Source: Candidatus Kapaibacterium sp.
GTDB taxonomy: Bacteria; Bacteroidota; Ignavibacteria; Kapaibacteriales; UBA2268
Length of the DNA stretch: 64,000 nt
Reading direction: 5' to 3'
Assembly: GCA_963664875.1 (NCBI GenBank)
Contig: OY761611.1
Location: 3,648,001 to 3,712,000, forward strand
The notes beneath the pieces were generated by a model, which did not search any database, was not told where the DNA came from, and worked only from the letters and a program-made list of their open reading frames with translations. A program made the position numbers and the translations under genes. Shown here in pieces: positions 1 to 64,000 of the stretch (position 1 is the first letter of the stretch; every line of letters begins with the position of its first letter).

Positions 1-580
1 CAGGGTCGTGCTGAGTAGAAACTACGATAGTGTCAACTCTTTTGATTTCTTTAGTAAATCTGTCATATTCCAAAGTTACCTGAGATTTAGAGTCAGGGCG
101 GAGGTATTTCATGATTTTACCTTCTTTTCTGATTTTTGCTAATTTGTGAACTAATCTGTGAGAATAGATTAGAGTAGCAGGCATCAATTCAGGAGTTTCA
201 TCAACAGCATAGCCAAACATCATACCCTGATCACCGGCTCCTCCGGTATTAACACCCATAGCGATGTCATTAGACTGTGAGTTGATAACATTGATAACAG
301 AGCAAGACTCAGCGTCAAATCTATAGTCGCCATTGTTGTAGCCAATATCTCTGATAACGCCTCTTACGATTTCAGGCAAGTCAATATATGTATTAGTAGT
401 TATTTCACCACCAACCACAATCATACCGGTAGCAGCAAAGCATTCGCAAGCCACACGGCTCATTGGGTCGTCTTTTAGCATTGCGTCAAGCACTGCATCA
501 GAGACTTGATCGCAAATTTTATCAGGATGTCCTTCTGAAACAGATTCAGAAGTAAATAAAAATGTATTTTTTAATGACAT
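1..580 (-). CDS. metK: S-adenosylmethionine synthetase (runs off window start)
   Basis: Reverse strand reads [32 protein letters not shown]...[12 protein letters not shown], the MetK signature motifs. Missing from the ORF track because it is truncated. Confidence 0.97.
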
Positions 581-597
581 TTTAGAAAGCCCATAAA

Positions 598-1572
598 TTA
601 TTTGAGATTGATTTCACTTGAACTGCCGACATTATAGCTTAGGAACTGTCCGTTTACCATGGCGTCGTTACCAATGATGGATTGTTCCAGCAAAGAAGCT
701 TCTACTCTCGCACCATCGCTTAAGATAGAGTTCCTTACAATACTGTCTTTTACCACAGCTCCTGCTGCAACGGTTGCATAAGGCCCGATAATAGAGCGCT
801 CGACAACAGCATCATCAGCGATGAAGCTTGGTTCTAAAACCACTGATTCTTTCATCGGTCTGACAGAAGATTTAGTATCTAATAGGTATCTGTTTGTAGA
901 AAGGAGAGTTTCCTTTTTACCGCAGTCGTACCATGCTTCCACAGGGAAAGTGTCCATAGCTTCGCCTTTTTCAATCATAAGTTGCAAGGCATCTGTAAGC
1001 TGGTATTCGCCGCGAGTTTTGATATCATTATCGATAATTTCTTCGAGACAGGATTTGAATAAATCGGCATTTTTAAGATAATATATACCAACCAATGCAA
1101 GATTGGATATTGGTTTGTCAGGTTTTTCGATAAGTTTTTTGATTTTGCCGCCATCTTTGATTACAACGCCAAATCTTCTCGGATCTTCCACAGATTTAAC
1201 GCCCAAAGAAGAATTCCCGGAAGAGAAGGCAAGTTTCAGGTCAACATCGAATATTGTATCACCAAGGATAACGAGTAAAGGGTCGCCGTTGAATGTATCT
1301 TTAGCAGTCCAGATTGCATGACCCAAGCCAAGCTGCTCTTCCTGCTCTACGAAAGCCACATCCATATCATAGCGTTCATTTACGTATTTTTCTACGAGTT
1401 TGCCCATATAGCCTGTGATTATCGTAACTTTATTGATTCCCTGATCTTTCAGTTCATCTAAAATATGAGCAAGGATAGGTTTCCCGGCTACGTTAAGCAA
1501 CACTTTTGGTAAAGTGTAAGTATGGGGTCTCAGTCTTGTGCCGACTCCGGCAACAGGTATAATAGCTCTCAT
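598..1572 (-). CDS. Sugar-phosphate nucleotidyltransferase (glucose-1-phosphate thymidylyltransferase-like) with C-terminal left-handed beta-helix
   Basis: [17 protein letters not shown] and [11 protein letters not shown] motifs; hexapeptide-repeat tail. Confidence 0.9.
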
Positions 1573-2186
1573 ATCACTCGTATATTAAATTTGAATAAAT
1601 ATCAGAAATCAAAAATACAATTTTTTTTTCTCTTTTGTAAGCATTGTTTGCTTATTCTCACTACTGCAGCTAATCGCAATAGAGTTATATAAAAATATGG
1701 ACAACTCTGTTTCATTCACTTTTACATATTTATTACCGACTTGCAATAGTTCTTGTCAGCATCATAAATAAGCTATAGCTAAGTTAAAATAGGACTGTAA
1801 TAGTACTAATTAACTTAGTTTATTGTATGAACTTAGGAAACACAGATAAAGTGACGTAAGTAACTAATAATCAGTGCAATAATGTAGATTTTATAAGCTG
1901 AGATATTTGTCATTTTGGTTAACTTAGTGTCTGTTAGTTTTATCAAAAAAACCAAAACTCAAAAGCTTAGCTAATAGAAAAACTAAGGTAAAAATCATAT
2001 TCAATATATATAATATGTTTGATATTTCTATTGAAACTACGTTGATAAGCCTCTAATGCTGCAATTATATGGGTTTATTTGAGCTTATACAAAGTTTGTA
2101 ATCGCAATCTATCTTTATAGATACAAAAAAAGCTAAGATTTTGTTATCTTTGTTGTTTGATACAATCAAAAAACGGAAACATAAAT

Positions 2187-3026
2187 ATGCAGGAAAATAT
2201 TCAAAATATAATCGGCAAAGAATATAAATGTCTCGAACACGGCTTTATCCGCTTGGTTGACGTAATGGGAGATGATGCGGCTATTGTGCAGGCAGCCAGA
2301 GTGTCCTACGGACAGGGAACTAAAACCGTAAACGAAGACAGAGGTCTAATCAGATATCTGATGAGGCATAAACACACCAGCCCTTTTGAAATGGTTGAGC
2401 TCAAATTTCATGTCAAGCTTCCTATTTTCATTGCGAGGCAGTGGATACGCCACCGCACAGCAAATGTGAACGAGTACAGCGGAAGATATTCGGAAATGAA
2501 GGACGAATGTTATTTGCCGGAATTAGAGCAAATCAGGTTGCAGGCGAAAAATAATAAGCAGGGGAGAGCTGACGAAACTCTCGAAAGCAATGATGCAGGG
2601 ACTGTAAGAGACATTCTATCATCAGGGCAGACTGCTGCATTTACAGATTATAAATCAATGCTTGATTTGGGGCTTGCTCGCGAAATCGCGCGTATCAATC
2701 TGCCTTTATCTACATATACTGAATGGTATTGGAAAATAGACCTGCACAATTTACTCCATTTTATCCGCTTAAGGCTCGACTCTCACGCACAGTACGAGAT
2801 TAGAGTTTATGCTGAAGCTATAGCGGAAATGCTTAAAATTATTGTCCCTCTTACATGGGAGGCATTCGAAGATTTTACACTGTACAATATAAACTTTTCG
2901 AGAAAAGAAATAGAAGTACTCAAACAAATCATAAGCGAATTCCCTGATAATAATTTGCTCGAAAAGCACGGATTGAAATCAGGAGAAGCCCGCGAATTTT
3001 TAGAAAAGTTAGAGAAATTGAAATAG
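2187..3026 (+). CDS. thyX: FAD-dependent thymidylate synthase
   Basis: ThyX motif RHRTANVNEYSGRY, plus HTSPFE and AREIARINLP. ATG at 2187 preferred over TTG at 2157. Confidence 0.96.
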   Translation: MQENIQNIIGKEYKCLEHGFIRLVDVMGDDAAIVQAARVSYGQGTKTVNEDRGLIRYLMRHKHTSPFEMVELKFHVKLPIFIARQWIRHRTANVNEYSGRYSEMKDECYLPELEQIRLQAKNNKQGRADETLESNDAGTVRDILSSGQTAAFTDYKSMLDLGLAREIARINLPLSTYTEWYWKIDLHNLLHFIRLRLDSHAQYEIRVYAEAIAEMLKIIVPLTWEAFEDFTLYNINFSRKEIEVLKQIISEFPDNNLLEKHGLKSGEAREFLEKLEKLK

Positions 3027-3037
3027 GATTACAAAAA

Positions 3038-3742
3038 ATGAGATTGCTTAAATTATTGCTGCTTTTAGTTTTTACTTTCACTTTTGTCTATGCTGCCAAT
3101 GTCGAAACCGTGCTTAATAGGCACATGGAAGCAAGAGGCGGTAAGGAAGCCTTTGGTAAAATCAATTCGTTTAAAATCAAAGGTACTATCACCACGCCGG
3201 AAATCAAAGCCAAATTCGAGTTGGTATATAAGTACCCCAATAAAATTAAAAATACTATCAGAGATGAAGCAGGTGCCTCTGTTTATATCATAGACGGTGA
3301 CAACAGCTACTTCAAAAATGCTCATACAAAAGACCTGCTGGCAAAGCAAATGCCGGAAGAAATGCAGGCAAATTTTATCGAAAGATCTGATTTTATAGAA
3401 GGCAGTCTCATAAATTCTAAAACAAAGGGAATTAAGACTACTTTTCTAAAAAAAGCAATAGTTGATAACAGGACTGCCTATTTGATTCAAATGAATTACT
3501 ATTATGGCAAAGAGGCTATTGCCTGCATCGACGCTACCACTTACGAACATTACAAAACATATATAGACATCGACAGTACTCATATTGATATGTTTTATAG
3601 CGACTATAAAGAAAAATCCGGTATCATGGTTCCTTTTAGAAGAATCAGCAAAGTGAACGGCAAAATGATAGAAGACGTAAAAGTAGATAAATTGGAAATC
3701 AATCCTAAAGTAGATGATCATATTTTCCAGGATTTGAACTAA
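3038..3742 (+). CDS. Secreted LolA-like / outer-membrane lipoprotein-sorting family protein
   Basis: Signal peptide; 'VLNRHMEARGGKEA' N-terminus and 'YSDYKE..GIMVPF...EINPKVDDHIF' C-terminus are typical of this family. Confidence 0.65.
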   Translation: MRLLKLLLLLVFTFTFVYAANVETVLNRHMEARGGKEAFGKINSFKIKGTITTPEIKAKFELVYKYPNKIKNTIRDEAGASVYIIDGDNSYFKNAHTKDLLAKQMPEEMQANFIERSDFIEGSLINSKTKGIKTTFLKKAIVDNRTAYLIQMNYYYGKEAIACIDATTYEHYKTYIDIDSTHIDMFYSDYKEKSGIMVPFRRISKVNGKMIEDVKVDKLEINPKVDDHIFQDLN

Positions 3743-3776
3743 AAAAGCAAGATTGGATGCAGTCGAAATTAATTTA

Positions 3777-3822
3777 AACTCAGGGTACATCTTTCTAACA
3801 TTGTATCCTGAGTTTTTTTTTT
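3777..3822 (+). terminator. Rho-independent terminator
   Basis: aaactcagggtaca...tgtatcctgagttt stem followed by a T run downstream of the 3742 stop. Confidence 0.7.
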
Positions 3823-3870
3823 CTAATTATGTTATTAGTAATACTAATTGAGTCATTATCTTGTACAAGG

Positions 3871-4134
3871 GAGGCTGTCTCATAAGTACCCTTTAGATTT
3901 TATTAGACTTATTTAGTGCGAAAAATATTAATACAATATGAGGCTGAATGCCTCAAATATATTAGCCCGGGGCAACGCCCGTGGAAAGATAAGACATTGA
4001 AATATAGAGCCCTGTAAGGGCGACCAGCTTGAGACGCAATCATTGTGTCTCTACATTTTGCTTAACTCAATTCACATAATGTATTGAGTAATCGTCAAGT
4101 TAATATAGATTGTTATGACTTACGAAACAGCCTC
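3871..4134. mobile_element. MITE-like element with terminal inverted repeats and internal REP-like hairpins
   Basis: GAGGCTGTCTCATAAGT ... ACTTACGAAACAGCCTC ends. Internal hairpins agcccggggcaacgcccgtgg, agccctgtaagggc and gagacgcaatcattgtgtctc. No ORF. Confidence 0.75.
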
Positions 4135-4319
4135 TTCAACAATGCAACACGTAAGATTTACTTACAAGAAAGAATTGTTTTTTTACCGGATAATACTTGA
4201 TGTAGCAGGTATATTAGACTTCTAATGATAATTTCCGGATTAACTATTCTTTATTTTGTTTTCTCGCTTTGTTTGCGGATTTTTGAAGTCTTTAAAATTT
4301 GAATACTCCAGAGACTATA

Positions 4320-5423
4320 ATGAAGAAGAAAGTGCTGATTATTTACACCGGTGGCACTATCGGTATGAAAAAATCTGACAAAGGCTATGTGCCGGATCCT
4401 GATTTTGCAATAAAAGTTAGGCAAATTCCCGAGCTTTACGAACCGGGGATGCCGACATTTGATATTTTGTCTTTAGACCCAATACTCGATTCTTCTAATA
4501 TGAATCCTGCTGATTGGGATCACATTGTCAGAGTTATTTATGAAAACTACTCTGATTACGATGGTTTTATCGTCCTGCACGGCACTGATACCATGGCTTA
4601 TACAGCTTCAGCTCTTTCTTTTATGCTCGAAAATCTGAATTCTCCCGTTATTGTTACAGGTTCTCAAATTCCTATGTGTGAAGTCAGAAATGATGCAAGG
4701 GATAATATTATTACTTCTTTGCTTATTTGCGGAAGCATAGGGGAGGAGCTTAAAGGTAAAGTTACCCTATATTTCGAAAATAAGCTTATGCTTGGTTGCA
4801 GAACTGTTAAAACCGATGCAGTTGGTTTCTCTGCTTTCGAATCTCCTAATTTTCCTCCTGTTGCGAATGTGGGTGTTAAAATCAATATCAATCAGTTTAC
4901 TCATGGTATTGATTTCAATCCAAGCGTGTTCAAAGCCCCGGAAGAATCACCGGTTGAGGATATGGTGCCGGCTCCGAGAGAAGATGAGGACGGCAAATTC
5001 CACTTCATCGAAGGAGACAAAGGGAAAAAGTTTGAAGTTGCAGTAATTAGGCTGTTTCCGGGGATCTCCGGTGATTTTATGCGTAACATCATGCAGCCGC
5101 CGCTTAAAGGGCTTGTCATAGAGGCGTATGGCGTCGGTAATGGTCCCTCAAAAGAGAGCAACCCTGAGCTTTTTGATGCTATCAAAGCAGGGACAGACAA
5201 AGGCATCGTAGCAGTCGCTGTTACTCAATGCCTGCGTGGCGGCATTATGCTCGATCAGTACGAAGCTTCGCTCAAATCAGCTGGTGTTATCAGCGGAAAA
5301 GATATGACTACAGAGGCTGCTCTTGCAAAACTCTATTATTTAATAAGCAAAAAGCAATATTCCGAAAAAGAAGTTCGCAATCTGATTGGAAAAAACCTTA
5401 GAGGAGAACTAACCGATATATAG
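4320..5423 (+). CDS. ansA: L-asparaginase type I (cytoplasmic)
   Basis: YTGGTIGM, HGTDTMAY, TGSQIP and DMTTEAALAKL motifs. Confidence 0.93.
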   Translation: MKKKVLIIYTGGTIGMKKSDKGYVPDPDFAIKVRQIPELYEPGMPTFDILSLDPILDSSNMNPADWDHIVRVIYENYSDYDGFIVLHGTDTMAYTASALSFMLENLNSPVIVTGSQIPMCEVRNDARDNIITSLLICGSIGEELKGKVTLYFENKLMLGCRTVKTDAVGFSAFESPNFPPVANVGVKININQFTHGIDFNPSVFKAPEESPVEDMVPAPREDEDGKFHFIEGDKGKKFEVAVIRLFPGISGDFMRNIMQPPLKGLVIEAYGVGNGPSKESNPELFDAIKAGTDKGIVAVAVTQCLRGGIMLDQYEASLKSAGVISGKDMTTEAALAKLYYLISKKQYSEKEVRNLIGKNLRGELTDI

Positions 5424-5478
5424 GAGCCTCATTTTCTTTTTAGATGTAAAAGAGAAAAATTTTGGGATTTGATATTAG

Positions 5479-5526
5479 CAAAAAAAACAGTAGAGAAAAA
5501 ATTTACTTCACTACTGTTTTTTTTTG
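5479..5526. terminator. Bidirectional terminator between ansA and the convergent T9SS gene
   Basis: aaaaaaaacagtagag...cactactgtttttttt inverted repeat with A/T tails. Confidence 0.7.
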
Positions 5527-5542
5527 ATGAAATCTATGATTA

Positions 5543-7015
5543 CTACTCTACTACAAATCCTTGAGATTTTTTTTCTATTCCGTTATCTATGACTAAGTAA
5601 TAAATACCTTTCTTCATATCCATGGTGTTGATTCTTTTGAGAGCAATTGCAGTTGTCGGGTCATATTCGAAATTGTTATCAAGCTTGCTCACAAGTTCCC
5701 CGATATAATTGTAGATGCTGAAGGAAGTCTTGCCTTTCGACTCAGGGTGTAGGTAAAAGCTGACATCTGTATATGTTTGTGCAGGGTTGGGTATTGCGTT
5801 AAAAGTAACTAAAGAAGGAATGGATTCGATTACATCAGTATCTGTAGCAAATGGGTCATACGCGATTACTCCTTGATACGCAGGAGCTGCTTGATTTCCA
5901 TCCGGATATATTATAACTCCGAACCACATCAGAGAGTCAGGAGTTACTTTGAATAGATGTCCGATGTAGCTATATGGTGGATTTTTTAATTCTAAATATG
6001 TATAAGTATTCGAATCTTTCGATTTATAATATAGCGAGGATTTTTGGACGTCCATACTTTTACCGTCTGTAAATATTACAAATCTGATGTCGTAGATATC
6101 ACAACTTCCGTTAGAATGAAATCCTGCAACATTATAAGTCTCCATATTTTCTTTCTCGTTTTCTACTATTTCAGGATGCCACTCTAATTTGTCTTCTAAG
6201 CCAACCTCTAATGTATTTAGATTGAATGAATAGATATTAGTACTTATAGGAGAGCAAAAGTGTAACTTATCCCTTATCTCATAAATAGTATTTATGTTTA
6301 GGGATTGCCAAAAGTTTTGTTCTAATTTATTGATACTGTCAATTACATAGTAATTATTATGACCTTGCTTGTCGAAACTTGCAATGCTGAGTTTTTCTTT
6401 TATGGCTAAATACCAATACTTTTTGTTGTAATTATATATTCCATTAGTGTTTGATAATGGGAACCCACCACTATTTTCAGATTTGATAATATCAAATGTA
6501 AAGTTATCTGAATTGAAAAAAATGAATCCCGGAAACGAAATAGTTGTTAATACAAATTTTTTGCCGATAAAACACCAGTTACCGTTTCCCAGATTATAAA
6601 TATAGTATATTGTCAAAGAATCCAAATCTTCGAGATAATCATTTAATCTGTATATGGAATCATTCCTTACAAATAGTAAATCTTGATTGTACTTTGTGAT
6701 ATATCCTTTCTCACTGTATTCAGTATATGGATCAACAGCATCTTTAAGTCCATTGCCTCTTTCAAAAACCTGATATTTGTAGAAATGATTGTCGTCCTCC
6801 AATATTTCAATTGGAATCAATGTATCACCGTCCTTACTAATCCAATTTGAATATAAAGTGCTGACATAAATATTATATAGCGAGTCGTAATCTACATCTA
6901 TTATAGCAGGCAAGTCTTTTGTTTTGCCCATTATAAGAGGTTTGCTCCATTTTCCTGCTTCTGTCGAAGACGTATAAATAAGCAAAATAAATAAAGTATA
7001 TAAATATAATTTCAT
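5543..7015 (-). CDS. Secreted beta-rich (propeller-like) protein with T9SS type-A C-terminal sorting domain
   Basis: Signal peptide MKLYLYTLFILLIYTSSTEA. CTD motifs PNPA...IYNYIGELV...GIYYLVI. Paralogous to 60809-62239 and 63144-64000. Confidence 0.8.
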   Translation of the reverse strand: MKLYLYTLFILLIYTSSTEAGKWSKPLIMGKTKDLPAIIDVDYDSLYNIYVSTLYSNWISKDGDTLIPIEILEDDNHFYKYQVFERGNGLKDAVDPYTEYSEKGYITKYNQDLLFVRNDSIYRLNDYLEDLDSLTIYYIYNLGNGNWCFIGKKFVLTTISFPGFIFFNSDNFTFDIIKSENSGGFPLSNTNGIYNYNKKYWYLAIKEKLSIASFDKQGHNNYYVIDSINKLEQNFWQSLNINTIYEIRDKLHFCSPISTNIYSFNLNTLEVGLEDKLEWHPEIVENEKENMETYNVAGFHSNGSCDIYDIRFVIFTDGKSMDVQKSSLYYKSKDSNTYTYLELKNPPYSYIGHLFKVTPDSLMWFGVIIYPDGNQAAPAYQGVIAYDPFATDTDVIESIPSLVTFNAIPNPAQTYTDVSFYLHPESKGKTSFSIYNYIGELVSKLDNNFEYDPTTAIALKRINTMDMKKGIYYLVIDNGIEKKSQGFVVE

Positions 7016-7100
7016 ATGACCTTCTCTTTTACATTGTTTGGGTGGAAATTGTAGTAGGTACAACTAAATATTGTACCTACTTATTTTACTTTATTTTATT

Positions 7101-7844
7101 TTATTGTTCGTCACACCTAATAACACATTCGACCCTAACCGGCTGAGTAATGTCATTATTCAGATAATATCGAATAGATTCAGGGCATTGATCAAAAACA
7201 TCAAGCTTCCTGGATACTAATGATGAGAATGCTCTTAATTCATTGAATTCAGGATACCATTTCCAGCAAATCTGATATTGACTTTCACAGTAGGACTCTT
7301 GTGCGCATTTTTTTCTCCCGTAATAATCTTTGATGGTTGTCGTTCCGTCAGGATTTACAGTAGGCAAAGAATAGAGTAATACAAAATCTTTTGAATCGCA
7401 GCTTGCTAAAGAAAGAGTTACAACATTGTTCGTGGCTAAACCAGTTTGGTCACAAAATGGAATTTGATTACCTTGGTTATGGATTGCTACCATTACCAGT
7501 GTCTTGATATAATCTTCCCACAAGCTCCAATATCCAATGTCGAATATTTCCTGGACCTCTGATAAATCACATGGAGTCTCTGTTGGAACAAAGTAGATGT
7601 TTGTTACATAAAAATCATACATGCCCTGAAAATCTCCAGTGTATGCAGCATAGCAAAACTCAACATAAACATCAGCACATAGGATGTGATCTACTAAGAC
7701 AGTACCACCATAATGCCAAAACTGCCCTGCATCCGGGTCATCTGGAGGGCAGTCTCCTTGAGGTGGCTGTGCCAAACTTGTAAAAGAAATAAGTGAAAAC
7801 ATCATTGTTAGCAACAATGATACTAAGGTGTGTTTTTTTTTCAT
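7101..7844 (-). CDS. Secreted 12-cysteine protein of unknown function
   Basis: Signal peptide, AGGAG RBS, and 12 Cys in the same register as 62303-63025. Confidence 0.8.
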   Translation of the reverse strand: MKKKHTLVSLLLTMMFSLISFTSLAQPPQGDCPPDDPDAGQFWHYGGTVLVDHILCADVYVEFCYAAYTGDFQGMYDFYVTNIYFVPTETPCDLSEVQEIFDIGYWSLWEDYIKTLVMVAIHNQGNQIPFCDQTGLATNNVVTLSLASCDSKDFVLLYSLPTVNPDGTTTIKDYYGRKKCAQESYCESQYQICWKWYPEFNELRAFSSLVSRKLDVFDQCPESIRYYLNNDITQPVRVECVIRCDEQ

Positions 7845-8202
7845 AAAAAAACTCCTAAAATAAATTGATAGAATGATTAGAATGTATTGGTACCAAAAAG
7901 CTGATATTATAACTGAATCATTACAATATCACAGCCAATTCTAATTTATAAAATATGATTTATATATGCAAATAAAATATCAAAATATTATGTATATAAA
8001 TAAAAATATATAGTAATACTGTGAGTAGAGTTACTTGAGGTAAATCTTATGTAGAAGTATAATAAAATAAGTTTAGTAAAGCTATTAAACCTTGATATTA
8101 TAGAATAAAAGCTGAATTCAATTTGATATTAATGGCAGCTGATAACGTTTTGTTGGCGGGGAATTTCTCTTTTTTGCGATTTCTTATGTCGCTTAGTGCA
8201 AT

Positions 8203-8239
8203 AAAAAAAGCCAACCTTCTGTTAAAAAAGGTTGGCTTT
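8203..8239 (-). terminator. Rho-independent terminator
   Basis: aaaaaaagccaacctt...aaggttggcttt hairpin downstream of the 8268 stop. Confidence 0.75.
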
Positions 8240-8267
8240 GACTCAAATTTCAGTCGTTTTATATATA

Positions 8268-8960
8268 TTAGTCAACTAAGCAAGGATGTTCGATAGTTTC
8301 AAGCCAAGCTTTCCACATTTCTAACTGAGTGTCGTCTAAAATAGCTTCAATTGAACTAATCATTTCATTGAAACATTCGCACATAGCCAATTCGAAAGCT
8401 GCATGAGCTTCAGAATTTTGGATAGTTTCTCTCATTGTAGTATTTAGAGCGTCAAGTTGAGCACGAACTTCTTCGCGAGTGATTTCACCGTTTTTATACG
8501 CAGTGATGATTGCTAATCTTTCTTCTCTTGCCTGAGCAAAAATATCTTCCAAAGCAAGTCTTAAAGTCATTTTAGCTTCGAAAATGCAAGCATAATGAGC
8601 TTTTAGAATGTCCGGAACTAAAGCTAACTGCTCTTCGTTAAGTTCCATCTGAGCGAAAATTTCGCCAAATCTAAAAAATCGTTTACCCTTAGGAGGCATT
8701 TTGTCATTTTTTCCGCCTTTGTTGCCTTTGTCTCCTTTCATCATCATAGTGCCTTCGTACTGAGCAGGAATCATCTGCATATCAGTAGTCATTGTAGCTT
8801 CGTACAAGTCAGGAATAGTGTTTGCTTCGTCTAATTGAACGAAGTATTCTGCAGGTACATCGAAGTCACCGAGATCGACTCCGCCCATGTTTTCTTTGTC
8901 GCAGGAATAAAGACCGAATGTCAAAATGGCTGCAAAGAGTGCTAATAATGTCTTTTTCAT
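8268..8960 (-). CDS. Helical lipoprotein, Spy/CpxP-like periplasmic chaperone fold
   Basis: Lipobox (GLYSC); LNEEQ and LDDTQ LTxxQ-like motifs; all-alpha C-terminal half. Confidence 0.55.
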   Translation of the reverse strand: MKKTLLALFAAILTFGLYSCDKENMGGVDLGDFDVPAEYFVQLDEANTIPDLYEATMTTDMQMIPAQYEGTMMMKGDKGNKGGKNDKMPPKGKRFFRFGEIFAQMELNEEQLALVPDILKAHYACIFEAKMTLRLALEDIFAQAREERLAIITAYKNGEITREEVRAQLDALNTTMRETIQNSEAHAAFELAMCECFNEMISSIEAILDDTQLEMWKAWLETIEHPCLVD

Positions 8961-9161
8961 AGCAATTCCCCTTTAAAATGAGTGTGTAATGGTTTTAAAT
9001 TGTCAAACATCTGAACGTTCTGAATGTTTGATACTTTAAATACCCACAAGGTTTAAAGTGGTTGCAAAAAAAATAATGTCAATTGAAAAAAAAATTCCTT
9101 TTGAGCAATATAATCTCTGAAAAGCCTTGCTATCAGCGAGTATATCAAGAGAAAATTTTTT

Positions 9162-10205
9162 TTATTTTTCTAATTGATAGGGGTGAATCCCTTTCAAAAA
9201 CATTTCAGCTTCATTGACATCGTCTTCGCTGCCAATTATCACAGGGGTTCTTTGGTGTATAGAGTGAGGTTTGATACTTAATATCCTTCTTTCTCCGTCA
9301 ATTGCCCGTCCTCCGGCTTGTTCGACTATCATAGCCAAAGCGTTTGCCTCGTAAACTAATCGCAATTTTCCATTGGTATATTGAGAGTCTTTATAGTATA
9401 GATAAATACCACCATAGTGGAGAGTTCTGTGAATATCAGCGACACCTGTGGCGATATACCTTAGAGAGTAAGGTCGGTCGCCATCATCGGAAATCAAATT
9501 CAGATATTCCACATAATCCTGATTCCATTTGTGCCAGCGATTGAAATAGCCGACATTGGTAGAGTAAATATTGCCTTTTTGTGGTATTTTCAAATTTTTC
9601 TTCGTAAGCAAAAACTCGCCAAGAGTAGGGTCGTATGTAAATACATTAACACCATGTCCGGTTGTATAGACAAGGTTGGTCGATGAGCCATAAAGCACAT
9701 AGCCGGCAGCAACCTGCTTATATCCGGGTTGAAGCAAATCTTCCACTGTGCCCGGAGTTTCAGCTTTGAAGTCTAACCTTTTATAAACAGAAAAAATAGT
9801 ACCGATGGTAACATTAGCATCAATATTGTTGGAACCGTCTAATGGGTCAAAAGCAACTACATATTTGCCGTATCTGCCGTTGTCCGGTATGATTATATCA
9901 TCATTTTCTTCTGATGCCATGACACATACGTTCCCACCTTTGATTAGTGCACCTTTTATCACATCATTAGAATATGTGTCGAGCTTTCTGACCTGCTCGC
10001 CGTGAACATTAGTTTTTCTCGCCAATCCGAGTATATCATTGAGTCCGGCTCTTCTGACGTCTCTGGAGATAATACGGATTGCAAACGTAATATCATGTAA
10101 TAATGCTGAAAAATCACCTGTTGCTTCAGGGTGTAAATTTTCTTCCTGAGAAATATGGTGATCGATGGTTACTAATCTGTCAGTAGTAGAAAAAGGCATA
10201 ATCAT
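9162..10205 (-). CDS. fbp: Fructose-1,6-bisphosphatase class 1
   Basis: ASEE, FDPLDGS, GKLRLVYEANA and EQAGG motifs. Confidence 0.95.
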   Translation of the reverse strand: MIMPFSTTDRLVTIDHHISQEENLHPEATGDFSALLHDITFAIRIISRDVRRAGLNDILGLARKTNVHGEQVRKLDTYSNDVIKGALIKGGNVCVMASEENDDIIIPDNGRYGKYVVAFDPLDGSNNIDANVTIGTIFSVYKRLDFKAETPGTVEDLLQPGYKQVAAGYVLYGSSTNLVYTTGHGVNVFTYDPTLGEFLLTKKNLKIPQKGNIYSTNVGYFNRWHKWNQDYVEYLNLISDDGDRPYSLRYIATGVADIHRTLHYGGIYLYYKDSQYTNGKLRLVYEANALAMIVEQAGGRAIDGERRILSIKPHSIHQRTPVIIGSEDDVNEAEMFLKGIHPYQLEK

Positions 10206-10308
10206 ATCCGAGCATTGTTTAGTTTTAGTATAAACTTACAGTAAATTTCTTTATAAACAAAGTTAGACTTGCAAAATAGTAAAAAATTGTTCTAATCCTG
10301 CTTTTGTG

Positions 10309-10587
10309 CTATCCTTTTGCGAAGCTTTTGAACTGTTTCATTTTCAATCTGATAAATTGAACAGAGCAAGATAGCTCTTTAGCCAATTCTTTGCTGTCTC
10401 GTTTTCTATTTTCTTCAAGATATTTTCTAATAAAAGAATCCAATCGGGTTATCTTAGGTATATAAAATTGAGCTCCCGAGTTTGTCTCCATCAATTTTCT
10501 TACATTTTCTATTCCGATAATCGCTGCCAAATCTTGTAAATCATCAGTCAGGTCATCGAACTCGATTTTTGTGTAGATGTTTGCCAT
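10309..10587 (-). CDS. Mor/C-family (phage Mu middle-operon-regulator-like) transcription activator
   Basis: L..DLQDLAAIIGIENVRKLME..SGAQFYIPK followed by a C-terminal HTH (KELAKELSCSVQFI). GGGAG RBS. Confidence 0.75.
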   Translation of the reverse strand: MANIYTKIEFDDLTDDLQDLAAIIGIENVRKLMETNSGAQFYIPKITRLDSFIRKYLEENRKRDSKELAKELSCSVQFIRLKMKQFKSFAKG

Positions 10588-10606
10588 TTTGATTTCTCCC
10601 TATATG

Positions 10607-10730
10607 AGTAATATATACTTGCATAAGTAAATTATATATATTATTTTGAATTAGTAACATTATTTGTCAAAATCAAAAAGATATTTACTAAAAAGAGTAA
10701 TATTTACCTACTATATAAGTAAATATTACT
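10607..10730. promoter_or_regulatory. Three near-palindromic operators (consensus AGTAATATTTACT) in the divergent intergenic region
   Basis: agtaatatatact 10607-10619, agtaatatttacc 10696-10708, agtaaatattact 10718-10730, plus half-sites. Confidence 0.6.
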
Positions 10731-10748
10731 TGTTGTGCAAGAAAAAAA

Positions 10749-11138
10749 ATGGATGCTCTAAAAAAAAATATCGGAAGACGGCTAAAAGAAATCAGATTGT
10801 TTGTATTCGACGGCATGACTATCAATGTTTTTGCCGAAATGCTCAGCGAGAAGCCTGCAAATATATCTAATTATGAGCAAGGCAAAGCAAATATACCGAA
10901 TAGAGTGCTTGTGGAGTTATATCACAAAGGCATAAATCCCATATACATCCTGACAGGTGAGGGGGCAAAAAAAAGAGAGAATTTTACAGAAGCTAATAGC
11001 GGCGAAGCAACTTTAAACCGCTCAAAACTCGAATACCTTATTGAAAAAGCCGATGAAATGACTGCAGCCGCCGGGGACATTAAGAAGTATGTTTTAGAAC
11101 AACAATCGAAATCTGATGCCGATACAAACAACAAATGA
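10749..11138 (+). CDS. XRE/CI-like HTH repressor with C-terminal TAAAG motif
   Basis: IGRRLKEIR...FAEML....ISNYEQGK..IP and INPIYILTGEG are typical of CI N-terminal domains. Confidence 0.85.
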   Translation: MDALKKNIGRRLKEIRLFVFDGMTINVFAEMLSEKPANISNYEQGKANIPNRVLVELYHKGINPIYILTGEGAKKRENFTEANSGEATLNRSKLEYLIEKADEMTAAAGDIKKYVLEQQSKSDADTNNK

Positions 11139-11718
11139 TTTGAGCTCTTTAAGCGATTACAGTTTATATGGATTAGTCAAAAAATATGTAACGCATGAAC
11201 TGCTTGGCTTTACTCACTCTGCTGCGAAGTTAGACAGATGCATCGCTGAATGCAAAAAGAGAAGAAAGGGTATCTTTATGCGTGCAAGCGAAGATGCCTA
11301 CCTCGAATTTCTTGCAAAATCAGATAAGCAAAGCGAAATATTTAAGACTATCTCTTTTGCTTATGCCTCAAAAGAAGACATTCTAAATATTGCTCCCGAA
11401 ATATCCAATCTACTGCCAGATGAAGCGGATTTTTCGAAATATGATATATATAAAGTATCCGGTGATTCAATGATAAACGCCGGAATTGCCGACGGAGAGC
11501 ACATATTAGCTGAAAGAATCAACGAAGTCAAAGACGGCGACATTGTTGTAGTCAGATACATGGAAAGGATATTTATTAAAAGATACAAACTAATAGAAGG
11601 CACTATTACTCTTCATTCGGAAAATCCTAAATTCCCTCCATTCAAAGTATATAACACAGAAAATTTACAAATACTCGGCAAAGTAAAATTCAAAATCAGC
11701 GTTGTGAGTGCAGAATAG
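11116..11718 (+). CDS. Stand-alone S24 (LexA/UmuD-type) serine peptidase with an uncharacterised helical N-terminal domain
   Basis: VSGDSMINAGIADG (Ser118), IKR (Lys155) and LHSENPKF motifs. No HTH and no upstream Ala-Gly. Confidence 0.85.
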   Translation: MPIQTTNDLSSLSDYSLYGLVKKYVTHELLGFTHSAAKLDRCIAECKKRRKGIFMRASEDAYLEFLAKSDKQSEIFKTISFAYASKEDILNIAPEISNLLPDEADFSKYDIYKVSGDSMINAGIADGEHILAERINEVKDGDIVVVRYMERIFIKRYKLIEGTITLHSENPKFPPFKVYNTENLQILGKVKFKISVVSAE

Positions 11719-11837
11719 TTGTTTTGATACATTCCCCTTTACTACAATTCTATCTTTTCAAATCCGTAAACGAACTCTCGAAGATATTTGTTATTTTTGT
11801 AATCTTGATATTTTTTCCTAAGTACTTGGATTATATA

Positions 11838-13163
11838 ATGCAAAAAAGAAAAGTATATATAGAAACTTATGGCTGTCAGATGAATTTCAGTGATTCTGAA
11901 ATTGTTGCAGGGATTTTGAATGCAACCGAAAAATATACTATGATAGCCGAACCTGACTCTGCTGACATTATTTTCCTTAATACCTGTTCTGTCAGAGATA
12001 ACGCTGAGCAAACTATTTTCAAAAGGCTAGAGCATCTAAAACATTACAAAAAGAAAAAAGGCAAGCTCGTGGTGGGTATTTTGGGTTGCATGGCTGAAAG
12101 ACTTCGGGATAAACTAATTGGTCACAACAACCTTGTCTCCATAGTTGTCGGTCCTGATGAATATAGGAAAGTGCCGGCTCTGTTAGATCAGGCTTATCAG
12201 GGAGAAGCCGGGATAGCTGTCAAATTAAGCAGAGTAGAAACTTACGAAGACATTTTACCGCTCAGAGTTGAGGGTATCTCAGCCTGGATTTCTATCATGA
12301 GGGGCTGTGATAATTTTTGCTCTTATTGCGTTGTGCCTTATACTCGAGGCAGAGAGCGTTCGCGACCTGCAAGTTCTTTACTGGCAGAAATAAAAGACCT
12401 CGCCAATGGCGGAATTAAAGAAATTACTCTTTTAGGACAAAATGTAAATAGCTATAACGATAAGGAAGGCAATCTTGATTTTCCGGATTTGCTTGCTGCT
12501 ATAGCTGAAGCAGTGCCGTCTGTAAGAATAAGATATACAACGTCGCACCCTAAGGATATGAGCGACAAGCTAATTGAAGTGATGGCAGCTCATAAAAATA
12601 TATGTAATTATATACATTTGCCTGTGCAATCAGGTTCTGATAAAGTGCTTAAGGAAATGCTTAGAGAATACACAGTTGAGCACTATTTAGACCGCATCAG
12701 AAAATGCCGCGAACTAATACCCAATGTATCGTTTTCAACTGACATAATTGCCGGTTTTCCCGGAGAAACAGTGGAAGAACATGAAATGACTCTTGAGCTT
12801 ATGCGAAATGTTCGTTACGACGGGGCTTATATGTTCAAATACTCTCCAAGAGAAAATACAAAAGCGTATAAAATGGAAGATGATGTGCCGGAAGATGAAA
12901 AAATCAGAAGGTTGAACGAAATAATTGAGCTTCAGCATGAGATTGCCCGTGAATTGAATAATGAAGAGATCGGACGCATTCATGAGGTGCTTGTAGAGGG
13001 GCCAAGTAAAAAAAATGAAGATGAATGGATGGGGAGAAGCGACACAAACAAAGTAGTTATTTTCCCGAATGCGGACAGGAAGTATAGAATTGGTGATATT
13101 GTTAATGTAAAGATTACTGATTCTACTTCTGCTACTCTAAGAGGAGAAAGACTTGAGCCTTAG
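11838..13163 (+). CDS. miaB: tRNA-2-methylthio-N6-dimethylallyladenosine synthase
   Basis: TYGCQMN, NTCSVR, radical-SAM CDNFCSYC and a C-terminal TRAM domain. ATG at 11838. Confidence 0.95.
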   Translation: MQKRKVYIETYGCQMNFSDSEIVAGILNATEKYTMIAEPDSADIIFLNTCSVRDNAEQTIFKRLEHLKHYKKKKGKLVVGILGCMAERLRDKLIGHNNLVSIVVGPDEYRKVPALLDQAYQGEAGIAVKLSRVETYEDILPLRVEGISAWISIMRGCDNFCSYCVVPYTRGRERSRPASSLLAEIKDLANGGIKEITLLGQNVNSYNDKEGNLDFPDLLAAIAEAVPSVRIRYTTSHPKDMSDKLIEVMAAHKNICNYIHLPVQSGSDKVLKEMLREYTVEHYLDRIRKCRELIPNVSFSTDIIAGFPGETVEEHEMTLELMRNVRYDGAYMFKYSPRENTKAYKMEDDVPEDEKIRRLNEIIELQHEIARELNNEEIGRIHEVLVEGPSKKNEDEWMGRSDTNKVVIFPNADRKYRIGDIVNVKITDSTSATLRGERLEP

Positions 13164-13202
13164 CATGTGGTCTTATTAAAAAATCTATGTTATCTGATAT
13201 GT

Positions 13203-13228
13203 AAAAAGGGGTTTCGCAACCCCTTTTT
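13203..13228. terminator. Bidirectional terminator between miaB and mlaE
   Basis: aaaaaggggtt-tcgc-aaccccttttt perfect stem. Confidence 0.85.
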
Positions 13229-13255
13229 GTATAAAATCTTACAATTATTCTTTCT

Positions 13256-14035
13256 CTAAAGTACGTAACCAAAAATTGCATCTAAAATCAAAATTGAAGC
13301 TGCAGTCAGAGTAAATGCACGAACAGTACTATTACCAACTCCTTCGGCACCACCGGTAGTAGAAAATCCGACATGAACACCTATCAAAGCAGTTACACCT
13401 CCGAAAACGAAAGATTTCAACAGACCGATACCAATTTCGCTAAGTGTAAAAAATCGAACGACAGATTCGAAGAAAACCTCAGCTGTAAAATCGAACTTAA
13501 TCATTGTAAGCAGGTATCCGCCCAGCAGCGCTACAACATTGGAAAATACTGCAAGGACAGGCATCATAATCAATGTTGCTATTGCTCGTGGCATTGCTAA
13601 ATATCTATTTTTGTCTATCGCCATCATTTCCAAGGCATCTATCTGCTCGGTAACGTTCATAGTGCCAAGCTGTGCCGCCATAGAACCGCCTACTCTGCCT
13701 GCAATCACGAGTGCAGTAAGTACAGGGGTAAGTTCAGTAAATACAACCGTTGCGATAGAAGAGCCCAAAAACGGCTTTGCAATTCCAACCATATTGAATT
13801 TAGAAAACAGATTTGTTGCTTGCAGTGCTGCTATTGCACCAGTGAATGAACCAATTAAAATCACCAGCGGTAGGGAGTCCGAACCAACGATACCCATCTG
13901 AGATAAGACAAGTTTTCTGTCTTTGATTGCATTGGGGAAATAGCGTGCAACTCTCACAGATAGAATCGTAAGCTGACCAAACTCAGCAAAAAAATTGAGA
14001 ACCTTTCTTCCTAAACGTGCTATAAGATTAAGCAT
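13256..14035 (-). CDS. mlaE: MlaE-family ABC permease
   Basis: ELTPVLTALVIAGRVGGSMAAQLGTMNVTEQIDALEMM and GGAEGVG motifs. Confidence 0.9.
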   Translation of the reverse strand: MLNLIARLGRKVLNFFAEFGQLTILSVRVARYFPNAIKDRKLVLSQMGIVGSDSLPLVILIGSFTGAIAALQATNLFSKFNMVGIAKPFLGSSIATVVFTELTPVLTALVIAGRVGGSMAAQLGTMNVTEQIDALEMMAIDKNRYLAMPRAIATLIMMPVLAVFSNVVALLGGYLLTMIKFDFTAEVFFESVVRFFTLSEIGIGLLKSFVFGGVTALIGVHVGFSTTGGAEGVGNSTVRAFTLTAASILILDAIFGYVL

Positions 14036-14225
14036 CCTGAATATCCTAATTTCCTGAATGTACAAATTTAATACATTATTGCTTGAGACAAAGATAATTA
14101 CGAATAAAATGGTCAAAAGTGCAAGAAAATCTCAAACAAATCACGATTTGAAGAATAATTTATCCAAGCTAAAATCTAAAAGACAGAAAATAAATATAAT
14201 ATGATATATGTTTGTTTGATGATGA

Positions 14226-14600
14226 TATTTATTCGAGATCCCTAATACAAACTTGCGTTTGTGGCAAAAGGAGCTAACTGTTTGTCTATTTTTTTTCTTT
14301 CTAAATATTATTTAGTCGATAACATATATATAATATCACTGTAAATAGTCCGTGAATTGACTATATATATTGCATCAGCACTCCATAATATAGAAATATG
14401 TTTTTCAGCAATTCCTTAATTGGATGTGCATCTTACGCTTAAAAACTAGATGAGGAAAGGAGACAAAGCGTTCTTTTTTCTTTTTTATCGAAAAAAAAAG
14501 AAAAAGAAATGGAAAAAGTAACACCAATCTCTTATTTATATCACTTGTAAAGGAAAGTCTTGCTGCCCTTACAGGGCTCTGTTTACTCAATATTTGCTAC
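14226..14600. repeat. ~375-bp non-coding dispersed repeat, copy 1 (inverted relative to 22029-22446)
   Basis: Co-linear high similarity to the reverse complement of 22029-22446 along its whole length. Confidence 0.9.
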
Positions 14601-14603
14601 AGT

Positions 14604-14655
14604 GAGGCTGTCAGTTATGAGACAGCCTCTGGCTCGCTGGAAGCGAGACGGGGTG
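14604..14655. repeat. Collapsed MITE ends followed by a REP tail
   Basis: gaggctgtc-agttat-gagacagcctc (same ends as the 3871 and 40889 elements), then ggctcgctggaagcgagacggggtg. Confidence 0.65.
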
Positions 14656-14722
14656 TAAAAAAAACTATAGTCTTGTGTTTATAATCTATTATTTTTTTAA
14701 CTTTCAAATGATATTTCTGGGT

Positions 14723-15925
14723 TTATTCAAATTCCATCAAAAACTTGCGAACATGAAGATGCTCTATACCTTTATAATTGCCATCTGCAAATGGATCCAT
14801 TGATATTAGAATTTTTCTATAGTTGTCCTCTATCTCAAGTAGATTTCCGAACTCTCTTTGCCTTGTGGATTCGTCTGATAGCATATAAGCGACTTGTATA
14901 TAGATAGTGTTATCACCTTTCTTTGCAACAAAATCTATTTCTTTATCACCAAGTTTACCTACATAAACATCATACTGCATAACTTTCAGATGATGATACG
15001 CCAAATTCTCCAAAACTTTAGATATATCATTTATCTGATAGGGCACTATTGAGTGGCGCAACCCCAAATCTTCTAAATAGAACTTTTCACCTATTTCGAA
15101 TATCTTTTTGCCTGCAACTTCGCTTCTTTTTACTCTATCTGTAAAGAAAACACTTTCCAAGTGCGACAGATATTCAATAATAGTTTTTGACTGAATATTC
15201 AAATTTTGTGATTTGAGATACTTACTGATATTTTGTGCTGAAAAAATACTCCCCAAATTATCGCAAAGGAAATGTATCAGATTATCCAGCAAACTAACAT
15301 TTCTAATTTTATATCTTTCTACCACATCACGCAAAACAATGGAGTTGTATATATTTTTTAAGTATTCGTAGTAAACAGCTTCCTCTTTCTTTAGATTGAT
15401 AAGGTGCGGCATCCCTCCATACTTTATATATTCCAATAAACTTGCATCACTATCTTCAAGCTTATGAAAATCTAAAAACTCTCTGTAAGAAAGAGAAAAT
15501 ATACGAATTTGAATATATCTTCCGGCAAGAAGCGTAGCTATCTCACCCGAAAGCAGCTTGGCATTACTACCCGTGCAATAAATATCATATCTGCCTGTTG
15601 TTGAGAAGTGCCTTAACGCCTTCTCAAATAGCTCTATATCCTGTACTTCATCAATAAAAAGGTAGTTATCTGATTCCAAGGACTTTGCTTCTACAAACTC
15701 AATCAGAGACTTATAATCAACAATGTTGTCGAACTCATAGCTTTCTTTATTTATATAAATAATATTAGCTTTCGGTTTAGCATTTTGTATTTCATCTATC
15801 AATTGATAAAATACATAGCTTTTCCCTACTCTACGCTGACCAATAAGTACTTTTATTAAATTAGAATCGATATAAGGTCTGATTCTCTCGATATAAATGT
15901 TTCGGGATTTGAATGGCTTGAGCAT
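14723..15925 (-). CDS. AAA_14 ATPase with DUF4143 and C-terminal nuclease-like domain
   Basis: GQRRVGKS Walker A, FIDEVQ Walker B, TGSN, GGMP and EIDFV..IYIQV motifs. Confidence 0.9.
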   Translation of the reverse strand: MLKPFKSRNIYIERIRPYIDSNLIKVLIGQRRVGKSYVFYQLIDEIQNAKPKANIIYINKESYEFDNIVDYKSLIEFVEAKSLESDNYLFIDEVQDIELFEKALRHFSTTGRYDIYCTGSNAKLLSGEIATLLAGRYIQIRIFSLSYREFLDFHKLEDSDASLLEYIKYGGMPHLINLKKEEAVYYEYLKNIYNSIVLRDVVERYKIRNVSLLDNLIHFLCDNLGSIFSAQNISKYLKSQNLNIQSKTIIEYLSHLESVFFTDRVKRSEVAGKKIFEIGEKFYLEDLGLRHSIVPYQINDISKVLENLAYHHLKVMQYDVYVGKLGDKEIDFVAKKGDNTIYIQVAYMLSDESTRQREFGNLLEIEDNYRKILISMDPFADGNYKGIEHLHVRKFLMEFE

Positions 15926-15930
15926 ACTAC

Positions 15931-16026
15931 TTTACTTATAAGTAACAGAATGCCTAAATATACAAAATATTTTACTTATAAGTAAAATATTTTAGAATTT
16001 CTGTATTTTCTTTACCTATAAGTAAA
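15931..16026. promoter_or_regulatory. Three TTACTTATAAGTAA palindromes at exact 40-bp spacing upstream of the ATPase
   Basis: Copies start at 15931, 15971 and 16011. The central one extends to a perfect 30-bp palindrome (15964-15993). Confidence 0.7.
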
Positions 16027-16032
16027 ATGTTT

Positions 16033-17811
16033 CTACTTGCATGAAATATCATCAGGAAGTGACAAAATCAAGTGGTACTTTTTGTCGTAAAGGCTTATCG
16101 TGAAAGATTCGAAGCTTATACTAAGCATATATTTATCGCCAAGCTTAGTTTCTAATTGCAGAATTATTTCTTCTTCAAGCTCTTCTAAAGCATTTATGGA
16201 GGATCCAGGCAAATCTCTTTCTAAAAGGAATTCGGAGAGTTTATGTATCGCTTTGATTACGGATTTTTCTTCCCAATTCATAGCAGCCGTAGAAAAAAGA
16301 GGTAATTTTTCAGCAGGAAACTTTTTCAAATCTTCTTCCGAAAATCCGAGTCCTGTATTGACAGGAACTGTCTCGTTCAGCTCAAATCCTGAATGAATAT
16401 AAGGTATGCCCTGATTGAGCAGCATAGTCAAAAACCAGTAAACTATATTGGCACTTTCCTGATGAGGAGTAAGATATTTAGTCCTCGGAGTATTGTGGCT
16501 TTCGGTAGTGGCAAAGTATTTTACAGGAGCGTTTTGCAATTTTAGGAGTTTTGCTAATTTGCTTTTGTCATTGAAATCAAACGGCAGATATCCTATTGCT
16601 GCTTCATAGCCCAATTCTTTAGATTTCTCGCTAAGAGAAAAACTTTCTTCTCTTAATATAAAATTTGGTTTTGCTTCTTTAGCCCTGTTTAAGATGCTTA
16701 TCAGCAAACTTTCAGGCATGGCGTGCCCCATATCTATCATGGCACCATCAATTTTATAAGCCTTGATATAATGAGGTATTACATTTTCGAGATAGCGATT
16801 AAGTTCTTTGTTTTCGTTTGCTTTAGAGACAAGGTTGTTGTCATACATACGCAAAGTATTGTATGCCATATAGTTATAATCTTTTGCATCAAACAGTTTC
16901 AGATAGCTTACATCTGACCACAAGGGCTGGGAGTCGTCAGGTGGCCAATCTGCAAAAGCCCCCGGTATAGTTACTCTCTCGCCAAATCTATCGTAAGAGT
17001 ATAATTTGTTTGTTGATTTGTCTCTTCTTACATCTCCGAGAGGCATAGAGTATTTGTTTTTATATTCCTCGTCAGGTGCCGGAAGATCATTAAAATCATT
17101 TGCATCAATTTTTTGTTTAATCAGTTCCAAAGTGTTATCATCAAATGAAGGTGGAGCAAAATTATTCTCCATTTCTTTTTCTTTTACCCAATAGAACCAC
17201 TCAGGGTGTTCGATAGCTAACTCAGAGTCAATAGAGGCAGTGCGGAAAACAAATTCACAAATGACTTTTATACCTAAAAGATGTGCAGCCTCCACAAATG
17301 CCTCGAACTGGAGCTCTACGGGCAATTCGAGTAAGTCTTCGCTTAGATTTTCATCTAAGCTGTAGTGATTGTTTATCGCATAGGGCGAGCCAAGATCGCC
17401 TTTTTTGCCGTAAGTTCCTATGGAGTTTACCGGCAGTAGATGAATAGTGTCGCATCGAAGAGATTTGATATACCGAAGCATAGCTATAGCTTTCAGGAAA
17501 GTACCTGAAGATTTGAATTTGCCCGGTATATTTTCAATATTTCCTAAATCATAATGATCGAAAGCTGTGCTGTAACGTATCATCATATTATAGGTGCAAC
17601 CTTTGATTGGTTTGTTTTTATCGCCTGCTTTGATTAGGAAAATTGAATCGTCAAAGAAATGAAAAGGATCTATTTTTACTGATGATTTTTCGTAGCTGTA
17701 AGGGTCGTACCACTGAGTAGGCACATAGATAGACTCATGCTTTATTTCTCTGTAAAGCACTCTAACTCTTTGAAGTACAATATCTAAAGCAGAAGACATA
17801 ATCTGTTGCAT
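16033..17811 (-). CDS. GH13 alpha-amylase family, maltosyltransferase-like
   Basis: KKGDLGSPYA, ADWPPDDSQPLWSDV, DGAMIDMGHA and ESHNTPR resemble Thermotoga maltosyltransferase. Confidence 0.8.
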   Translation of the reverse strand: MQQIMSSALDIVLQRVRVLYREIKHESIYVPTQWYDPYSYEKSSVKIDPFHFFDDSIFLIKAGDKNKPIKGCTYNMMIRYSTAFDHYDLGNIENIPGKFKSSGTFLKAIAMLRYIKSLRCDTIHLLPVNSIGTYGKKGDLGSPYAINNHYSLDENLSEDLLELPVELQFEAFVEAAHLLGIKVICEFVFRTASIDSELAIEHPEWFYWVKEKEMENNFAPPSFDDNTLELIKQKIDANDFNDLPAPDEEYKNKYSMPLGDVRRDKSTNKLYSYDRFGERVTIPGAFADWPPDDSQPLWSDVSYLKLFDAKDYNYMAYNTLRMYDNNLVSKANENKELNRYLENVIPHYIKAYKIDGAMIDMGHAMPESLLISILNRAKEAKPNFILREESFSLSEKSKELGYEAAIGYLPFDFNDKSKLAKLLKLQNAPVKYFATTESHNTPRTKYLTPHQESANIVYWFLTMLLNQGIPYIHSGFELNETVPVNTGLGFSEEDLKKFPAEKLPLFSTAAMNWEEKSVIKAIHKLSEFLLERDLPGSSINALEELEEEIILQLETKLGDKYMLSISFESFTISLYDKKYHLILSLPDDISCK

Positions 17812-17887
17812 TTAATGTGATACGGTAAAATAAGTTATTTTTTGTAAATTGCATAATTATTTAATACCATAATCAGAGAGAAGCAAA

Positions 17888-18631
17888 ATGATTACTTTGA
17901 ATGTGAATGTAGATCACGTTGCTACATTAAGACAAGCTCGCGGCGGTGTCGAACCGGATCCTGTAACTGCTGCTGTCAATGCTGAATTAGCCGGTGCAAG
18001 CGGTATTGTTTGCCATCTTCGTGAAGATAGAAGACACCTGCAAGATAGAGACCTTTATGCTCTTAAAGATGTCAATCAGACAAAACTTGACTTCGAAATG
18101 GCAGCTAATGAAGAGATTATCAAGATTGCTCTCGATGTACTGCCTGATTTGGTTACAATTGTTCCTGAAAAGCGTGAAGAGCTGACTACTGAAGGCGGAC
18201 TTGATGTAGTTAATAATTTTGAGCTTCTCAAAAAAACAACAGAAAGAATGCACGAAAAAGGAATCGAAGTAAGTATTTTCGTTGAACCTGATGAAAAACA
18301 AATCGAAGCCTGCCTGAAATTAGGTGCCGACATGGTGGAATTACACACAGGCACTTATGCAAATGCAAAAAAAGGTGATATGCTTCAGAAAGAATTTGAA
18401 AGATTGGCTTTTGCTGCGAATTTTGCTGCGAACGAAGGCTTGATGATTGCTGCAGGTCATGGCCTAAATTATGTGAATTCTAAGCCTATCTGCTACATTC
18501 AGGAAATCAACGAATTGAGTATCGGTCATTCTATTATGGCACGAGCTATCTTAGTTGGTATTGATCGTGCAGTAAGAGATATGCTTGATATTATAAATAA
18601 TGCAGTCCTTTTGAGAAATCTTGAATTATAA
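17888..18631 (+). CDS. pdxJ: Pyridoxine 5'-phosphate synthase
   Basis: NVDHVATLRQAR, HLREDRRH, ELHTG and AGHGL motifs. Confidence 0.97.
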   Translation: MITLNVNVDHVATLRQARGGVEPDPVTAAVNAELAGASGIVCHLREDRRHLQDRDLYALKDVNQTKLDFEMAANEEIIKIALDVLPDLVTIVPEKREELTTEGGLDVVNNFELLKKTTERMHEKGIEVSIFVEPDEKQIEACLKLGADMVELHTGTYANAKKGDMLQKEFERLAFAANFAANEGLMIAAGHGLNYVNSKPICYIQEINELSIGHSIMARAILVGIDRAVRDMLDIINNAVLLRNLEL

Positions 18632-18646
18632 TAAACCGGAATAAAT

Positions 18647-20563
18647 ATGTGCGGCATCGCTGGAATAATAAATACGGCTGGAAATACTGAAAAGCTTAAT
18701 ATCGAAATTTTGAAAAATATGACTGACGTCATTATCCATCGTGGTCCAGACTCCGAAGGACAATGGATATCTCAAGATAATAAATGCGGTTTAGGTTTTA
18801 GAAGGCTGTCTATTATTGATTTGTCAGATGCAGGCAATCAGCCCATGCACACACCTGACGGCAGATATTCCATAGTGTTTAACGGTGAAATTTATAATCA
18901 CCGGGATATTAGAAAGGAACTTGAAAAAATCGGCTACAAGTATAGTTCCGGTACTGATACCGAAACTATACTTTACGGCTATGCAGAGTGGGGCAAAGGC
19001 ATTTTAGAGAAGATGCGTGGCATGTGGGATTTCGCCATCTATGACAGCCAAGAGCAAAAACTATTCGCTTCGCGTGATAGAATCGGTATCAAACCATTTT
19101 ACTTTGCTAATTATAACGGAGTATTCGTTTTTGGCTCCGAGATTAAATCTATTTTGCAACACCCATCCATTCCGACTGAATTAAATGCTTCGGAACTGCC
19201 TAACTATCTTAATCTCGGCATGAGTAGCCAAAAGACTTCTCTATTCAAACACATTCAAAAGCTATCAGCAGGGCATTACCTCGAAATTGATAAAAACGGC
19301 GAGATAAATGTTCAAAGATACTGGTCGCCTCTCGACAAAACAGAAGAGTCATATGCTGATTGGGATCAAAAGAAAATTCAAACTCATCTTATCGACTTGC
19401 TCCGCAGTGCGATTGACGATAGAATGATGAGTGATGTGCCGTTTGGTGTTTTCCTCAGCGGTGGTATCGATTCAAGCCTTAACGTAGCCCTCATGGCAGA
19501 GCTTATGGACAGGCCTATCGACACTTACACAGTAGGATTTAAAGAGCTGGAAGAATACAACGAATTGGAATACGCTCGTGTAATATCCAAGAGATACAAA
19601 ACTAATCATCACGAAATACTTATAGATGAGCAGGACTCCATAGATGTACTCGATAAGTTAGTCTGGCACGAAGATGAGCCAAATGCTGACCCTGTATGTA
19701 TTCCGCTTTACTTCCTCTGCAAACTAACTAAAGAAAGCGGCACAACCGTAGTGCAGGTGGGAGAAGGTAGTGACGAACAGTTCGTTGGTTATAAGTGGAT
19801 GATGAGAGATCTCAATTTTTATAATACATATTATAAAGCTTTTGCTTCATTGCCGGGTTTTATGAAAAAAAGTGCTTATGGCATTGCCAAACCGATATTT
19901 GAATCACAGAATCAGTATCTTGCTCTTGACTATCTTCGCAGAGCGGTTTATGACAAGCAGTTCTATATGAGTGGTGTGTCTATTATTTCTCCTGCTCACC
20001 AGCAAAGATTATTCAACTCAAAGCATAATGACTTGAGTAATATTCCTGATGCTTATGCTGAAATGCTGCATAGCGAAGCGTTAAAGATTAAACCTGATGC
20101 TGATATTCTTCAACGTATGCTTTTTGTAGAGCAACAGCACAGATTAGCTGAAACCTTGCTGATGAGAGTTGACAAAGTTGGTATGGCTCACAGTTTAGAA
20201 GCTCGCGTTCCATTCTTGGATAACAGAATAGTTGAGTTTACAACTGCACTAACTCCGCAGCAGAAAATTCCTGAAAAGAACTTTACAAAATACATTCTGA
20301 AAAAGGCAGTAGAGGACATATTGCCTCATGAGATAATTTACCGCAAAAAACAGGGCTTCTGGGCTCCTGTTTCGGAATGGCTTAAAAACCAATGGTATGA
20401 CTTCGCAAAAGAAGAAATACTCAAGTCAGACATAACTAAAGAATATTTCGACAGTAAGTTCATCGAAAAAATGTTCGAGCTACACCGCCGGGGCAAAAAG
20501 AAATATTCTACGGAGCTATTCTCTTTGTTAAATTTATCATTATGGCATAAAAGGTTCTTTTAA
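18647..20563 (+). CDS. asnB: Asparagine synthase (glutamine-hydrolysing) family amidotransferase
   Basis: MCGIAG, HRGPD, FNGEIYN, LSGGIDSS and GEGSDE motifs. The true substrate may be a cell-surface polymer. Confidence 0.9.
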   Translation: MCGIAGIINTAGNTEKLNIEILKNMTDVIIHRGPDSEGQWISQDNKCGLGFRRLSIIDLSDAGNQPMHTPDGRYSIVFNGEIYNHRDIRKELEKIGYKYSSGTDTETILYGYAEWGKGILEKMRGMWDFAIYDSQEQKLFASRDRIGIKPFYFANYNGVFVFGSEIKSILQHPSIPTELNASELPNYLNLGMSSQKTSLFKHIQKLSAGHYLEIDKNGEINVQRYWSPLDKTEESYADWDQKKIQTHLIDLLRSAIDDRMMSDVPFGVFLSGGIDSSLNVALMAELMDRPIDTYTVGFKELEEYNELEYARVISKRYKTNHHEILIDEQDSIDVLDKLVWHEDEPNADPVCIPLYFLCKLTKESGTTVVQVGEGSDEQFVGYKWMMRDLNFYNTYYKAFASLPGFMKKSAYGIAKPIFESQNQYLALDYLRRAVYDKQFYMSGVSIISPAHQQRLFNSKHNDLSNIPDAYAEMLHSEALKIKPDADILQRMLFVEQQHRLAETLLMRVDKVGMAHSLEARVPFLDNRIVEFTTALTPQQKIPEKNFTKYILKKAVEDILPHEIIYRKKQGFWAPVSEWLKNQWYDFAKEEILKSDITKEYFDSKFIEKMFELHRRGKKKYSTELFSLLNLSLWHKRFF

Positions 20564-20709
20564 CTTACAGTAGATTATTATAGAAGCAAATATTTTCGCC
20601 AATGGAATGGCACTTCAAATCAGGCATAGTTTTTTCTGTCAAAATATTGAGAGGCTTTCTGCTTCTTTCTAAGAAAAAATGATTATATTTTGGTATTTCG
20701 TAAATCAAA

Positions 20710-21648
20710 GTGCAGGTCTTTGCTATGGAACAAATCCTTTCAGTTTATTTTAATATCGACAGAACTTACTTCACAGTAGTTAAAAGCGACCCGAAAGGTT
20801 TGGAGCTTGTGTACCTCAATTCTACTTCGTCTCCTGTAGATCTTGATAATATGGAAGAGACGTCGCCCGAAGTATTTAACGAAATAGATGACATGATAGC
20901 CGAAATTGACGGAGAAATAAACAGAGTTACCGTTACTCTCCCGGCAGAAAGTGTGCTGGTAAGTCAGTTCCCCGGTACAAGCGGCATGAGCGAAGAAGAA
21001 ATGAAACAGCTTGTCAGTCTAGAAATCAAACAATCGTATCCTCAGTTCAATTACAAAGATTTTACAATCAATGTTATTCCTTTGGCAGAAAGAAAGGACA
21101 GTGCTGCTATGATGATGGGCGTTATAATGCCAAAGTCTTCGTATATGTCCTGTAAAAAAATATTGCAATCTCTCAATCAACCTCTCAGCAATATAGAAAT
21201 CAGCCAACTAAGTGCTCATAACGCATTTTTGTATAACTATCCCGAAAAGCACGATAGCACAGTACTTTTGATGGGCTTGCAGGATCAGTTTATTGATGTA
21301 AGCGTTATCAAAAACAAACAACCTGTTTATTATAATCTTGTTTCATTGCCGACCAAAGAGCAGTTTGGTGAGATATTCGAAGCCGAGTTCAATAAGATAA
21401 CAGAAGAGGTAGTCGAGGGGATATCCTCAGCTTACTTCTTCGGAGCCGGTCTAACTAAGGATTTGCACATGATGGGTTGGGAAACCTCAATGTTGCTTGG
21501 CATAGAAGCGATGCGCCTTAATGCATTCCGAATGATGAAGACCAATCTGGACCAGCGGTCAAAAGAATATTGCTTACGCACTTTGCATATATATCCTCCG
21601 TGTATAGGTGGTGCGATGCCAGCTTATCATGAAAATTTGAGATTTTAG
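20710..21648 (+). CDS. PilM/GspL-like cytoplasmic protein
   Basis: VTLPAESVL...EEMKQLVSLEIKQSYP pattern and actin-like layout recall PilM; weak. Confidence 0.5.
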   Translation: MQVFAMEQILSVYFNIDRTYFTVVKSDPKGLELVYLNSTSSPVDLDNMEETSPEVFNEIDDMIAEIDGEINRVTVTLPAESVLVSQFPGTSGMSEEEMKQLVSLEIKQSYPQFNYKDFTINVIPLAERKDSAAMMMGVIMPKSSYMSCKKILQSLNQPLSNIEISQLSAHNAFLYNYPEKHDSTVLLMGLQDQFIDVSVIKNKQPVYYNLVSLPTKEQFGEIFEAEFNKITEEVVEGISSAYFFGAGLTKDLHMMGWETSMLLGIEAMRLNAFRMMKTNLDQRSKEYCLRTLHIYPPCIGGAMPAYHENLRF

Positions 21649-21734
21649 TTAGCCTTTGGGTCAAATATATTATCAGTTTTATTAAATATATTCAGTAAGC
21701 TCAGCACGACGCTTCCCAAGAAGGGGAATCAAAA

Positions 21735-21782
21735 TTCCCCTCTTTGCAAAGAGGGGTGGCACGTCGAAGACGTGACGAGGTG
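21735..21782. repeat. REP-like double hairpin
   Basis: CCCCTC..GAGGGGTGGC-stem-GAAG-stem-GACG(A/G)GGTG; same family at 56558 and 14631. Confidence 0.7.
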
Positions 21783-21980
21783 TTCAAATGTAGCAGACAC
21801 TTATTTATAGAATCTACCATTGTTTTATTTTCTAAAGACATTTTCCATCTAACTAATTGTAAGAAAGTAGTTGTTAGGGTGAAAGACAACTATATGAATA
21901 CATATTTGTTATTTTAAACCGTATTGAGTTTATTAGTTAACGTTGTAGTCGAATAATGTAGGTTGATATGAATATATTTG

Positions 21981-22446
21981 TAGCCTGAAAGGCTGATAGA
22001 TAATAGCCCATGGCAGCACCATGGGACGGTTGCAAGTATTGAGTAAACAGAGCCCTGTAAGGGCGGCAAGACTTTCCTTTACAGGTGATATAAATAAGAG
22101 AATGGTGTTACTTTTTCCATTTCTTTTTCTTTTTTTTGCGATAAAAAAGAAAAAGAAACGGCACTTCGACAAGCTCAGTGACCTTTGGAAAAAGAAAAAA
22201 GAACGCTTTGTCTCCTCTCCTCATCTAGTTTTTAAGCGTAAGAAGCACATCCAATTAAGGAATTACTGAAAACAAATATCTATATTATAGAGTGCTGATG
22301 CAATATATATAGTCAATACACGGACTATTTACTATGATGTTATATATTTTTTTTCGACTAAATGATATTTATAAAGAAAAAATAGGCAAACAGTTAGCTT
22401 CTTGTTGCCACAAACGCAAGTTTGTATTAGGGATTTGGGATAAATA
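21981..22446. repeat. Dispersed repeat copy 2 with its full REP head and an extra internal REP
   Basis: agcctgaaaggct / agcccatggcagcaccatggg / agccctgtaagggc head, as in 3940-4022. Body is the inverse of 14226-14600. Extra cacttcgacaagctcagtg at ~22162-22180. Confidence 0.85.
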
Positions 22447-22478
22447 GTTTGTTCAATATAAAAAATAAAGGTCTGTAT

Positions 22479-22847
22479 ATGAACAAAGATAACAAAGCAA
22501 AAGGAAATCTCGGCGAAAAGGAAGCTGCTGAGTATCTTGTTCAAAATGGATATTACATCGTAAAAACTAATTTTAAGTTTGGGAAGCATGGCGAGATTGA
22601 TATTATTTGCAAAAAAAATGATGTCCTCGTTTTTGTGGAAGTAAAAGCAAGGCAATCCTTCGAATATGGCGATCCTCTGCTTTCTATTACTCCAACCAAG
22701 CAGAAATCCTGGAAGAGAGCTGCAGAAGGATACCTTTATGTGAATAAAATAACTGACATAGAGTGTAGGTTCGATGTGATTACCGTCGATTTAAGCAAAA
22801 CTCCGCACAATATCGAACATATAGAAAATGCATTGTCGCCATTTTAA
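22479..22847 (+). CDS. yraN: YraN/UPF0102 endonuclease-like protein
   Basis: GNLGEKEAAEYL, GEIDII, FVEVKAR and CRFDVI motifs. Confidence 0.93.
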   Translation: MNKDNKAKGNLGEKEAAEYLVQNGYYIVKTNFKFGKHGEIDIICKKNDVLVFVEVKARQSFEYGDPLLSITPTKQKSWKRAAEGYLYVNKITDIECRFDVITVDLSKTPHNIEHIENALSPF

Positions 22848-22947
22848 ACTTATTTTCTAATGAACATAAGTTTTCTTGCTAATTCAGCTTGTTTAATTAT
22901 TTTTGTAGTCAAGTATTTAACCGTAAATTCTTTTTGGGATTCTGACA

Positions 22948-23925
22948 ATGAAAAAAGAAGGTATGAAAAAAATCCTCGTTACCGGTGCTCTTGGTCAAAT
23001 TGGTAGCGAATTAGTTTTAGAGCTTCGCAAAAGATATGGCGGCGAAAATGTTATCGCTACAGACCTCAGACCTACTCCAACAAAAGCTATTGCTGAAACA
23101 GGTCCTTTCGAGCAGGTTGATGTATTGAATATCGACAGCATCCGCCAGGTGATTGTAAAATATGACATAGATTCTATCTTTCACTTAGCCGCTATCCTTT
23201 CCGGTGTTGGCGAAAAAGACCCTCATCTTTGCTGGAACGTAAACATGAACGGTTCTATGAATATCCTTGATTTGGGTCGCAAATACGGCTTAAACAGGAT
23301 TATCATTCCAAGTTCTATGGCTGTTTGGGGCGAAGGTGTTCCTAAAGAAAACGTACCTCAGGACAGCGTTTTGAAGCCAACTTCTATGTATGGCGTTACT
23401 AAAGTTGCAGGCGAAAGACTTTGCGACTATTACGTGCAAAAATATGGTTTGGATTGTCGTGGTCTTCGTTATCCCGGTATCATTTCTCATGAAACTTTGC
23501 CGGGTGGCGGCACTACTGACTACGCAGTGGAAATTTTCTACGATGCAGTCAAAAAAGGCAAATACGAATGCTTCCTTTCAGAAGAAACTATGCTTCCAAT
23601 GATGTATATGCCTGATTGTATCAAAGCTACAATTGATTTGGCTGAAGCAGATTTTGACAATTTGAAACACCACAGTGACTTCAACGTTGCTGCTATTAGC
23701 TTCACTCCAAAACAGTTAGCTGAAGAAATCAAAAAACATAAACCTGACTTCGAAATCACTTACAAACCGGATTACAGACAGTCTATCGCAGACTCATGGC
23801 CTTGGTCAATTGATGACTCTGCTGCACGCGAAGAGTGGAACTGGGATCCTGCTTACGATTTGGCTGGAATGACTAAAGATATGCTTGAAAAATTGGAAGA
23901 AAAGCACGCAAAGGGCTTAATCTAA
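22948..23925 (+). CDS. L-threonine 3-dehydrogenase (SDR/epimerase type)
   Basis: GALGQIG, YGVTK, PGGGTTDYAV and PMMYMPD motifs. Confidence 0.88.
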   Translation: MKKEGMKKILVTGALGQIGSELVLELRKRYGGENVIATDLRPTPTKAIAETGPFEQVDVLNIDSIRQVIVKYDIDSIFHLAAILSGVGEKDPHLCWNVNMNGSMNILDLGRKYGLNRIIIPSSMAVWGEGVPKENVPQDSVLKPTSMYGVTKVAGERLCDYYVQKYGLDCRGLRYPGIISHETLPGGGTTDYAVEIFYDAVKKGKYECFLSEETMLPMMYMPDCIKATIDLAEADFDNLKHHSDFNVAAISFTPKQLAEEIKKHKPDFEITYKPDYRQSIADSWPWSIDDSAAREEWNWDPAYDLAGMTKDMLEKLEEKHAKGLI

Positions 23926-23946
23926 TTAAGTATAAAGTATTTTCAA

Positions 23947-23991
23947 TAAAATCGCCGTAATATCATTATAGATGTTACGGCGATTTTTTTT
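23947..23991 (+). terminator. Rho-independent terminator
   Basis: aaaatcgccgtaa...ttacggcgatttttttt. Confidence 0.8.
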
Positions 23992-24162
23992 CAATATATC
24001 AATCCTCTCTTTGTAGGTTTCATTCAAATAAGAAAGATCTTTGACTGCTCCATTACTTGACACACTCAAAATCCTAAAGATGTTCAGTAATTCTTTGTGC
24101 AGATTAGTCTAAATTTTGTATCTTTGAGGAAATGGGGTATTAGTTATTATTCAAGAAATATT

Positions 24163-24546
24163 ATGAAAACTTCCACTTTGACTAAGCTTGGAATTAAGAA
24201 CGCTGTTTATTATTCTTATCATGGTGTAAAGCCAGAAGAAAAAAAACTTGGCGGTAAATATCAGGTTGATTTAGATTTGTGGTACGATGCCACACAAGCT
24301 ATCATCAACGATGGTGTCAATCATGCTCTTAACTACGAAGAAGCTATGTTTTGTATCTCAGAAATTATAAGCGGAGAGTCTTATAATTTGATAGAAACTA
24401 TTGCAAATGAAATTCTAAATTTGGTCATGGAAAAATTTCCTCAGTGCCAAAAAGCTACTATCAGACTTCGCAAGCTCGCAGTGCCTATCCGCAGACCGAT
24501 AGATTATATAGAAGCTGAGCAAACTATGGAAAGAAGTGAAGGCTGA
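24163..24546 (+). CDS. folB: Dihydroneopterin aldolase
   Basis: YSYHGV.PEEK.LG, LNY and NLIET motifs; upstream of folK. Confidence 0.92.
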   Translation: MKTSTLTKLGIKNAVYYSYHGVKPEEKKLGGKYQVDLDLWYDATQAIINDGVNHALNYEEAMFCISEIISGESYNLIETIANEILNLVMEKFPQCQKATIRLRKLAVPIRRPIDYIEAEQTMERSEG

Positions 24547-25030
24547 GCATAATATATTGCTATCGCTTGGAAGCAATTTAGGCAACAAATACGATGTTTT
24601 AAACCTTGCAGTGCAATGCTTGAGCCTTGGCGGAGTCATTCATGATTGCAAGGTTTCGTCTTTTTATGAGACTGAGCCTTTTGGTGTAGCCGAGCAAGAT
24701 TGGTTTGTGAATATAGCTCTTTGTGCAAAGACTCATCACACTCCTTTGGAATTGCTGTTTCTTTGCAAATCTATGGAGTATTTACTTGGCAGAAAACCGC
24801 GCGAAAGATGGCACGAAAGAGAAATTGATATTGATTTGATTTTTTTTGATGATATTACCTTACAATCAGACTTACTAACAATACCGCATATAATGATGCA
24901 TTTGCGTAATTTTGTGCTTGCTCCCGCTGCAGAAATTGCACCGAGTTGGATTCATCCGCTATTTGGAGAATCTGTTTCAGTACTTTTAGATAAATGCCCG
25001 GATAAATCCATTATCAGAAAGGTTGAGTAA
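24536..25030 (+). CDS. folK: HPPK (6-hydroxymethyl-7,8-dihydropterin pyrophosphokinase)
   Basis: LSLGSNLG, YETEP, REIDIDLI and PH...RNFVL motifs. Confidence 0.95.
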   Translation: MKAEHNILLSLGSNLGNKYDVLNLAVQCLSLGGVIHDCKVSSFYETEPFGVAEQDWFVNIALCAKTHHTPLELLFLCKSMEYLLGRKPRERWHEREIDIDLIFFDDITLQSDLLTIPHIMMHLRNFVLAPAAEIAPSWIHPLFGESVSVLLDKCPDKSIIRKVE

Positions 25031-25033
25031 AAA

Positions 25034-26950
25034 ATGGCAATCCAAATCCCTAACGATAAAATTGAAGAAATAAACCAAAATGCCGACATAGTGGAAGTTA
25101 TTGGTGATTTTCTTGATTTGAAAAGAAGGGGAAGGAATTTTATTACCCGCTGTCCTTTTCACGAAGAAAAAACTCCATCCTTTAATGTCTCGCCTGAAAG
25201 AAACATTTTTAAATGTTTTGGTTGTGGCAAATCAGGAGATTCTATTAGTTTTTTGATGGAGTACAACAAACTTAGCTTTGTGGAAGCAGCTGTGTACCTT
25301 GCCAATAAATTTGGTATAGACTTGCGAGTCGAAGAAAGCCCTGATAAAAAAGAAGATGGAGACGGCAACGCCAGAGCAGCTGCTTATAAGGTCATAGAAG
25401 CTGCAGCGGAGCTTTTTCATCAATATCTATTTTCGAAAGACGGCGTCAACACAATTAATTATTTTCAGGGAAGAGGATTCAAGTTAGACACATTCGAAGA
25501 GTTCAATCTTGGTCTATCGCCTGATTCGTGGGATGCAACTTCAAAGCATTTACTCAAAAAAGGCTTTTCTGAAGATTCTATGCGACATGCCGGATTGATA
25601 ATAGACAAGGATACCGGTGGCTATTACGATAGATTTCGTGGCAGAGCTATGTTCCCGATTCGAGATTTTATGGGAAGAGTCATAGGCTTTGGTGCGAGAG
25701 ACATGACAGGCGAGCAAAAAACTGCAAAATATATAAACTCGCCCCAATCACTAATCTATGATAAAAGTCAGGTGCTTTACGGTTTGTTCGAAGCAAAAAA
25801 TGCTCTCCGAAACAGTCGTGAAGCGATACTTGTAGAAGGCTATGCCGATGTTATTACTTTGCATCAGGCCGGATTCAAAAATGCTGTTGCTTCGAGTGGC
25901 ACTGCGTTGACAGAACAGCAAGTAAAACTACTTTCAAGATATACCAAAAAAGTAAATTTACTTTACGATTCGGATGATGCCGGACAGGCTGCCTCCGAGA
26001 AAGCTCTTCCGCTATTGCTCAAAGAAGGATTAGAAGTTACAGTAATCCGACTTCCTGACAAAGAAGACCCTGATAGCTTAATTAGAGATAGTGGGGTAGA
26101 GGCTTTTAAAATATACAAAAGAGAAGCAGTCGGATTTATCGACTTTCTGCTTAAGAGATATGAAATGAAGGGTATATTGCAAAGTCCTTCTTCTTTGGCT
26201 GAGGCACTACGCGAAGTTACTAAGTTAATCAGACTGATACCCGACAAATTGCAACAGCATTACCATATTCGCCGTATGGTATCAGTTTTCAAAATCTCTG
26301 AAAACGAGCTTGAAATACTGCTGAAAGAAAACAAAAGCGAAAGTATAACTTACAAGAAAGTGATGCCGATTGCAACGGAAGAGGACAATCCTTCACAGCT
26401 GGTTTCCAATCCTGATGTAAAAGAGATTGTAATCGGAGATGCGGTTTATATTGCAAATAAAGATATTTTGAAAGACATATTTAATGCTGAATTACTGATA
26501 CTCAAACTTGCCTTGACAGAAGCAACTTCTATGTCTTTACTCGAAAAGAAATATAATTTCAGCGATGAAAGTATGATAAGTGAAAAAGGGAAAAGACTTT
26601 TTTCTATCATTCGTTATTTCAGTGAGGTTTCGTCAAATCCGTTGTCAACTATTCTGCAGAGTGAATTTATCGAGCAGGAGGACAAAGATCTGATTTCTGC
26701 CCTGTCAATCAAGTTTCAGGAAGTAAATGACAAATGGGATTTGGACGCAGCCGGAGTTAAATTTAGCCCGGAGCGCAATTTTATTGATGCTATATATAAT
26801 CTTGCGATTAAAAAAATAAATATTCGGAAAAAAGAATTAGAACTTCGACTTTCACAAACTGAAGACACTGACGAACAATCGGATATACTCAAAGAACTAA
26901 GAGATCTAAACAGAGCTACCGAAGACATATTTGATAAAATGAGAGATTAA
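25034..26950 (+). CDS. dnaG: DNA primase
   Basis: CPFHEEKTPSF...CFGC zinc finger, DRFRGR, KYINSP, EGYADV and DPD Toprim motifs. Confidence 0.97.
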   Translation: MAIQIPNDKIEEINQNADIVEVIGDFLDLKRRGRNFITRCPFHEEKTPSFNVSPERNIFKCFGCGKSGDSISFLMEYNKLSFVEAAVYLANKFGIDLRVEESPDKKEDGDGNARAAAYKVIEAAAELFHQYLFSKDGVNTINYFQGRGFKLDTFEEFNLGLSPDSWDATSKHLLKKGFSEDSMRHAGLIIDKDTGGYYDRFRGRAMFPIRDFMGRVIGFGARDMTGEQKTAKYINSPQSLIYDKSQVLYGLFEAKNALRNSREAILVEGYADVITLHQAGFKNAVASSGTALTEQQVKLLSRYTKKVNLLYDSDDAGQAASEKALPLLLKEGLEVTVIRLPDKEDPDSLIRDSGVEAFKIYKREAVGFIDFLLKRYEMKGILQSPSSLAEALREVTKLIRLIPDKLQQHYHIRRMVSVFKISENELEILLKENKSESITYKKVMPIATEEDNPSQLVSNPDVKEIVIGDAVYIANKDILKDIFNAELLILKLALTEATSMSLLEKKYNFSDESMISEKGKRLFSIIRYFSEVSSNPLSTILQSEFIEQEDKDLISALSIKFQEVNDKWDLDAAGVKFSPERNFIDAIYNLAIKKINIRKKELELRLSQTEDTDEQSDILKELRDLNRATEDIFDKMRD

Positions 26951-26953
26951 GCG

Positions 26954-27940
26954 ATGAAAAAGGAAATCAATAAATCTATCAAAGAGCAGATAACAGATAC
27001 TCTAACTTCCAGGGCAGTTATTGCTTCTCTGCTTTTTGCGGTTGCTTTATGGGCTTACAGTAGCTTAAACGAAGAATACACTACAAGGATTATAGTTCCA
27101 CTTGAGGTAAAACTTCCATCTACTCGTGCTTTGGAAGAAGGGCTACCCGAGGAAATATCTTTAGAAGTAAAAGGAACAGGTTGGCATTTATTCAATATTT
27201 ATTTTTTCAATACATCAGAAAACTGTTTTATTGATTTATCAGGCAAGTATATCACTGACAGCATATATACGATTTCGAGGGCAGAGATACTAAAAGGTAT
27301 TCGCAATTTGATGAATCTCCATGCAAGTGATGTAAGCCCGGAATATATGCAACTTGTAACGGGCAGAGTTACTCAAAAAGATGTGCCTGTGATTCCTGAT
27401 TTGAATATTATACCTCGTGATGGATTTACTTTGGCAGAGCAAACAAGAGTGCAACCTCAGAGGGTTACAATACGCGGGAATGACAAAATCATAAAACATA
27501 TAGATTCTTGGAGCACTACACAAGAAACTCTCAAAGATGTTTATCAGGACATAATACTCGATATTCCACTAAAAGACTCATTGCACGGCATTGTAGAAAC
27601 ATTGCCTAATACAGTTACTCTATCTACCAAAGTAGAGCAATTTGCCGAGACAACTATCTATGATGTTCCGGTAAGAGTTAGGGGTGGTGTGCTTACAAAA
27701 GAGCATACACTTAGCTCGAGAAAAATTGATATTACTGTCAGAGCTGCTGCTTCTGTGCTGGACAATCTTACCCCTGATAGATTCATAGTGACATTAGATT
27801 ATAACAAAGTCCTAAGCGATTCGACAGGAATTTTAATTCCAGACATAGAGAGTAGAGACAAACTACAGGTATTGCAAATCTATCCTGAGGTAATCTATCA
27901 CTACAAGCGTTTCAAAGAGACTCTGATAGCAAATATGTAG
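26954..27940 (+). CDS. YbbR/CdaR-like membrane-anchored protein
   Basis: N-terminal TM (SLLFAVALW); repeated P..V.I.G YbbR-type domains. Confidence 0.7.
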   Translation: MKKEINKSIKEQITDTLTSRAVIASLLFAVALWAYSSLNEEYTTRIIVPLEVKLPSTRALEEGLPEEISLEVKGTGWHLFNIYFFNTSENCFIDLSGKYITDSIYTISRAEILKGIRNLMNLHASDVSPEYMQLVTGRVTQKDVPVIPDLNIIPRDGFTLAEQTRVQPQRVTIRGNDKIIKHIDSWSTTQETLKDVYQDIILDIPLKDSLHGIVETLPNTVTLSTKVEQFAETTIYDVPVRVRGGVLTKEHTLSSRKIDITVRAAASVLDNLTPDRFIVTLDYNKVLSDSTGILIPDIESRDKLQVLQIYPEVIYHYKRFKETLIANM

Positions 27941-28346
27941 AATTTTCTAATCATTTTTCATTGTAGAAAAGTAAGCTCTTGCAATTCTAAGATGATTGCA
28001 TTCATATTTGTAGTTCCTCTCCAAAAAAAAATTTGAATATTTTTATTTTCGCTTTTCTAAAATTCCAATTCAAATCAGAAGTAGTGTTCGCTACCACATA
28101 ATATCGATAAATCACTCCTCAGGAATATATGTGCACTTTTCATAGGTATGAAAAAAGTTTGGATTGTTGGAAACTATTTAACAGGAAATCTTTTTTATTT
28201 TCCAAATTCGTCGTATCTTAAGCAAATAATTGTGTAAATTTGGTTTACAAATACCAAGAATTAGATTAAAATTTTCGATATATCAAACAATAGAGATATT
28301 CCATAATCTATTTATATAATTGTTAAACTAAATCAAAGGACGTCAA

Positions 28347-29891
28347 ATGTTAAAAGGACATCCGAAGGGGCTGATAGCCGCTTCTCTTGCCAATATGGGC
28401 GAGCGTTTTGGTTTCTATGTAATGATGGCAATTTTAGTACTGTTTTTGCAGGCTAAATTTGGCTTAGATGGAGGAGACGCAGGTCTTATTTATTCCATCT
28501 TTTATTTCTCTATTTATATCTTGGCTTTTGTTGGTGGTGTGATTGCCGATAAGCTGAGGAACTACAAAGGCACAATCTTTGTAGGCTTGCTTGTAATGGC
28601 ACTTGGCTATGCTATCATTGCGTTCCCGACCCCTACTCCTGTTCCTGATCAGACTTTGTTCTTGATTCTTACTTGCTTTGGCTTGTTTACAATAGCCTTT
28701 GGTAATGGTCTTTTCAAAGGAAATTTGCAGGCACTTGTTGGTCAGATGTATGACAATCCTGAGTATAGTGCAAAAAGAGATTCAGGTTTCTCTTTATTCT
28801 ACATGTTTATCAACGTAGGAGCCATGGTTGCTCCATTTATTGCTGTTGGTATTCGTAACTGGTATTTGGGTACACATGGTTTGGAGTACAGTGCTGATTT
28901 ACCGGCGTTGTGTCATCAGATGCTAACAGGTGGTTTAAGCCAAGATGCAATGACAATGTACACAAATCTCATGACTCAAGTTCAAATAGGAGCTTCCACA
29001 ATTTCTGATCCTATTGAATTTGCCAATGCTTATTTGAATGTATTCAATACAGGTTTCCATTATGCATTTGGTGCAGCAATTGTTGCAATGGCTATTTCTG
29101 TTACTATTTACTTAGTAAACAAAAACAGTTTCCCTAACGTTCAGAAAAAAGAAAAAGGTGGGGCAAGTGCTGACGCTCCTGAGATGGATCCGCAAGAAGT
29201 GAAACAACGCATCTGGGCTTTGTTAGCAGTATTTGGTGTTGTTATTTTCTTTTGGTTCTCATTCCATCAAAATGGTTTGACATTAACAATGTTTGCTAAA
29301 AACTATACTGATTTAAGTGCTATTGCAATAGATTTAGGATTTGTAAAAATTGAGGGTGCAGAAATATTTCAGTCCATCAATCCAATCTTTATCGTATTCC
29401 TAACTCCTGTAATTATGGCAGTATTTGGTTGGTTAAATGCAAAAGGTATGGAACCTTCTACTCCTAAGAAGATTGCTATCGGTATGTTTATAGCTGCAAT
29501 GGCGTATGTACTAATGGTGATTGGTTCTTTTGATGTTCCTTTGTTTGAAACAATTGACCCTGCAAAAGGTGGTGTTCCATTAGATAATGCTGCTAAGGTA
29601 ACTCCATTCTTGTTGATAGGTACTTATTTTATCCTAACAGTAGCTGAGTTATTTATTTCTCCGCTTGGTATTTCATTTGTATCTAAAGTAGCTCCTCCAC
29701 AGTATCAAGGTGTAATGCAAGGTGGCTGGTTAGGTGCAACTGCTTTGGGTAATCAATTGCTATTTATTGGTGCTATTCTATATGAATCAGTTCCTATATG
29801 GCTTACTTGGTCAGTATTTGTAGTGGCATGTTTAATTTCGATGTTTACGATGCTGTTTATGTTAAAATGGCTCGAAAAAATAGCGAAGTAA
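28347..29891 (+). CDS. POT/PTR family proton-dependent oligopeptide transporter
   Basis: ERFGFY, GNGLFK, FYMFINVG and ELFISPLG motifs; multiple TM helices. Confidence 0.93.
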   Translation: MLKGHPKGLIAASLANMGERFGFYVMMAILVLFLQAKFGLDGGDAGLIYSIFYFSIYILAFVGGVIADKLRNYKGTIFVGLLVMALGYAIIAFPTPTPVPDQTLFLILTCFGLFTIAFGNGLFKGNLQALVGQMYDNPEYSAKRDSGFSLFYMFINVGAMVAPFIAVGIRNWYLGTHGLEYSADLPALCHQMLTGGLSQDAMTMYTNLMTQVQIGASTISDPIEFANAYLNVFNTGFHYAFGAAIVAMAISVTIYLVNKNSFPNVQKKEKGGASADAPEMDPQEVKQRIWALLAVFGVVIFFWFSFHQNGLTLTMFAKNYTDLSAIAIDLGFVKIEGAEIFQSINPIFIVFLTPVIMAVFGWLNAKGMEPSTPKKIAIGMFIAAMAYVLMVIGSFDVPLFETIDPAKGGVPLDNAAKVTPFLLIGTYFILTVAELFISPLGISFVSKVAPPQYQGVMQGGWLGATALGNQLLFIGAILYESVPIWLTWSVFVVACLISMFTMLFMLKWLEKIAK

Positions 29892-29993
29892 ACAAAAACT
29901 TTATTATTTTTGAACCGTTCCTACATTTTTTGTTTGAACGGTTTTTTTATATAGTTTTATAATACAGTAATAAGACAATACTGAGTAATTGAA

Positions 29994-32900
29994 ATGAAAT
30001 TTATACTGCTGTTTTTATTAGTTGCCCAATCAATTTATGCCGATAATTATACACAGATTGCAGTAAATTGTGGTGGAGAAGTGGAATATACATTAGAAGA
30101 TGGAATGGTTTATCAACCTGACGGATTATATTCTCTCCAAAGTGGATTTGGAGCCTCGAGAATGGGTAAAAAGCCTAATGCGTCTTTATTGGAAGATTTT
30201 GCTTTTCTAGGTTTAGAAATCAATACATATCCTTATCATATATATAACTCGGAAAATTATTCACCTGAAAAATATATTTTCAATCTCGAAAATGGGGATT
30301 ATGCTTTAGGATTGCATTTTATCGAGAGAGAGTATCATTCTGAAAACAAAAGAATATTTTCTGTGTTTGCAAATGATTCTCTAATTGTTGACTCGTTAGA
30401 CTTAATTAAGTCATTTGGAAGAGGGGTAGCCTGTTTTTCAAAGCATCTTGTTTCAATTACAGATAATAAACTAACACTAAAATTTGATGAAATCAAAGGT
30501 AAAGCAGTTATTTCAGGTATCTCACTGAGAAGAATAGATAGAGACAGCACGGCACCTGAAGAACCTAAAAATATTAAGTTTGTAGGTGGCTTGCGTAAGG
30601 TGTTTGCAAATTGGGATTATAATTTTGAACAGGATTTTGCAGGTTATAAAATTTATAAGCAAACGAAAGATGGTGAAGAAGAGATATTTTCTCATGCGTC
30701 GCGGTTTGTTGACTTTAATGTTTTATCTGATACAAGATACACATATAGAATAGCAACCATAGACCTTTGGGGGAATGAAAGTAAGAAATCAAAAGAATTT
30801 GATGTAAGAGTTTTAGATTTTAAAGACTCAAAACTACCTCTCATCTCAATTTCTATTTCGGAAGATTCTTTGAGGATACTTAATGATGATATATACGCTG
30901 ATCGAACGTTCGAATGCACTGTAAACTATCAAGGCGAGTTTTTTGCCGATGCAAAACTCAGATATAAGGGGCAAAGTTCAAGTAAATACAGAAAGAAAAA
31001 TTTTAAAATATTTTTAGATAATTGTACTTCAGATGGTTTCAATAATCTAAATTTGACTTCTCAATTGATTTCTACTTCTTTTTTAACAGAGGAACTTATT
31101 TGGACTGTTAAGAGAGAAAATTTTGATTTAACAAGCCAAACAAAGTTCGTACGTTTAGTCCTAAATGACAAAGATCAGGGTGTTTATCATCTAAGGCAAG
31201 ACGAGAACGGTAGTTTTTTGGAAAACAACAATATTGAATCTGCAAATATTTATAAGTCAAAATACTCTAATATGGGATATCTAAAAGATTTAGAAGAAGT
31301 TGAACTGAATTTTGAGATAGAGCACGAAGATATCAATGATAGCTATAGTAACCTAAATAATTTTATCCGGTTTATAAATCTAAGTAACGATACTGAGTTC
31401 AAATCAAAGATAGAAGACTATATAGATACAGAAACGTATATGCAAAAGAAGCTTCTGATTAATTATCTTGCTGATAACGATCAAATGAGGCATAATTTTT
31501 TTTTACTTTTCAACTGGGGAACTGAAAGATGGGTTTATCTACCTTATGATCACAATTATGCTTTATCAAGTTTTTCTATGCCTCTTGAGTATCACATTGT
31601 ACCTACAGAAGATGCAGACGGTTATCAAATTCTTATCAATAGATTATATAAGATTCCAGAGTATCGGTTCAGAATGTATCAAATCATGTCTAACTTTATA
31701 TTAAAGTATAACAGCAAAAGGCTTACTGAAATAAGAGATTCTTTGTTTAATTGTGTAGAATACGATTTGAACTTAGACAATACAAATATAAGTGGTGAAG
31801 AAACTGGCTATATCTATGATAAAAACTGTTGGTTGAATCAATTTTTTATAGATCGTGAAAATTTCGCAAAAGAGAATCTCTCTGTATTTTTGCCAAAGCA
31901 ATATACTCCTAACTACGAAATTATACTTAATGAGTACAGCAATCAAAAGCCCAGATATATTGAGCTATTCAATAATTCTTTTGTGGTAGCAGAAATAGAT
32001 AGTATTGTTGTTGCTAAATCTTTTGATTTTAATGCTGGTAAGAAGTTTAACCTTAACTTGACTATTCTAACTCAACAATACTTTGTTATAAATGAGAGCA
32101 TAAATCCCGAGTTTTTTAAAGAAATTGACAATTATTCTGATAATATCTACTTATTCGACAATTATGGCAATTTTATAGATAGCATTGCTTTTAAGGATGA
32201 TGATAGTATTTATGCAAGATTTCCGAATTTAACAGGAGAATGGAATTATAGCGAAGTAGCAACTCCAAATTTGCCCAATATCATTAAATTTGAAACACCA
32301 TTAGTTTATATCAACGAATTTATGCCAAATAATGATTCTACCATTGCTGATGAGTCCGGTAAGTTTGAAGACTGGATTGAATTATACAATCCGAATGACT
32401 TTGAAGTAGATCTCTCCGGTTATTACCTTTCTGACGAATTAGAAGAAACCGATAAATGGAAAATTCCTAAAGGCATTGTCATTGAACCTAAGGGATATTT
32501 ACTCTTTTGGGCTGACAAAGATGAGGAAGAGGGGGATATGCATATTGATTTCAAGTTGTCATCAGACAGTGGTTATGTGATACTTACCAACCCTCAGAAT
32601 AATTATATAATTGACAGCACATATTATATAGATGCTGATTCTGATGAATCATTTGCCCGTAACGGAGACGGCAACAGCGAATGGATTAAGGCTCATGTCC
32701 CGACTCCTAACAGAAGCAATATTTATTATGATGCAGAAACAAGGTATCTCCTTAAAAACGTCTATCCTAATCCGGCAGACGATATTCTGAATATCTACTT
32801 TGTTCTTCATCGAAATAAAAATGTGAAAGTTAGAATTGCGGATTTGCTTGGCAAAACTGTGATGAACATTTATGATGAAAAATTACCAGCCGGCGAATAC

Positions 32901-33002
32901 ACTATCGAAACTGATTTATCAGACATAGCACCCGGTATGTATTATCTCTACTTTGAAACTAAAGACTACTATGAAGTCAAGCCTTTTATAGTAGTGAGAT
33001 AA
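29994..33002 (+). CDS. Secreted malectin-like + FN3 + CotH kinase + lamin-tail domain protein with T9SS CTD
   Basis: AVNCGG / LHFIE / KRIFSV (malectin), RYKGQSS..KKNFKI and DQMRHN..PYD (CotH), INEFM..DWIELYN (LTD), YPNP...GMYYL (CTD). Confidence 0.85.
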   Translation: MKFILLFLLVAQSIYADNYTQIAVNCGGEVEYTLEDGMVYQPDGLYSLQSGFGASRMGKKPNASLLEDFAFLGLEINTYPYHIYNSENYSPEKYIFNLENGDYALGLHFIEREYHSENKRIFSVFANDSLIVDSLDLIKSFGRGVACFSKHLVSITDNKLTLKFDEIKGKAVISGISLRRIDRDSTAPEEPKNIKFVGGLRKVFANWDYNFEQDFAGYKIYKQTKDGEEEIFSHASRFVDFNVLSDTRYTYRIATIDLWGNESKKSKEFDVRVLDFKDSKLPLISISISEDSLRILNDDIYADRTFECTVNYQGEFFADAKLRYKGQSSSKYRKKNFKIFLDNCTSDGFNNLNLTSQLISTSFLTEELIWTVKRENFDLTSQTKFVRLVLNDKDQGVYHLRQDENGSFLENNNIESANIYKSKYSNMGYLKDLEEVELNFEIEHEDINDSYSNLNNFIRFINLSNDTEFKSKIEDYIDTETYMQKKLLINYLADNDQMRHNFFLLFNWGTERWVYLPYDHNYALSSFSMPLEYHIVPTEDADGYQILINRLYKIPEYRFRMYQIMSNFILKYNSKRLTEIRDSLFNCVEYDLNLDNTNISGEETGYIYDKNCWLNQFFIDRENFAKENLSVFLPKQYTPNYEIILNEYSNQKPRYIELFNNSFVVAEIDSIVVAKSFDFNAGKKFNLNLTILTQQYFVINESINPEFFKEIDNYSDNIYLFDNYGNFIDSIAFKDDDSIYARFPNLTGEWNYSEVATPNLPNIIKFETPLVYINEFMPNNDSTIADESGKFEDWIELYNPNDFEVDLSGYYLSDELEETDKWKIPKGIVIEPKGYLLFWADKDEEEGDMHIDFKLSSDSGYVILTNPQNNYIIDSTYYIDADSDESFARNGDGNSEWIKAHVPTPNRSNIYYDAETRYLLKNVYPNPADDILNIYFVLHRNKNVKVRIADLLGKTVMNIYDEKLPAGEYTIETDLSDIAPGMYYLYFETKDYYEVKPFIVVR

Positions 33003-33079
33003 TTTGTAAAGAGACTATTCCTATTCTAAAGTGTCATTCTTTTTTTAGTATTCTTTCTAAATAAATATGGTTTAGTACT

Positions 33080-36000
33080 ATGCGCATTATATACTTTTTT
33101 GTTTTGTTTCTTGCATTTACTGCTACAGAAGCTTTTACTGATGGGGTAAAAAAATATTATATAAGTTGCGATCCGGCTCAACTTAAGCAAATATACGATA
33201 ATCCTCTTGATGATATTTATATTCCGATAAGTTTGGAATTTGAAGGTAAAACTTGGACAGACGTAGAAATGAGAATTAGGGGAGATGGCTCAAGGCTTGA
33301 CCCTAAAAAATCTCTCAAGCTAAATTTCAAAGGTGAAGTGTTTTCAAATGGAAGAGAAAAAATAAACTTCAATGCTGAGTATTTAGATTTGACTTATGCC
33401 AGCTCTTACTTATCCGCACATGTTTACAGGGAAGTTGGAATTCCTGTATTTGATATTGAGCATGCGGCTCTTTATATCAATAACGAGTTCTTCGGTTTGT
33501 ATCTTAGAATCGAAAATGTGGACGAGCAGTACCTCACCGCAAGAGATATGAATCCAAAAGGTAATTTATATAAAGCTACTTACGACGGAGCCTCACTTTC
33601 TCGTGATGACGATTGTAAGCTGAATTGGGAAAAGAAAACAAATGAAAACGGAATCTTTGATGATCTTTATGCATTAAGAGATTCTGTAAATGCTATACCG
33701 AGTAAAGATTTTAAACCTTTCCTTTTGAGGACATTTGATTATCAAAATCTTATAGATATTATTGCAATCAATATCCTTATCTCTAATGCTTCTACTTACT
33801 ATCACAATTACTATCTTTATCATGATATCAATGGCTCAGGCAAATGGATATATATGCCTTGGGATATGGACAAAACTTTTAGCCATCAAGGTTACGGGAA
33901 AGACTATTCTTACACATCTCATCCGATTAGACAAGATAATCCACTTATCGAAAAATGTTTTATAAATGATGAAGTTTTTGCTGACGTCAAAGAAAGAGTT
34001 CAGCAAATTAGCAATTCTACGATGAACGATATTAAGCTAAGTCCAATTTTAGACTCCTTGAAACTCGTGCTAACTGATTATGTACTGATGGATGATACTG
34101 ACCAAATTTCCGGAATGGAAGCGTGGGAACAATCAATGGGTAACTTTAAAACTTATTTTAAAGAAAGAATTGATTTCTTGAATAATATGTTCAACAAGGA
34201 ACCTCAGCCGTTCGAAGTTTACACTTGTCCTCAAAATATCTATGATGAATATACTGTAAAATGGGAGGCTTCATCATCTTCTGAAGGCGAAGTAGAGTAC
34301 AAGATTTTGCTCAATACGAACAAGAATATAATTGACGGAAATGCTCAAGTTATTGAAAATATCAAAGAAACAAGCTATACATTTAAAAATCTCTCACATG
34401 GTCAAAAATATTATTTTATGGTAGTGGCTGTAGCCGGCGGTACAGAGCGGGAAGGAGCTGACAACCACAATTACTTTACATTTTATAAAACGAAAGCCTT
34501 GCCTTGCGAAATTAATGAGAATACTGTGCTTACAAAAGAAGATGGACCTTATAGCGTTGAATGTAATACTGTTGTTATGCCTAACATCAATCTAACTATT
34601 GAGGCAGGAACTATTATTGCTTTTGATTCTGGAATGCGGCTAAAAATAAGGGGAGATATGCAAATCCATGGTACTGAAGATGAACCGGTAATTTTTGAAC
34701 CAAAAAGAGATTATGAACGATTTCAGGATATTTATTTCCATTATACAACTAAACCTTGTGTTTTAGAATATTTTAAAGTTTTAAATGGTGGAATGTATTC
34801 TCAAAATTCCATGATAGATATTAAAGGCATGTTCATGAGATATGACTTTATTGACAATTTTGAGGAGATACCACTTATTTGGTTTGATTTCACAGGTGGC
34901 AAACTAGAGAAATCTACAATAATTTCAAATGGTCAGAGAGAAGGCTTTATCTATAAAAGACATAATAACATAGATGTTCATTATAACACAATGCATAATA
35001 CGCCTGATGCTATTGAATTTATTTTATGTAATGATATTAGGGTGAGCCACAACGCCGTGTATAATTCGACTGATGATGCAGTTGATTTGAATGGTTGTTC
35101 CAACGCAGATATTAGTTATAATTATTTCTATAACTCAGCAGATAAGGGGATTTCGGTTGGTAATGATACAATTGTATCAGAAAAGATTAATATTCATCAT
35201 AATGTTTTCGAGAAATGTAAATATGGAGTTGAAGTAAAGGCATCTTCCTTAGAAGCATTCAATAATACTTTTATTGGTAATGAAACTGCAATTCACTCAT
35301 TTGAAAGAAGAGCAGGAGACGGTGGTGGAAATGCGACAACCTACAATAATCTTTTCTTTAATAACAATAAAGACTTGGTTGTGGATGATAAATCAACTGC
35401 TTCCCTCAACTACTCTCTTTCAAACAAAGAGTTACATCAGGGGATAGGTAATTTGCAGGCTGATCCGATGTTTGTAGATGCTGCCTTTGGTAATTACTAT
35501 TTGATGCCTAATTCTCCGGCTATTGATGCAGGTGACCCTAATTCGCCTAAGGATGAAGATGGTTCGAGAGCTGATATGGGGGCATTCCCGTTCGAACAGC
35601 ATACTACAAATATTGTTATCAATGAAATACATTACAATCAGGACGATATAGTAATTTCAGGTGATTGGGTAGAACTTTATAATAATTCCGGTTTGGACAT
35701 TGATTTAAGTAACTGGTATTTCTCTGATTCTGATGATGCTCATAAATTCGTAATTCCTAATGGTACCATACTCCAAAAAAATGCGTATTTAGTTCTTGCA
35801 GAAACTGCTAAAGATTTTAGTAGCTCCTATCCGGGAGTGAAAAACTACATAGGTAGTCTTGATTTCGGATTTAGTGGAAGTGGTGAACTGCTTAGGTTGT
35901 TTAATCCTTATGGCGTTTTGATAGATCATGTGGAGTACTCTGACAAAGCTCCTTGGCCTACAGAAGCTGATGGAGATGGATATACATTATCATTGATAGA

Positions 36001-36358
36001 TTCGGGATATGACAATGCTCTTCCTGAAAGTTGGCTACCTTCTAAAGAGAAATACGGCACTCCGGGTAAATCAAATTTTGGTACTGATTTGATTGATATT
36101 CATAAAACTGATGTTTCATTCAAGGTATATCCTATGCCGGCGAATTCCTACCTGAATGTAGTTTTCAATAAAAACTTTGATTTGGGATCTGTGCTGATTT
36201 ATGATACTTATGGCAATTCTGTTTTAGCGCAAAAAACATTAAGAAAATCAGGTGAAATGCAAATTGATGTTAGTGGCTTTGCTCCGGGTACTTACTATCT
36301 TATGGTCAATCTGAGCGATGGTAGTTCTGTAAACAGCAAGTTTGTGGTTATAAGATAA
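33080..36358 (+). CDS. Secreted CotH-like + FN3 + right-handed beta-helix + lamin-tail domain protein with T9SS CTD
   Basis: RIRGDGS..KKSLKL, HNYYLY, PWDMD, SPAIDAGDP, INEIHY..DWVELYN and YPMPA...GTYYL motifs. Confidence 0.85.
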   Translation: MRIIYFFVLFLAFTATEAFTDGVKKYYISCDPAQLKQIYDNPLDDIYIPISLEFEGKTWTDVEMRIRGDGSRLDPKKSLKLNFKGEVFSNGREKINFNAEYLDLTYASSYLSAHVYREVGIPVFDIEHAALYINNEFFGLYLRIENVDEQYLTARDMNPKGNLYKATYDGASLSRDDDCKLNWEKKTNENGIFDDLYALRDSVNAIPSKDFKPFLLRTFDYQNLIDIIAINILISNASTYYHNYYLYHDINGSGKWIYMPWDMDKTFSHQGYGKDYSYTSHPIRQDNPLIEKCFINDEVFADVKERVQQISNSTMNDIKLSPILDSLKLVLTDYVLMDDTDQISGMEAWEQSMGNFKTYFKERIDFLNNMFNKEPQPFEVYTCPQNIYDEYTVKWEASSSSEGEVEYKILLNTNKNIIDGNAQVIENIKETSYTFKNLSHGQKYYFMVVAVAGGTEREGADNHNYFTFYKTKALPCEINENTVLTKEDGPYSVECNTVVMPNINLTIEAGTIIAFDSGMRLKIRGDMQIHGTEDEPVIFEPKRDYERFQDIYFHYTTKPCVLEYFKVLNGGMYSQNSMIDIKGMFMRYDFIDNFEEIPLIWFDFTGGKLEKSTIISNGQREGFIYKRHNNIDVHYNTMHNTPDAIEFILCNDIRVSHNAVYNSTDDAVDLNGCSNADISYNYFYNSADKGISVGNDTIVSEKINIHHNVFEKCKYGVEVKASSLEAFNNTFIGNETAIHSFERRAGDGGGNATTYNNLFFNNNKDLVVDDKSTASLNYSLSNKELHQGIGNLQADPMFVDAAFGNYYLMPNSPAIDAGDPNSPKDEDGSRADMGAFPFEQHTTNIVINEIHYNQDDIVISGDWVELYNNSGLDIDLSNWYFSDSDDAHKFVIPNGTILQKNAYLVLAETAKDFSSSYPGVKNYIGSLDFGFSGSGELLRLFNPYGVLIDHVEYSDKAPWPTEADGDGYTLSLIDSGYDNALPESWLPSKEKYGTPGKSNFGTDLIDIHKTDVSFKVYPMPANSYLNVVFNKNFDLGSVLIYDTYGNSVLAQKTLRKSGEMQIDVSGFAPGTYYLMVNLSDGSSVNSKFVVIR

Positions 36359-36482
36359 GTTGATTTACGAAAACAAGTTTCAAAATATATGGAGAAGCAG
36401 TTTTCGCCTCTCCATTTTTTTTTATTATATTCAAACTATACCTAAATCATCAATTTGCTGATTAAAAACACAAGAGGATATA

Positions 36483-36845
36483 ATGGAGTCGATAAAATCA
36501 ATAATTGAAAATTTGAATGCAGCTTGGGTCAATCAGGACTATAAACCATTAGAATCTCTGCTTCATAAAGATGTGGTATTCACAATGCCGGGATTTAAAG
36601 CTCAGGTAATAGGATTAGATAAATGCATCGAAGGTTATAAGCAGTTTATGCAGGTGGCTGAGTTGCACAATTTCGAAATTGACAATCTTAATATCACTAT
36701 TACCGGCAATACTGCTGTAGCTCACTATAATTATAAAATAAGCTACACAGTCAATTCTGAAAAATACGATGAAGAAGGTATAGATATCTTTACTTTAACA
36801 AATATTGAAGGTAATTGGTTAGTGGTGTGGCGAGGAATGGCATAA
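36483..36845 (+). CDS. NTF2/SnoaL-like (DUF4440) protein
   Basis: AW...D...L..LLHKDVVF and GNTAVA...GNWLVVWR patterns. Confidence 0.75.
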   Translation: MESIKSIIENLNAAWVNQDYKPLESLLHKDVVFTMPGFKAQVIGLDKCIEGYKQFMQVAELHNFEIDNLNITITGNTAVAHYNYKISYTVNSEKYDEEGIDIFTLTNIEGNWLVVWRGMA

Positions 36846-36934
36846 ACTTTTTTTCTTATATTCAGTAAAAATACAATATCAGATAAATAAGTCCGTTTAT
36901 AAAATGTACGATTTTTTTTATAAAGGGATAAATT

Positions 36935-37273
36935 ATGAATATCAGAAATTATGCTACGGAAGAAACAAAACAGACCCCGCACGGTCTTGAAATAAAGCAG
37001 GTATATGCCAAAGAAAATGCTCATGCTATGCACATTAGCTTAAAAGCGGGAGAGTCTCTTCGTCCTCATATTACTCCGGTAGATGTATTCTTTTATATTT
37101 TGGAAGGCACTCCGACTGTTGTAGTAGGAGAGGAGGAGTATATTGCCTCTGTCGATGATGTGATAGAAAGCCCTAAGGACATAATGCACTATCTCAAAAA
37201 TGATTCTGCTAAGCTTGCGAGGATTTTGGTTGTGAAAGCTCCTGCACCAACTGCCAAGGCTCAACTCTTATAA
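36935..37273 (+). CDS. Cupin-domain protein
   Basis: LKAGESLRPHITP..FFYILEG...P...H cupin motifs. Confidence 0.85.
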   Translation: MNIRNYATEETKQTPHGLEIKQVYAKENAHAMHISLKAGESLRPHITPVDVFFYILEGTPTVVVGEEEYIASVDDVIESPKDIMHYLKNDSAKLARILVVKAPAPTAKAQLL

Positions 37274-37320
37274 TAAAAAAAAATCCCGTTGCTCATACTG
37301 ATTAGAGAAACGGGATTTTT
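37274..37320. terminator. Bidirectional terminator
   Basis: aaaaaatcccgtt...aacgggattttt. Confidence 0.8.
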
Positions 37321-37332
37321 GAATTATCAAAA

Positions 37333-37887
37333 CTACTCGCCTGCCTTTGCTTTTTTCTTGCTTTTTTCCATTTTTTCCATCAATTCAGGCATTCCTCCTG
37401 TCATCATGCCGGCTGCCTGAATTAGCTTACCTAAATCTGATAGACCGGATATATTTATAAGTACTACTTCATCTTTTTGGATTACGTACATGATAAAGTC
37501 TTTTTTGACTTTGTCAGACAGCATTTTCACAGTCTCGTTTTTCTGGTTTACTTCCATCAGTACTTCGTAATCAGAGTAAGTGCTTTTGATTTCTGATTTG
37601 AGTTTGTCTATCTTGTCTTTGCCCCAACCTGATTCAATTAGATTGATAGTCAGAACTTTTACACCCTTGATTTCATTTGCGATATCCCTGAATTCCTTGC
37701 TTTTCTGGTCATTGGCACCCATGTTTACGAAGGATTTCAACATCGCAGGTGTAACATTTACAAGTGTTACTCCTTCTAAATCTTTTACTTCATCGTAAAC
37801 TTTGTCCACGAAGTTATCTGCGGCAAAAGCAGCAACCGAAGCAATTGCAAAGATTAGTGGAAGCATAAGTTTGCTGATTAGTTTCAT
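37333..37887 (-). CDS. DUF4252-family secreted protein
   Basis: GVTLVNVTPAML, YEVLMEV and VLINISG motifs; usual position after an ECF/anti-sigma pair. Confidence 0.8.
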   Translation of the reverse strand: MKLISKLMLPLIFAIASVAAFAADNFVDKVYDEVKDLEGVTLVNVTPAMLKSFVNMGANDQKSKEFRDIANEIKGVKVLTINLIESGWGKDKIDKLKSEIKSTYSDYEVLMEVNQKNETVKMLSDKVKKDFIMYVIQKDEVVLINISGLSDLGKLIQAAGMMTGGMPELMEKMEKSKKKAKAGE

Positions 37888-38339
37888 TTTGTTTCCTTTG
37901 GAATATTGGTAGAATTTAGTTTTTTGAGTTCATTTAGCACTTCTAATTGTGCAAAGTTCTCTTCTATTTTGCTGAGAGCTGTTAAATTTTGAGTACTTGT
38001 ATTTATATGATACATTACCGTCATTAGAGCTTCTTTAGTTATTTTCGCATCATTCTGACGTGAAATATTTGAGCTGATTACCATTGCAGCTGTGATAGTA
38101 ATAATCATTAAAGCTGCAGCTACAGTACCTGCATATCTGAATCGTTGCTTTTTTGGCTTATTGTTTATTAGTACCTTGCTACGCTGGTTAGCATCTATAA
38201 ATGTAAAGTAATCGCGATAAGCATCGAAATCAGATTCGGGCTTGTCTCTGAAATAGTCTCTGAGAAGTTGTTCTTCTTCCAAAGTTGTTTCGCCGTCGAA
38301 ATACTTATCGAGAAGTTTTTTTATAATATTAGCGTTCAT
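37884..38339 (-). CDS. Membrane anti-sigma factor-like protein
   Basis: LLDKYFDGETTLEEEQLLRDYF N-terminus and a single TM helix. Confidence 0.8.
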   Translation of the reverse strand: MNANIIKKLLDKYFDGETTLEEEQLLRDYFRDKPESDFDAYRDYFTFIDANQRSKVLINNKPKKQRFRYAGTVAAALMIITITAAMVISSNISRQNDAKITKEALMTVMYHINTSTQNLTALSKIEENFAQLEVLNELKKLNSTNIPKETK

Positions 38340-38826
38340 ATTCAAATCCAATCTCTAATAATTCTCTTACGGTTTTTCTTGCTCTGGACAAATTTGTTTT
38401 AATGGCATTGATTTTCATGCCTGTTATGTTTTCTATCTCTTCATACTCATAGCCCTGAAGATCGCGTAAAGAAAATATTAACTGTTGCTTTTCGGGCAAT
38501 CGACTGAGAGCAGTTTCTATCATCACTCTTACATCAATTTTTTGTTCGGTGTTGTCAGTTGTCTGTCCAAAATACTCTAAACTGCTGTCCAATCTTATTT
38601 CCTTTTTCTTTCGCAACTTATCTATACACAGATTTTTGAGTGAGTTGACTGCAAAAGCACTTCCCGAAGGATACTTATCAAGCTCGCTGCCTTTTTCCAA
38701 AGCTTTCAGGTATAAATCCTGCAAAGCATCTTCAGCCTCGGTTTCTGTGCCGAGCATTCGTCTTGCAATCGCCTGCAGCTTGTGCCGGATTGCATAAATA
38801 TCTTCTATTTTGTCTTTTAGTTTCAT
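38329..38826 (-). CDS. ECF RNA polymerase sigma factor
   Basis: AEDALQDLYLK, NLCIDKLRK and LPEKQ...EI...KTNLSRAR motifs (regions 2 and 4.2). Confidence 0.92.
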   Translation of the reverse strand: MKLKDKIEDIYAIRHKLQAIARRMLGTETEAEDALQDLYLKALEKGSELDKYPSGSAFAVNSLKNLCIDKLRKKKEIRLDSSLEYFGQTTDNTEQKIDVRVMIETALSRLPEKQQLIFSLRDLQGYEYEEIENITGMKINAIKTNLSRARKTVRELLEIGFEYER

Positions 38827-38836
38827 ATCTACTTGG

Positions 38837-38864
38837 TAAACGCACAGCACTTCAAATCGTTACA
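38837..38864 (-). promoter_or_regulatory. Putative autoregulatory ECF promoter
   Basis: Minus strand reads TGTAAC-N16-CGTTTA about 10 nt before the sigma ATG, matching the general AAC/CGT ECF pattern. Confidence 0.55.
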
Positions 38865-38986
38865 AATAAATTTTTCCTATATCAAATAAAAACTATTTAG
38901 ATATTGTTGATATTATTCTTAACTTAACTGTAAGAACATTGTTCGCTGATGTAAAACCAAAAATTGCGAAAAACCGGAGTCTTTCG

Positions 38987-39853
38987 ATGTTAAGAATATT
39001 ATGCATAATTTGTATTTTTATGTTGATTTCCATAGATGCTTTTTCAGAATCTTTACTATTGCTAAGATCCGGGAGAGTTTTGAGTGGTGAAATCATGCAG
39101 GAAGATGAGATAACATTGCGTCTGAAATTTGCTGACGGTGCAGAAGTTACTCTTGAAAAAGATAAGATAATAAAAATAACTAATGCGAAATATGTCATTT
39201 CGACGGAAAACGGCAGTAGATATATAGGAGAGATTATTGAGGAAACTGATTTAATTGTTAGAGTCAAAACTGAAGGTAATCTGAATATTGAAATTCCCAA
39301 ATCTCAAATAAAAGACAGGCAAATTCAAACAAGATTCGACAAGCTTCATCAACGCAATAAATCCGTTAAAAGTAAATTGGAAAACAGCTCATGGGATGAT
39401 AACCAAATACTCAAAAGAATGGATTACAGTCTCGATCATTTTGATTTAGGCATTTCTTGGCATTTCCCGATTGGAATGAATGTAATCTTAGGATATTCAT
39501 CTGAAGAATTTGGGGTTAGAGTTCAGGGAGGCAAATTAGGGTCAGTGAGTGGCTTTCAGGGCAATCTCTTGATTAACTTATCACAGGAGAAATCAGTTGA
39601 AATGAACTTGGGGCTTTGCCTTGGGCAAGTTGATTTTGGATTATTTAATCAGGGTAATGGTCGTAAATATCTTACCCGTCCAAATTATGACAATAAATAC
39701 TCATATATTGGCTTGACATTAGATATAAATATATATGGTATTTTTATAGAAACAGGTTTATTTGGAGATATAAATAATAATCTTATTGATGAGTTTTCTC
39801 GTCCAAATGTTCATATCGCCTTTGGCTATGTCTTTAGATTTAACGAAATATAG
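38987..39853 (+). CDS. Secreted protein with two small N-terminal beta repeats and a C-terminal OM beta-barrel (paralog 1)
   Basis: Signal peptide; LRSG..L.GEI / TENGSRY.GEI repeat; ends GYVFRF. Confidence 0.7.
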   Translation: MLRILCIICIFMLISIDAFSESLLLLRSGRVLSGEIMQEDEITLRLKFADGAEVTLEKDKIIKITNAKYVISTENGSRYIGEIIEETDLIVRVKTEGNLNIEIPKSQIKDRQIQTRFDKLHQRNKSVKSKLENSSWDDNQILKRMDYSLDHFDLGISWHFPIGMNVILGYSSEEFGVRVQGGKLGSVSGFQGNLLINLSQEKSVEMNLGLCLGQVDFGLFNQGNGRKYLTRPNYDNKYSYIGLTLDINIYGIFIETGLFGDINNNLIDEFSRPNVHIAFGYVFRFNEI

Positions 39854-39981
39854 GAAATGTTAGAGATTATTGGATGATAGATAAAAAATATTTAGAAATA
39901 ATTGAAATAATTCTTAACTTAACTGTAAGAACAGCGTATAAATAAATAATACCAATAAATCTCAAAAAACGGAGCCTATCA

Positions 39982-40890
39982 ATGTTAAAAAAATTATGTT
40001 TATTCTTGATTTTTATGTTCTTTGCCTTAGATGCTTCTTCAGAATCAGTAGTTGAATTAAGATCAGGTACAGTGCTCGTAGGTGAGATAATTCAGGAAGA
40101 TAATCTCACACTCAAGCTCAAAACGAATGATCAGGTAGTTGTAACAATCGAAAAGGATAAGATTATCAAAATATCGAATGCTAAGCTGCTAATAATTACC
40201 AAAAACGGCAGTCGATATGTTGGTGAAATTATAGAAGAAAATGATTCGCTGATAAAGCTACGAACTGAAGACGATCTGATTATGGAAATACCAAAATCTC
40301 AAATACAGGATAAACTTTCTGCAACGACGTCCGATTTGAACCGACCGATGCCAAGCTATTATACTAACTCCAATCAACGCAGCGAATGGCCTTATAGCTA
40401 TAAGCAAAACAGCAATGCAAACGGAGGTTTATATTATATGCCTACCGACTACAATTTAGGGCACTACAATGCAGGAATTTCTCTTATACTTCCCGGAGGA
40501 GTAAATTTTGTTTTTGGTTATACTTCCAATGATGTAGGTTTCAGATTTCAGGGAGGTTACATTGGGGATATATATGGTTTGCAGGGCAATTTTTTGCTTA
40601 ATCTTTCCCAAACAAGAAACGTAGAAGTTAACCTCGGAATCTGTGGCGGTTTTACTCATCTCAGAGAAGAAATTACAAGGACTTACAGCAATTCTTATTA
40701 TTATGAAAAATATACTACCTTTATATACCCGACATACTCCTATGTTGGCTTGACTTTAGATGTTAATATTTATGGATTTTTTGTAGAAGCAGGTATTTCA
40801 GTAGGTGATGTCGATAATTACTTATCAGAAATTGAGTCTCCTCAAATATTATTTGCTATCGGCTATGTACACAGATTTAATAAGAGATGA
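39982..40890 (+). CDS. Secreted protein with two small N-terminal beta repeats and a C-terminal OM beta-barrel (paralog 2)
   Basis: Clear paralog of 38987-39853 (shared EKDKIIKI, EIPKSQI, QGN.L.NLSQ, YSY.GLTLD.NIYG). Confidence 0.7.
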   Translation: MLKKLCLFLIFMFFALDASSESVVELRSGTVLVGEIIQEDNLTLKLKTNDQVVVTIEKDKIIKISNAKLLIITKNGSRYVGEIIEENDSLIKLRTEDDLIMEIPKSQIQDKLSATTSDLNRPMPSYYTNSNQRSEWPYSYKQNSNANGGLYYMPTDYNLGHYNAGISLILPGGVNFVFGYTSNDVGFRFQGGYIGDIYGLQGNFLLNLSQTRNVEVNLGICGGFTHLREEITRTYSNSYYYEKYTTFIYPTYSYVGLTLDVNIYGFFVEAGISVGDVDNYLSEIESPQILFAIGYVHRFNKR

Positions 40891-41085
40891 GGCTGTCTCA
40901 TAAGTCAAAATTTGCAACATATTCTTGATGTTTGTAAGTTTTACCGACAGCTAAAGCAGTCGGTTGCACTTGTGTAACTCATTGCAACCGCATGCTTTAG
41001 CTTGCGGTAGAAGAAAATATAACGTTTGTTTTTCCTCTACTTTTACTAAAGAGTATGACAAAACTCAGACTTATGAGACAGCCCC
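40889..41085. mobile_element. MITE-like element with the same terminal repeats as 3871-4134 but different internal hairpins
   Basis: GAGGCTGTCTCATAAGTC ... GACTTATGAGACAGCCCC. Internal accgacagctaaagcagtcggt and aaccgcatgctttagcttgcggt. Confidence 0.78.
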
Positions 41086-41182
41086 GTCTGCATCTGAATT
41101 GCATTCTTATTTATGATTCGTAAGCAAATGTAGGCTTGATTTTCAGAGGGAAATGTTATGAAGGAAATACAGGAAATGTAAA

Positions 41183-41977
41183 ATGAAATATATCTCGATG
41201 ATTTGTGTGTTGTGCTTTTGTATTATAATAAATTTTATGGAAGCTAACTCCTATAACTATGATGAATTCAATTCTGAATACTCCCAGATATTAGAAGGTG
41301 AAGATTTTTGGTATTTAGCATATATAGATATTCCAACCTTGCCTATAGGTGAAACTAAGAGATTGGATATTTTAAGAAAAGACGAATATAGTCTTACATA
41401 TCAAGCTGATACGTCTTTAAGTTTAGAAGTCATTATTAGTCGTTATAATAAAGCATTGGATATAGCCAATATGTTTTTCCAAGCAGAGCCACAAATTATT
41501 TCTTGGCTAAAGGAACAAATTGAAGATTCGTCAAAAATTTCGCAACTTTTTGGTTTACATTCTAGACATAGAGAAGTTATTCCGATGCCGGAATATAGTA
41601 GTACCATGAGTCCCACTATAATTGAATGCTATTATGTTATTAAAAGCAAATATTCTGCCTTAGCATTCAGTATTAATTACTGTATAAATCAAGTTTTTAG
41701 TCCAAATGATATCAGGCTGATATTTTTATCTAAATATGAGGGTTTAGGTATAACATTAAATAAACTTATTGATCAGGAGTGGCAAAAATTTGAATCATTA
41801 TATGATAGGTATTTTGAAACTGATTTAAAGCAGTTTTATTTAGAAGTGACCAAAACTTTTGGTTATTTAGTTGACCCATATTTGGAGTCTAATGCTACCT
41901 ACACAATCAAAGAACCTTACAAATCAATGAATGACCCTGATCTGATCAAAATACAGGAATATTTTAATGAGAGGTAG
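41183..41977 (+). CDS. Exported hypothetical protein, probable immunity protein (family X)
   Basis: Signal peptide. C-terminus FGYLVDPYLESNA.YTIKEPYKSMNDP.LIKIQEY.NE is shared with 52096-52881. Confidence 0.65.
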   Translation: MKYISMICVLCFCIIINFMEANSYNYDEFNSEYSQILEGEDFWYLAYIDIPTLPIGETKRLDILRKDEYSLTYQADTSLSLEVIISRYNKALDIANMFFQAEPQIISWLKEQIEDSSKISQLFGLHSRHREVIPMPEYSSTMSPTIIECYYVIKSKYSALAFSINYCINQVFSPNDIRLIFLSKYEGLGITLNKLIDQEWQKFESLYDRYFETDLKQFYLEVTKTFGYLVDPYLESNATYTIKEPYKSMNDPDLIKIQEYFNER

Positions 41978-42114
41978 TGGAAAAGTTTAGCATTGTAATA
42001 TGGTGGGGCAAATATGGTGACAATAACGGGTCAATTTTCAGAGGGAAAGAACATAAACACTATTCCCAAGAATCATTTAGAATGTTTAAATAGAAGCACA
42101 GGAAATTTTTGATT

Positions 42115-42642
42115 ATGTTAAAACACACAAATTACATCATATTATTTTTCTGTTTTATTAGTATTGCCTATGCAGAAGGTCAACAGTCGAATATTTATAA
42201 TAATTTAACCAGTGTTTTTTTTGAAGTGAGAACTTCAAGAGGAGGTGTGTATTTTTCTGATTGCGAGGCACTAAGTATTACTTTCCTATCTGATACTACA
42301 TCGAACTTATATAGAGTGCTTATAAATTCAGATTCAGATAGTGGAATTATGCTGAATTTTGAGGAATTGATACAACTACAGAATGCTGTCGATAGTTGCA
42401 AAATTGAAATAGTTTCAAACAATTGCTATTACTTAGTATTTTCAGTAGTTTACAATTTATCAATATCGTGGAAAAGTGCTGTTTCATATATTTGTTTTCC
42501 TGAAGACTCTGACATATTTTATTCAATTCTGGAAGAAAACTGGTCAAAAGAGAAAATAGATAAACTTCGTTCTTTTATTAATAATGAACGAAAAAAAGCA
42601 GCAGGTCATCCTTCTATCTTACTAAAGGACAAAACCAAATGA
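42115..42642 (+). CDS. Exported hypothetical protein, probable immunity protein (family Y)
   Basis: Signal peptide; weak similarity to 53081-53623; ends KDKTK overlapping the repeated stub. Confidence 0.6.
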   Translation: MLKHTNYIILFFCFISIAYAEGQQSNIYNNLTSVFFEVRTSRGGVYFSDCEALSITFLSDTTSNLYRVLINSDSDSGIMLNFEELIQLQNAVDSCKIEIVSNNCYYLVFSVVYNLSISWKSAVSYICFPEDSDIFYSILEENWSKEKIDKLRSFINNERKKAAGHPSILLKDKTK

Positions 42643-42761
42643 AAAATAAACACAAAAAACTAGTCATAATGCTACTATTAGCATTGCTGCAAACCACGAG
42701 TTTGCTTGCCCCTGCCCGGAAAACAATATATAAACCGAGAAATGCCGCTTTAAAACACTAA
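42639..42761 (+). pseudogene. Signal-peptide stub MKNKHKKLVIMLLLALLQTTSLLA...
   Basis: 40-codon ORF with ATGA overlap; first ~75 nt recur at 48630, 49602 and 50689, and degenerately at 53105. Confidence 0.7.
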
Positions 42762-43155
42762 TATGTTCTTATCTTACTCATAGATTGGACTAACTCAGAT
42801 ACATTTCCTTTGTTCAATGATAAATATGAAAGATTTACTTACAAGCACAAATTGTATTTTACTCAGCCCAAATCAAAGCTAAAAGTATTTTAGAGTTTAA
42901 TTTCAAATTCCCCTTAAGCTTTTGTATAGGCGTGCTTATCGAATACTAAGCTGAAATATAAGACAATTTCACAATACCTATGCATATAATCCCTATATAT
43001 TTATATATTTGTATCAACTATCTTAGCCTAATGGCAAATCCCGATGCACAGATATACATAGTATGTATTTACTGCCTTAGCAGATAGCAATAGATTGAAT
43101 GCAAATCCTTGATTAGAATTTAAAAGTAAGAAATATAATAATATTGAGTAAAATT

Positions 43156-45336
43156 ATGGCAAAGACTAGTATCTACGAAAGAATAACTAACGATGTATTA
43201 GAAATACTTAGGCAATCTCCTTTGCCAATCAGAAGACATGAAATTGCAAAACTTATAGAAATGCCTGCAGAAAGTGAAGAGTATGATTTGCTTAGAGATG
43301 TTTTAGACGATCTCGAAGAGCAGGGTGTTATTGAAAAGTTTGCCCGAAGAAAATATGCCCTGAAATCTTATCAGGATAATTCTTCTATAAAAGGCATTTT
43401 GGTTATCGAACATAAAAAAGCGTATGTGGAAACTTCGGTGCCCGAATTTCCTGTTATCTCAGTAAAACAAGCCCATCTTAATACCGCTCTTTCCAGCGAC
43501 GAAGTGCTTGTAAAACTATTAGCTTTGAAGAAAAAAAAGAAACCTCAGGGCGAAATTATAGAAATTATTAACCGCAATCAGACTCAATTTGCTGGAACAA
43601 TTGAGTATGACGGATATTTCCATTTTGTTGTACCGGATGATGATACGATATATGTTGACTTTTTGGTTCCAAAAGATTTGCTGAAAAGTGCAGAACCGGG
43701 TGATAAAGTCAATGCCAGATTTGTCAGCTGGGAGCATTCTACTAAGTCGCCTCATGCCGAAGTAGTTGAAATTATTGGTAAAGCCGGCGAGGCAAAAGCT
43801 GAGTTTGACGCTATACTTACTGATTTTAATCTTCCGGAAAAATTCCCGGAAAAAGTGGTGAAAGAGGCAAGGGGTATGTCTTTGCCTGATGTTAATGTTA
43901 ACTACCCGGGCAGATTAGATGTAAGAGACGAGCTGATTATAACTATAGACCCTCATGATGCGAAAGATTTTGACGACGCACTGTCTCTGAAAATACTTGA
44001 AAACGGCAATTACTATCTCGGTGTGCACATAGCTGACGTGAGCTACTATGTGGAAGAAAATACTGATTTGGATATTGAGGCAAGGTTACGCGGTAACTCG
44101 ACTTATCTCGTGGATAGAGTCATCCCAATGTTGCCGGAAGAGCTTTCAAATGAATTATGCTCTCTGAAACCTAATGAGCCAAGATTTGCTTATTCGTGTT
44201 ATATGGAAATCACTCCTAACGCTCAGGTTGTTGATTACCAAATCACAGAAACTATAATCGACAGTAAAAGAAGGTACAATTACGACGAAGTACTTGAAAT
44301 TATCCAAAATGAGGAAGGCGACAATCTCGAGTTGATTTTGTCACTGCATAAGCTTTCAAGATTGCTTCGTGCCAAAAGGTTTCGTGAAGGTGGCATAGAA
44401 TTCGACACTATGGAGCTTCGCTACGTTTTAGACGACCACAAAAATCCGGTCGAAGTCAAAATGAAACGCTCAAATCATGCTACTCAGTTAGTAGAAGAAT
44501 GTATGCTTATAGCTAACAAAGTTGTAGCAACTCACATAGAAAAAGTTGCGTCAATGCAGAAACTGAAAAACGTTCCTTTTATTTATCGTGTGCATGACAA
44601 TCCTGACCCTACAAAGTTCCAGGATGCACTAAACTTTATCAAACAATTTGGTGTAAAAACCAAAAAGCAAAATCTTACTTCGCATGAGATAAACAAAATG
44701 CTCGAAGAAGTAAATGAAATGCCGGAAAAGGATATTATCCATTCTGTCTTGATTCGCTCTATGGCGAAAGCTGAATATTCTACTAAAAACATTGGCCACT
44801 ATGGTTTAGGTTTCAAGTACTATACACACTTTACTTCGCCTATCAGACGCTATTCAGATTTGATTGTACACCGTATGCTGAAAGAGTACCACAAAGGTCA
44901 GGTCGTTCCCGAAAGATTGAAATGGCTCAATATACTTATGAAAGATATTGCCAGTATCACTACCGACCGTGAGCGAGCTGCTATGGAAGCAGAAAGAGCT
45001 TCTAATAAAATCGCCGGTGCGATGATGATGGAACGACACATTGGCGAGGAATTCAACGGTATCATCACCGGAGTTACAAGTTTCGGGCTGTTTGTGCAGG
45101 TAGATGGCATCTATGCAGAAGGTCTTATACACATGAAAGATATGCACGACGATTATTACCTTTTCGAAGAGAAAAAAATGCGACTTGTCGGCAAAAGACA
45201 CAAAAAAGTGCTACACATGGGTAAAAGAATTCGTGTGAAAGTAATAAAAGTCGTAATTGAAAAACGTGCAGTTGACTTCGCTCTTGTTGATGACAAGCCT
45301 TACGAAATTGATATGATCGATAATGTGGAGTTATAA
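43156..45336 (+). CDS. rnr: Ribonuclease R
   Basis: TIDPHDAKDFDDA, HIADV, HFTSPIRRY motifs and a C-terminal S1 domain. Confidence 0.96.
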   Translation: MAKTSIYERITNDVLEILRQSPLPIRRHEIAKLIEMPAESEEYDLLRDVLDDLEEQGVIEKFARRKYALKSYQDNSSIKGILVIEHKKAYVETSVPEFPVISVKQAHLNTALSSDEVLVKLLALKKKKKPQGEIIEIINRNQTQFAGTIEYDGYFHFVVPDDDTIYVDFLVPKDLLKSAEPGDKVNARFVSWEHSTKSPHAEVVEIIGKAGEAKAEFDAILTDFNLPEKFPEKVVKEARGMSLPDVNVNYPGRLDVRDELIITIDPHDAKDFDDALSLKILENGNYYLGVHIADVSYYVEENTDLDIEARLRGNSTYLVDRVIPMLPEELSNELCSLKPNEPRFAYSCYMEITPNAQVVDYQITETIIDSKRRYNYDEVLEIIQNEEGDNLELILSLHKLSRLLRAKRFREGGIEFDTMELRYVLDDHKNPVEVKMKRSNHATQLVEECMLIANKVVATHIEKVASMQKLKNVPFIYRVHDNPDPTKFQDALNFIKQFGVKTKKQNLTSHEINKMLEEVNEMPEKDIIHSVLIRSMAKAEYSTKNIGHYGLGFKYYTHFTSPIRRYSDLIVHRMLKEYHKGQVVPERLKWLNILMKDIASITTDRERAAMEAERASNKIAGAMMMERHIGEEFNGIITGVTSFGLFVQVDGIYAEGLIHMKDMHDDYYLFEEKKMRLVGKRHKKVLHMGKRIRVKVIKVVIEKRAVDFALVDDKPYEIDMIDNVEL

Positions 45337-45340
45337 CAAA

Positions 45341-45973
45341 ATGTTTACCGGACTAATCGAAGAAATAGGCGAAATAAGTGCTGTCAGACCTATTGGTGCG
45401 GGTAAGCGAATTACTGTGAAAGCATCAAAAATTATGGATGACCTCAAAATAGATGATTCTGTGGCTCTTAATGGTGCCTGTCAGACAGTTGTAGCAGTAT
45501 CTGCCAATCATTTCGAAGTCGAAGCAGTAGAAGAAACTTTAAGAAAAAGCACGCTCGGGCAGTTTCGCCCGGGCATGCATATTAATCTCGAAAGAGCTGC
45601 GAAACTCGGTGACAGAATGGGAGGACATCTTGTGCAGGGGCATGTCGATACTATCGGCACGGTTGCAAATATTCAGAAAGAAAGTGCCGGCATTTTGGTT
45701 TGGGTGTCCTATCCGCCGGAATTTGATAAATATCTTATTCCGACCGGTTCTGTAACTATCGACGGTATTAGTCTTACTTCTGCAAGGGTGGAATCTTATA
45801 GATTTATGGTGTCGGTGATTCCGCATACTTGGAAAGTTACAAATCTGAATAATATCAGAATCGGCTCTTATGTCAATCTTGAATTTGACGTTGTTGGCAA
45901 ATATATTGAAAAAATGCTCAAATCGGGCAAATCATCCGGTTTGGAGCAATATATAGATCAACCTTTGTATTAG
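45341..45973 (+). CDS. ribE: Riboflavin synthase (alpha chain)
   Basis: MFTGLIEE N-terminus, NLERA, GGHLVQGHVD and VNLEFD motifs. Confidence 0.95.
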   Translation: MFTGLIEEIGEISAVRPIGAGKRITVKASKIMDDLKIDDSVALNGACQTVVAVSANHFEVEAVEETLRKSTLGQFRPGMHINLERAAKLGDRMGGHLVQGHVDTIGTVANIQKESAGILVWVSYPPEFDKYLIPTGSVTIDGISLTSARVESYRFMVSVIPHTWKVTNLNNIRIGSYVNLEFDVVGKYIEKMLKSGKSSGLEQYIDQPLY

Positions 45974-46036
45974 ATTGGATAATCACTTAAACACTTTTTT
46001 TATGGCATTTAATGAGAACAGCAATTTAGGAAATAG

Positions 46037-47668
46037 ATGATTCGACATTATTTTACTTTAAAACAAATAGCAGAGTCTCTGCAGTTTCTTATTGGCTTTC
46101 AGGTAACGGAATGCTTCACTCAGGAAAAGGAAACTCTCTCCTTAGTGCTGAGCAGCGGAAGCAGAGAGGAAATGCTGCATTTTTCCGCTGATCCGAAATT
46201 TTGCAGCTTTTACCTAAGACACAATTTTGCCCGTGCAGGTAAGAACACCACAGATTTGATGCCGGATTTGCTCGGAGAATATCTACAAAGTATTCAGGTT
46301 AAAGAAAAGGACAGAGTAATAATATTAGATTTTGTTGCTGTGCGTGCTTACGTTTTGCTTTATGGCGCTGCAGAAAGTAATTTTATTCTTAGCTCAAAGC
46401 CAAATGACATAGTAATCGATTCGCTCAGCAAACGAAAGGCACTTGAGGGACAAAAAATCAAATTGAAACCGACTTATAATAAAAGTTTACTAAGCTTTCC
46501 GGGCGATGCCAAGTTACGCGATGCTTTAGCCAAATCTGATTTGCTTTTAGGGAAAGACTATGCCGAAGAGTTTTTACTTGCTCAAAATATCGACACAAAA
46601 GCTCTATTGCAGGATTTTTCTGAGGTGGACATATCTTTGCTGCTCGAAAAGGTAAATCTATTTACAGAGCAAATATGTACCTCAAAAGAGTATCTGATTT
46701 ACAGGAAAGATGACGATAGTCTTATGATGAGTCTTATTCCGCTGCAAAAATATGGCGAGCCTGAGCAAATAACAGATAATCTGCATAAAGCTATCCAAAT
46801 TCGACTTAGCTACGAAAAGAAAGAAGATACTTTTGCCAAGGATTTTAAAGAAGTTGAAAATAAATTGGAATCCAAAATATCAAAAATTGTCAGAAATATT
46901 GGATTTGCTTCTGATTTTTCTAAAACTGAGGAAAAGATAAGTAATTACACACTTTGGGGCGAAATACTCCTTTCTCAGCCAAATCCTAAGTTGAAACCCG
47001 GAAAAGAAATCAGTCTTTCTGATTGGAGCGGCAATCAGATAATTATTCCTCTCGATGAGAAGCTCGATTTGATGCAAAATGCACATATCTTTTACGAAAA
47101 GTCCAAAAAGTCAAAACAGGAGCTTATATTCAGAAAGCTCCGAATTCCAAAAATGCAGGAAGAATTGGACTCACTCAATCAAATAAAAAAAGAGCTTGAC
47201 AGCATTCATGATATTAAAGAATTGAATAAATTTGTAAACAGAAACACTAAGGTTTTAGGAATAAAGAAACAGGGCAACAAGACATTGGATGCAAGCGAAA
47301 AATATAAAGTGTTTGACTTGGGAGATGGTTTTACTCTCTATGTTGGTAAAAATGCTGCCAACAATGACGAACTTACCATGAAGTTTGCTAAAGCAAATGA
47401 TTTGTGGTTTCACGTTCGGGGCATTAGCGGTTCGCACGCTGTGATTAGAATAGAAAAAGGTCAGAAACCCGGTAAACATATTATCGAAAAAGCTGCGGCT
47501 ATTACTGCTTATTACTCAAAAATGCGAAATGCAGGACTCACACCCGTAGCTTACACAGAAAAAAAATATGTAAGAAAGCCCAAAGGTGCCAATCCCGGCC
47601 AAGTGCTTATTACAAAAGAAAAAGTAGTGCAGGTAGTCCCCGCATTGCCAGACGGATATACAGAATAA
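46037..47668 (+). CDS. rqcH: NFACT/RqcH (FbpA-like) ribosome quality-control protein
   Basis: DRVI N-terminal motif; VGKNAANNDELT, DLWFHVRG.SGSH, AYYSK and KPKGA.PG NFACT-R motifs. Confidence 0.85.
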   Translation: MIRHYFTLKQIAESLQFLIGFQVTECFTQEKETLSLVLSSGSREEMLHFSADPKFCSFYLRHNFARAGKNTTDLMPDLLGEYLQSIQVKEKDRVIILDFVAVRAYVLLYGAAESNFILSSKPNDIVIDSLSKRKALEGQKIKLKPTYNKSLLSFPGDAKLRDALAKSDLLLGKDYAEEFLLAQNIDTKALLQDFSEVDISLLLEKVNLFTEQICTSKEYLIYRKDDDSLMMSLIPLQKYGEPEQITDNLHKAIQIRLSYEKKEDTFAKDFKEVENKLESKISKIVRNIGFASDFSKTEEKISNYTLWGEILLSQPNPKLKPGKEISLSDWSGNQIIIPLDEKLDLMQNAHIFYEKSKKSKQELIFRKLRIPKMQEELDSLNQIKKELDSIHDIKELNKFVNRNTKVLGIKKQGNKTLDASEKYKVFDLGDGFTLYVGKNAANNDELTMKFAKANDLWFHVRGISGSHAVIRIEKGQKPGKHIIEKAAAITAYYSKMRNAGLTPVAYTEKKYVRKPKGANPGQVLITKEKVVQVVPALPDGYTE

Positions 47669-47682
47669 AGGAGTTCAGCCTG

Positions 47683-48513
47683 ATGAATAAGCTAATTGTT
47701 ATTTTGATTGTGTTTGCGATTACTGCAGTAACTGCGGCTAATCTCTCAAACAAACTAAAAATAGAAAAAAACTCGAACTATAAGTACTATATCGTAAATG
47801 ATTCTAAACATTTGCTTAGGACGAGCGACGGCACTTTGGACGAGTTTGACACTATTGCATCTGCAGAGAGCTTTTATGCAGACCTGCTTTTTAGCGAGGT
47901 TGGGGGAGATCGGCTTATAGCTCTTGTTGCTCTTTCCAACGTGAGTACATACGAGAAAGACCCCTCGAAAGGGATGGAAATTAAGTCCAAGAATGATTTA
48001 GTAGATTTGGACGAAGTTGGTGGGGAAATCTCTATTGCGGCTAATGGGGCAGATGCAAAAATCGAATCCTTGGATAACGTAAACTCTTTATCCTATCTGA
48101 TTTTGCCGGATATAATGCAGTACCTCACCGAGCTTGCTCTGCCACTGCCTACTTACGAATCAGAGGCAGGTGCTGAGTGGTTTGCCGATAAGACAGAGAT
48201 TCAAAAATATGATTTTGCAAGTTTGGAATCGCATCACAAAATAAGATATAAACTTACTGCTTTCAAAGAGTACAAAGGTTACCAATGTGCTGAAATAGAC
48301 TTTGAGACTGTTACAAATGACTATACCTCGAAGTTTGCAGTCTCTGCATTTAAAAGCAAAATCATGGGCAAAGCTTTGATCGAAGCTGCAACCGGTGTGG
48401 TAGTCAATCTTCAGATTTCGACAGACTTTACTCTGATTGCGGATAATAATGGTTTGAATTACAACACAGAAACTTCGTCATTTACAGAAATTTCTCTGCG
48501 TTCGAGAGAATAA
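47683..48513 (+). CDS. Secreted hypothetical protein
   Basis: AAGGAG RBS, signal peptide, beta-rich; apparently co-transcribed with rqcH. Confidence 0.65.
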   Translation: MNKLIVILIVFAITAVTAANLSNKLKIEKNSNYKYYIVNDSKHLLRTSDGTLDEFDTIASAESFYADLLFSEVGGDRLIALVALSNVSTYEKDPSKGMEIKSKNDLVDLDEVGGEISIAANGADAKIESLDNVNSLSYLILPDIMQYLTELALPLPTYESEAGAEWFADKTEIQKYDFASLESHHKIRYKLTAFKEYKGYQCAEIDFETVTNDYTSKFAVSAFKSKIMGKALIEAATGVVVNLQISTDFTLIADNNGLNYNTETSSFTEISLRSRE

Positions 48514-48567
48514 AAAGAGGGTCTATTCTGCTTCTCTTATTCAAGTTTGAGAGAGGCAGATAGTTTT

Positions 48568-48630
48568 AACTCGAAGTTTGCAGCAATGCTAATAGTCGCA
48601 TTATAACTATTTTTTGTTTTTATTTTGCAT
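48568..48630 (-). pseudogene. Frameshifted copy of the signal-peptide stub
   Basis: atgcaaaataaaaacaaaaaatagttataatgcgactattagcattgctgcaaacttcgagtt; one base shorter than the other copies. Confidence 0.7.
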
Positions 48631-49429
48631 TTGGTGATGTTGATTTAGGTTCTCTCAAAAATGTAATTCCTTCTACAGTGTACTCAGGAGAAAGATAAAT
48701 ATCTGGGCATACAAAATCTAAATGCTTTGATAAGAATCCCTTAAATGTTTTTTCTGTTCTATTGTCAATTAATTCTATAATGCCATTATCAATATTATAT
48801 TTTCCAAAATACATTAACCTACCTTTAAAATAAATGGTAAAAGTATTGAAGGTTTCAAATATTATTTCATAGTCTTTCAATAAGAACTGATATCTATCTA
48901 GAGATTTTAAAATAGAAATATCATCTATTTTAGATTGCTTATTTGCTTCATAAATTTGTACCATGTTACTATCAATATTTTTACAAATTTTGTAATATTC
49001 TTCTAGTTTATCGGCATCTCCTAAAAATGTTACAAATCGGCCTGTATCATCAATTACATCTATGCTATAGTTATTATCTGACACCAGCGAATCAAGATAC
49101 ACCCAGTTTGATTTAAGCAAAATATTGCCGTCATTTTTTTTGTAACATTCAAACTTTATCTTGTTAAAAGCATCTGAGAGAACACAATTCCCATTATGAT
49201 ATGCTACTTTTCCAGCTAGTAAGGGAAAATAAAATATATGTGACGATCCTTCATGAATATTTTGATAATACATAAGAAATGTTTCATCAGAGTATATTTT
49301 CAAAGTTATCTGTGCTGAGTAGATTTGTTTGTTGAATGTATATATACTATGAGTATTAGTATTAGTTTTAGTACTAACAATATTTGCTGAAGAAGTTATC
49401 ATAGCAAATAGAATCAATATGAATTTCAA
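48620..49429 (-). CDS. Exported protein with an internally duplicated beta domain, probable immunity protein (family Z)
   Basis: Signal peptide; LLAGKV....L.D / YFGKY....I.L.D duplication; paralog of 49599-50396. Confidence 0.6.
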   Translation of the reverse strand: MKFILILFAMITSSANIVSTKTNTNTHSIYTFNKQIYSAQITLKIYSDETFLMYYQNIHEGSSHIFYFPLLAGKVAYHNGNCVLSDAFNKIKFECYKKNDGNILLKSNWVYLDSLVSDNNYSIDVIDDTGRFVTFLGDADKLEEYYKICKNIDSNMVQIYEANKQSKIDDISILKSLDRYQFLLKDYEIIFETFNTFTIYFKGRLMYFGKYNIDNGIIELIDNRTEKTFKGFLSKHLDFVCPDIYLSPEYTVEGITFLREPKSTSPNAK

Positions 49430-49440
49430 AATGATTTACC

Positions 49441-49602
49441 TTATTTTAATGGGTCAAAATTATATTCACACTCAATTTGTACGGGGATGTGTTTGAAATT
49501 AGCCTCATACCTGAAAGTTATCGTGTGCTGCGCAAGCAAACTCGAAGTTTGCAGCAATGCTAATAGTAGCATTATGACTAGTTTGTTGTGTTTATTTTTC
49601 AT
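49441..49602 (-). pseudogene. 53-aa mini-ORF: repeated signal peptide fused to a short C-terminal tip
   Basis: MKNKHNKLVIMLLLALLQTSSLLAQHTITFRY-EANFKHIPVQIECEYNFDPLK*; below the ORF-track cutoff. Confidence 0.7.
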
Positions 49603-50396
49603 TTGGTTGTGTCCTTAGGTTCAAATTCAAAAAGACTATTCTCTATTCCACATGGCAGAAAAAATGGTAATTTTGGTATATACAAAGTTCTATTATCCTT
49701 AACTTTCCCTTCGAAATGTACTCCATAAAATGACAATGTCAAAAGGCCATTTTCAAGTCTGTAGGTTCCTTCTAATAAAGGTGTATTGTTTACAGAATAA
49801 GTACAACTACCATCATCAACAAAATCTAAATAGAACATATTGTTCTTATTTAAATTGCTATATGGTGTGTAATGAGGTAATGAAGTCGCAACATATCTTC
49901 CAACTTCAATATCATTTTGCTCATTATCAAACGCTAAATGAGCGTAAGAAAGTTTTGTCGCCTTAAGACATTCAAAAAATAGTGGAAAATTACCAAGATC
50001 TTCCGGTAAAAACTCTGGGTCATTTTCCATGAACCATACTTTATCCATTGTTTTGTTTTTTAGAAAGATAGGAGCATCAATAAATACCATTTTGTCATCC
50101 ACCAAAGTAGCTGTATAATTGAACCCATAAATATCATCATGAAAGGATATTTCATTATCTTTCCTTTTATATTTCCCTTTGGCAAGTAGTATTTCTCCCA
50201 AATCAATATCAGACTGAATTGGATTAGTTAAAGTCATCATATAAGCATCCCCCACAATATTCAAATGTATATTTTTGTAATAATTAAATGTATTACTATT
50301 GTAACATAATATTGTATGAATCCTGTCATTTGGAATGTCAGATAACTGCAATTTAAAAACTCCAAGAATTACTAATAGCATTAACATCATTACCAT
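49599..50396 (-). CDS. Exported protein with an internally duplicated beta domain, probable immunity protein (family Z)
   Basis: LLAKGKY....I.F.D / LLEGTY....L.L duplication; overlaps the stop of the upstream toxin-tip ORF. Confidence 0.6.
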   Translation of the reverse strand: MVMMLMLLVILGVFKLQLSDIPNDRIHTILCYNSNTFNYYKNIHLNIVGDAYMMTLTNPIQSDIDLGEILLAKGKYKRKDNEISFHDDIYGFNYTATLVDDKMVFIDAPIFLKNKTMDKVWFMENDPEFLPEDLGNFPLFFECLKATKLSYAHLAFDNEQNDIEVGRYVATSLPHYTPYSNLNKNNMFYLDFVDDGSCTYSVNNTPLLEGTYRLENGLLTLSFYGVHFEGKVKDNRTLYIPKLPFFLPCGIENSLFEFEPKDTTK

Positions 50397-50689
50397 GCCC
50401 TCAAACTTGTTGGTAAAACATCATTGTATTCTGGTTTAACGTTAAGTCCATAACCTCTTTTTATCATTATTCTATCTAATTTATCAGCTTCAAACGGTTC
50501 ATAGTGATTTTGTAAATAATACTTTGAAAATAGGTAATCAGTAAGATAACTTTTACTATCTAAATATTGACCATACTCATGCATATATTTTGGATTATAA
50601 AGAACAAAAGCATTTTGTGCGAGCAAACTCGAAGTTTGCAGCAATGCTAATAGTAGCATTATGACTATTTTTTTGTGTTTATTTTGCAT
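50390..50689 (-). pseudogene. Signal-peptide stub fused to a metallopeptidase-like toxin tip
   Basis: MQNKHKKIVIMLLLALLQTSSLLAQ followed by ...YMHEYGQYLDS...YL (degenerate HExxH). Confidence 0.6.
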
Positions 50690-51158
50690 TATTTAGTTCC
50701 TTACTCTCTTCTATCAACTGATTGACTAATGAGTCTAACTTGTCACTATGATAATAATCTAGACAATTTTGGCTTATTAATCTTCTTTTAATTCCTTCCT
50801 CTTCTAAAAGATACTCTAAAAAAGGAATAGAATCTGCTACAACTTTTGCACAACTGTCCAATATTGTATATTCCCTATCATATTCATCGGTTAATGAAAA
50901 TACAATTCGAAACCCATCTTCTAACTTATAATCATATCCTGTAATACCGTGGTCAATACAAGAGCACAGACTATATTCTTTAAACTGCTCTTTGAGTAAT
51001 ACTCGATATTCTTCTGTAGAGACGGTATCATCAATTTGCAGGTCTAAAAGACTTCTTTTTTCTTCTGAGGAACCCATATTAAACATCGCTAAGAAAATAG
51101 TTACTACACAAGTAGTCCATAAAATCTTATTCGTTGTTTTTTTGTGTTTATTATTCAT
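50679..51158 (-). CDS. Tai4-like amidase-immunity protein
   Basis: KEYSLCSCI.HG...CLDYYHSDKLDSLV matches the Tai4/Rap pattern (K.YAL..C...C.D.YHS..LD.L); N-terminal hydrophobic segment. Confidence 0.7.
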   Translation of the reverse strand: MNNKHKKTTNKILWTTCVVTIFLAMFNMGSSEEKRSLLDLQIDDTVSTEEYRVLLKEQFKEYSLCSCIDHGITGYDYKLEDGFRIVFSLTDEYDREYTILDSCAKVVADSIPFLEYLLEEEGIKRRLISQNCLDYYHSDKLDSLVNQLIEESKELNNAK

Positions 51159-51678
51159 TATTGATTCCCTTATTTTGTTTTTCATATATAAACCAATGAT
51201 CACCTATAGTGGTAAATAACTTGCCCCTTACTAAATATAGTGTCAAAAATTTCTTCTCAAGTTGAAAAACGGTAATTTCCAAATCAGTATTTTCTGATAA
51301 CGAATCGATATCAATAAAATGGATACCTATAACAAAAGCTAAATCACCTTGTATATCGAGTTGATATACAGCTTTGAATGGATTTTTATATTTCCTACCA
51401 GGTAATTCAATTCTCCCACTATCAAGAGTTAATTGTATTGAATCAAGCAAATGAGTGACAGTAAATTTTTCTTGGAAATGATAACTCATGTTATTAATAA
51501 TGAGCTCACTTGATGTAATTTTTTCTATGTCAGCTTGCTTTAACATTCCTAAGTTTAATGTCCTTTCCTGGGTAACTACCCACGTACCCTGTAGCTCTTT
51601 TATACTATCAGTAGCATAAAGTTTATTATTTAACAATACTACAATTAGTATAATATATATATATATGTATTTTGTCAT
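51151..51678 (-). CDS. Exported lipocalin-like protein, probable immunity protein
   Basis: Signal peptide, LQGTWVV motif, ATGA-coupled to a lysozyme-like tip. Confidence 0.55.
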   Translation of the reverse strand: MTKYIYIYIILIVVLLNNKLYATDSIKELQGTWVVTQERTLNLGMLKQADIEKITSSELIINNMSYHFQEKFTVTHLLDSIQLTLDSGRIELPGRKYKNPFKAVYQLDIQGDLAFVIGIHFIDIDSLSENTDLEITVFQLEKKFLTLYLVRGKLFTTIGDHWFIYEKQNKGINNE

Positions 51679-52106
51679 TTTATCCCCCCATATTTACCAA
51701 ACTTAAATAGTTCTCGTTCTCTTACTCTTCTATCTTCTAAGCCTACCATGTACACACCATCACTTGTGTTGATATCCATATCTTTTGCACAGCTAGCTAA
51801 AATGGCTAATTCTATCATATATTTGTCAGGATGTTCAATACTATAAAATGTACCCAAATATGCATCAGCTACTTTTATATCATACCCCGTAATTCCATAG
51901 TCTTTACACCTAAAGAGGCTAAATTCTTTAAGATGCTCTTTCAATAACAATTTATACTCTTCAACAGAAACAGTATCATATGTCGCCAAATGTCGAAGTG
52001 TTCTTTTTTCTTCAGATGAGCCCATATTAAACATCGCTAAGAAAACAGTTGCAAGACCTATGGTCATCAAAATCTTATTAGACATTTTTTTATTTTTATT
52101 TTTCAT
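51675..52106 (-). pseudogene. Chimera: truncated Tai4-like paralog fused to a GH24-lysozyme-like C-terminus
   Basis: Aligns with 50679-51158 up to SCAK, then reads GVYMVGLEDRRVRERELFKFGKY. Confidence 0.65.
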
Positions 52107-52881
52107 TGAGATATTCCTGTATTTTGATAAGTTCAGGGTCATTCATTGATTTGTAAGGTTCTTTGATTGTGTATATAGCATTAGACTCCAAATATGGATC
52201 AACTAAATACCCAAAAGCTTTAGCTATTTCAAGATAGAATGTTTCTAAATCTGTTTCATAGTATCTAAGATAGATATTTTTAAAATTGCTATAGTGCATC
52301 TTCAGAATCTCAATCACAGATTCACGATTATTAAGAAGATTATTTAAAAACATCAATCTGATGTCGGCAGGATAAAATACTTTATTCAAGCAGAAATTGA
52401 TAGCAAGAACCAATGATCCGTATTGATTAAAGTTTGTGTATATCAGCAGGCAAGCTTCGTCACTAATAAAACTAGAATATTCACCTAACAATGAATCAGA
52501 TTTTAATTCTGCCATATGTCTCTTCCACAGGCCAGTTAGAGAACAGTCCCAAGAATCACATTCTTCAAATGACATCAGAAATGGAATTATATTATGATCT
52601 GCATCAAAATACAAATTTAAAAATTCTGATGTGTTTCGTATTTCATTGACTAGGCTATCTTTGCCAATCATTTCCTGAATCTTTATGCCTTCATTTTTAA
52701 AAAGAACACTAAGTGGCAAAGTTTCGATTTTAATATCGAAAAATATACTAAACCGATTTACTTTTGCAAGTAGTTCATGGAACTCATTTGGATTAAATTG
52801 ATTTAAAGACTTATCATTACCAAGTAGTGCACAAGATACTGACATTAACGCAATCAAGAATACAACAAAGGTAGTTTTCAT
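52096..52881 (-). CDS. Lipoprotein, probable immunity protein (family X)
   Basis: Lipobox MSVSC; paralog of 41183-41977. Confidence 0.65.
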   Translation of the reverse strand: MKTTFVVFLIALMSVSCALLGNDKSLNQFNPNEFHELLAKVNRFSIFFDIKIETLPLSVLFKNEGIKIQEMIGKDSLVNEIRNTSEFLNLYFDADHNIIPFLMSFEECDSWDCSLTGLWKRHMAELKSDSLLGEYSSFISDEACLLIYTNFNQYGSLVLAINFCLNKVFYPADIRLMFLNNLLNNRESVIEILKMHYSNFKNIYLRYYETDLETFYLEIAKAFGYLVDPYLESNAIYTIKEPYKSMNDPELIKIQEYLNEK

Positions 52882-52893
52882 AATTACAAATCC

Positions 52894-53105
52894 TTATTCT
52901 GGTATTGGCAATCTAAAATATCTTCTCACAGTGCCGTAACCCCTCTTATTTATTTTAGGTATGGGACATATCCGGGATATGAATATAAATACCTTTGGCT
53001 CCCAATTTACTAATTATAGTGAGTGCTTTATGTTTTGAGTTAAGTTCATAAACTCTTTCTTTAATAGTATGGCATTGTGATTAGTATTTTGTGTTTATTT
53101 TGCAT
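52894..53105 (-). pseudogene. Degenerate stub plus frameshifted toxin C-terminal remnant
   Basis: MQNKHKILITM, then across frameshifts IISKLGAKGIYIHIPD...YGTVRRYFRLPIPE*. Confidence 0.5.
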
Positions 53106-53623
53106 TTGCTTTTGTCCTTTAGCTTATAAATCAAATATAACAGATGACTGTCATTGCCTAACTTCTGTTCAATAAATTTCCTGATTCTAACATTATCATC
53201 ATGCGACAAAACACCTCTGAAAATGTTGAAAAAATTTATTGTTATTCCCGGCAAAACAAAGAATTTTTGTTTTCTTTGCAACTCATCATCTTCATAATAA
53301 TAAATATTAATACTAAGTGAGTATTCATAGTCGAACTCTGATCTATCCAAGATAGAAGAACAATTAAGAATATTGTCTTTTAACTTCTCAAATTGTTGCT
53401 CGTTGATTTTAATTGTATCCCCGGCAAACATAAGTTTAAAACCTGTATTGTTTTCGTCAGTATATAAACACATATCGCCCCCCAAATCACCATACAAAGT
53501 TCTACCATTTATGTCAATTGATATTATCTTATCAAAAAGTCTATCTGTAACATTATGTCTATCTACGGAAACACAAGATGCTAACAAACAACAGAACATT
53601 AAGAGAATTATATAATATTTCAT
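53081..53623 (-). CDS. Lipoprotein, probable immunity protein (family Y)
   Basis: Lipobox LLASC; ends in the repeated KDK.K/stub junction. Confidence 0.6.
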   Translation of the reverse strand: MKYYIILLMFCCLLASCVSVDRHNVTDRLFDKIISIDINGRTLYGDLGGDMCLYTDENNTGFKLMFAGDTIKINEQQFEKLKDNILNCSSILDRSEFDYEYSLSINIYYYEDDELQRKQKFFVLPGITINFFNIFRGVLSHDDNVRIRKFIEQKLGNDSHLLYLIYKLKDKSKCKINTKY

Positions 53624-53625
53624 AG

Positions 53626-53703
53626 TCATTTCCACACATACTTATTTATTTCTGACTGCTTCAAAGTAGCAAAGAAAAGAACACAAAGTATAAAATATTT
53701 CAT
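53626..53703 (-). pseudogene. 25-aa leader mini-ORF at the head of the array
   Basis: AAAGGAG RBS followed by MKYFILCVLFFATLKQSEINKYVWK*; stop lies 2 nt before the next ATG. Confidence 0.5.
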
Positions 53704-53899
53704 AACTTAATCTCCTTTGTTATAAAAAAGAAAGCAGGAGAGAAACAATATCTCTCCTGCGATAAAATAGTAAATATTATTTATTTAACAATAATAAATT
53801 TACCGGAATTGAGTTTATTTGTAAAAAATATAAAATGCAATTAAAGCAAACTAAGGCACTATATTTTTCAGCAAAGTCTCAATTCTATTTGACAAAATT

Positions 53900-54715
53900 T
53901 TAGTTTTTAGGCATATCTTTTGTAAAATCAATTTCAGAGCCCATAACACTGTGAGGAATCAAAAAGACAACTATTACCGTAGCAGCAGCTACAAGTGCCC
54001 ACCATTTCTTATCCGGGTGTTTTCTCATCTGCCAGATTGCAATAATCCACATAATAAGCCCGGCAAGAGTTTTATTGTCGGTTAGGTCATGTCCGAAAGG
54101 CCATCCAGTCCAATAAGCGTCAAATGCATATTTTTGGATAATCGGGCCCATCACCATGCCACCGATAGTAAGCATAATTACTGTAATAATACTCAAATTG
54201 ATTACATTATCTCTTTTGAATAATGCTTCCAATCCTGTGCGCATCGAAAACAAAAATGCCGAGAAAATAAAGAAAATATGCACCAATAGCCATCCCAATG
54301 GCACTACACCTTTGTATCGGGTGACGGCGGGTTCTTCATTTAGTTTATATTCTGTGCCGTTTTGGTCAAAAAGGCTGATTAGGTATTCAATTTTTCCTGC
54401 GGCAGGTTGATTAGGCAAGGAGGCAACAAGAGAATCTGCCCGTCTTGTCATTTCTGCAGTAGTCCATTCATCATGGCTTGGAAATCTTTTGTAGGTAATT
54501 TTACCGGTAATGCCGTCAGGGGCAAAAATAGGTATCTGTTGGTCAGTGCTTCCTTCCCAAGTTCGAAGTAATTTGTAATCTATTTCAATGCCATTGATAG
54601 TAACTTCATCAGAAATAGGGTAGGTAGGGCCTGTGGTTCTTTGCCAAATCACAAATATGATAGTAATCACCACAGCAAGTATCCACAGCATAGTAGTTTG
54701 TAGTTTTTTGTTCAT
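53900..54715 (-). CDS. Conserved hypothetical membrane protein
   Basis: About 5 TM helices; conserved-looking QRTTGPTYP and WTGWPFGHDLTDNKTL motifs. Confidence 0.75.
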   Translation of the reverse strand: MNKKLQTTMLWILAVVITIIFVIWQRTTGPTYPISDEVTINGIEIDYKLLRTWEGSTDQQIPIFAPDGITGKITYKRFPSHDEWTTAEMTRRADSLVASLPNQPAAGKIEYLISLFDQNGTEYKLNEEPAVTRYKGVVPLGWLLVHIFFIFSAFLFSMRTGLEALFKRDNVINLSIITVIMLTIGGMVMGPIIQKYAFDAYWTGWPFGHDLTDNKTLAGLIMWIIAIWQMRKHPDKKWWALVAAATVIVVFLIPHSVMGSEIDFTKDMPKN

Positions 54716-54737
54716 CAGAGAAAACTCCTTTATTTTA

Positions 54738-56303
54738 TTAGTTTTGTTCCAAAAAAGCAACCGCCTTTTGAGCTACAGAGTCGAGTTTCAAATCTATAAA
54801 AACATAAGCCTCGTCTCCCCAAAGAGAGTGAGCTAAAATTGCTTTTAAATAATTGCGAATGTACTCTTTGTCTTGCTCAAACATAGCCTCGTTAGCGATA
54901 TTATGCCTTCGGCAAAAGACGGAAAAATCATTAAGAATATTGTCATTAATATACGCATCTTTTTCAAATAATCTGAAATCTTTTCCGTAAGTCTCTTTCT
55001 GTTGCTCCCCAAATCGATAAATAAAGGAATAGATGTATTCATGGAACAATCTTTTTTGAATAAGCACATTAGTAAGCAAAGTCAATGTATCCTTTTTTTC
55101 AATGATATCCGGCAGAATGCCCATACCTCCGACAATGCTTTTGCCTGATTTGGTATAATAAATAGGCATGCGGGTATTTGGGGTGCTGTTTATCATTTTT
55201 TGCAATTTTTCGAATTCTTCTTCACCGAGGCTTAGCTTCAGAGCAGGGTCTAACTCTGCCTCTTCTTTATTGTCAATATGCAGGCTTCTGCCACTTGGCG
55301 TGAGATATTCGGCTACAGTAATTTTGAAAGCTGTACTGTCGGTAAGCCGCCAAGTATTTTGAATAGTTGCCTTGCCAAAACTAATTTCACCTATCACTTT
55401 GCCACGTTCGTTGTCCTGAATAGCACCTGCAAGTATCTCAGAAGCAGAGGCAGATTGTTTATTTATCAGAACAATGAGTGGAATTTTTGAGGCAATACCA
55501 TCTTTTTCGCAAATATAAGTTTTAGCAATTTCAGGATTATTCGACTTTACAATAAGTATAGTGTCACCCTTGCTGAGAAATTCAGCTCCGATATTAGCAG
55601 CAGATTCGACTCTTCCACCGGGGTTATCTCTCAAATCAAGAACAAATCCTTTGGGAGATTGGGACATAAGTTCTTCAATTTTAGATTTGGCTACTTCGTC
55701 TGTATTGTCAGAAAACTTGTTGATTTTAATGTAAGCTATATTTGTCCCTGCAATAATAAAAGAAGCCGGCACACCCGGCACATCAGTGTCTTTTCTGGGT
55801 AAAAGAAGCTGTTTCAAATCAGATTTCCAGCCTTTTTGCACTATCAGAGAAACTTCGGAATGGTGATCGCCCTCGAGCAATTCGTTTAACTCTTTATAGC
55901 TCAAGCCACTTGTGTTTTTTCCGTCAATAAAAAGTACACGGTCCGAAATTTCGATTCCTGCAGAATCCGCAGGGCTGCCCGGAATTACATAAGCCACAGT
56001 GGCAGTGTCATTCACATTTGTTACGCTAGCACCAATGCCATACTGTTTCCCGGTCTGAGACTGACTTAAAGCCGTATAGGTAGGCTTATCGTAGTAGCCT
56101 GAATTTTTATCAATGGCTTTAAGCAGAGCATCAAATGCTTGGTCAGAAACCTTTGAAATATCAAAAGTATCTTTGTGGTTTTTGTATGCAGTTTCGAGAA
56201 TATATTTGAATTTGTTGGACTGGTATTGTATCTGATCCTCAGGTGATAAACTATCGGAAAATAAGGAACCCACGATAAGGAAGAAAAGTACTAAATATCT
56301 CAT
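54738..56303 (-). CDS. S41 carboxyl-terminal processing protease with PDZ domain
   Basis: GSPA..AG PDZ, LDLRDNPGG, SASASEI, SFGK and YLTPSGR motifs. Confidence 0.93.
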   Translation of the reverse strand: MRYLVLFFLIVGSLFSDSLSPEDQIQYQSNKFKYILETAYKNHKDTFDISKVSDQAFDALLKAIDKNSGYYDKPTYTALSQSQTGKQYGIGASVTNVNDTATVAYVIPGSPADSAGIEISDRVLFIDGKNTSGLSYKELNELLEGDHHSEVSLIVQKGWKSDLKQLLLPRKDTDVPGVPASFIIAGTNIAYIKINKFSDNTDEVAKSKIEELMSQSPKGFVLDLRDNPGGRVESAANIGAEFLSKGDTILIVKSNNPEIAKTYICEKDGIASKIPLIVLINKQSASASEILAGAIQDNERGKVIGEISFGKATIQNTWRLTDSTAFKITVAEYLTPSGRSLHIDNKEEAELDPALKLSLGEEEFEKLQKMINSTPNTRMPIYYTKSGKSIVGGMGILPDIIEKKDTLTLLTNVLIQKRLFHEYIYSFIYRFGEQQKETYGKDFRLFEKDAYINDNILNDFSVFCRRHNIANEAMFEQDKEYIRNYLKAILAHSLWGDEAYVFIDLKLDSVAQKAVAFLEQN

Positions 56304-56557
56304 ATAGCTATATATCTATTATTCTTATAAATACTACAAACAACGACAAAGTACAAAATAAGTTAAGAAAAAGCATAAAAAAAAGCAGTATGGCTATGGG
56401 AAAAGAAGTAAAAAATCTAAATTATCAAAAGAAAATGTAAAAAAGACATAAATATGGAAATAATGACTTTTTCTGCCATTCCTCCAAATTCTTTCTATGT
56501 TGGATTTGTTCTAACATTATTATCAAAACCTACTATTTTAACTCAAAACCCTCACCA

Positions 56558-56600
56558 TTCCCCTCTTGAGGGGTGGCTCACCGAAGGTGAGACGGGGTGG
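56558..56600. repeat. REP-like double hairpin
   Basis: ttcccctcttgaggggtggctcaccgaaggtgagacggggtgg; same family as 21735. Confidence 0.7.
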
Positions 56601-56794
56601 AAAAGAACCTTATTCAAATCACTGCCCCGAAAAATATTCTCGCTAAGGTTATTTATTTAAATTGCATTTTGTATGTTGTTTAAATCTGTGCTTCGTTTGT
56701 CTCCACACCGACATGATACTTTTGCGAGCGCAGCAGGTCAATAAAAGATCCGGATATTTTATTCTGTTTTTCTTCTAAAAAAGTAGTAAAAATC

Positions 56795-57310
56795 CTACTT
56801 CTCAGATTTGTCAGAGCTAAAATGATTTTCTAAAATAGATTTGAAATACTCATGCTTTGCATCCATATTCGTTTCAGCGCTGATGCCTGTAAGTAAAAGC
56901 TCTTCGCACAAAAGGAATTTTTTATAGTAATCTATCTTTTTTTTAGCAGTTTTCGAGATGTTTTTGTATTCATTACGAAAGTAATCTTCAATGTTTTTAC
57001 CTTTAGCGACAGGTATATAGTCCCTACCAAACCATCTTTTGTTCAAAACGAATTTGAGCCATTCTATACCCATATATATGGCTTTTGCCATCTCTGTATT
57101 AGTTCCGAAATCATATACTCTGCATTCATAACCCAAGGCAAGCATCATCAGCAGATTGTGATCCGTTTCCATGATGATTTTATCCCACAAATGCCGCTCG
57201 CAATGAGTTGATTGTATTCGGATAAACATAACAGAATCGCTATCTAATTGGAGCTTATCAAGAGCTTCTATACCATTGGTTAGGTTTAAAAAGTTGCGTA
57301 CTTGTTTCAT
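56795..57310 (-). CDS. Hypothetical enzyme-like protein (NLTNGIE / RIQST.CE motifs)
   Basis: Intact ORF with motif-like segments FLNLTNGIE, IRIQSTHCE and LALGYECRVYDFG. Confidence 0.65.
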   Translation of the reverse strand: MKQVRNFLNLTNGIEALDKLQLDSDSVMFIRIQSTHCERHLWDKIIMETDHNLLMMLALGYECRVYDFGTNTEMAKAIYMGIEWLKFVLNKRWFGRDYIPVAKGKNIEDYFRNEYKNISKTAKKKIDYYKKFLLCEELLLTGISAETNMDAKHEYFKSILENHFSSDKSEK

Positions 57311-57594
57311 AGGATTGCTATAATTTGACTTTAACAAATTTTGCCGAAAGTAAATATATAAAAATATTGGGATTCTTCCTGTTCATTAGCAAGAGAAAAA
57401 AAGTGCATCTTGCCCTGTTATTATTCCAACAGTTTTGCCATTGTAACCCAAAAAATTTTATCTCAAAGATGTTATAAGAAAAATAAAAATGGTAGATTTT
57501 AACGTTTAAGCCTATGGCATTTAAAGACTGCCGTACATAAATAAAAAGAGAAGCAGGTTTTACGAGCGTCTCTCTATTCGGTAAAAGTATTTTT

Positions 57595-59094
57595 CTAATC
57601 TTCTGCTGACTGCTTACCCGAATCTTGTTCGATTTCAATAGGGTAGTGTCCGGTGAAGCATGCAGTGCAGTAATCTATACCATCTTCTTTAGGGACAGAC
57701 TCAAGCAGCTTTTCAGCTGATAAATAGTGCATGGAGTCTGCTCCGATAGCTTTTCCAATGGCATCCTGATCAGGATAATCATTTGCAATCAGCTCCTCTC
57801 TGCTTGGGAAATCCATTCCATAGTGGCATGGATATTTGATAGGAGGGGAGGTGATTTTCATGTGCAAAGATTTTGGTTTTGCTTCTTTGATTAGGTTCAA
57901 TAATGCTTTCGAAGTTGTTCCTCTTACGATAGAGTCATCGATTACAACCAAATGTTTGTCCTCGATAAGACCTTTAACAGTATTGAATTTAGTTTTAACT
58001 TTAAACTCTCTGTTGTCCTGCCCCGGAGCAATAAAAGTTCTTCCAACATAGTGACTGCGGATTAGTCCGAGTTCGTATTTGGTTGGGCAACTAAGCTCAT
58101 TATTTACTCTTGCATAGCCCAAAGTAGCAGTGTTGCCGCTGTCAGGCACAGGAATTACAGTTACTTTTTCGCCGTCAGGAGATTTGATAGGGCTTTCGAT
58201 AGCTAAATTTTTACCAAGCTTACGACGCACTTTATCAACAGAATGACCAAAAACAAGCGAATCAGGTCTTGAGAAATATATATATTCAAAAATACAGTGA
58301 GCAGCTTTTGGAGTCTCATCTTCTATATTAAAGCTTCTAAATTCACCTGTAGCAACTGTGTTTCTGTCTATTACAATCATTTCGTTATGCTTTACAGAGC
58401 GTATATATTCTGCTCCGATAATGTCAAAGGCAGCAGTTTCGGAAGCCACAACATAAGAATATTCATCTCCTACTTTCACTCTACCAATAGAAAGAGGTCT
58501 GACACCGTGAGGGTCGCGTGCAGCAATTAGGTAATCATCTGTAATAATAGCAAGCGAATAAGCACCTCTTGCTTTTTTCAGAGCACCTCTTACTCTTTCA
58601 ATAGTGTCCGGCTCTTTAGAGCGGGCTACAAGGTGCATGAAAAGTTCCGAGTCAGTAGTAGTCTGGAAGATGGCACCATCATCATGAAGCTGCTTTCTTA
58701 AAGTTTTTGTATTAGTGAGATTACCATTATGAGCAAGACACATCAGCCCGGAATGATAAATCATATTAAAGGGCTGGATGTTAGCTCTGTTAGAAGAGCC
58801 TGTAGTCGAATATCTATTGTGTCCGACAGCCATATCGCCTTTTAGAACATCTGTCAAAATTTTGGGGTCAGAGAAAACATCAAGCACAAGCCCTTCGCCG
58901 CGAGTGTAAGCAAAGCGTTTTTTCTGTTTTTCCTCATCGAAATATATAGTCGAGATGCCGGCAGCTTCCTGGCCTCTATGCTGCAAAGCATGCAGAGCAT
59001 AGTAAGTCATGATAGAAGCTTTTGGGTGATTAAAAATACCGAATATAGCACAATTCGGGCGTGCTTTATCTGAATCGCCGCGTCTTTGACACAT
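57595..59094 (-). CDS. purF: Amidophosphoribosyltransferase
   Basis: LQHRGQE, GHNRYSTTG, HNGN, CIFEYIYFSRPDS, DDSIVRGTTS and CTAC motifs. Confidence 0.96.
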   Translation of the reverse strand: MCQRRGDSDKARPNCAIFGIFNHPKASIMTYYALHALQHRGQEAAGISTIYFDEEKQKKRFAYTRGEGLVLDVFSDPKILTDVLKGDMAVGHNRYSTTGSSNRANIQPFNMIYHSGLMCLAHNGNLTNTKTLRKQLHDDGAIFQTTTDSELFMHLVARSKEPDTIERVRGALKKARGAYSLAIITDDYLIAARDPHGVRPLSIGRVKVGDEYSYVVASETAAFDIIGAEYIRSVKHNEMIVIDRNTVATGEFRSFNIEDETPKAAHCIFEYIYFSRPDSLVFGHSVDKVRRKLGKNLAIESPIKSPDGEKVTVIPVPDSGNTATLGYARVNNELSCPTKYELGLIRSHYVGRTFIAPGQDNREFKVKTKFNTVKGLIEDKHLVVIDDSIVRGTTSKALLNLIKEAKPKSLHMKITSPPIKYPCHYGMDFPSREELIANDYPDQDAIGKAIGADSMHYLSAEKLLESVPKEDGIDYCTACFTGHYPIEIEQDSGKQSAED

Positions 59095-59305
59095 GATAAA
59101 CCCTTTTCAAAAACCTGTTAAAACACCAAATCGCAATTTAATCATTTTTGTTTGAACAGCCATTAGTTTTGTAAACTAATGAGCAAATCATTCTGCCAAG
59201 AAAACTATTGATGATTTACTCTGTTATTGTTATTTTATACTTCTCGATTAGTATTTTACGATATTGACATTTTATGAATCTTCTAATAAATAAACAAAAC
59301 ACTTT

Positions 59306-60088
59306 ATGATCTCCGACCAAATCTTACTTATTAAATTAGATGAAAAGAAGGAAACAGAAAGAATATTATTGATTCTAATCAATGGCATACTTGATAATCT
59401 AGAGCAAGATATAATATCTGTTCGTACAGCTGAACTTGCGATATTTGGTCCAGCTATGCTTACTGAGAGGAAAAGGAAGCAAATAAACAATGGGATTTTA
59501 GACCTTATCTACGAAGGATTATTCCTTGAGAATGTATTGGATTGGATGCCTCATAAATTCAAAGATACCATCCACAATATGCAAACTGTTGCAAACACTT
59601 TGCTAAAGAAATATGATACAAACTATTTGGCAAAGCCTTGGATAGAAAATATAGATAATAAAAATATTTTATCAGATGAGGAAAGATTTGCTAAGCTAAA
59701 GCATATCAAAAAAAATTATAATAAAATCAGTGCTATTTATTCGGATATAAAAGAAAAAAGTGAAATTATCATATTAGTTCTAATATGTGGGATGATTGTG
59801 AGCTTAGAAAACAAGCTAATATCTCTAGATTATGCAAAAGAATCCTTGTTTTCAGACTCTACTACAGATATTTTAAGGAGCCTAGGTTTAAGACTTGAAA
59901 TAATCAATTTAATACAAAAAGGAATTGAGTTAGAAAGGCTAAATGTAAAAGACAAGCAACTGAACGAATCAAGCATTATCGAGATGAAAAATACAGCATA
60001 TAATCTATTGAAATGTTATAATTCTCCACAATATCTCTATAGAATCTGGATTAGAACAATTAGGTGCAAAAAAACATTATGTATTTGA
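59306..60088 (+). CDS. Tandem DUF3969-like double-domain protein (probable immunity)
   Basis: Two copies of E.E..IL.LI.G....LE...IS...A....F.......L...G....I..LI..G..LE. Confidence 0.65.
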   Translation: MISDQILLIKLDEKKETERILLILINGILDNLEQDIISVRTAELAIFGPAMLTERKRKQINNGILDLIYEGLFLENVLDWMPHKFKDTIHNMQTVANTLLKKYDTNYLAKPWIENIDNKNILSDEERFAKLKHIKKNYNKISAIYSDIKEKSEIIILVLICGMIVSLENKLISLDYAKESLFSDSTTDILRSLGLRLEIINLIQKGIELERLNVKDKQLNESSIIEMKNTAYNLLKCYNSPQYLYRIWIRTIRCKKTLCI

Positions 60089-60142
60089 AAAGAGTCAAGA
60101 AAACCATCTAAGTGAATAATTAGAATTCAAGGATACAACATT

Positions 60143-60484
60143 ATGATAACTGAAGAAATTGAATCTATTATACGAAGAAATTGGCTGAAAGCAGCTCAAG
60201 AATTGAATTTTGAAATTATCACCCCATATACTATTAGTATTGATGGGAATGATAGAAAAGTCTTTGCATTTTTGCCTGACTATGGTTCAAAACAAGGTGC
60301 GATTGTATGTTTATCAGCACAACCAAACTGTGATTGGCATATCAAGAGTTCTGACCATGACGAAATATGGAGCTGGGGACTTGCTAACAAAAGATTTTGT
60401 AGCATTATTTACATTACTAATGACAATCTAGTTTATGATAAAGAATATTTTATTGATATACTTGAGGACTGGAAAATAAGTTGA
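60143..60484 (+). CDS. Small hypothetical cytoplasmic protein, possible immunity protein
   Basis: W..AA.EL.F....PY, LPDYGS..G and YD..YF..ILEDW patterns; lies between two DUF3969-like genes. Confidence 0.55.
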   Translation: MITEEIESIIRRNWLKAAQELNFEIITPYTISIDGNDRKVFAFLPDYGSKQGAIVCLSAQPNCDWHIKSSDHDEIWSWGLANKRFCSIIYITNDNLVYDKEYFIDILEDWKIS

Positions 60485-60521
60485 GTGTTTAAGATAGAAA
60501 AAACGACTGAAGTGCCATAAC

Positions 60522-60762
60522 ATGATTTATTTAGAATTTGGATTAAAACAAGAAACTGAAATCAGAATACTCATTTTAATGTATGGCTTGCTTGACAGTT
60601 TAGAAAAAGATATAATTCCGTTGTATCTAACAACCAGAGCAATGTTTTCTCCTTATGGAGTTGATACATTAAAGGAAGTAGGAATAAGATCTGAAGTAAT
60701 AGATTTAGTTGATAGAGGAAGAGAACTAGATGATATTTTTGATTTAATTCCACATCTATACA
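60522..60762 (+). pseudogene. Truncated DUF3969-like gene
   Basis: Homologous to the 59306 domains up to DLIPHL, then reads through the terminator and the end of the convergent T9SS gene. Confidence 0.6.
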
Positions 60763-60796
60763 AAAAAAAAGGAACTGATATGGTAGCAGTCCCTTT
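60762..60796 (-). terminator. Terminator of the T9SS gene
   Basis: aaaaaaaaaggaactg...cagtcccttt hairpin with a U-tail on the minus strand. Confidence 0.65.
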
Positions 60797-60808
60797 TAAA
60801 ATTTCTGT

Positions 60809-62239
60809 TTACTCAACTACAAAACCAATAGCTCTTTTTTCTACATCATTATCAACAACTAAGTAATAGACACCTCTTTTGATACCTGTAACATCAATTT
60901 GTTTTGCTGCGAAGGCTGTCTGTTTGTCGTAATTGAACTGATTATCTAATACTTTGATTTCTTTTCCCATATAATCATATATTTTAAAGCTCACATTACT
61001 CATAGCGTGTGGATTCAAATAAAATCTCACTTCAGTATATGTGATTGCAGGGTTTGGTCTAACTGTAAGAGGTATTATTGTAGGCATACCTTCAGTTTCC
61101 TCTAATGATGTTTGATCGTACGGATCTAATGGTATCGCTGCAAAAATACTTTTACCATCTTCCCAATATTCTTCTTTTATATGTGAATAAAACCACCAAA
61201 TATTGTTTTTATCAACTTGAAAATATTTTGTTATATATGTGCTATCTGGAAAAGGAATACGTTTCCAATTTCCATCGGCAGGTTTGAAGTATAATTTGGC
61301 AAGATATTTTTCAGGTTGAGCTGTCTGTGCTAAAGCAAGCAGTCCGCCTTTATTATCTGACCTAACCCTAAATAAGATATTATAAGCCGGATTGAGGCTA
61401 TCATAGTCATCAAAAAAACCTTCAAAATCTTCACGAATAATGGTGTTTTTCAAATCGTCATGGAAGAGTTCTTTTGTGTCAAAATTATATGTATAATACT
61501 GAAAGTCTCTTGTTGAGTTACAAATCAGCATATTGTTTTTGATATATGGTGATGAAGCATAATAAAAGAAATCTAAAGTTTTGTGATAATTTGAAAAGTC
61601 AACTGAATCTGCCTCACCTGAACTTATCTCATATTCAATTAGCTTGCTGTTCCATGAATAATAATAAAGTTTATTGTTATATATTTCATAAGATTTAACG
61701 CCTGAACCTATAGAAGGATAGCAGTTTAGCAGCTTTTCGGGTTCAATATGAGTAAGCTTTAAAGAATTATCATCCAATATATGCATCCCTTGAAAAAATC
61801 CATTGAGACCATGTACTATATAATATTTATCGTCATTATATGCCACGAAACCATTACCTGTTTTTAAAGCTGGGATTTCATTTTCTGAGTAGATTATTGT
61901 AGTGTCTTCGGAAACATAAATTAAGGTATCTATTTTAGTAACTATATAAGATTTTTTTGAAAAAGCCATTGAAGAGTTCGAATAGCCCAATGTACAGTAA
62001 TCCTCACCATTATATGGTATCGTTTTGATGACTTTACTTAATTCTTTTGTCTCAATATCTATATAACACTGATAACCATAACTATTGAAAATTACATGAT
62101 TGTTTAAATCAAACAAAATTTCAGTACTACCGCCTCCTGATGTTAAGTCACCCATAGGGATATAGTTTCCCCATTTTTGTGCACTCAACTGAGTCATAGA
62201 GAGTAATAGAATTGAAAGATGTAAAAATAGATATTTCAT
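60809..62239 (-). CDS. Secreted beta-rich protein with T9SS type-A CTD
   Basis: Signal peptide ending AQKW; PNPA..EVRFYL.P...IYDYMG...GVYYLVVDNDVEKRAIGFVVE. Confidence 0.82.
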   Translation of the reverse strand: MKYLFLHLSILLLSMTQLSAQKWGNYIPMGDLTSGGGSTEILFDLNNHVIFNSYGYQCYIDIETKELSKVIKTIPYNGEDYCTLGYSNSSMAFSKKSYIVTKIDTLIYVSEDTTIIYSENEIPALKTGNGFVAYNDDKYYIVHGLNGFFQGMHILDDNSLKLTHIEPEKLLNCYPSIGSGVKSYEIYNNKLYYYSWNSKLIEYEISSGEADSVDFSNYHKTLDFFYYASSPYIKNNMLICNSTRDFQYYTYNFDTKELFHDDLKNTIIREDFEGFFDDYDSLNPAYNILFRVRSDNKGGLLALAQTAQPEKYLAKLYFKPADGNWKRIPFPDSTYITKYFQVDKNNIWWFYSHIKEEYWEDGKSIFAAIPLDPYDQTSLEETEGMPTIIPLTVRPNPAITYTEVRFYLNPHAMSNVSFKIYDYMGKEIKVLDNQFNYDKQTAFAAKQIDVTGIKRGVYYLVVDNDVEKRAIGFVVE

Positions 62240-62302
62240 ACTTACCTCGTCATAATAAAATAGATGGGCAGATGTTGACTATCAACAACTACCCAAAAAG
62301 TA

Positions 62303-63025
62303 TTAATCACATTTAACACCACATTCGTGGTAATATCCTTCAGGATTTAATTCTAAAGGGTTTTCCCATACTACAGGCATTTCTATCCATATTTGATCAG
62401 GGCATGCATTTGTTATATCTGTTCTTCTTTCTACAAGTTCCTGTCTTGCTTCAAATAGTCCTGTGTCCGGATCATTATAAAAACAAGTTTTATAAATAGA
62501 TAAACACTTAGCTTCATCGCTGCAAGGCACAAATTCAGAAATAGGGATTAGCCACTCGCCGGTGTCAATTTGATCAACTAATACCAAATCATTCGTCTGG
62601 CATGCTGCCATAGTAAGTTGATAGGAAATCTGTTGTTGTTCTTCATCACAGGGCGAAGGTTCTATTTCCCTTTTGTTTACTAAATCTTTAAGTACACCTT
62701 TGGCAATCATATCAATATAATATCCATAATTATTATTGAATTCTTCTTGGGCTGCTCTAAAATCACATGTGTCAGAATCAGGAATTAAGAAGACATGAGC
62801 AATCGAAAACTCTACATCAAAGGCGGAAATTGGTGGCCCTGCTTGGTGTTGATAAAAACAATAAATAACCTGAATTGTAAAACAAGGCTCGATTCTACCT
62901 ACCTCAACAGCAGGCATTTGTCGCCAGTCGGGATCGCCGCAGTCTGCCTGCAAATCAGTTATAGAAAAAGCGAATAGCATTGCAAGTGCAACACCCAGCA
63001 TAGCAAAAATAGATTTGCTTTTCAT
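62303..63025 (-). CDS. Secreted 12-cysteine protein of unknown function
   Basis: AAGGAG RBS, signal peptide, and 12 Cys co-linear with 7101-7844. Confidence 0.8.
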   Translation of the reverse strand: MKSKSIFAMLGVALAMLFAFSITDLQADCGDPDWRQMPAVEVGRIEPCFTIQVIYCFYQHQAGPPISAFDVEFSIAHVFLIPDSDTCDFRAAQEEFNNNYGYYIDMIAKGVLKDLVNKREIEPSPCDEEQQQISYQLTMAACQTNDLVLVDQIDTGEWLIPISEFVPCSDEAKCLSIYKTCFYNDPDTGLFEARQELVERRTDITNACPDQIWIEMPVVWENPLELNPEGYYHECGVKCD

Positions 63026-63143
63026 AAGGATACTCCTTAATTTGAATTGATAATGTTTATTATTAGGCAATTTGTACTTTAGCGGGTAAAATTGCCGAAA
63101 GGAATCTGCTTATGTGGGTTCCTTTTTTTTTTGGTGAATCATT

Positions 63144-64000
63144 TTACTCAACTACAAAACCAATAGCTCGCTTTTCTACATCGTTATCAACAACCAAGTA
63201 ATAGACACCTGGAGATAGCGATTCTACATTGATTATTTTGCTTGCCATTCCGGTATTTTTATTCAAATGATAAGAATTATTGAGCTCATTTATAAGCATT
63301 CCTGAGTAATTGTATATTTTGAAATTAACTTTATCGGCAGTTCTCGGGTCAAGATAAAATTTTATTTCCGAGGTAGTTCTTGCAGGGTTGGGAACAGTTT
63401 TAACAGGATATATCGTGAAAAGTTCTGTGTCTGCAATTGAAGTTGTATCTGCATAAGGATTAAATCTTACACAAGCGTATTTGTAATCTGGATTTTCTAA
63501 ATATTCCGGTTTTATCCGAGCGTAGCCCCAAAGAGTATTATCTACATCTAAATGTAAATATCCTGAAATATCATGCTTCTTTGGAAGAGCTATGTTTTGC
63601 CAGTTTTCACCGGATTTTTTCATATAAAAATGCCAATTACTTCTTTCGATACCAACGCTTACATATGCAAATAAACTACCTTTATGGTCAGCATACAGCA
63701 TCAGATTTAGTGTATCTTTTTCACTTACAGTTGGGAAATCCATCTTAAAAATTTCAGATTCAGCTATGTCCTCTACTTCATATTCCAAAGTATTTAAGTT
63801 GTATTTTATATACATTAATGATGCATTTAATCCAAATTCTTGAATTAGGTAGCAAGAGCTATCTACAAATCGTGCGTTGTCTATTTGCTTCAATTTATCA
63901 TATTTGTTTATGATTGGTTTTAAATCAAGAGAATCAACCTTATCTGATTTAGTATCATAACTGATGAGTTTATTGAATATTGAAAAATAGTAAACTTCAT
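63144..64000 (-). CDS. Secreted beta-rich protein with T9SS type-A CTD (5' end beyond the window)
   Basis: Frame is open to the window edge (VYYFSIFNKLISYD aligns with LYYYSWNSKLIEYE of 60809-62239); identical last 21 aa. Confidence 0.82.
   Translation of the reverse strand, partial: EVYYFSIFNKLISYDTKSDKVDSLDLKPIINKYDKLKQIDNARFVDSSCYLIQEFGLNASLMYIKYNLNTLEYEVEDIAESEIFKMDFPTVSEKDTLNLMLYADHKGSLFAYVSVGIERSNWHFYMKKSGENWQNIALPKKHDISGYLHLDVDNTLWGYARIKPEYLENPDYKYACVRFNPYADTTSIADTELFTIYPVKTVPNPARTTSEIKFYLDPRTADKVNFKIYNYSGMLINELNNSYHLNKNTGMASKIINVESLSPGVYYLVVDNDVEKRAIGFVVE

Follow-up and report, generated by a model that had tools for sequence, protein, structure and literature searches.

A chromosomal locus of Candidatus Kapaibacterium sp. 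with a possible LexA/CI-type (SOS repressor) switch divided between two proteins

The window analyzed here is a 64,000-nucleotide stretch of contig OY761611.1 of a Candidatus Kapaibacterium sp. (positions 3,648,001 to 3,712,000). Between fbp and miaB it contains three small genes, for a putative XRE-type HTH repressor, an S24 Ser/Lys peptidase and a Mor-like activator. Coordinates are those of the window.

9162-10205, strand not given: FBPase gene (fbp), one flank of the locus
10309-10587, minus strand: gene for a small Mor-like putative activator (92 aa), transcribed away from the repressor gene
10588-10748, no strand: putative control region between the divergent genes, with palindromic operator-like sites
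10749-11138, plus strand: gene for a putative XRE-type HTH repressor of 129 aa
11064-11081, plus strand: codons A106-A107-A108-G109-D110-I111, a conserved motif that resembles an S24-type cleavage site
11116-11718, plus strand: gene for an S24 Ser/Lys peptidase of 200 aa
11832-13163, strand not given: gene for a MiaB-type radical-SAM/TRAM protein (miaB), the other flank

An initial annotation of this DNA described all three ORFs, a length of 129 aa for the HTH protein and the overlap of the HTH and S24 genes, which agrees with the ORF list of the window, and its fbp and miaB flanks are found at 9162-10205 and 11832-13163. The overlap is 23 nt long and the two genes are in different frames. The stop that the annotation placed at 11095-11097 is a TAG and is in frame with the S24 gene. 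Thus, a fusion of both ORFs would be possible only by a shift inside 11098-11138.

Overlapping ORFs of this type could be the product of an assembly frameshift, or the pseudogene of a single-chain HTH-S24 repressor. The stop in the S24 frame argues against this and the comparative data refute it. We compared 52 species-level loci from Kapaibacterium, Ignavibacteria, Chloroherpeton and related MAGs; two MAGs with the locus are labeled Chloroherpeton thalassium. Separate genes encode the repressor and the protease in 52/52 loci, and the junctions between these genes differ, ranging from overlaps and abutting genes to gaps of up to 57 nt, a 1.8-kb insertion and unlinked genes. We did not find an HTH-S24 fusion among the best 150 S24-family representatives or among longer proteins. 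The view of the initial annotation that a simple frameshift fits poorly was well founded, and the probability of an artifact is practically nil.

The initial annotation had also proposed searching related genomes for the two-ORF split, the three-gene synteny and the AAG motif, and relatives possess all three (the motif is described below). The S24 gene is directly 3′ of, or overlaps, the HTH gene in 45 of the 52 loci. Each of the seven genomes whose locus has no adjacent S24 gene encodes a full-length member of the family, with N-domain and S24 core, elsewhere (e-values 1e−48 to 1e−57). A Mor-like family member is found at 51 of the 52 loci; in 4/50 it is not divergent but immediately precedes the HTH gene in the same orientation. 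HTH, Mor-like and S24 proteins all have strong matches in 23/24 genomes of the same family. Generic weak matches aside, all three are missing from one genome that is 100% complete and from the 16 genomes of the order that belong to other families. The three genes are present together and absent together.

Phages typically use Mor-family and CI-type S24 proteins as regulators, as the PHROG matches also indicate, and the locus could be a regulatory cassette that remains from a temperate phage, Mu-like or other, and is now decaying or controls only remnant phage genes. The initial annotation reported no phage around the locus and held that a locus confined to decayed Mu-like prophages would speak against its proposal. 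The flanks are housekeeping genes that vary by lineage, with no recurring phage cluster among 632 flanking ORFs of the 52 loci, and no prophage context was found. Among 50,697 phage records we found no HTH or Mor-like homologue. A search of 2.9 million viral contigs resulted in five weak matches, all of which lack the tail as well as the S24 and Mor-like genes, and the module as such is not in these contigs. All three genes are intact, and nearly every genome of the family has one strong match per gene family. A phage cassette is thus a very improbable explanation.

The HTH protein is divided into three regions in its AlphaFold2 model.

Residues 1-75: HTH domain
Residues 76-90: disordered linker
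Residues 91-129: C-terminal tail

The protein scores below the Pfam cut-offs for HTH_19 (20.1 bits, cut-off 30.2) and HTH_3 (18.2 bits, cut-off 23). A family profile searched against the PDB matched generic XRE-type chains (PezA and Orf20, E about 0.005-0.01), with no PDB match over the tail. Residues 2-69 of the model form five helices, with a pLDDT >93 over residues 1-70 that drops to 45 over residues 81-90. Residues 91-127 of the tail are modeled as a single continuous helix (pLDDT 70-83) with the AAG motif in the middle. This helix is not the extended conformation that an S24 active site needs.

The initial annotation correctly placed an Ala108-Gly109 in a LexA-like context 21 residues from the end of the HTH protein. 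A108 (11070-11072) and G109 (11073-11075) fall inside ...TAAAGDIKKYVLEQ..., where the motif reads AAAGDI and 21 residues lie beyond A108. The HTH family comprises 171 clusters, with lengths of 113-178 aa among the 120 listed, and the tail columns were counted in 110 homologues with a mean column identity of 34%. Position 108 is Ala in 110/110 homologues and position 107 is Ala in 100/110. Position 109 is Gly in 99/110, with Asp in nine of the others and Ala in two. Position 110 is D/K/N in 109/110, and position 111 is I/M/L/V in all 110. The linker ahead of the motif is unconserved. The motif [AV]-A-A-G-[DK]-[ILMV] is the sole conserved element of the repressor's C-terminal half, and its conservation, judged from the alignment, is far above chance.

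Canonical LexA-type sites, present in 113 of 116 proteins, follow the pattern G-[RK]-V-[TAV]-A-G-[EQK]-P-I-L, with the cut between A and G, and are mostly spaced 33-36 residues from the Ser. The repressor tail resembles these sites and is close to them over P3-P1′; a Pro at P3′, found in 110/113 canonical sites, is absent from it. The predicted scissile bond is between A108 and G109 (11070-11075). When the HTH family was aligned with XRE-S24 repressors by hhalign, the HTH alone was aligned (probability 50%) and the tail did not fall on the cleavage-site region.

The S24 protein combines an N-terminal domain with the S24 core.

11155-11322, plus strand: three-helix N-domain, residues 14-69 (AlphaFold2)
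From about residue 105, plus strand: S24 core
11467-11469, plus strand: Ser118
11578-11580, plus strand: Lys155

The core matches Pfam Peptidase_S24 (PF00717) with 70.7 bits (cut-off 23.3, E=1e−19) over model positions 37-115 of 116 only. The LexA model TIGR00498 is matched with 60.8 bits, below its cut-off of 110.95, and over model positions 111-195 only. The closest solved sequence is UmuD′ (E=1.8e−21), yet the score against the UmuD model of NCBIfam (NF007621) is 59.5 bits, below the cut-off of 110, and the neighbors here are miaB and the HTH gene. The AlphaFold2 model (pLDDT 89.8) is similar to the C-domains of LexA and UmuD′ (Foldseek E=2e−9; VIA Z 12-13). Ser118 and Lys155 are invariant in 12/12 aligned family members. 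In a set of 119 S24-family representatives, Gly116, Ser118 and Met119 are each present in 119/119 and Lys155 in 118/119. Neither an Ala-Gly nor a Cys-Gly is found ahead of Ser118 in the window protein. Such a dipeptide occurs 8-50 residues upstream of the Ser motif in 20 of the 119 representatives and is not conserved, and the columns around the LexA-type site position contain no Ala-Gly and read M/L followed by S/T/N. In the hhalign comparison of the S24 family with XRE-S24 repressors, the S24 core alone was aligned (99.7%), not the cleavage-site region. The dyad without an upstream Ala-Gly that the initial annotation described is thus a property of the window protein and of its family. By sequence, the protein appears to be a catalytically intact peptidase without a cleavable site of its own.

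The N-terminal part was originally described as a helical domain of ~100 aa. It is helical in the AlphaFold2 model, where about 70 aa are helices; the strand (75-80) and two short helices that follow already superpose on the start of the LexA C-domain. Residues 1-100 have no match to HTH family models, and residues 1-104 gave a best ESM Atlas score of 0.81, with none at the lead threshold of at least 0.9. PADLOC did not match the S24 partner, and its only match is a weak RmrA-type HTH match. Three lineages have a minimal S24 core of 88-139 aa without the N-domain, beside a short AAG tail. Thus, the common denominator of these loci is tail plus core.

If the helical tail model were correct, the tail could serve as a helix for dimerization or partner binding, with its small-residue AAAG patch packed on another helix, e.g., in the S24 N-domain. 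The tail would then resemble a cleavage site only by chance, and the S24 protein would have some other substrate or cut itself at a non-canonical site. This is consistent with the single helix over residues 91-127, which is modeled with moderate confidence, with the replacement of Gly by Ala or Asp in 11/110 homologues, and with profile comparisons that show no tie between the tail and the cleavage-site region. However, short-tailed repressors read K-V-A-A-G-K-I and, with 3-5 residues following, look strand-like and leave no space for such a helix. The motif is also retained in the lineages whose S24 protein lacks the N-domain, and it is a close match to the canonical P3-P1′ sites. We find this explanation quite improbable.

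The AAG tail could also dock without being cut, as a pseudo-substrate or tether on a dimerizing S24 protein, with induction by displacement or degradation of the partner. S24 C-domains are described in a review as the dimerization modules of LexA. The motif is kept as a linear element even where only 3-5 residues lie beyond it, and Asp or Ala replaces the Gly in 11/110 tails; one locus without the tail Gly (L006) has a partner with the Ser/Lys dyad and S24 core nevertheless intact. The near invariance of Ser118 (119/119) and Lys155 (118/119) is, however, hard to explain without catalysis, and no alternative candidate substrate is linked to the S24 gene. Docking alone thus seems unlikely. A Gly-to-Asp change at the cleavage-site Gly renders Escherichia coli LexA non-cleavable. 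Lineages without the tail Gly would therefore need another mode of control. We also sorted the tails into those with Asp and those with Lys/Arg after the Gly and compared these classes with S24 residues. The best S24 column is 3-5 residues past the catalytic Lys, with Lys in 15/20 Asp-class partners, and two residues further on there is Glu/Asp in 8/16 Lys/Arg-class partners. This covariation is only a lead, as the classes are clades.

The Mor assignment is weak from the window protein alone, which scores 22.4 bits against Pfam Mor (PF08765), below the cut-off of 24.9, and is backed by its family. PF08765 is matched at E<=0.01 by 18 of 23 Mor-like family members (best 1e−8). The family profile matches Mor of phage Mu (1rr7, E=7e−4) around a shared Y-I-P motif (YIPK vs. 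YIPR), and the protein matches the PHROG "late transcriptional activator" (E=2e−6). The divergent orientation given by the initial annotation is correct, and its Mor-family label depends on these family matches. The control region contains the following operator-like palindromes.

10607-10619: AGTAA-N3-TTACT with one mismatch, adjoining the start of the Mor-like gene
10696-10708 and 10718-10730: AGTAA-N3-TTACT, from the inverted repeat search

One palindrome near each gene is kept in 5/5 intergenic regions of the same genus. The strict AGTAA-N3-TTACT occurs nine times in the 3.83-Mb genome, two of these at this locus. The remaining seven are in coding sequence, except for one upstream of a ribosomal protein gene, and thus no regulon can be read from the repressor motif. 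Such palindromes appear to be essentially confined to this region genome-wide.

The locus looks like a chromosomal LexA/CI switch that is divided between two proteins. In this reading, the XRE-type repressor would bind the AGTAA-N3-TTACT palindromes and repress its own promoter and that of the Mor-like gene. The tail motif would mimic the region around the cleavage site in S24 repressors that cut themselves, and the S24 protein, probably co-transcribed, may have lost its own cleavable site and gained the three-helix N-domain. A signal sensed via the N-domain or via RecA filaments would lead the S24 active site to take the repressor tail and to cut it in trans between Ala108 and Gly109. The Mor-like activator would then be produced and switch on a regulon. 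We consider the chances about even that the S24 protease cleaves the repressor in trans and thereby derepresses the Mor-like activator. The initial annotation proposed that the protease clips the C-terminal helix, which cannot generally inactivate the repressor, since merely 3-5 residues follow the tail Gly in several lineages. Inactivation would most likely result from what cleavage leaves behind. Cleavage may release the repressor from a tether to the protease, which is probably dimeric. Alternatively, and more speculatively, the new -Ala-Ala C-terminus would be similar to the tmRNA tag of the host and send the repressor to ClpXP. The host genome encodes RecA (527 bits) and ClpX (593 bits), and its tmRNA tag ends in Leu-Ala-Ala. 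Neher and colleagues reportedly described the recognition of LexA fragments by ClpX in 2003. Residues that direct LexA to ClpXP and Lon are reported to become exposed when LexA is cleaved (PMC3159453).

With the LexA/lambda CI type, the locus shares the S24 fold, the Ser/Lys dyad, an Ala-Gly preceded by V/A-A, an HTH repressor on a palindromic operator (here predicted) and the expected logic by which cleavage results in derepression. S24 regulators are textbook cases of self-cleavage. LexA and lambda CI are single chains with the site in the catalytic chain itself, whereas here one polypeptide carries the HTH and the cleavage motif and a second one carries the catalytic domain. This second polypeptide has no site and possesses a three-helix N-domain. 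Bacteroidetes are described as having a non-canonical XRE-S24 "LexA" of the self-cleaving S24 type (PMC8565304). The host genome also has a separate LexA-like gene. Cleavage of UmuD is intermolecular within the dimer (PMC9926225), and a trans action of the S24 fold thus has a precedent. The substrate of UmuD is a copy of itself, whereas the substrate proposed here is a different protein.

ImmR/ImmA, DdrO/IrrE and CapH/CapP have the same two-gene logic as the one proposed here, in which an adjacent, dedicated protease inactivates a small XRE repressor. All three are pairs of an XRE repressor and a COG2856 metallopeptidase, and to our knowledge the known two-gene repressor/protease switches all use metallopeptidases. 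In DdrO/IrrE, the cut is near the C-terminus of DdrO. The COG2856/M78 pairs use a zinc metallopeptidase, whereas here an S24 serine peptidase is paired with a predicted substrate that has a LexA-like motif. PrtR/PrtN-type circuits have an S24-controlled repressor above a small dedicated activator. The arrangement proposed here would be of this kind, and the activator is a remote Mor homologue. Mu Mor is a phage protein, whereas the Mor-like gene is chromosomal and has no middle or late genes of a phage in its vicinity. Our literature search found no S24 trans-cleaving repressor pair; it found only single-chain S24 regulators (PrlP, IrvR, Francisella and Bacteroidetes LexA) and metalloprotease pairs.

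In its most specific form, the proposal is a LexA in two pieces, with an obligate trans S24 protease and a separate XRE repressor as its dedicated substrate. The cut after Ala-Ala would unmask an ssrA-like degron, so that the loss of as few as four residues would lead to destruction by ClpXP and release of the Mor-type activator. As a stress switch, the system would run in parallel to the LexA-like protein of the host across Kapabacteria, Ignavibacteria and Chloroherpeton, with the N-domain as a new S24 signal input. We offer this version tentatively, as possible rather than probable.

If the S24 enzyme and its LexA-like substrate are indeed separate proteins, then the cleavage-site region would be a portable linear motif, and the locus would be a natural system for S24 substrate recognition free of intramolecular constraint. 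The pair would be compact enough to be usable in synthetic biology as a protease and tag. Should the N-domain respond to something other than RecA filaments, the range of known inputs for S24 proteases would broaden. For the organisms themselves, the locus would point to a second circuit for damage or stress, independent of LexA, within a poorly studied part of the Bacteroidota/Chlorobi radiation.

The locus lies between fbp and a MiaB-type gene and consists of three genes, which encode a Mor-like protein, an XRE-type HTH protein (the putative repressor) and an S24 peptidase.

Genes of the locus in the window
9162-10205, minus strand: fbp, with FBPase domains
10309-10587, minus strand: Mor-like gene (92 aa), between fbp and the HTH gene
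10749-11138, plus strand: XRE-type HTH gene (129 aa), after a 161-bp AT-rich gap
11116-11718, plus strand: S24 peptidase gene (200 aa), Pfam Peptidase_S24
11832-13163, plus strand: MiaB-type gene, with UPF0004, Radical_SAM and TRAM domains

The HTH and S24 genes overlap by 23 nt in different reading frames. The 200-aa protein matches Peptidase_S24 in Pfam (70.7 bits, cut-off 23.3), at model positions 37-115/116 only, and falls under both the LexA and the UmuD cut-offs of NCBIfam. The Pfam scores of the HTH protein (HTH_19, HTH_3) and of the Mor-like protein (Mor) are slightly below their cut-offs. The PHROGs labels are late activator (Mor-like), transcriptional regulator/repressor (HTH) and repressor/UmuD-like protein (S24). 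The observations of the initial annotation are confirmed, each statement holding. Ala108-Gly109 of the HTH protein lies within TAAAGDIKKYVLEQ, with 21 residues beyond Ala108; the S24 protein has both Ser118 and Lys155 and no Ala-Gly before Ser118; a TAG at 11095-11097 is in the frame of the S24 gene; and the flanks, with fbp and the MiaB-type gene as neighbours, are without integrase or virion genes.

The three-gene synteny and the two-ORF split are conserved in related genomes. Among 41 related genomes, full-length homologues of the S24 protein were found both within the genus (55-63% identity) and in further genera of the family; ORF maps of these loci contained Mor-like, HTH and S24 genes every time, with the latter two abutting or overlapping. 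We also compared 52 species-level loci (contigs, one genome per species, gene families called with local HMMs) from Kapaibacterium, Ignavibacteria, Chlorobiota/Chloroherpeton and unclassified MAGs. The Mor-like gene is present in 51/52 (a contig end cuts the gene in the other), as is the HTH gene (the other has a tblastn match without an ORF call), and the S24 gene is directly 3′ in 45/52, including one behind a 1.8-kb inserted gene. In contig L023 a gene for a 533-aa secreted repeat protein (4188-5789) splits the operon between the HTH and S24 genes, both intact. All seven genomes without an adjacent S24 gene have a full-length family member, with its helical N-terminal domain, at another site. 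Five of these unlinked genes (E 1e-49 to 1e-57) have two neighbours, one encoding a znuB-like permease and the other a ~240-aa protein whose N-terminus includes a hydrophobic segment; the remaining two S24 genes have E about 1e-48. In contigs L052 (5941-7359) and L053 the HTH protein extends past the AAG motif into a long R-R-R-G-R-P-R-rich, AT-hook-like repeat tail; the S24 gene is not adjacent there, and a full-length member is encoded elsewhere in each genome. Three lineages have a minimal S24 core only (88-139 aa) after the HTH gene, and a search of the rest of their genomes did not find the full-length form.

An assembly frameshift in a single-chain HTH-S24 repressor is excluded, since the genes are separate across the 52 loci and no fused relative was found. 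The HTH-protein profile retrieved 171 protein clusters, and the 120 listed have lengths of 113-178 aa without exception, those named coming from Bacteroidota, Ignavibacteria, Kapabacteria and 'FCB group' MAGs. Of 7,995 longer candidates that were scored, none matched the profile, weak evidence by the tool's own rating. With the S24-protein profile, 117 proteins among 1.84 billion representatives reached E<=1e-30. Among the best 150 matches listed, nearly all span 185-236 aa and align from near residue 1; the few with lengths of 250-285 aa contain two S24 stretches, and none has an HTH ahead of the S24 domain.

Within the bacterial family, all three profiles matched in 23/24 genomes among the 41 relatives; these genomes are kin, and the counts give a pattern, not a statistical test. 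The matches are strong (HTH E<=1e-27, Mor-like E<=1e-26) except in two relatives, G007 (HTH 4e-17, Mor-like 8e-14) and G019 (Mor-like 3e-15). A third relative, G006 (100% complete), is missing all three genes. The S24 form with the N-terminal domain was seen in 18 genomes, the window's own counted. The 16 genomes of the order's other families are without the Mor-like and N-domain-S24 families, having only generic XRE or S24-core matches.

That the unit stands outside a phage context was likewise borne out, and a phage remnant is rejected, as the flanks hold no recurrent phage genes and the phage records searched gave no match to the HTH and Mor-like proteins. Apart from the unit itself, recurrent families among 632 non-overlapping ORFs around the 52 loci are limited to fbp, a TPR-like protein, a ~100-aa protein encoded 3′ of the S24 gene in 8 loci, and lineage-specific housekeeping genes. 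A tblastn of 50,697 phage records gave no match to the HTH or Mor-like proteins and only S24-core matches to the protease, from residue 87 on. Scanned by pattern, 2.9 million viral contigs yielded five weak candidates, none with the tail motif, an S24 gene or a Mor-like gene. PADLOC found no defence-system match for the locus. In 8/52 loci (e.g., L007 2354-2635, L009 1187-1474, L024 2470-2772) the S24 gene is closely followed by one for a conserved protein of about 93-113 aa, which the window lacks.

The AAG motif is conserved in the repressor family, with Ala108 in 110/110 and Gly109 in 99/110 proteins (34% mean column identity). Six columns of the C-terminal half are conserved and the rest are not.

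Residues at the motif positions in 110 HTH-family proteins
106: A 66, V 40
107: A 100, V 10
108: A 110
109: G 99, D 9, A 2
110: D 82, K 23, N 4
111: I/M/L/V 110

The tail beyond position 109 is 3 to 25 residues long (median 15). Canonical LexA-type proteins have a cleavage site in 113/116, most 33-36 residues ahead of the Ser, with the consensus G-[RK]-V-[TAV]-A|G-[EQK]-P-I-L. Set against short-tailed family members (...K-V-A-A-G-K-I...), the two agree from P4 to P2′, but the canonical Pro at P3′ has no counterpart in the HTH family. In the AlphaFold2 model of the HTH protein (110 sequences), residues 2-69 form a domain of five helices (pLDDT above 93), a disordered linker follows (pLDDT below 50 at residues 83-89), and the tail is one long helix (91-127, pLDDT 70-83) with the motif inside.

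The protease is conserved at its active site. In 119 representatives bearing the N-terminal domain, Gly116, Ser118 and Met119 show no variation, and 118 have Lys155. The columns in which a self-site would be expected are M/L then S/T/N, and 20/119 have an Ala-Gly or Cys-Gly at a distance of 8-50 residues before the G-x-S-M motif. The AlphaFold2 model (12-sequence alignment; pLDDT 89.8, pTM 0.84) runs from helices 14-29, 36-49 and 53-69 through a strand (75-80) and two short helices to the S24 barrel, and matches the C-domains of LexA, UmuD′ and CI (Foldseek, VIA-align; Z 12-13). Because alignments to LexA chains beginning at residues 81-89 start at model residues 59-66, the fold seems to include the strand after the LexA cleavage loop without a cleavable loop, a tentative reading from ranges that give first and last aligned residues only. 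Among solved sequences, UmuD′ is the closest (E=1.8e-21).

As a conserved, catalytically intact S24 peptidase without a site of its own is always paired with a repressor whose one conserved tail element resembles an S24 site, trans-cleavage would be the simplest account, and we give an even chance to the S24 protein cutting the repressor tail at the Ala108|Gly109 bond. The comparative evidence is strong, and the initial interpretation is partly supported. UmuD cleavage is intermolecular, a precedent for trans action (PMC9926225). Cleavage might free the repressor from a dimeric protease scaffold, or it might expose a new C-terminus ending Ala-Ala (Ala at 107 in 100/110 and at 108 in 110/110), similar to the host tmRNA tag, ANENYALAA. 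In work of Neher et al. from 2003, the N-terminal fragment of LexA reportedly carries its signal at the new C-terminus. LexA cleavage is described as exposing residues that target LexA to ClpXP and Lon (PMC3159453). The host encodes ClpX (593 bits) and RecA (527 bits). Clipping of a C-terminal helix, the effect first proposed, cannot hold in general, because in some tails the Gly is followed by just 3-5 residues. For sensing or gating, the three-helix N-terminal domain is the obvious candidate, but the three core-only lineages lack it.

Several results speak against trans-cleavage. The Gly is missing in 11/110 tails, and Gly-to-Asp at the cleavage site makes E. coli LexA non-cleavable; fold matches of the S24 model include structures titled '1jhf LexA G85D' and '8b0v LexA G91D'. 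The helical tail model speaks against an extended substrate formed beforehand, although it depicts an unbound monomer and is silent on the protease-bound form. Profile comparison linked neither the HTH tail nor protease residues 60-105 to the canonical cleavage-site region. Across 45 pairs (HTH residue 110 against S24 residues 3-5 after Lys155), partners of Asp-after-Gly tails mostly have Lys three residues past Lys155 (15/20), and among partners of Lys/Arg tails Glu or Asp is often present two residues beyond that position (8/16); this could be charge matching, confounded by phylogeny since the classes are clades.

The host also has a separate full-length LexA-like gene (228 aa; G000:C1:2890640-2891239 of the window's genome, outside the window; locus L078 1489-2175, minus strand), which matches the LexA model TIGR00498 with 108.1 bits (cut-off 110.95). 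It keeps the Ser motif and has Arg at the catalytic Lys position (...YIIREY...), so it may be a non-cleaving LexA relative. Tandem S24-only (UmuD-like) gene pairs of about 140-160 aa recur in many genomes of the family (e.g., L012 858-1292 + 1372-1794; G000:C1:3577281-3577595 + 3577719-3578129).

The gap between the Mor-like and HTH genes contains an inverted repeat at 10696-10730 (AGTAATATTTACC / AGTAAATATTACT). In all five same-genus loci, an AGTAA-N3-TTACT-type palindrome is found at a distance of about 20 nt from the start of the Mor-like gene, with a second upstream of the HTH gene. Strict sites number nine genome-wide; two are in this gap, and none of the other seven resembles a promoter site of a plausible target. 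Thus, the action of the putative repressor seems to be local, and a wider regulon, if there is one, would depend on the Mor-like protein. This protein's assignment to Mor is remote yet consistent: PF08765 is matched by 18/23 family members, and the family profile matches Mu Mor (1rr7, E=7e-4). In 31/50 loci (e.g., L033 5542-5868, L042 5525-5836 and L010 597-881, these three on the Mor-like strand), none of them in the window's genus, the gene immediately upstream of the Mor-like gene encodes a small acidic protein (about 70-130 aa), which combines a conserved ...D-[IL]-x-[FY]-[IL]-[IL]-[DE]-D-Y... segment with a highly acidic tail. In four of the 50 (L036, L038, L040, L041) the Mor-like gene (5630-5965, plus strand) directly precedes the HTH gene as a Mor-HTH-S24 operon, not divergent, with a spacing of 17 nt; in L038 it overlaps the called ORF.

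Full-text literature searches, with subscription journals mostly outside their coverage, found no description of an XRE repressor cut by a separately encoded S24 peptidase, in Kapabacteria or elsewhere. The S24 regulators described in this literature are single-chain: the Bacteroidetes non-canonical LexA (PMC8565304), PrlP (PMC12273997), IrvR (PMC7101444) and a Francisella phage repressor; DdrO/IrrE is described there as an XRE/metalloprotease pair. The unit would share the logic of ImmR/ImmA and DdrO/IrrE, but unlike in those systems, the parts that would carry it out here are of the LexA/UmuD type.

Follow-up and report, generated by a model that had tools for sequence, protein, structure and literature searches.

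The window, i.e. the whole 64,000-nt stretch of DNA analysed here, carries at 48568-53703 a minus-strand run of seven ORFs with predicted export, divided by six copies of the start of a single gene, hereafter called stubs. The copies are 20 to 78 nt long or more. Four were already recognized in the first-pass annotation and are confirmed, with ATG codons at 53105, 50689, 49602 and 48630; two ultra-short ones (20-22 nt), at 52106 and 51158, are new, and each is the in-frame ATG source for the next gene. In 100 shuffles, the 29-nt stub core was expected 0.00 times in the window and the 20-nt stub start 0.02 times, against four and seven matches observed, respectively. The run is indeed very AT-rich, as first described, with a GC content of 29.8% versus 36.2% genome-wide, an equally low value being found in 1 of about 3,800 sliding 5.1-kb windows. 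The features of this array, and of a second small one in the window, are as follows.

53663..53823, minus strand: head, a 161-nt copy that runs from the final codons of a T9SS-tail gene through an intergenic hairpin and an RBS into the start of a BNR-repeat T9SS gene
53734..53760, minus strand: 10-bp hairpin with a T run behind it, resembling a terminator
53626..53703, minus strand: head mini-ORF, 25 aa, BNR-gene start; its stop shares 4 nt with the next ATG
53081..53629, minus strand: probable immunity lipoprotein 1, 182 aa, with homologs in G002
53061..53105, minus strand: stub 1, covering about 42 nt of its parent gene, 14-aa ORF, without coupling to the next gene
52885..53060, minus strand: decayed, frameshifted DUF7689-type Rhs toxin tip, two frames of which match the C-terminal end of the Rhs tip of G003 C2
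52096..52881, minus strand: probable immunity protein 2, 261 aa, with its stop codon within stub 2
51675..52106, minus strand: stub 2 (about 20 nt), leading in frame into a Tai4-like immunity gene truncated at about 51772
51151..51678, minus strand: 175-aa protein with predicted export, immunity by position only
50679..51158, minus strand: stub 3 (about 22 nt), continuing in frame as a complete Tai4-like immunity gene of 159 aa
50390..50689, minus strand: stub 4 (78 nt), in frame with an HExxH Rhs tip fragment and a tail, 99 aa; its stop overlaps the next start
49599..50396, minus strand: probable immunity protein 6, 265 aa, with homologs near an Rhs core fragment and stubs
49441..49602, minus strand: stub 5 (at least 74 nt, from another parent allele) and a tail, 53 aa, ending 11 nt from the next start
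48620..49429, minus strand: 269-aa protein with predicted export and its stop codon within stub 6
48568..48630, minus strand: stub 6 (64 nt), with a frameshift, closing the array
41183..42761, plus strand: second small array of the same kind, with a 264-aa paralog of the 52881 protein, a 177-aa distant paralog of the 53629 protein and a 71-nt stub at 42639

A hydrophobic N-terminal stretch is present in all seven array ORFs, which agrees with their first description as exported proteins; their description as lipoproteins holds for fewer, a clear lipobox being found by a simple pattern in just one. Six of the seven are full length, and frameshifts and deletions sit in the stubs and tips. The 48630 stub is frameshifted (7-aa ORF), the degenerate 53105 stub is cut at about 42 nt (14-aa ORF) and the 25-aa head mini-ORF at 53703-53626 is present, all as originally reported. 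The mini-ORF tails had also been said to stop just before the next gene; this is not so at 53105, where the mini-ORF ends 179 nt short of it. Pfam, NCBIfam and PHROGs gave a family for none of the seven ORFs, word-indexed homolog searches with the array proteins returned genus members only, and best ESM Atlas scores of 0.88 and 0.81 for array proteins are leads only. An Rfam search of 38000-64000 gave no match.

The arrangement recurs in contigs from other runs. Contig X2 has identical junctions and no differences over 50656-53757 and also contains the window junctions over 49555-50651; X8, from a different strain, shares the junctions over 52192-53968 with 41 differences, and strain X7 diverges from the window sequence at 51772. 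X7 and X8 do not cover parts of the array, and these gaps were not interpreted. Among the contigs listed, none bridges the 50689 or the 49602 repeat from side to side. The two genes flanking the array do not adjoin each other in 4/4 sister genomes, and no empty site was found.

The stubs derive from an intact gene located 157 kb from the array, encoding a 698-aa protein with a T9SS tail. The expectation that this parent gene belongs to an Rhs locus is borne out by all nine Rhs-linked loci found in five genomes of the genus Ca. Kapaibacterium. There, the parent gene lies directly 3' of the immunity gene and not 5' of the toxin; the native order is Rhs toxin, immunity gene, T9SS-tail gene of about 700 aa and second T9SS-tail gene, with intact loci in G000, G003 and G047. 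The native toxin is an SpvB/FG-GAP/RHS protein with a variable tip, and many native immunity genes end within the first codons of the parent gene. Since the parent follows the immunity gene in 9/9 loci, the stub represents a trailer rather than a leader, which does not support the ancestral unit "leader - toxin - immunity" proposed at first. The related remark that small T9SS genes precede Rhs genes applies to other Bacteroidota, where 6 of 24 metagenome loci show the leader order and one the trailer order, but not to this family.

The head of the array is also a piece of a native locus. Its sequence corresponds in native loci to the junction downstream of the stub's parent gene; it is 94-96% identical to five tandem copies at 924-930 kb of the genome and 85% identical to the junction 3' of the parent gene at 3.542 Mb. 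The hairpin at 53734..53760 could instead act as a 5' stem-loop, behind an upstream -35/-10-like pair seen by eye; a promoter scan gave 42 sites versus 34.7 expected and is thus uninformative.

Toxin tips were demonstrated in front of two of the seven genes, two further genes are preceded by tails without assignment, and three by none. The HExxH fragment (50524-50614) is, over 91 nt, 86% identical to an Rhs tip at 3.539 Mb, and the stub 4::tip junction has 3-4 nt in common. For the DUF7689-type remnant, the summed alignment score was reached by 0/2000 shuffles, and the G003 C2 Rhs tip matches DUF7689 (E 3e-5); a DUF7689 search of G000 gave no match, but is uninformative, since it matched in no genome at all. 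A Tae4 tip (E 5e-11) lies behind a stub in the G003 array, and G003 also holds a 292-aa stub::tip fusion. The proposed fusion of stubs to toxin tips is thus supported for the HExxH and DUF7689-type tips.

Immunity assignment is well supported for four ORFs (two Tai4-like, two with homologs 3' of Rhs tips) and moderately for one; the claim that the ORFs have homologs downstream of toxins stands for these, the two others being assigned by position only. A 29% homolog of the 53629 protein (E 4e-14) lies directly 3' of an Rhs core and tip in G002 C79, and an 88% homolog in G002 C73 precedes a stub. Similarly, a 36% homolog of the 52881 protein (E 4e-44) is located between the DUF7689 tip and the full parent gene in G003 C2; the G003 DUF7689 tip and its downstream protein gave a predicted complex score of 0.00. 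A profile match of the 50396 protein (E 1e-12) comes after an Rhs core fragment in G252, and further homologs sit before stubs. With low confidence, this protein may consist of two small beta-barrel domains (pLDDT 53; best VIA Z 7.2, to small beta-barrels and under the trust level); Foldseek gave no match for the fold at E 0.001. The 49429 protein probably belongs to the same family, judging from a pattern in common in alignment A3 at 17% identity; a pairwise search did not link the two. The G003 C7 immunity gene in alignment A5 has no pairwise link to the others and was left out of the homolog count. For the 51678 protein, homolog searches found none; its best ESM Atlas match (0.88) is lipocalin-like, a lead only, and a fold predicted without alignment (pLDDT 34) was set aside.

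Among distant matches of the window Tai4-like profile, 25/33 match Pfam Tai4 (PF16695) at E 0.01 and 7 lie above the cut-off. Both full Rhs-Tae4 tips found precede a Tai4-like profile match (E 3e-7 and 1.5e-7); a third, weak Tae4 match in G186 is not followed by one. The two array genes therefore resemble the Tae4/Tai4 pair (PF14113, PF16695) in that they belong to the family behind Tae4 tips, distant members of which match Tai4. They differ from it in that the window proteins fall below the Pfam model (no match at E 0.1), Tae4 occurs here as an Rhs tip, and truncation affects one of the two genes, which ends in a foreign 32-codon tail (51675-51772). This tail, possibly akin to the end of a lysozyme, matched nothing in Pfam, PHROGs or the PDB; the sole PDB match of the Tai4-like profile is Rap1b (E 0.21). 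Tae4 was not found in G000 by a search that detects it in G003 and G004. Collectively, at least four unrelated, co-oriented gene families are present, in agreement with the idea of a poly-immunity array, and the products would likely inhibit toxins by which rivals attack the cell envelope, such as Tae4 amidases, acting in the periplasm or anchored in a membrane.

The stub region carries an RBS as well as the stop of the preceding gene and can give the start codon of the next. Coupling or in-frame fusion is seen at six of the seven junctions in the window array, versus only 3/7 in three other arrays, so that the translational coupling initially proposed holds for the window more than for its relatives; most coupling is inherited from native overlaps. 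As also noted at first, no recombinase is adjacent: PF00589 tyrosine recombinase has eight matches in G000 and none in the window, the nearest being about 150 kb away (control positive in 14/14 genomes). The Rhs core (TIGR03696) has no match in the window and is present in G002 and G003 cassettes; the nearest cores are at 3.538 and 3.800 Mb, the array being at 3.697-3.702 Mb. An intact toxin gene is not found upstream of the array in the window, but is in the relative G007. Detached cassettes with long stubs occur in G002 and G003, and the same architecture is seen at unrelated sites in G003, G004 and G002. A palindrome near the stub end was considered as a site-specific recombination site, but the differing ends of the stubs (20 to 281 nt) led to its rejection.

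We consider it probable that the locus is a detached orphan-immunity array which arose by C-terminal displacement, followed by toxin loss and compaction. Such displacement has been proposed for Vibrio and Rhs arrays (PMC5361080, PMC2935791). Foreign DNA would replace the resident toxin tip by pairing in the conserved Rhs core and by an illegitimate join downstream. Since the donor 3' end would be the trailer gene start each time, each event would leave "new immunity - stub :: old tip - old immunity". The predicted intermediate is found in G007, as intact Rhs - immunity - diverged stub (E 9e-4) - immunity - full trailer. Subsequent deletions would have eliminated the Rhs core, the complete trailer and the majority of the tips, and trimmed the stubs, the likely outcome being one operon of putative immunity genes. 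Several observations stand against this scheme. With no Rhs core at its head and no complete trailer at its end, the window array can only be inferred to have grown at a native locus. The window and G003 arrays both begin with a piece of the trailer 3' end, which displacement alone does not account for. For two ORFs no homolog is linked to a toxin, close pairs have a dN/dS of only 0.49-0.66, and the terminator-like hairpin lies just before the first RBS.

A further difficulty is that six stubs in the two sister species G002 and G003, behind at least four different immunity genes, all break at trailer nt 193 into one REP-like mosaic, which is not expected of random illegitimate joins. This mosaic is also joined to one Rhs-core position at two sites, G003 holds the empty REP site of a G002 array (the join of two G002 contigs being inferred), and stubs are nearer to their own genome's parent (in G000, 3-8 differences in 72 nt) than to the sister's (10-14). 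These data could point to two-armed cassette traffic, with Rhs-core remnant and trailer stub as homology arms and REP-like repeats as mobile sides. Whole cassettes would reach other REP sites through a Y1 transposase or through circles that recombine homologously, and the window array would be an eroded product. We regard this as unlikely, since the window array has no such repeat or Rhs core, its stubs have six different end points, no integrase lies closer than about 150 kb, and one ancestral junction spread by ordinary recombination would fit the shared break as well. More generally, and tentatively, the trailer start may have been co-opted as a landing and expression module: a right homology arm which, with an Rhs-core left arm and REP-like ends, would allow recombinase-free capture of any tip-immunity module at many sites and, after compaction, would give each gene an RBS, stop and start for chain translation; this proposal is rather doubtful.

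If complete units in tandem (secreted gene - toxin - immunity) had collapsed inside a single genome, by deletions running from a trailer into the next unit's tip, the end structure would be identical; the leader order of other Bacteroidota and near-duplicate cassettes with one common junction in G003 would fit it. This is very unlikely given the toxin - immunity - T9SS order of the family loci, the lack of tandem full units among the loci fetched, the unrelated families and recent between-species exchange (dS of 0.11-0.30 for three array genes versus 2.06 for a flanking gene). Nor does silent debris of old toxin loci, giving no protection, seem a good description. The hairpin, the truncated Tai4-like gene and the weak purifying selection in close pairs would agree with it, but the ORFs are mostly intact while stubs and tips decayed, their junctions are mostly coupled or fused, dN/dS falls to 0.25-0.35 in distant pairs, and G004 has an independent in-frame 23-aa stub::tip ORF ahead of the same immunity family; we judge debris quite improbable. 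Displacement followed by compaction remains our preferred reading. Under it, one genus would display the successive stages: intact loci (G000, G003, G047), an intact locus carrying a single displaced cassette (G007), cassettes that are detached and have long stubs (G002, G003), and, in the window, a compact operon with mostly coupled genes. This would outline a route from toxin locus to polyimmunity locus without recombinase, the stub being a sequence tag for finding new immunity families. It also draws attention to an Rhs system of a little-known lineage, unstudied, linked to T9SS and with a fixed partner of 700 aa.

The organization was not recognized at first, yet it has a published precedent in the T6SS immunity arrays of Vibrio cholerae, which arise as effectors displace one another in sequence (Kirchberger et al. 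2017, PMC5361080). Those arrays stay behind an intact effector, whereas the window array is detached, and its downstream remnant at almost every junction is a translated gene start with stop and start codons. Jackson et al. 2009 (PMC2935791) and Steele and Moran 2021 (PMC8125069) describe C-terminal displacement in Rhs proteins and the resulting orphan arrays, low-GC strings of tips and immunity genes like the window array, as well as SpvB/TcdB-type Rhs genes beside T9SS sorting-domain genes in Apibacter. Such arrays repeat the Rhs core, on the 5' side, whereas the window array lacks it and repeats the 3' neighbour; G000 carries classic core-repeat arrays for its other Rhs families. Heterogeneous polyimmunity loci, as outlined by Zhang et al. 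2012 (PMC3482391), comprise at least four co-oriented, close, unrelated immunity genes that vary among relatives, as in the window, and extended ones are given for proteobacteria, bacteroidetes, firmicutes and actinobacteria. In that paper they are defined without toxin genes or cassettes between; since the window array keeps tip remnants (52885-53060, 50524-50614), it resembles an intermediate on the way from an orphan-cassette array to a polyimmunity locus. The rAID of Bacteroidales, as described in PMC12247911, likewise consist of short orphan immunity genes of low GC content in a common orientation, separated by a repeated sequence; at least two co-oriented genes below 41% GC are the rule there (29.8% in the window array), and how such arrays form is stated to be still open. 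Conserved intergenic motifs also characterize rAID, and the repeat between the window array genes is a coding remnant. The window array differs by the lack of an upstream tyrosine recombinase, by its variable-length coding-remnant repeat and by its lineage. Since neither recombinase nor Rhs core is nearby, it is not a rAID but a compact variant of known orphan-immunity arrays.

The array on the minus strand (53823-48568) comprises seven ORFs of 143-269 aa, named here by their window start coordinates, all of which have an N-terminal hydrophobic stretch. Its GC content is 29.8%, versus 36.2% for the whole 3.83-Mb genome. The recurring gene start reported in the first-pass annotation was found at all four of its sites (53105, 50689, 49602 and 48630), along with two extra remnants of 20-22 nt at 52106 and 51158, and shuffled sequence yields essentially no matches to it. 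More copies of this stub occur at window position 42639 and at genome 2.83 Mb, where they belong to a third small array. Contigs from another sample show the array junctions unaltered and a related strain has the 5' half; the two long repeats are crossed from side to side by none of the contigs listed.

A search of the genome located the intact parent of the stub, and, in keeping with the proposed link to toxin loci, it lies in an Rhs locus. The parent, at genome 3539920, encodes 698 aa and ends in a T9SS sorting tail. On its 5' side lie an Rhs gene (SpvB, FG-GAP, TcdB-mid, RHS) split over two ORFs and a 139-aa lipoprotein gene, on its 3' side a BNR-repeat T9SS gene, and two near-identical integrases flank the block. 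This 24-kb block (L001, genome 3520584-3544758; bounding integrases 97% identical) also holds reverse transcriptase-like and type IIG restriction-like genes, judged by eye. At another locus (L004, genome 924-931 kb), five BNR-repeat T9SS genes stand in tandem, each preceded by the same 161-nt piece as is found at the head of the window array.

The parent N-terminus was matched in 19 of the 251 genomes of the order, all 19 within this family, with many of the matches falling on a repeat inside other proteins. Thirteen regions were fetched and 12 examined for gene order around the parent or stub. Seven contain an Rhs gene or core remnant, always in the order Rhs, immunity gene, parent or stub; three of the other five have an immunity-like gene and a stub without Rhs, and two have no match. 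With the window's own genome (G000) and contig C7 of the sister genome G003 added, this order is found in 9/9 loci; the five genomes concerned are related to one another and so do not count as independent. The ancestral unit first proposed, leader, toxin and immunity gene, is not supported in this family, the parent being placed after the immunity gene. In a metagenome scan of 24 loci, a small T9SS gene sharing the N-terminal motif stood ahead of Rhs in six and behind it in one, with 17 uninformative. Therefore both orders exist, yet the stub of the window is a trailer; the first-pass statement that small T9SS genes precede Rhs holds for those 6/24 metagenome loci but not for the family of the array. 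The stop codons of many immunity genes fall within the first four codons of the trailer, and the 15 nt 5' of its ATG, including the RBS, recur behind genes of unrelated immunity families.

In the model of Kirchberger et al. (PMC5361080), incoming effector-immunity DNA is proposed to anchor upstream by homology and join illegitimately downstream, displacing old immunity genes backward; they also describe a conserved downstream region behind which lie part of an effector and the immunity gene belonging to it. Each such event here would leave behind an immunity gene and a trailer stub joined to the old toxin tip with its old immunity gene. Stub ends range from 20 to 281 nt, which agrees with illegitimate joins or later erosion. 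In the relative G007, an intact Rhs gene is followed by an immunity gene, then by a stub that has diverged, another immunity gene and finally a full trailer; judging from this arrangement, the locus shows the intermediate that the displacement model predicts. The Rhs core and full trailer would since have been lost from the window array. Its head consists of the trailer 3' end, a hairpin, an RBS and the start of the BNR gene, and a G003 array at a different site is headed by part of that same trailer-3'-end piece. The hairpin may act as a terminator; promoter capture, as a reason for such heads, is a guess.

Toxin tips fused to signal-peptide stubs, as anticipated in the annotation, were indeed recognized. 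The tail of the 50689 mini-ORF opens with 91 nt that are in the frame of the stub and show 86% identity to the HExxH part of the Rhs tip encoded by the genome itself; no identity was found for the last 44 residues of this tail. A frameshifted sequence related to a DUF7689 Rhs tip fills the 176 nt 5' of 52881 (0 of 2000 shuffles as good), and the tails at 49441-49525 and 51675-51772 gave zero matches. In the five-stub array of G003, two stubs run into Tae4 tips (E 5e-11), and a further one, at L025:7969-8847, forms an in-frame ORF of 292 aa in which signal peptide and trailer start lead into an entire HExxH tip; the immunity gene of that tip comes next. This fusion might act as a toxin that is exported without an Rhs shell.

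Six stubs from two sister species (G002 and G003) break off at trailer nt 193, each passing there into one and the same REP-like mosaic.

Stubs ending at trailer nt 193 (fetched locus:position)
L025:10829, nt-193 stub
L025:7527, nt-193 stub
L067:8958, nt-193 stub
L029:10223, nt-193 stub
L068:280, nt-193 stub
L070:17, nt-193 stub

The mosaic is also joined to one same Rhs-core position on the left side of two cassettes, and G003 C4 has, at 155.9 kb, an empty REP site matching a G002 array. Together with the shared break, this suggests cassettes with two bounding homology arms, moved between repeats, though the break may equally stem from one ancestral junction. Of 130 family genomes, the four sister genomes have matches to the mosaic; these are spread over many unrelated sites, one copy adjoining a Y1 transposase. 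The window array has none of the REP-like mosaic repeats. It is mostly explained by a known process, probably displacement.

No library family was matched by the seven array ORFs. Two of them, 52106 and 51158, are Tai4-like (PF16695 matched by 25/33 distant profile hits), and each of the two full Tae4 tips detected in the family is followed by a profile match. Since the Tae4 search of G000 gave zero matches, 52106 and 51158 are classed as orphans. The genome also has a lone fragment of another Tai4-like gene (1964136-1964312), and G004 a solitary Tai4-like gene directly 3' of the riboflavin synthase gene, with a stub trace at its end (L155:9989-10573). Members of the 52881, 53629 and 50396 families lie 3' of a DUF7689 tip (G003 C2), an Rhs tip (G002 C79) and an Rhs core fragment (G252), respectively, so that homologs downstream of toxin sequences, as expected for immunity genes, are present for these as for the Tai4-like genes. 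Further 52881 and 50396 homologs in G001 and G004 are solitary or in small clusters, with toxin absent. The 49429 product probably belongs to the 50396 family, although a pairwise search showed no link between them; 51678 has zero homologs in 130 family genomes and in the protein search. Three array genes differ from their sister-species copies by a dS of 0.11-0.30, versus 2.06 for a flanking chromosomal gene, which points to their recent horizontal exchange. Their dN/dS is 0.49-0.66, and that of two distant pairs 0.25-0.35.

The translational coupling attributed to the stubs is seen at 6/7 window junctions, which are in-frame fusions or place the previous stop -7 to +11 nt from the next start; the exception, at 53105, has a gap of 179 nt. 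As a general rule it does not stand, only 3/7 junctions in three other arrays being coupled or fused. The mini-ORF overlaps at both ends come from native loci, the sole novelty being the frame of the stub-tip join. G004 carries an independent in-frame stub-tip ORF of 23 aa, and 12 nt separate its end from the 62% homolog of 52881 that follows. In the compact arrays coupling may plausibly be under selection, by a criterion set post hoc, but this does not hold in general.

Elsewhere in the window, a second AT-rich run (59306-60866) adjoins purF and contains two DUF3969 genes; the DUF3969 run recurs in G004 (L155), and at the matching site G001 (L112) has a gene of the 50396 family together with a short stub. 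A 197-nt palindromic repeat (40889-41085) has some 15 close copies across the genome. It is missing at this site in the strains of sequencing runs X7 and X8, which have 18-20 different letters instead, and is therefore a recent insertion. The stretch 38939-40890 holds a tandem pair of paralogous exported proteins (~300 aa, 995 nt apart), one of which matched no family in a Pfam scan.

The array would work like an orphan-immunity or polyimmunity array. G000 also has classic core-repeat arrays of other Rhs families, its 18 Rhs-core matches including several in core-tip-immunity strings (2.078-2.093, 3.21, 3.38 and 3.44-3.46 Mb). Among the papers listed in our literature search, none dealt with Rhs loci of Kapabacteria or with coupled trailer stubs; figures in supplements may show similar stubs. 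Taken strictly, the array lies outside the Bacteroidales rAID arrays (PMC12247911), since it has no recombinase, as first reported and upheld by a recombinase search; outside the classic Rhs orphan arrays (PMC2935791, PMC8125069), since an intact toxin or core is absent nearby; and outside Zhang's polyimmunity loci (PMC3482391), since toxin tips persist in it. Its distinctive points are the 3' tag, its detachment from any toxin gene, and a compaction that leaves the tag to provide stop and start codons.
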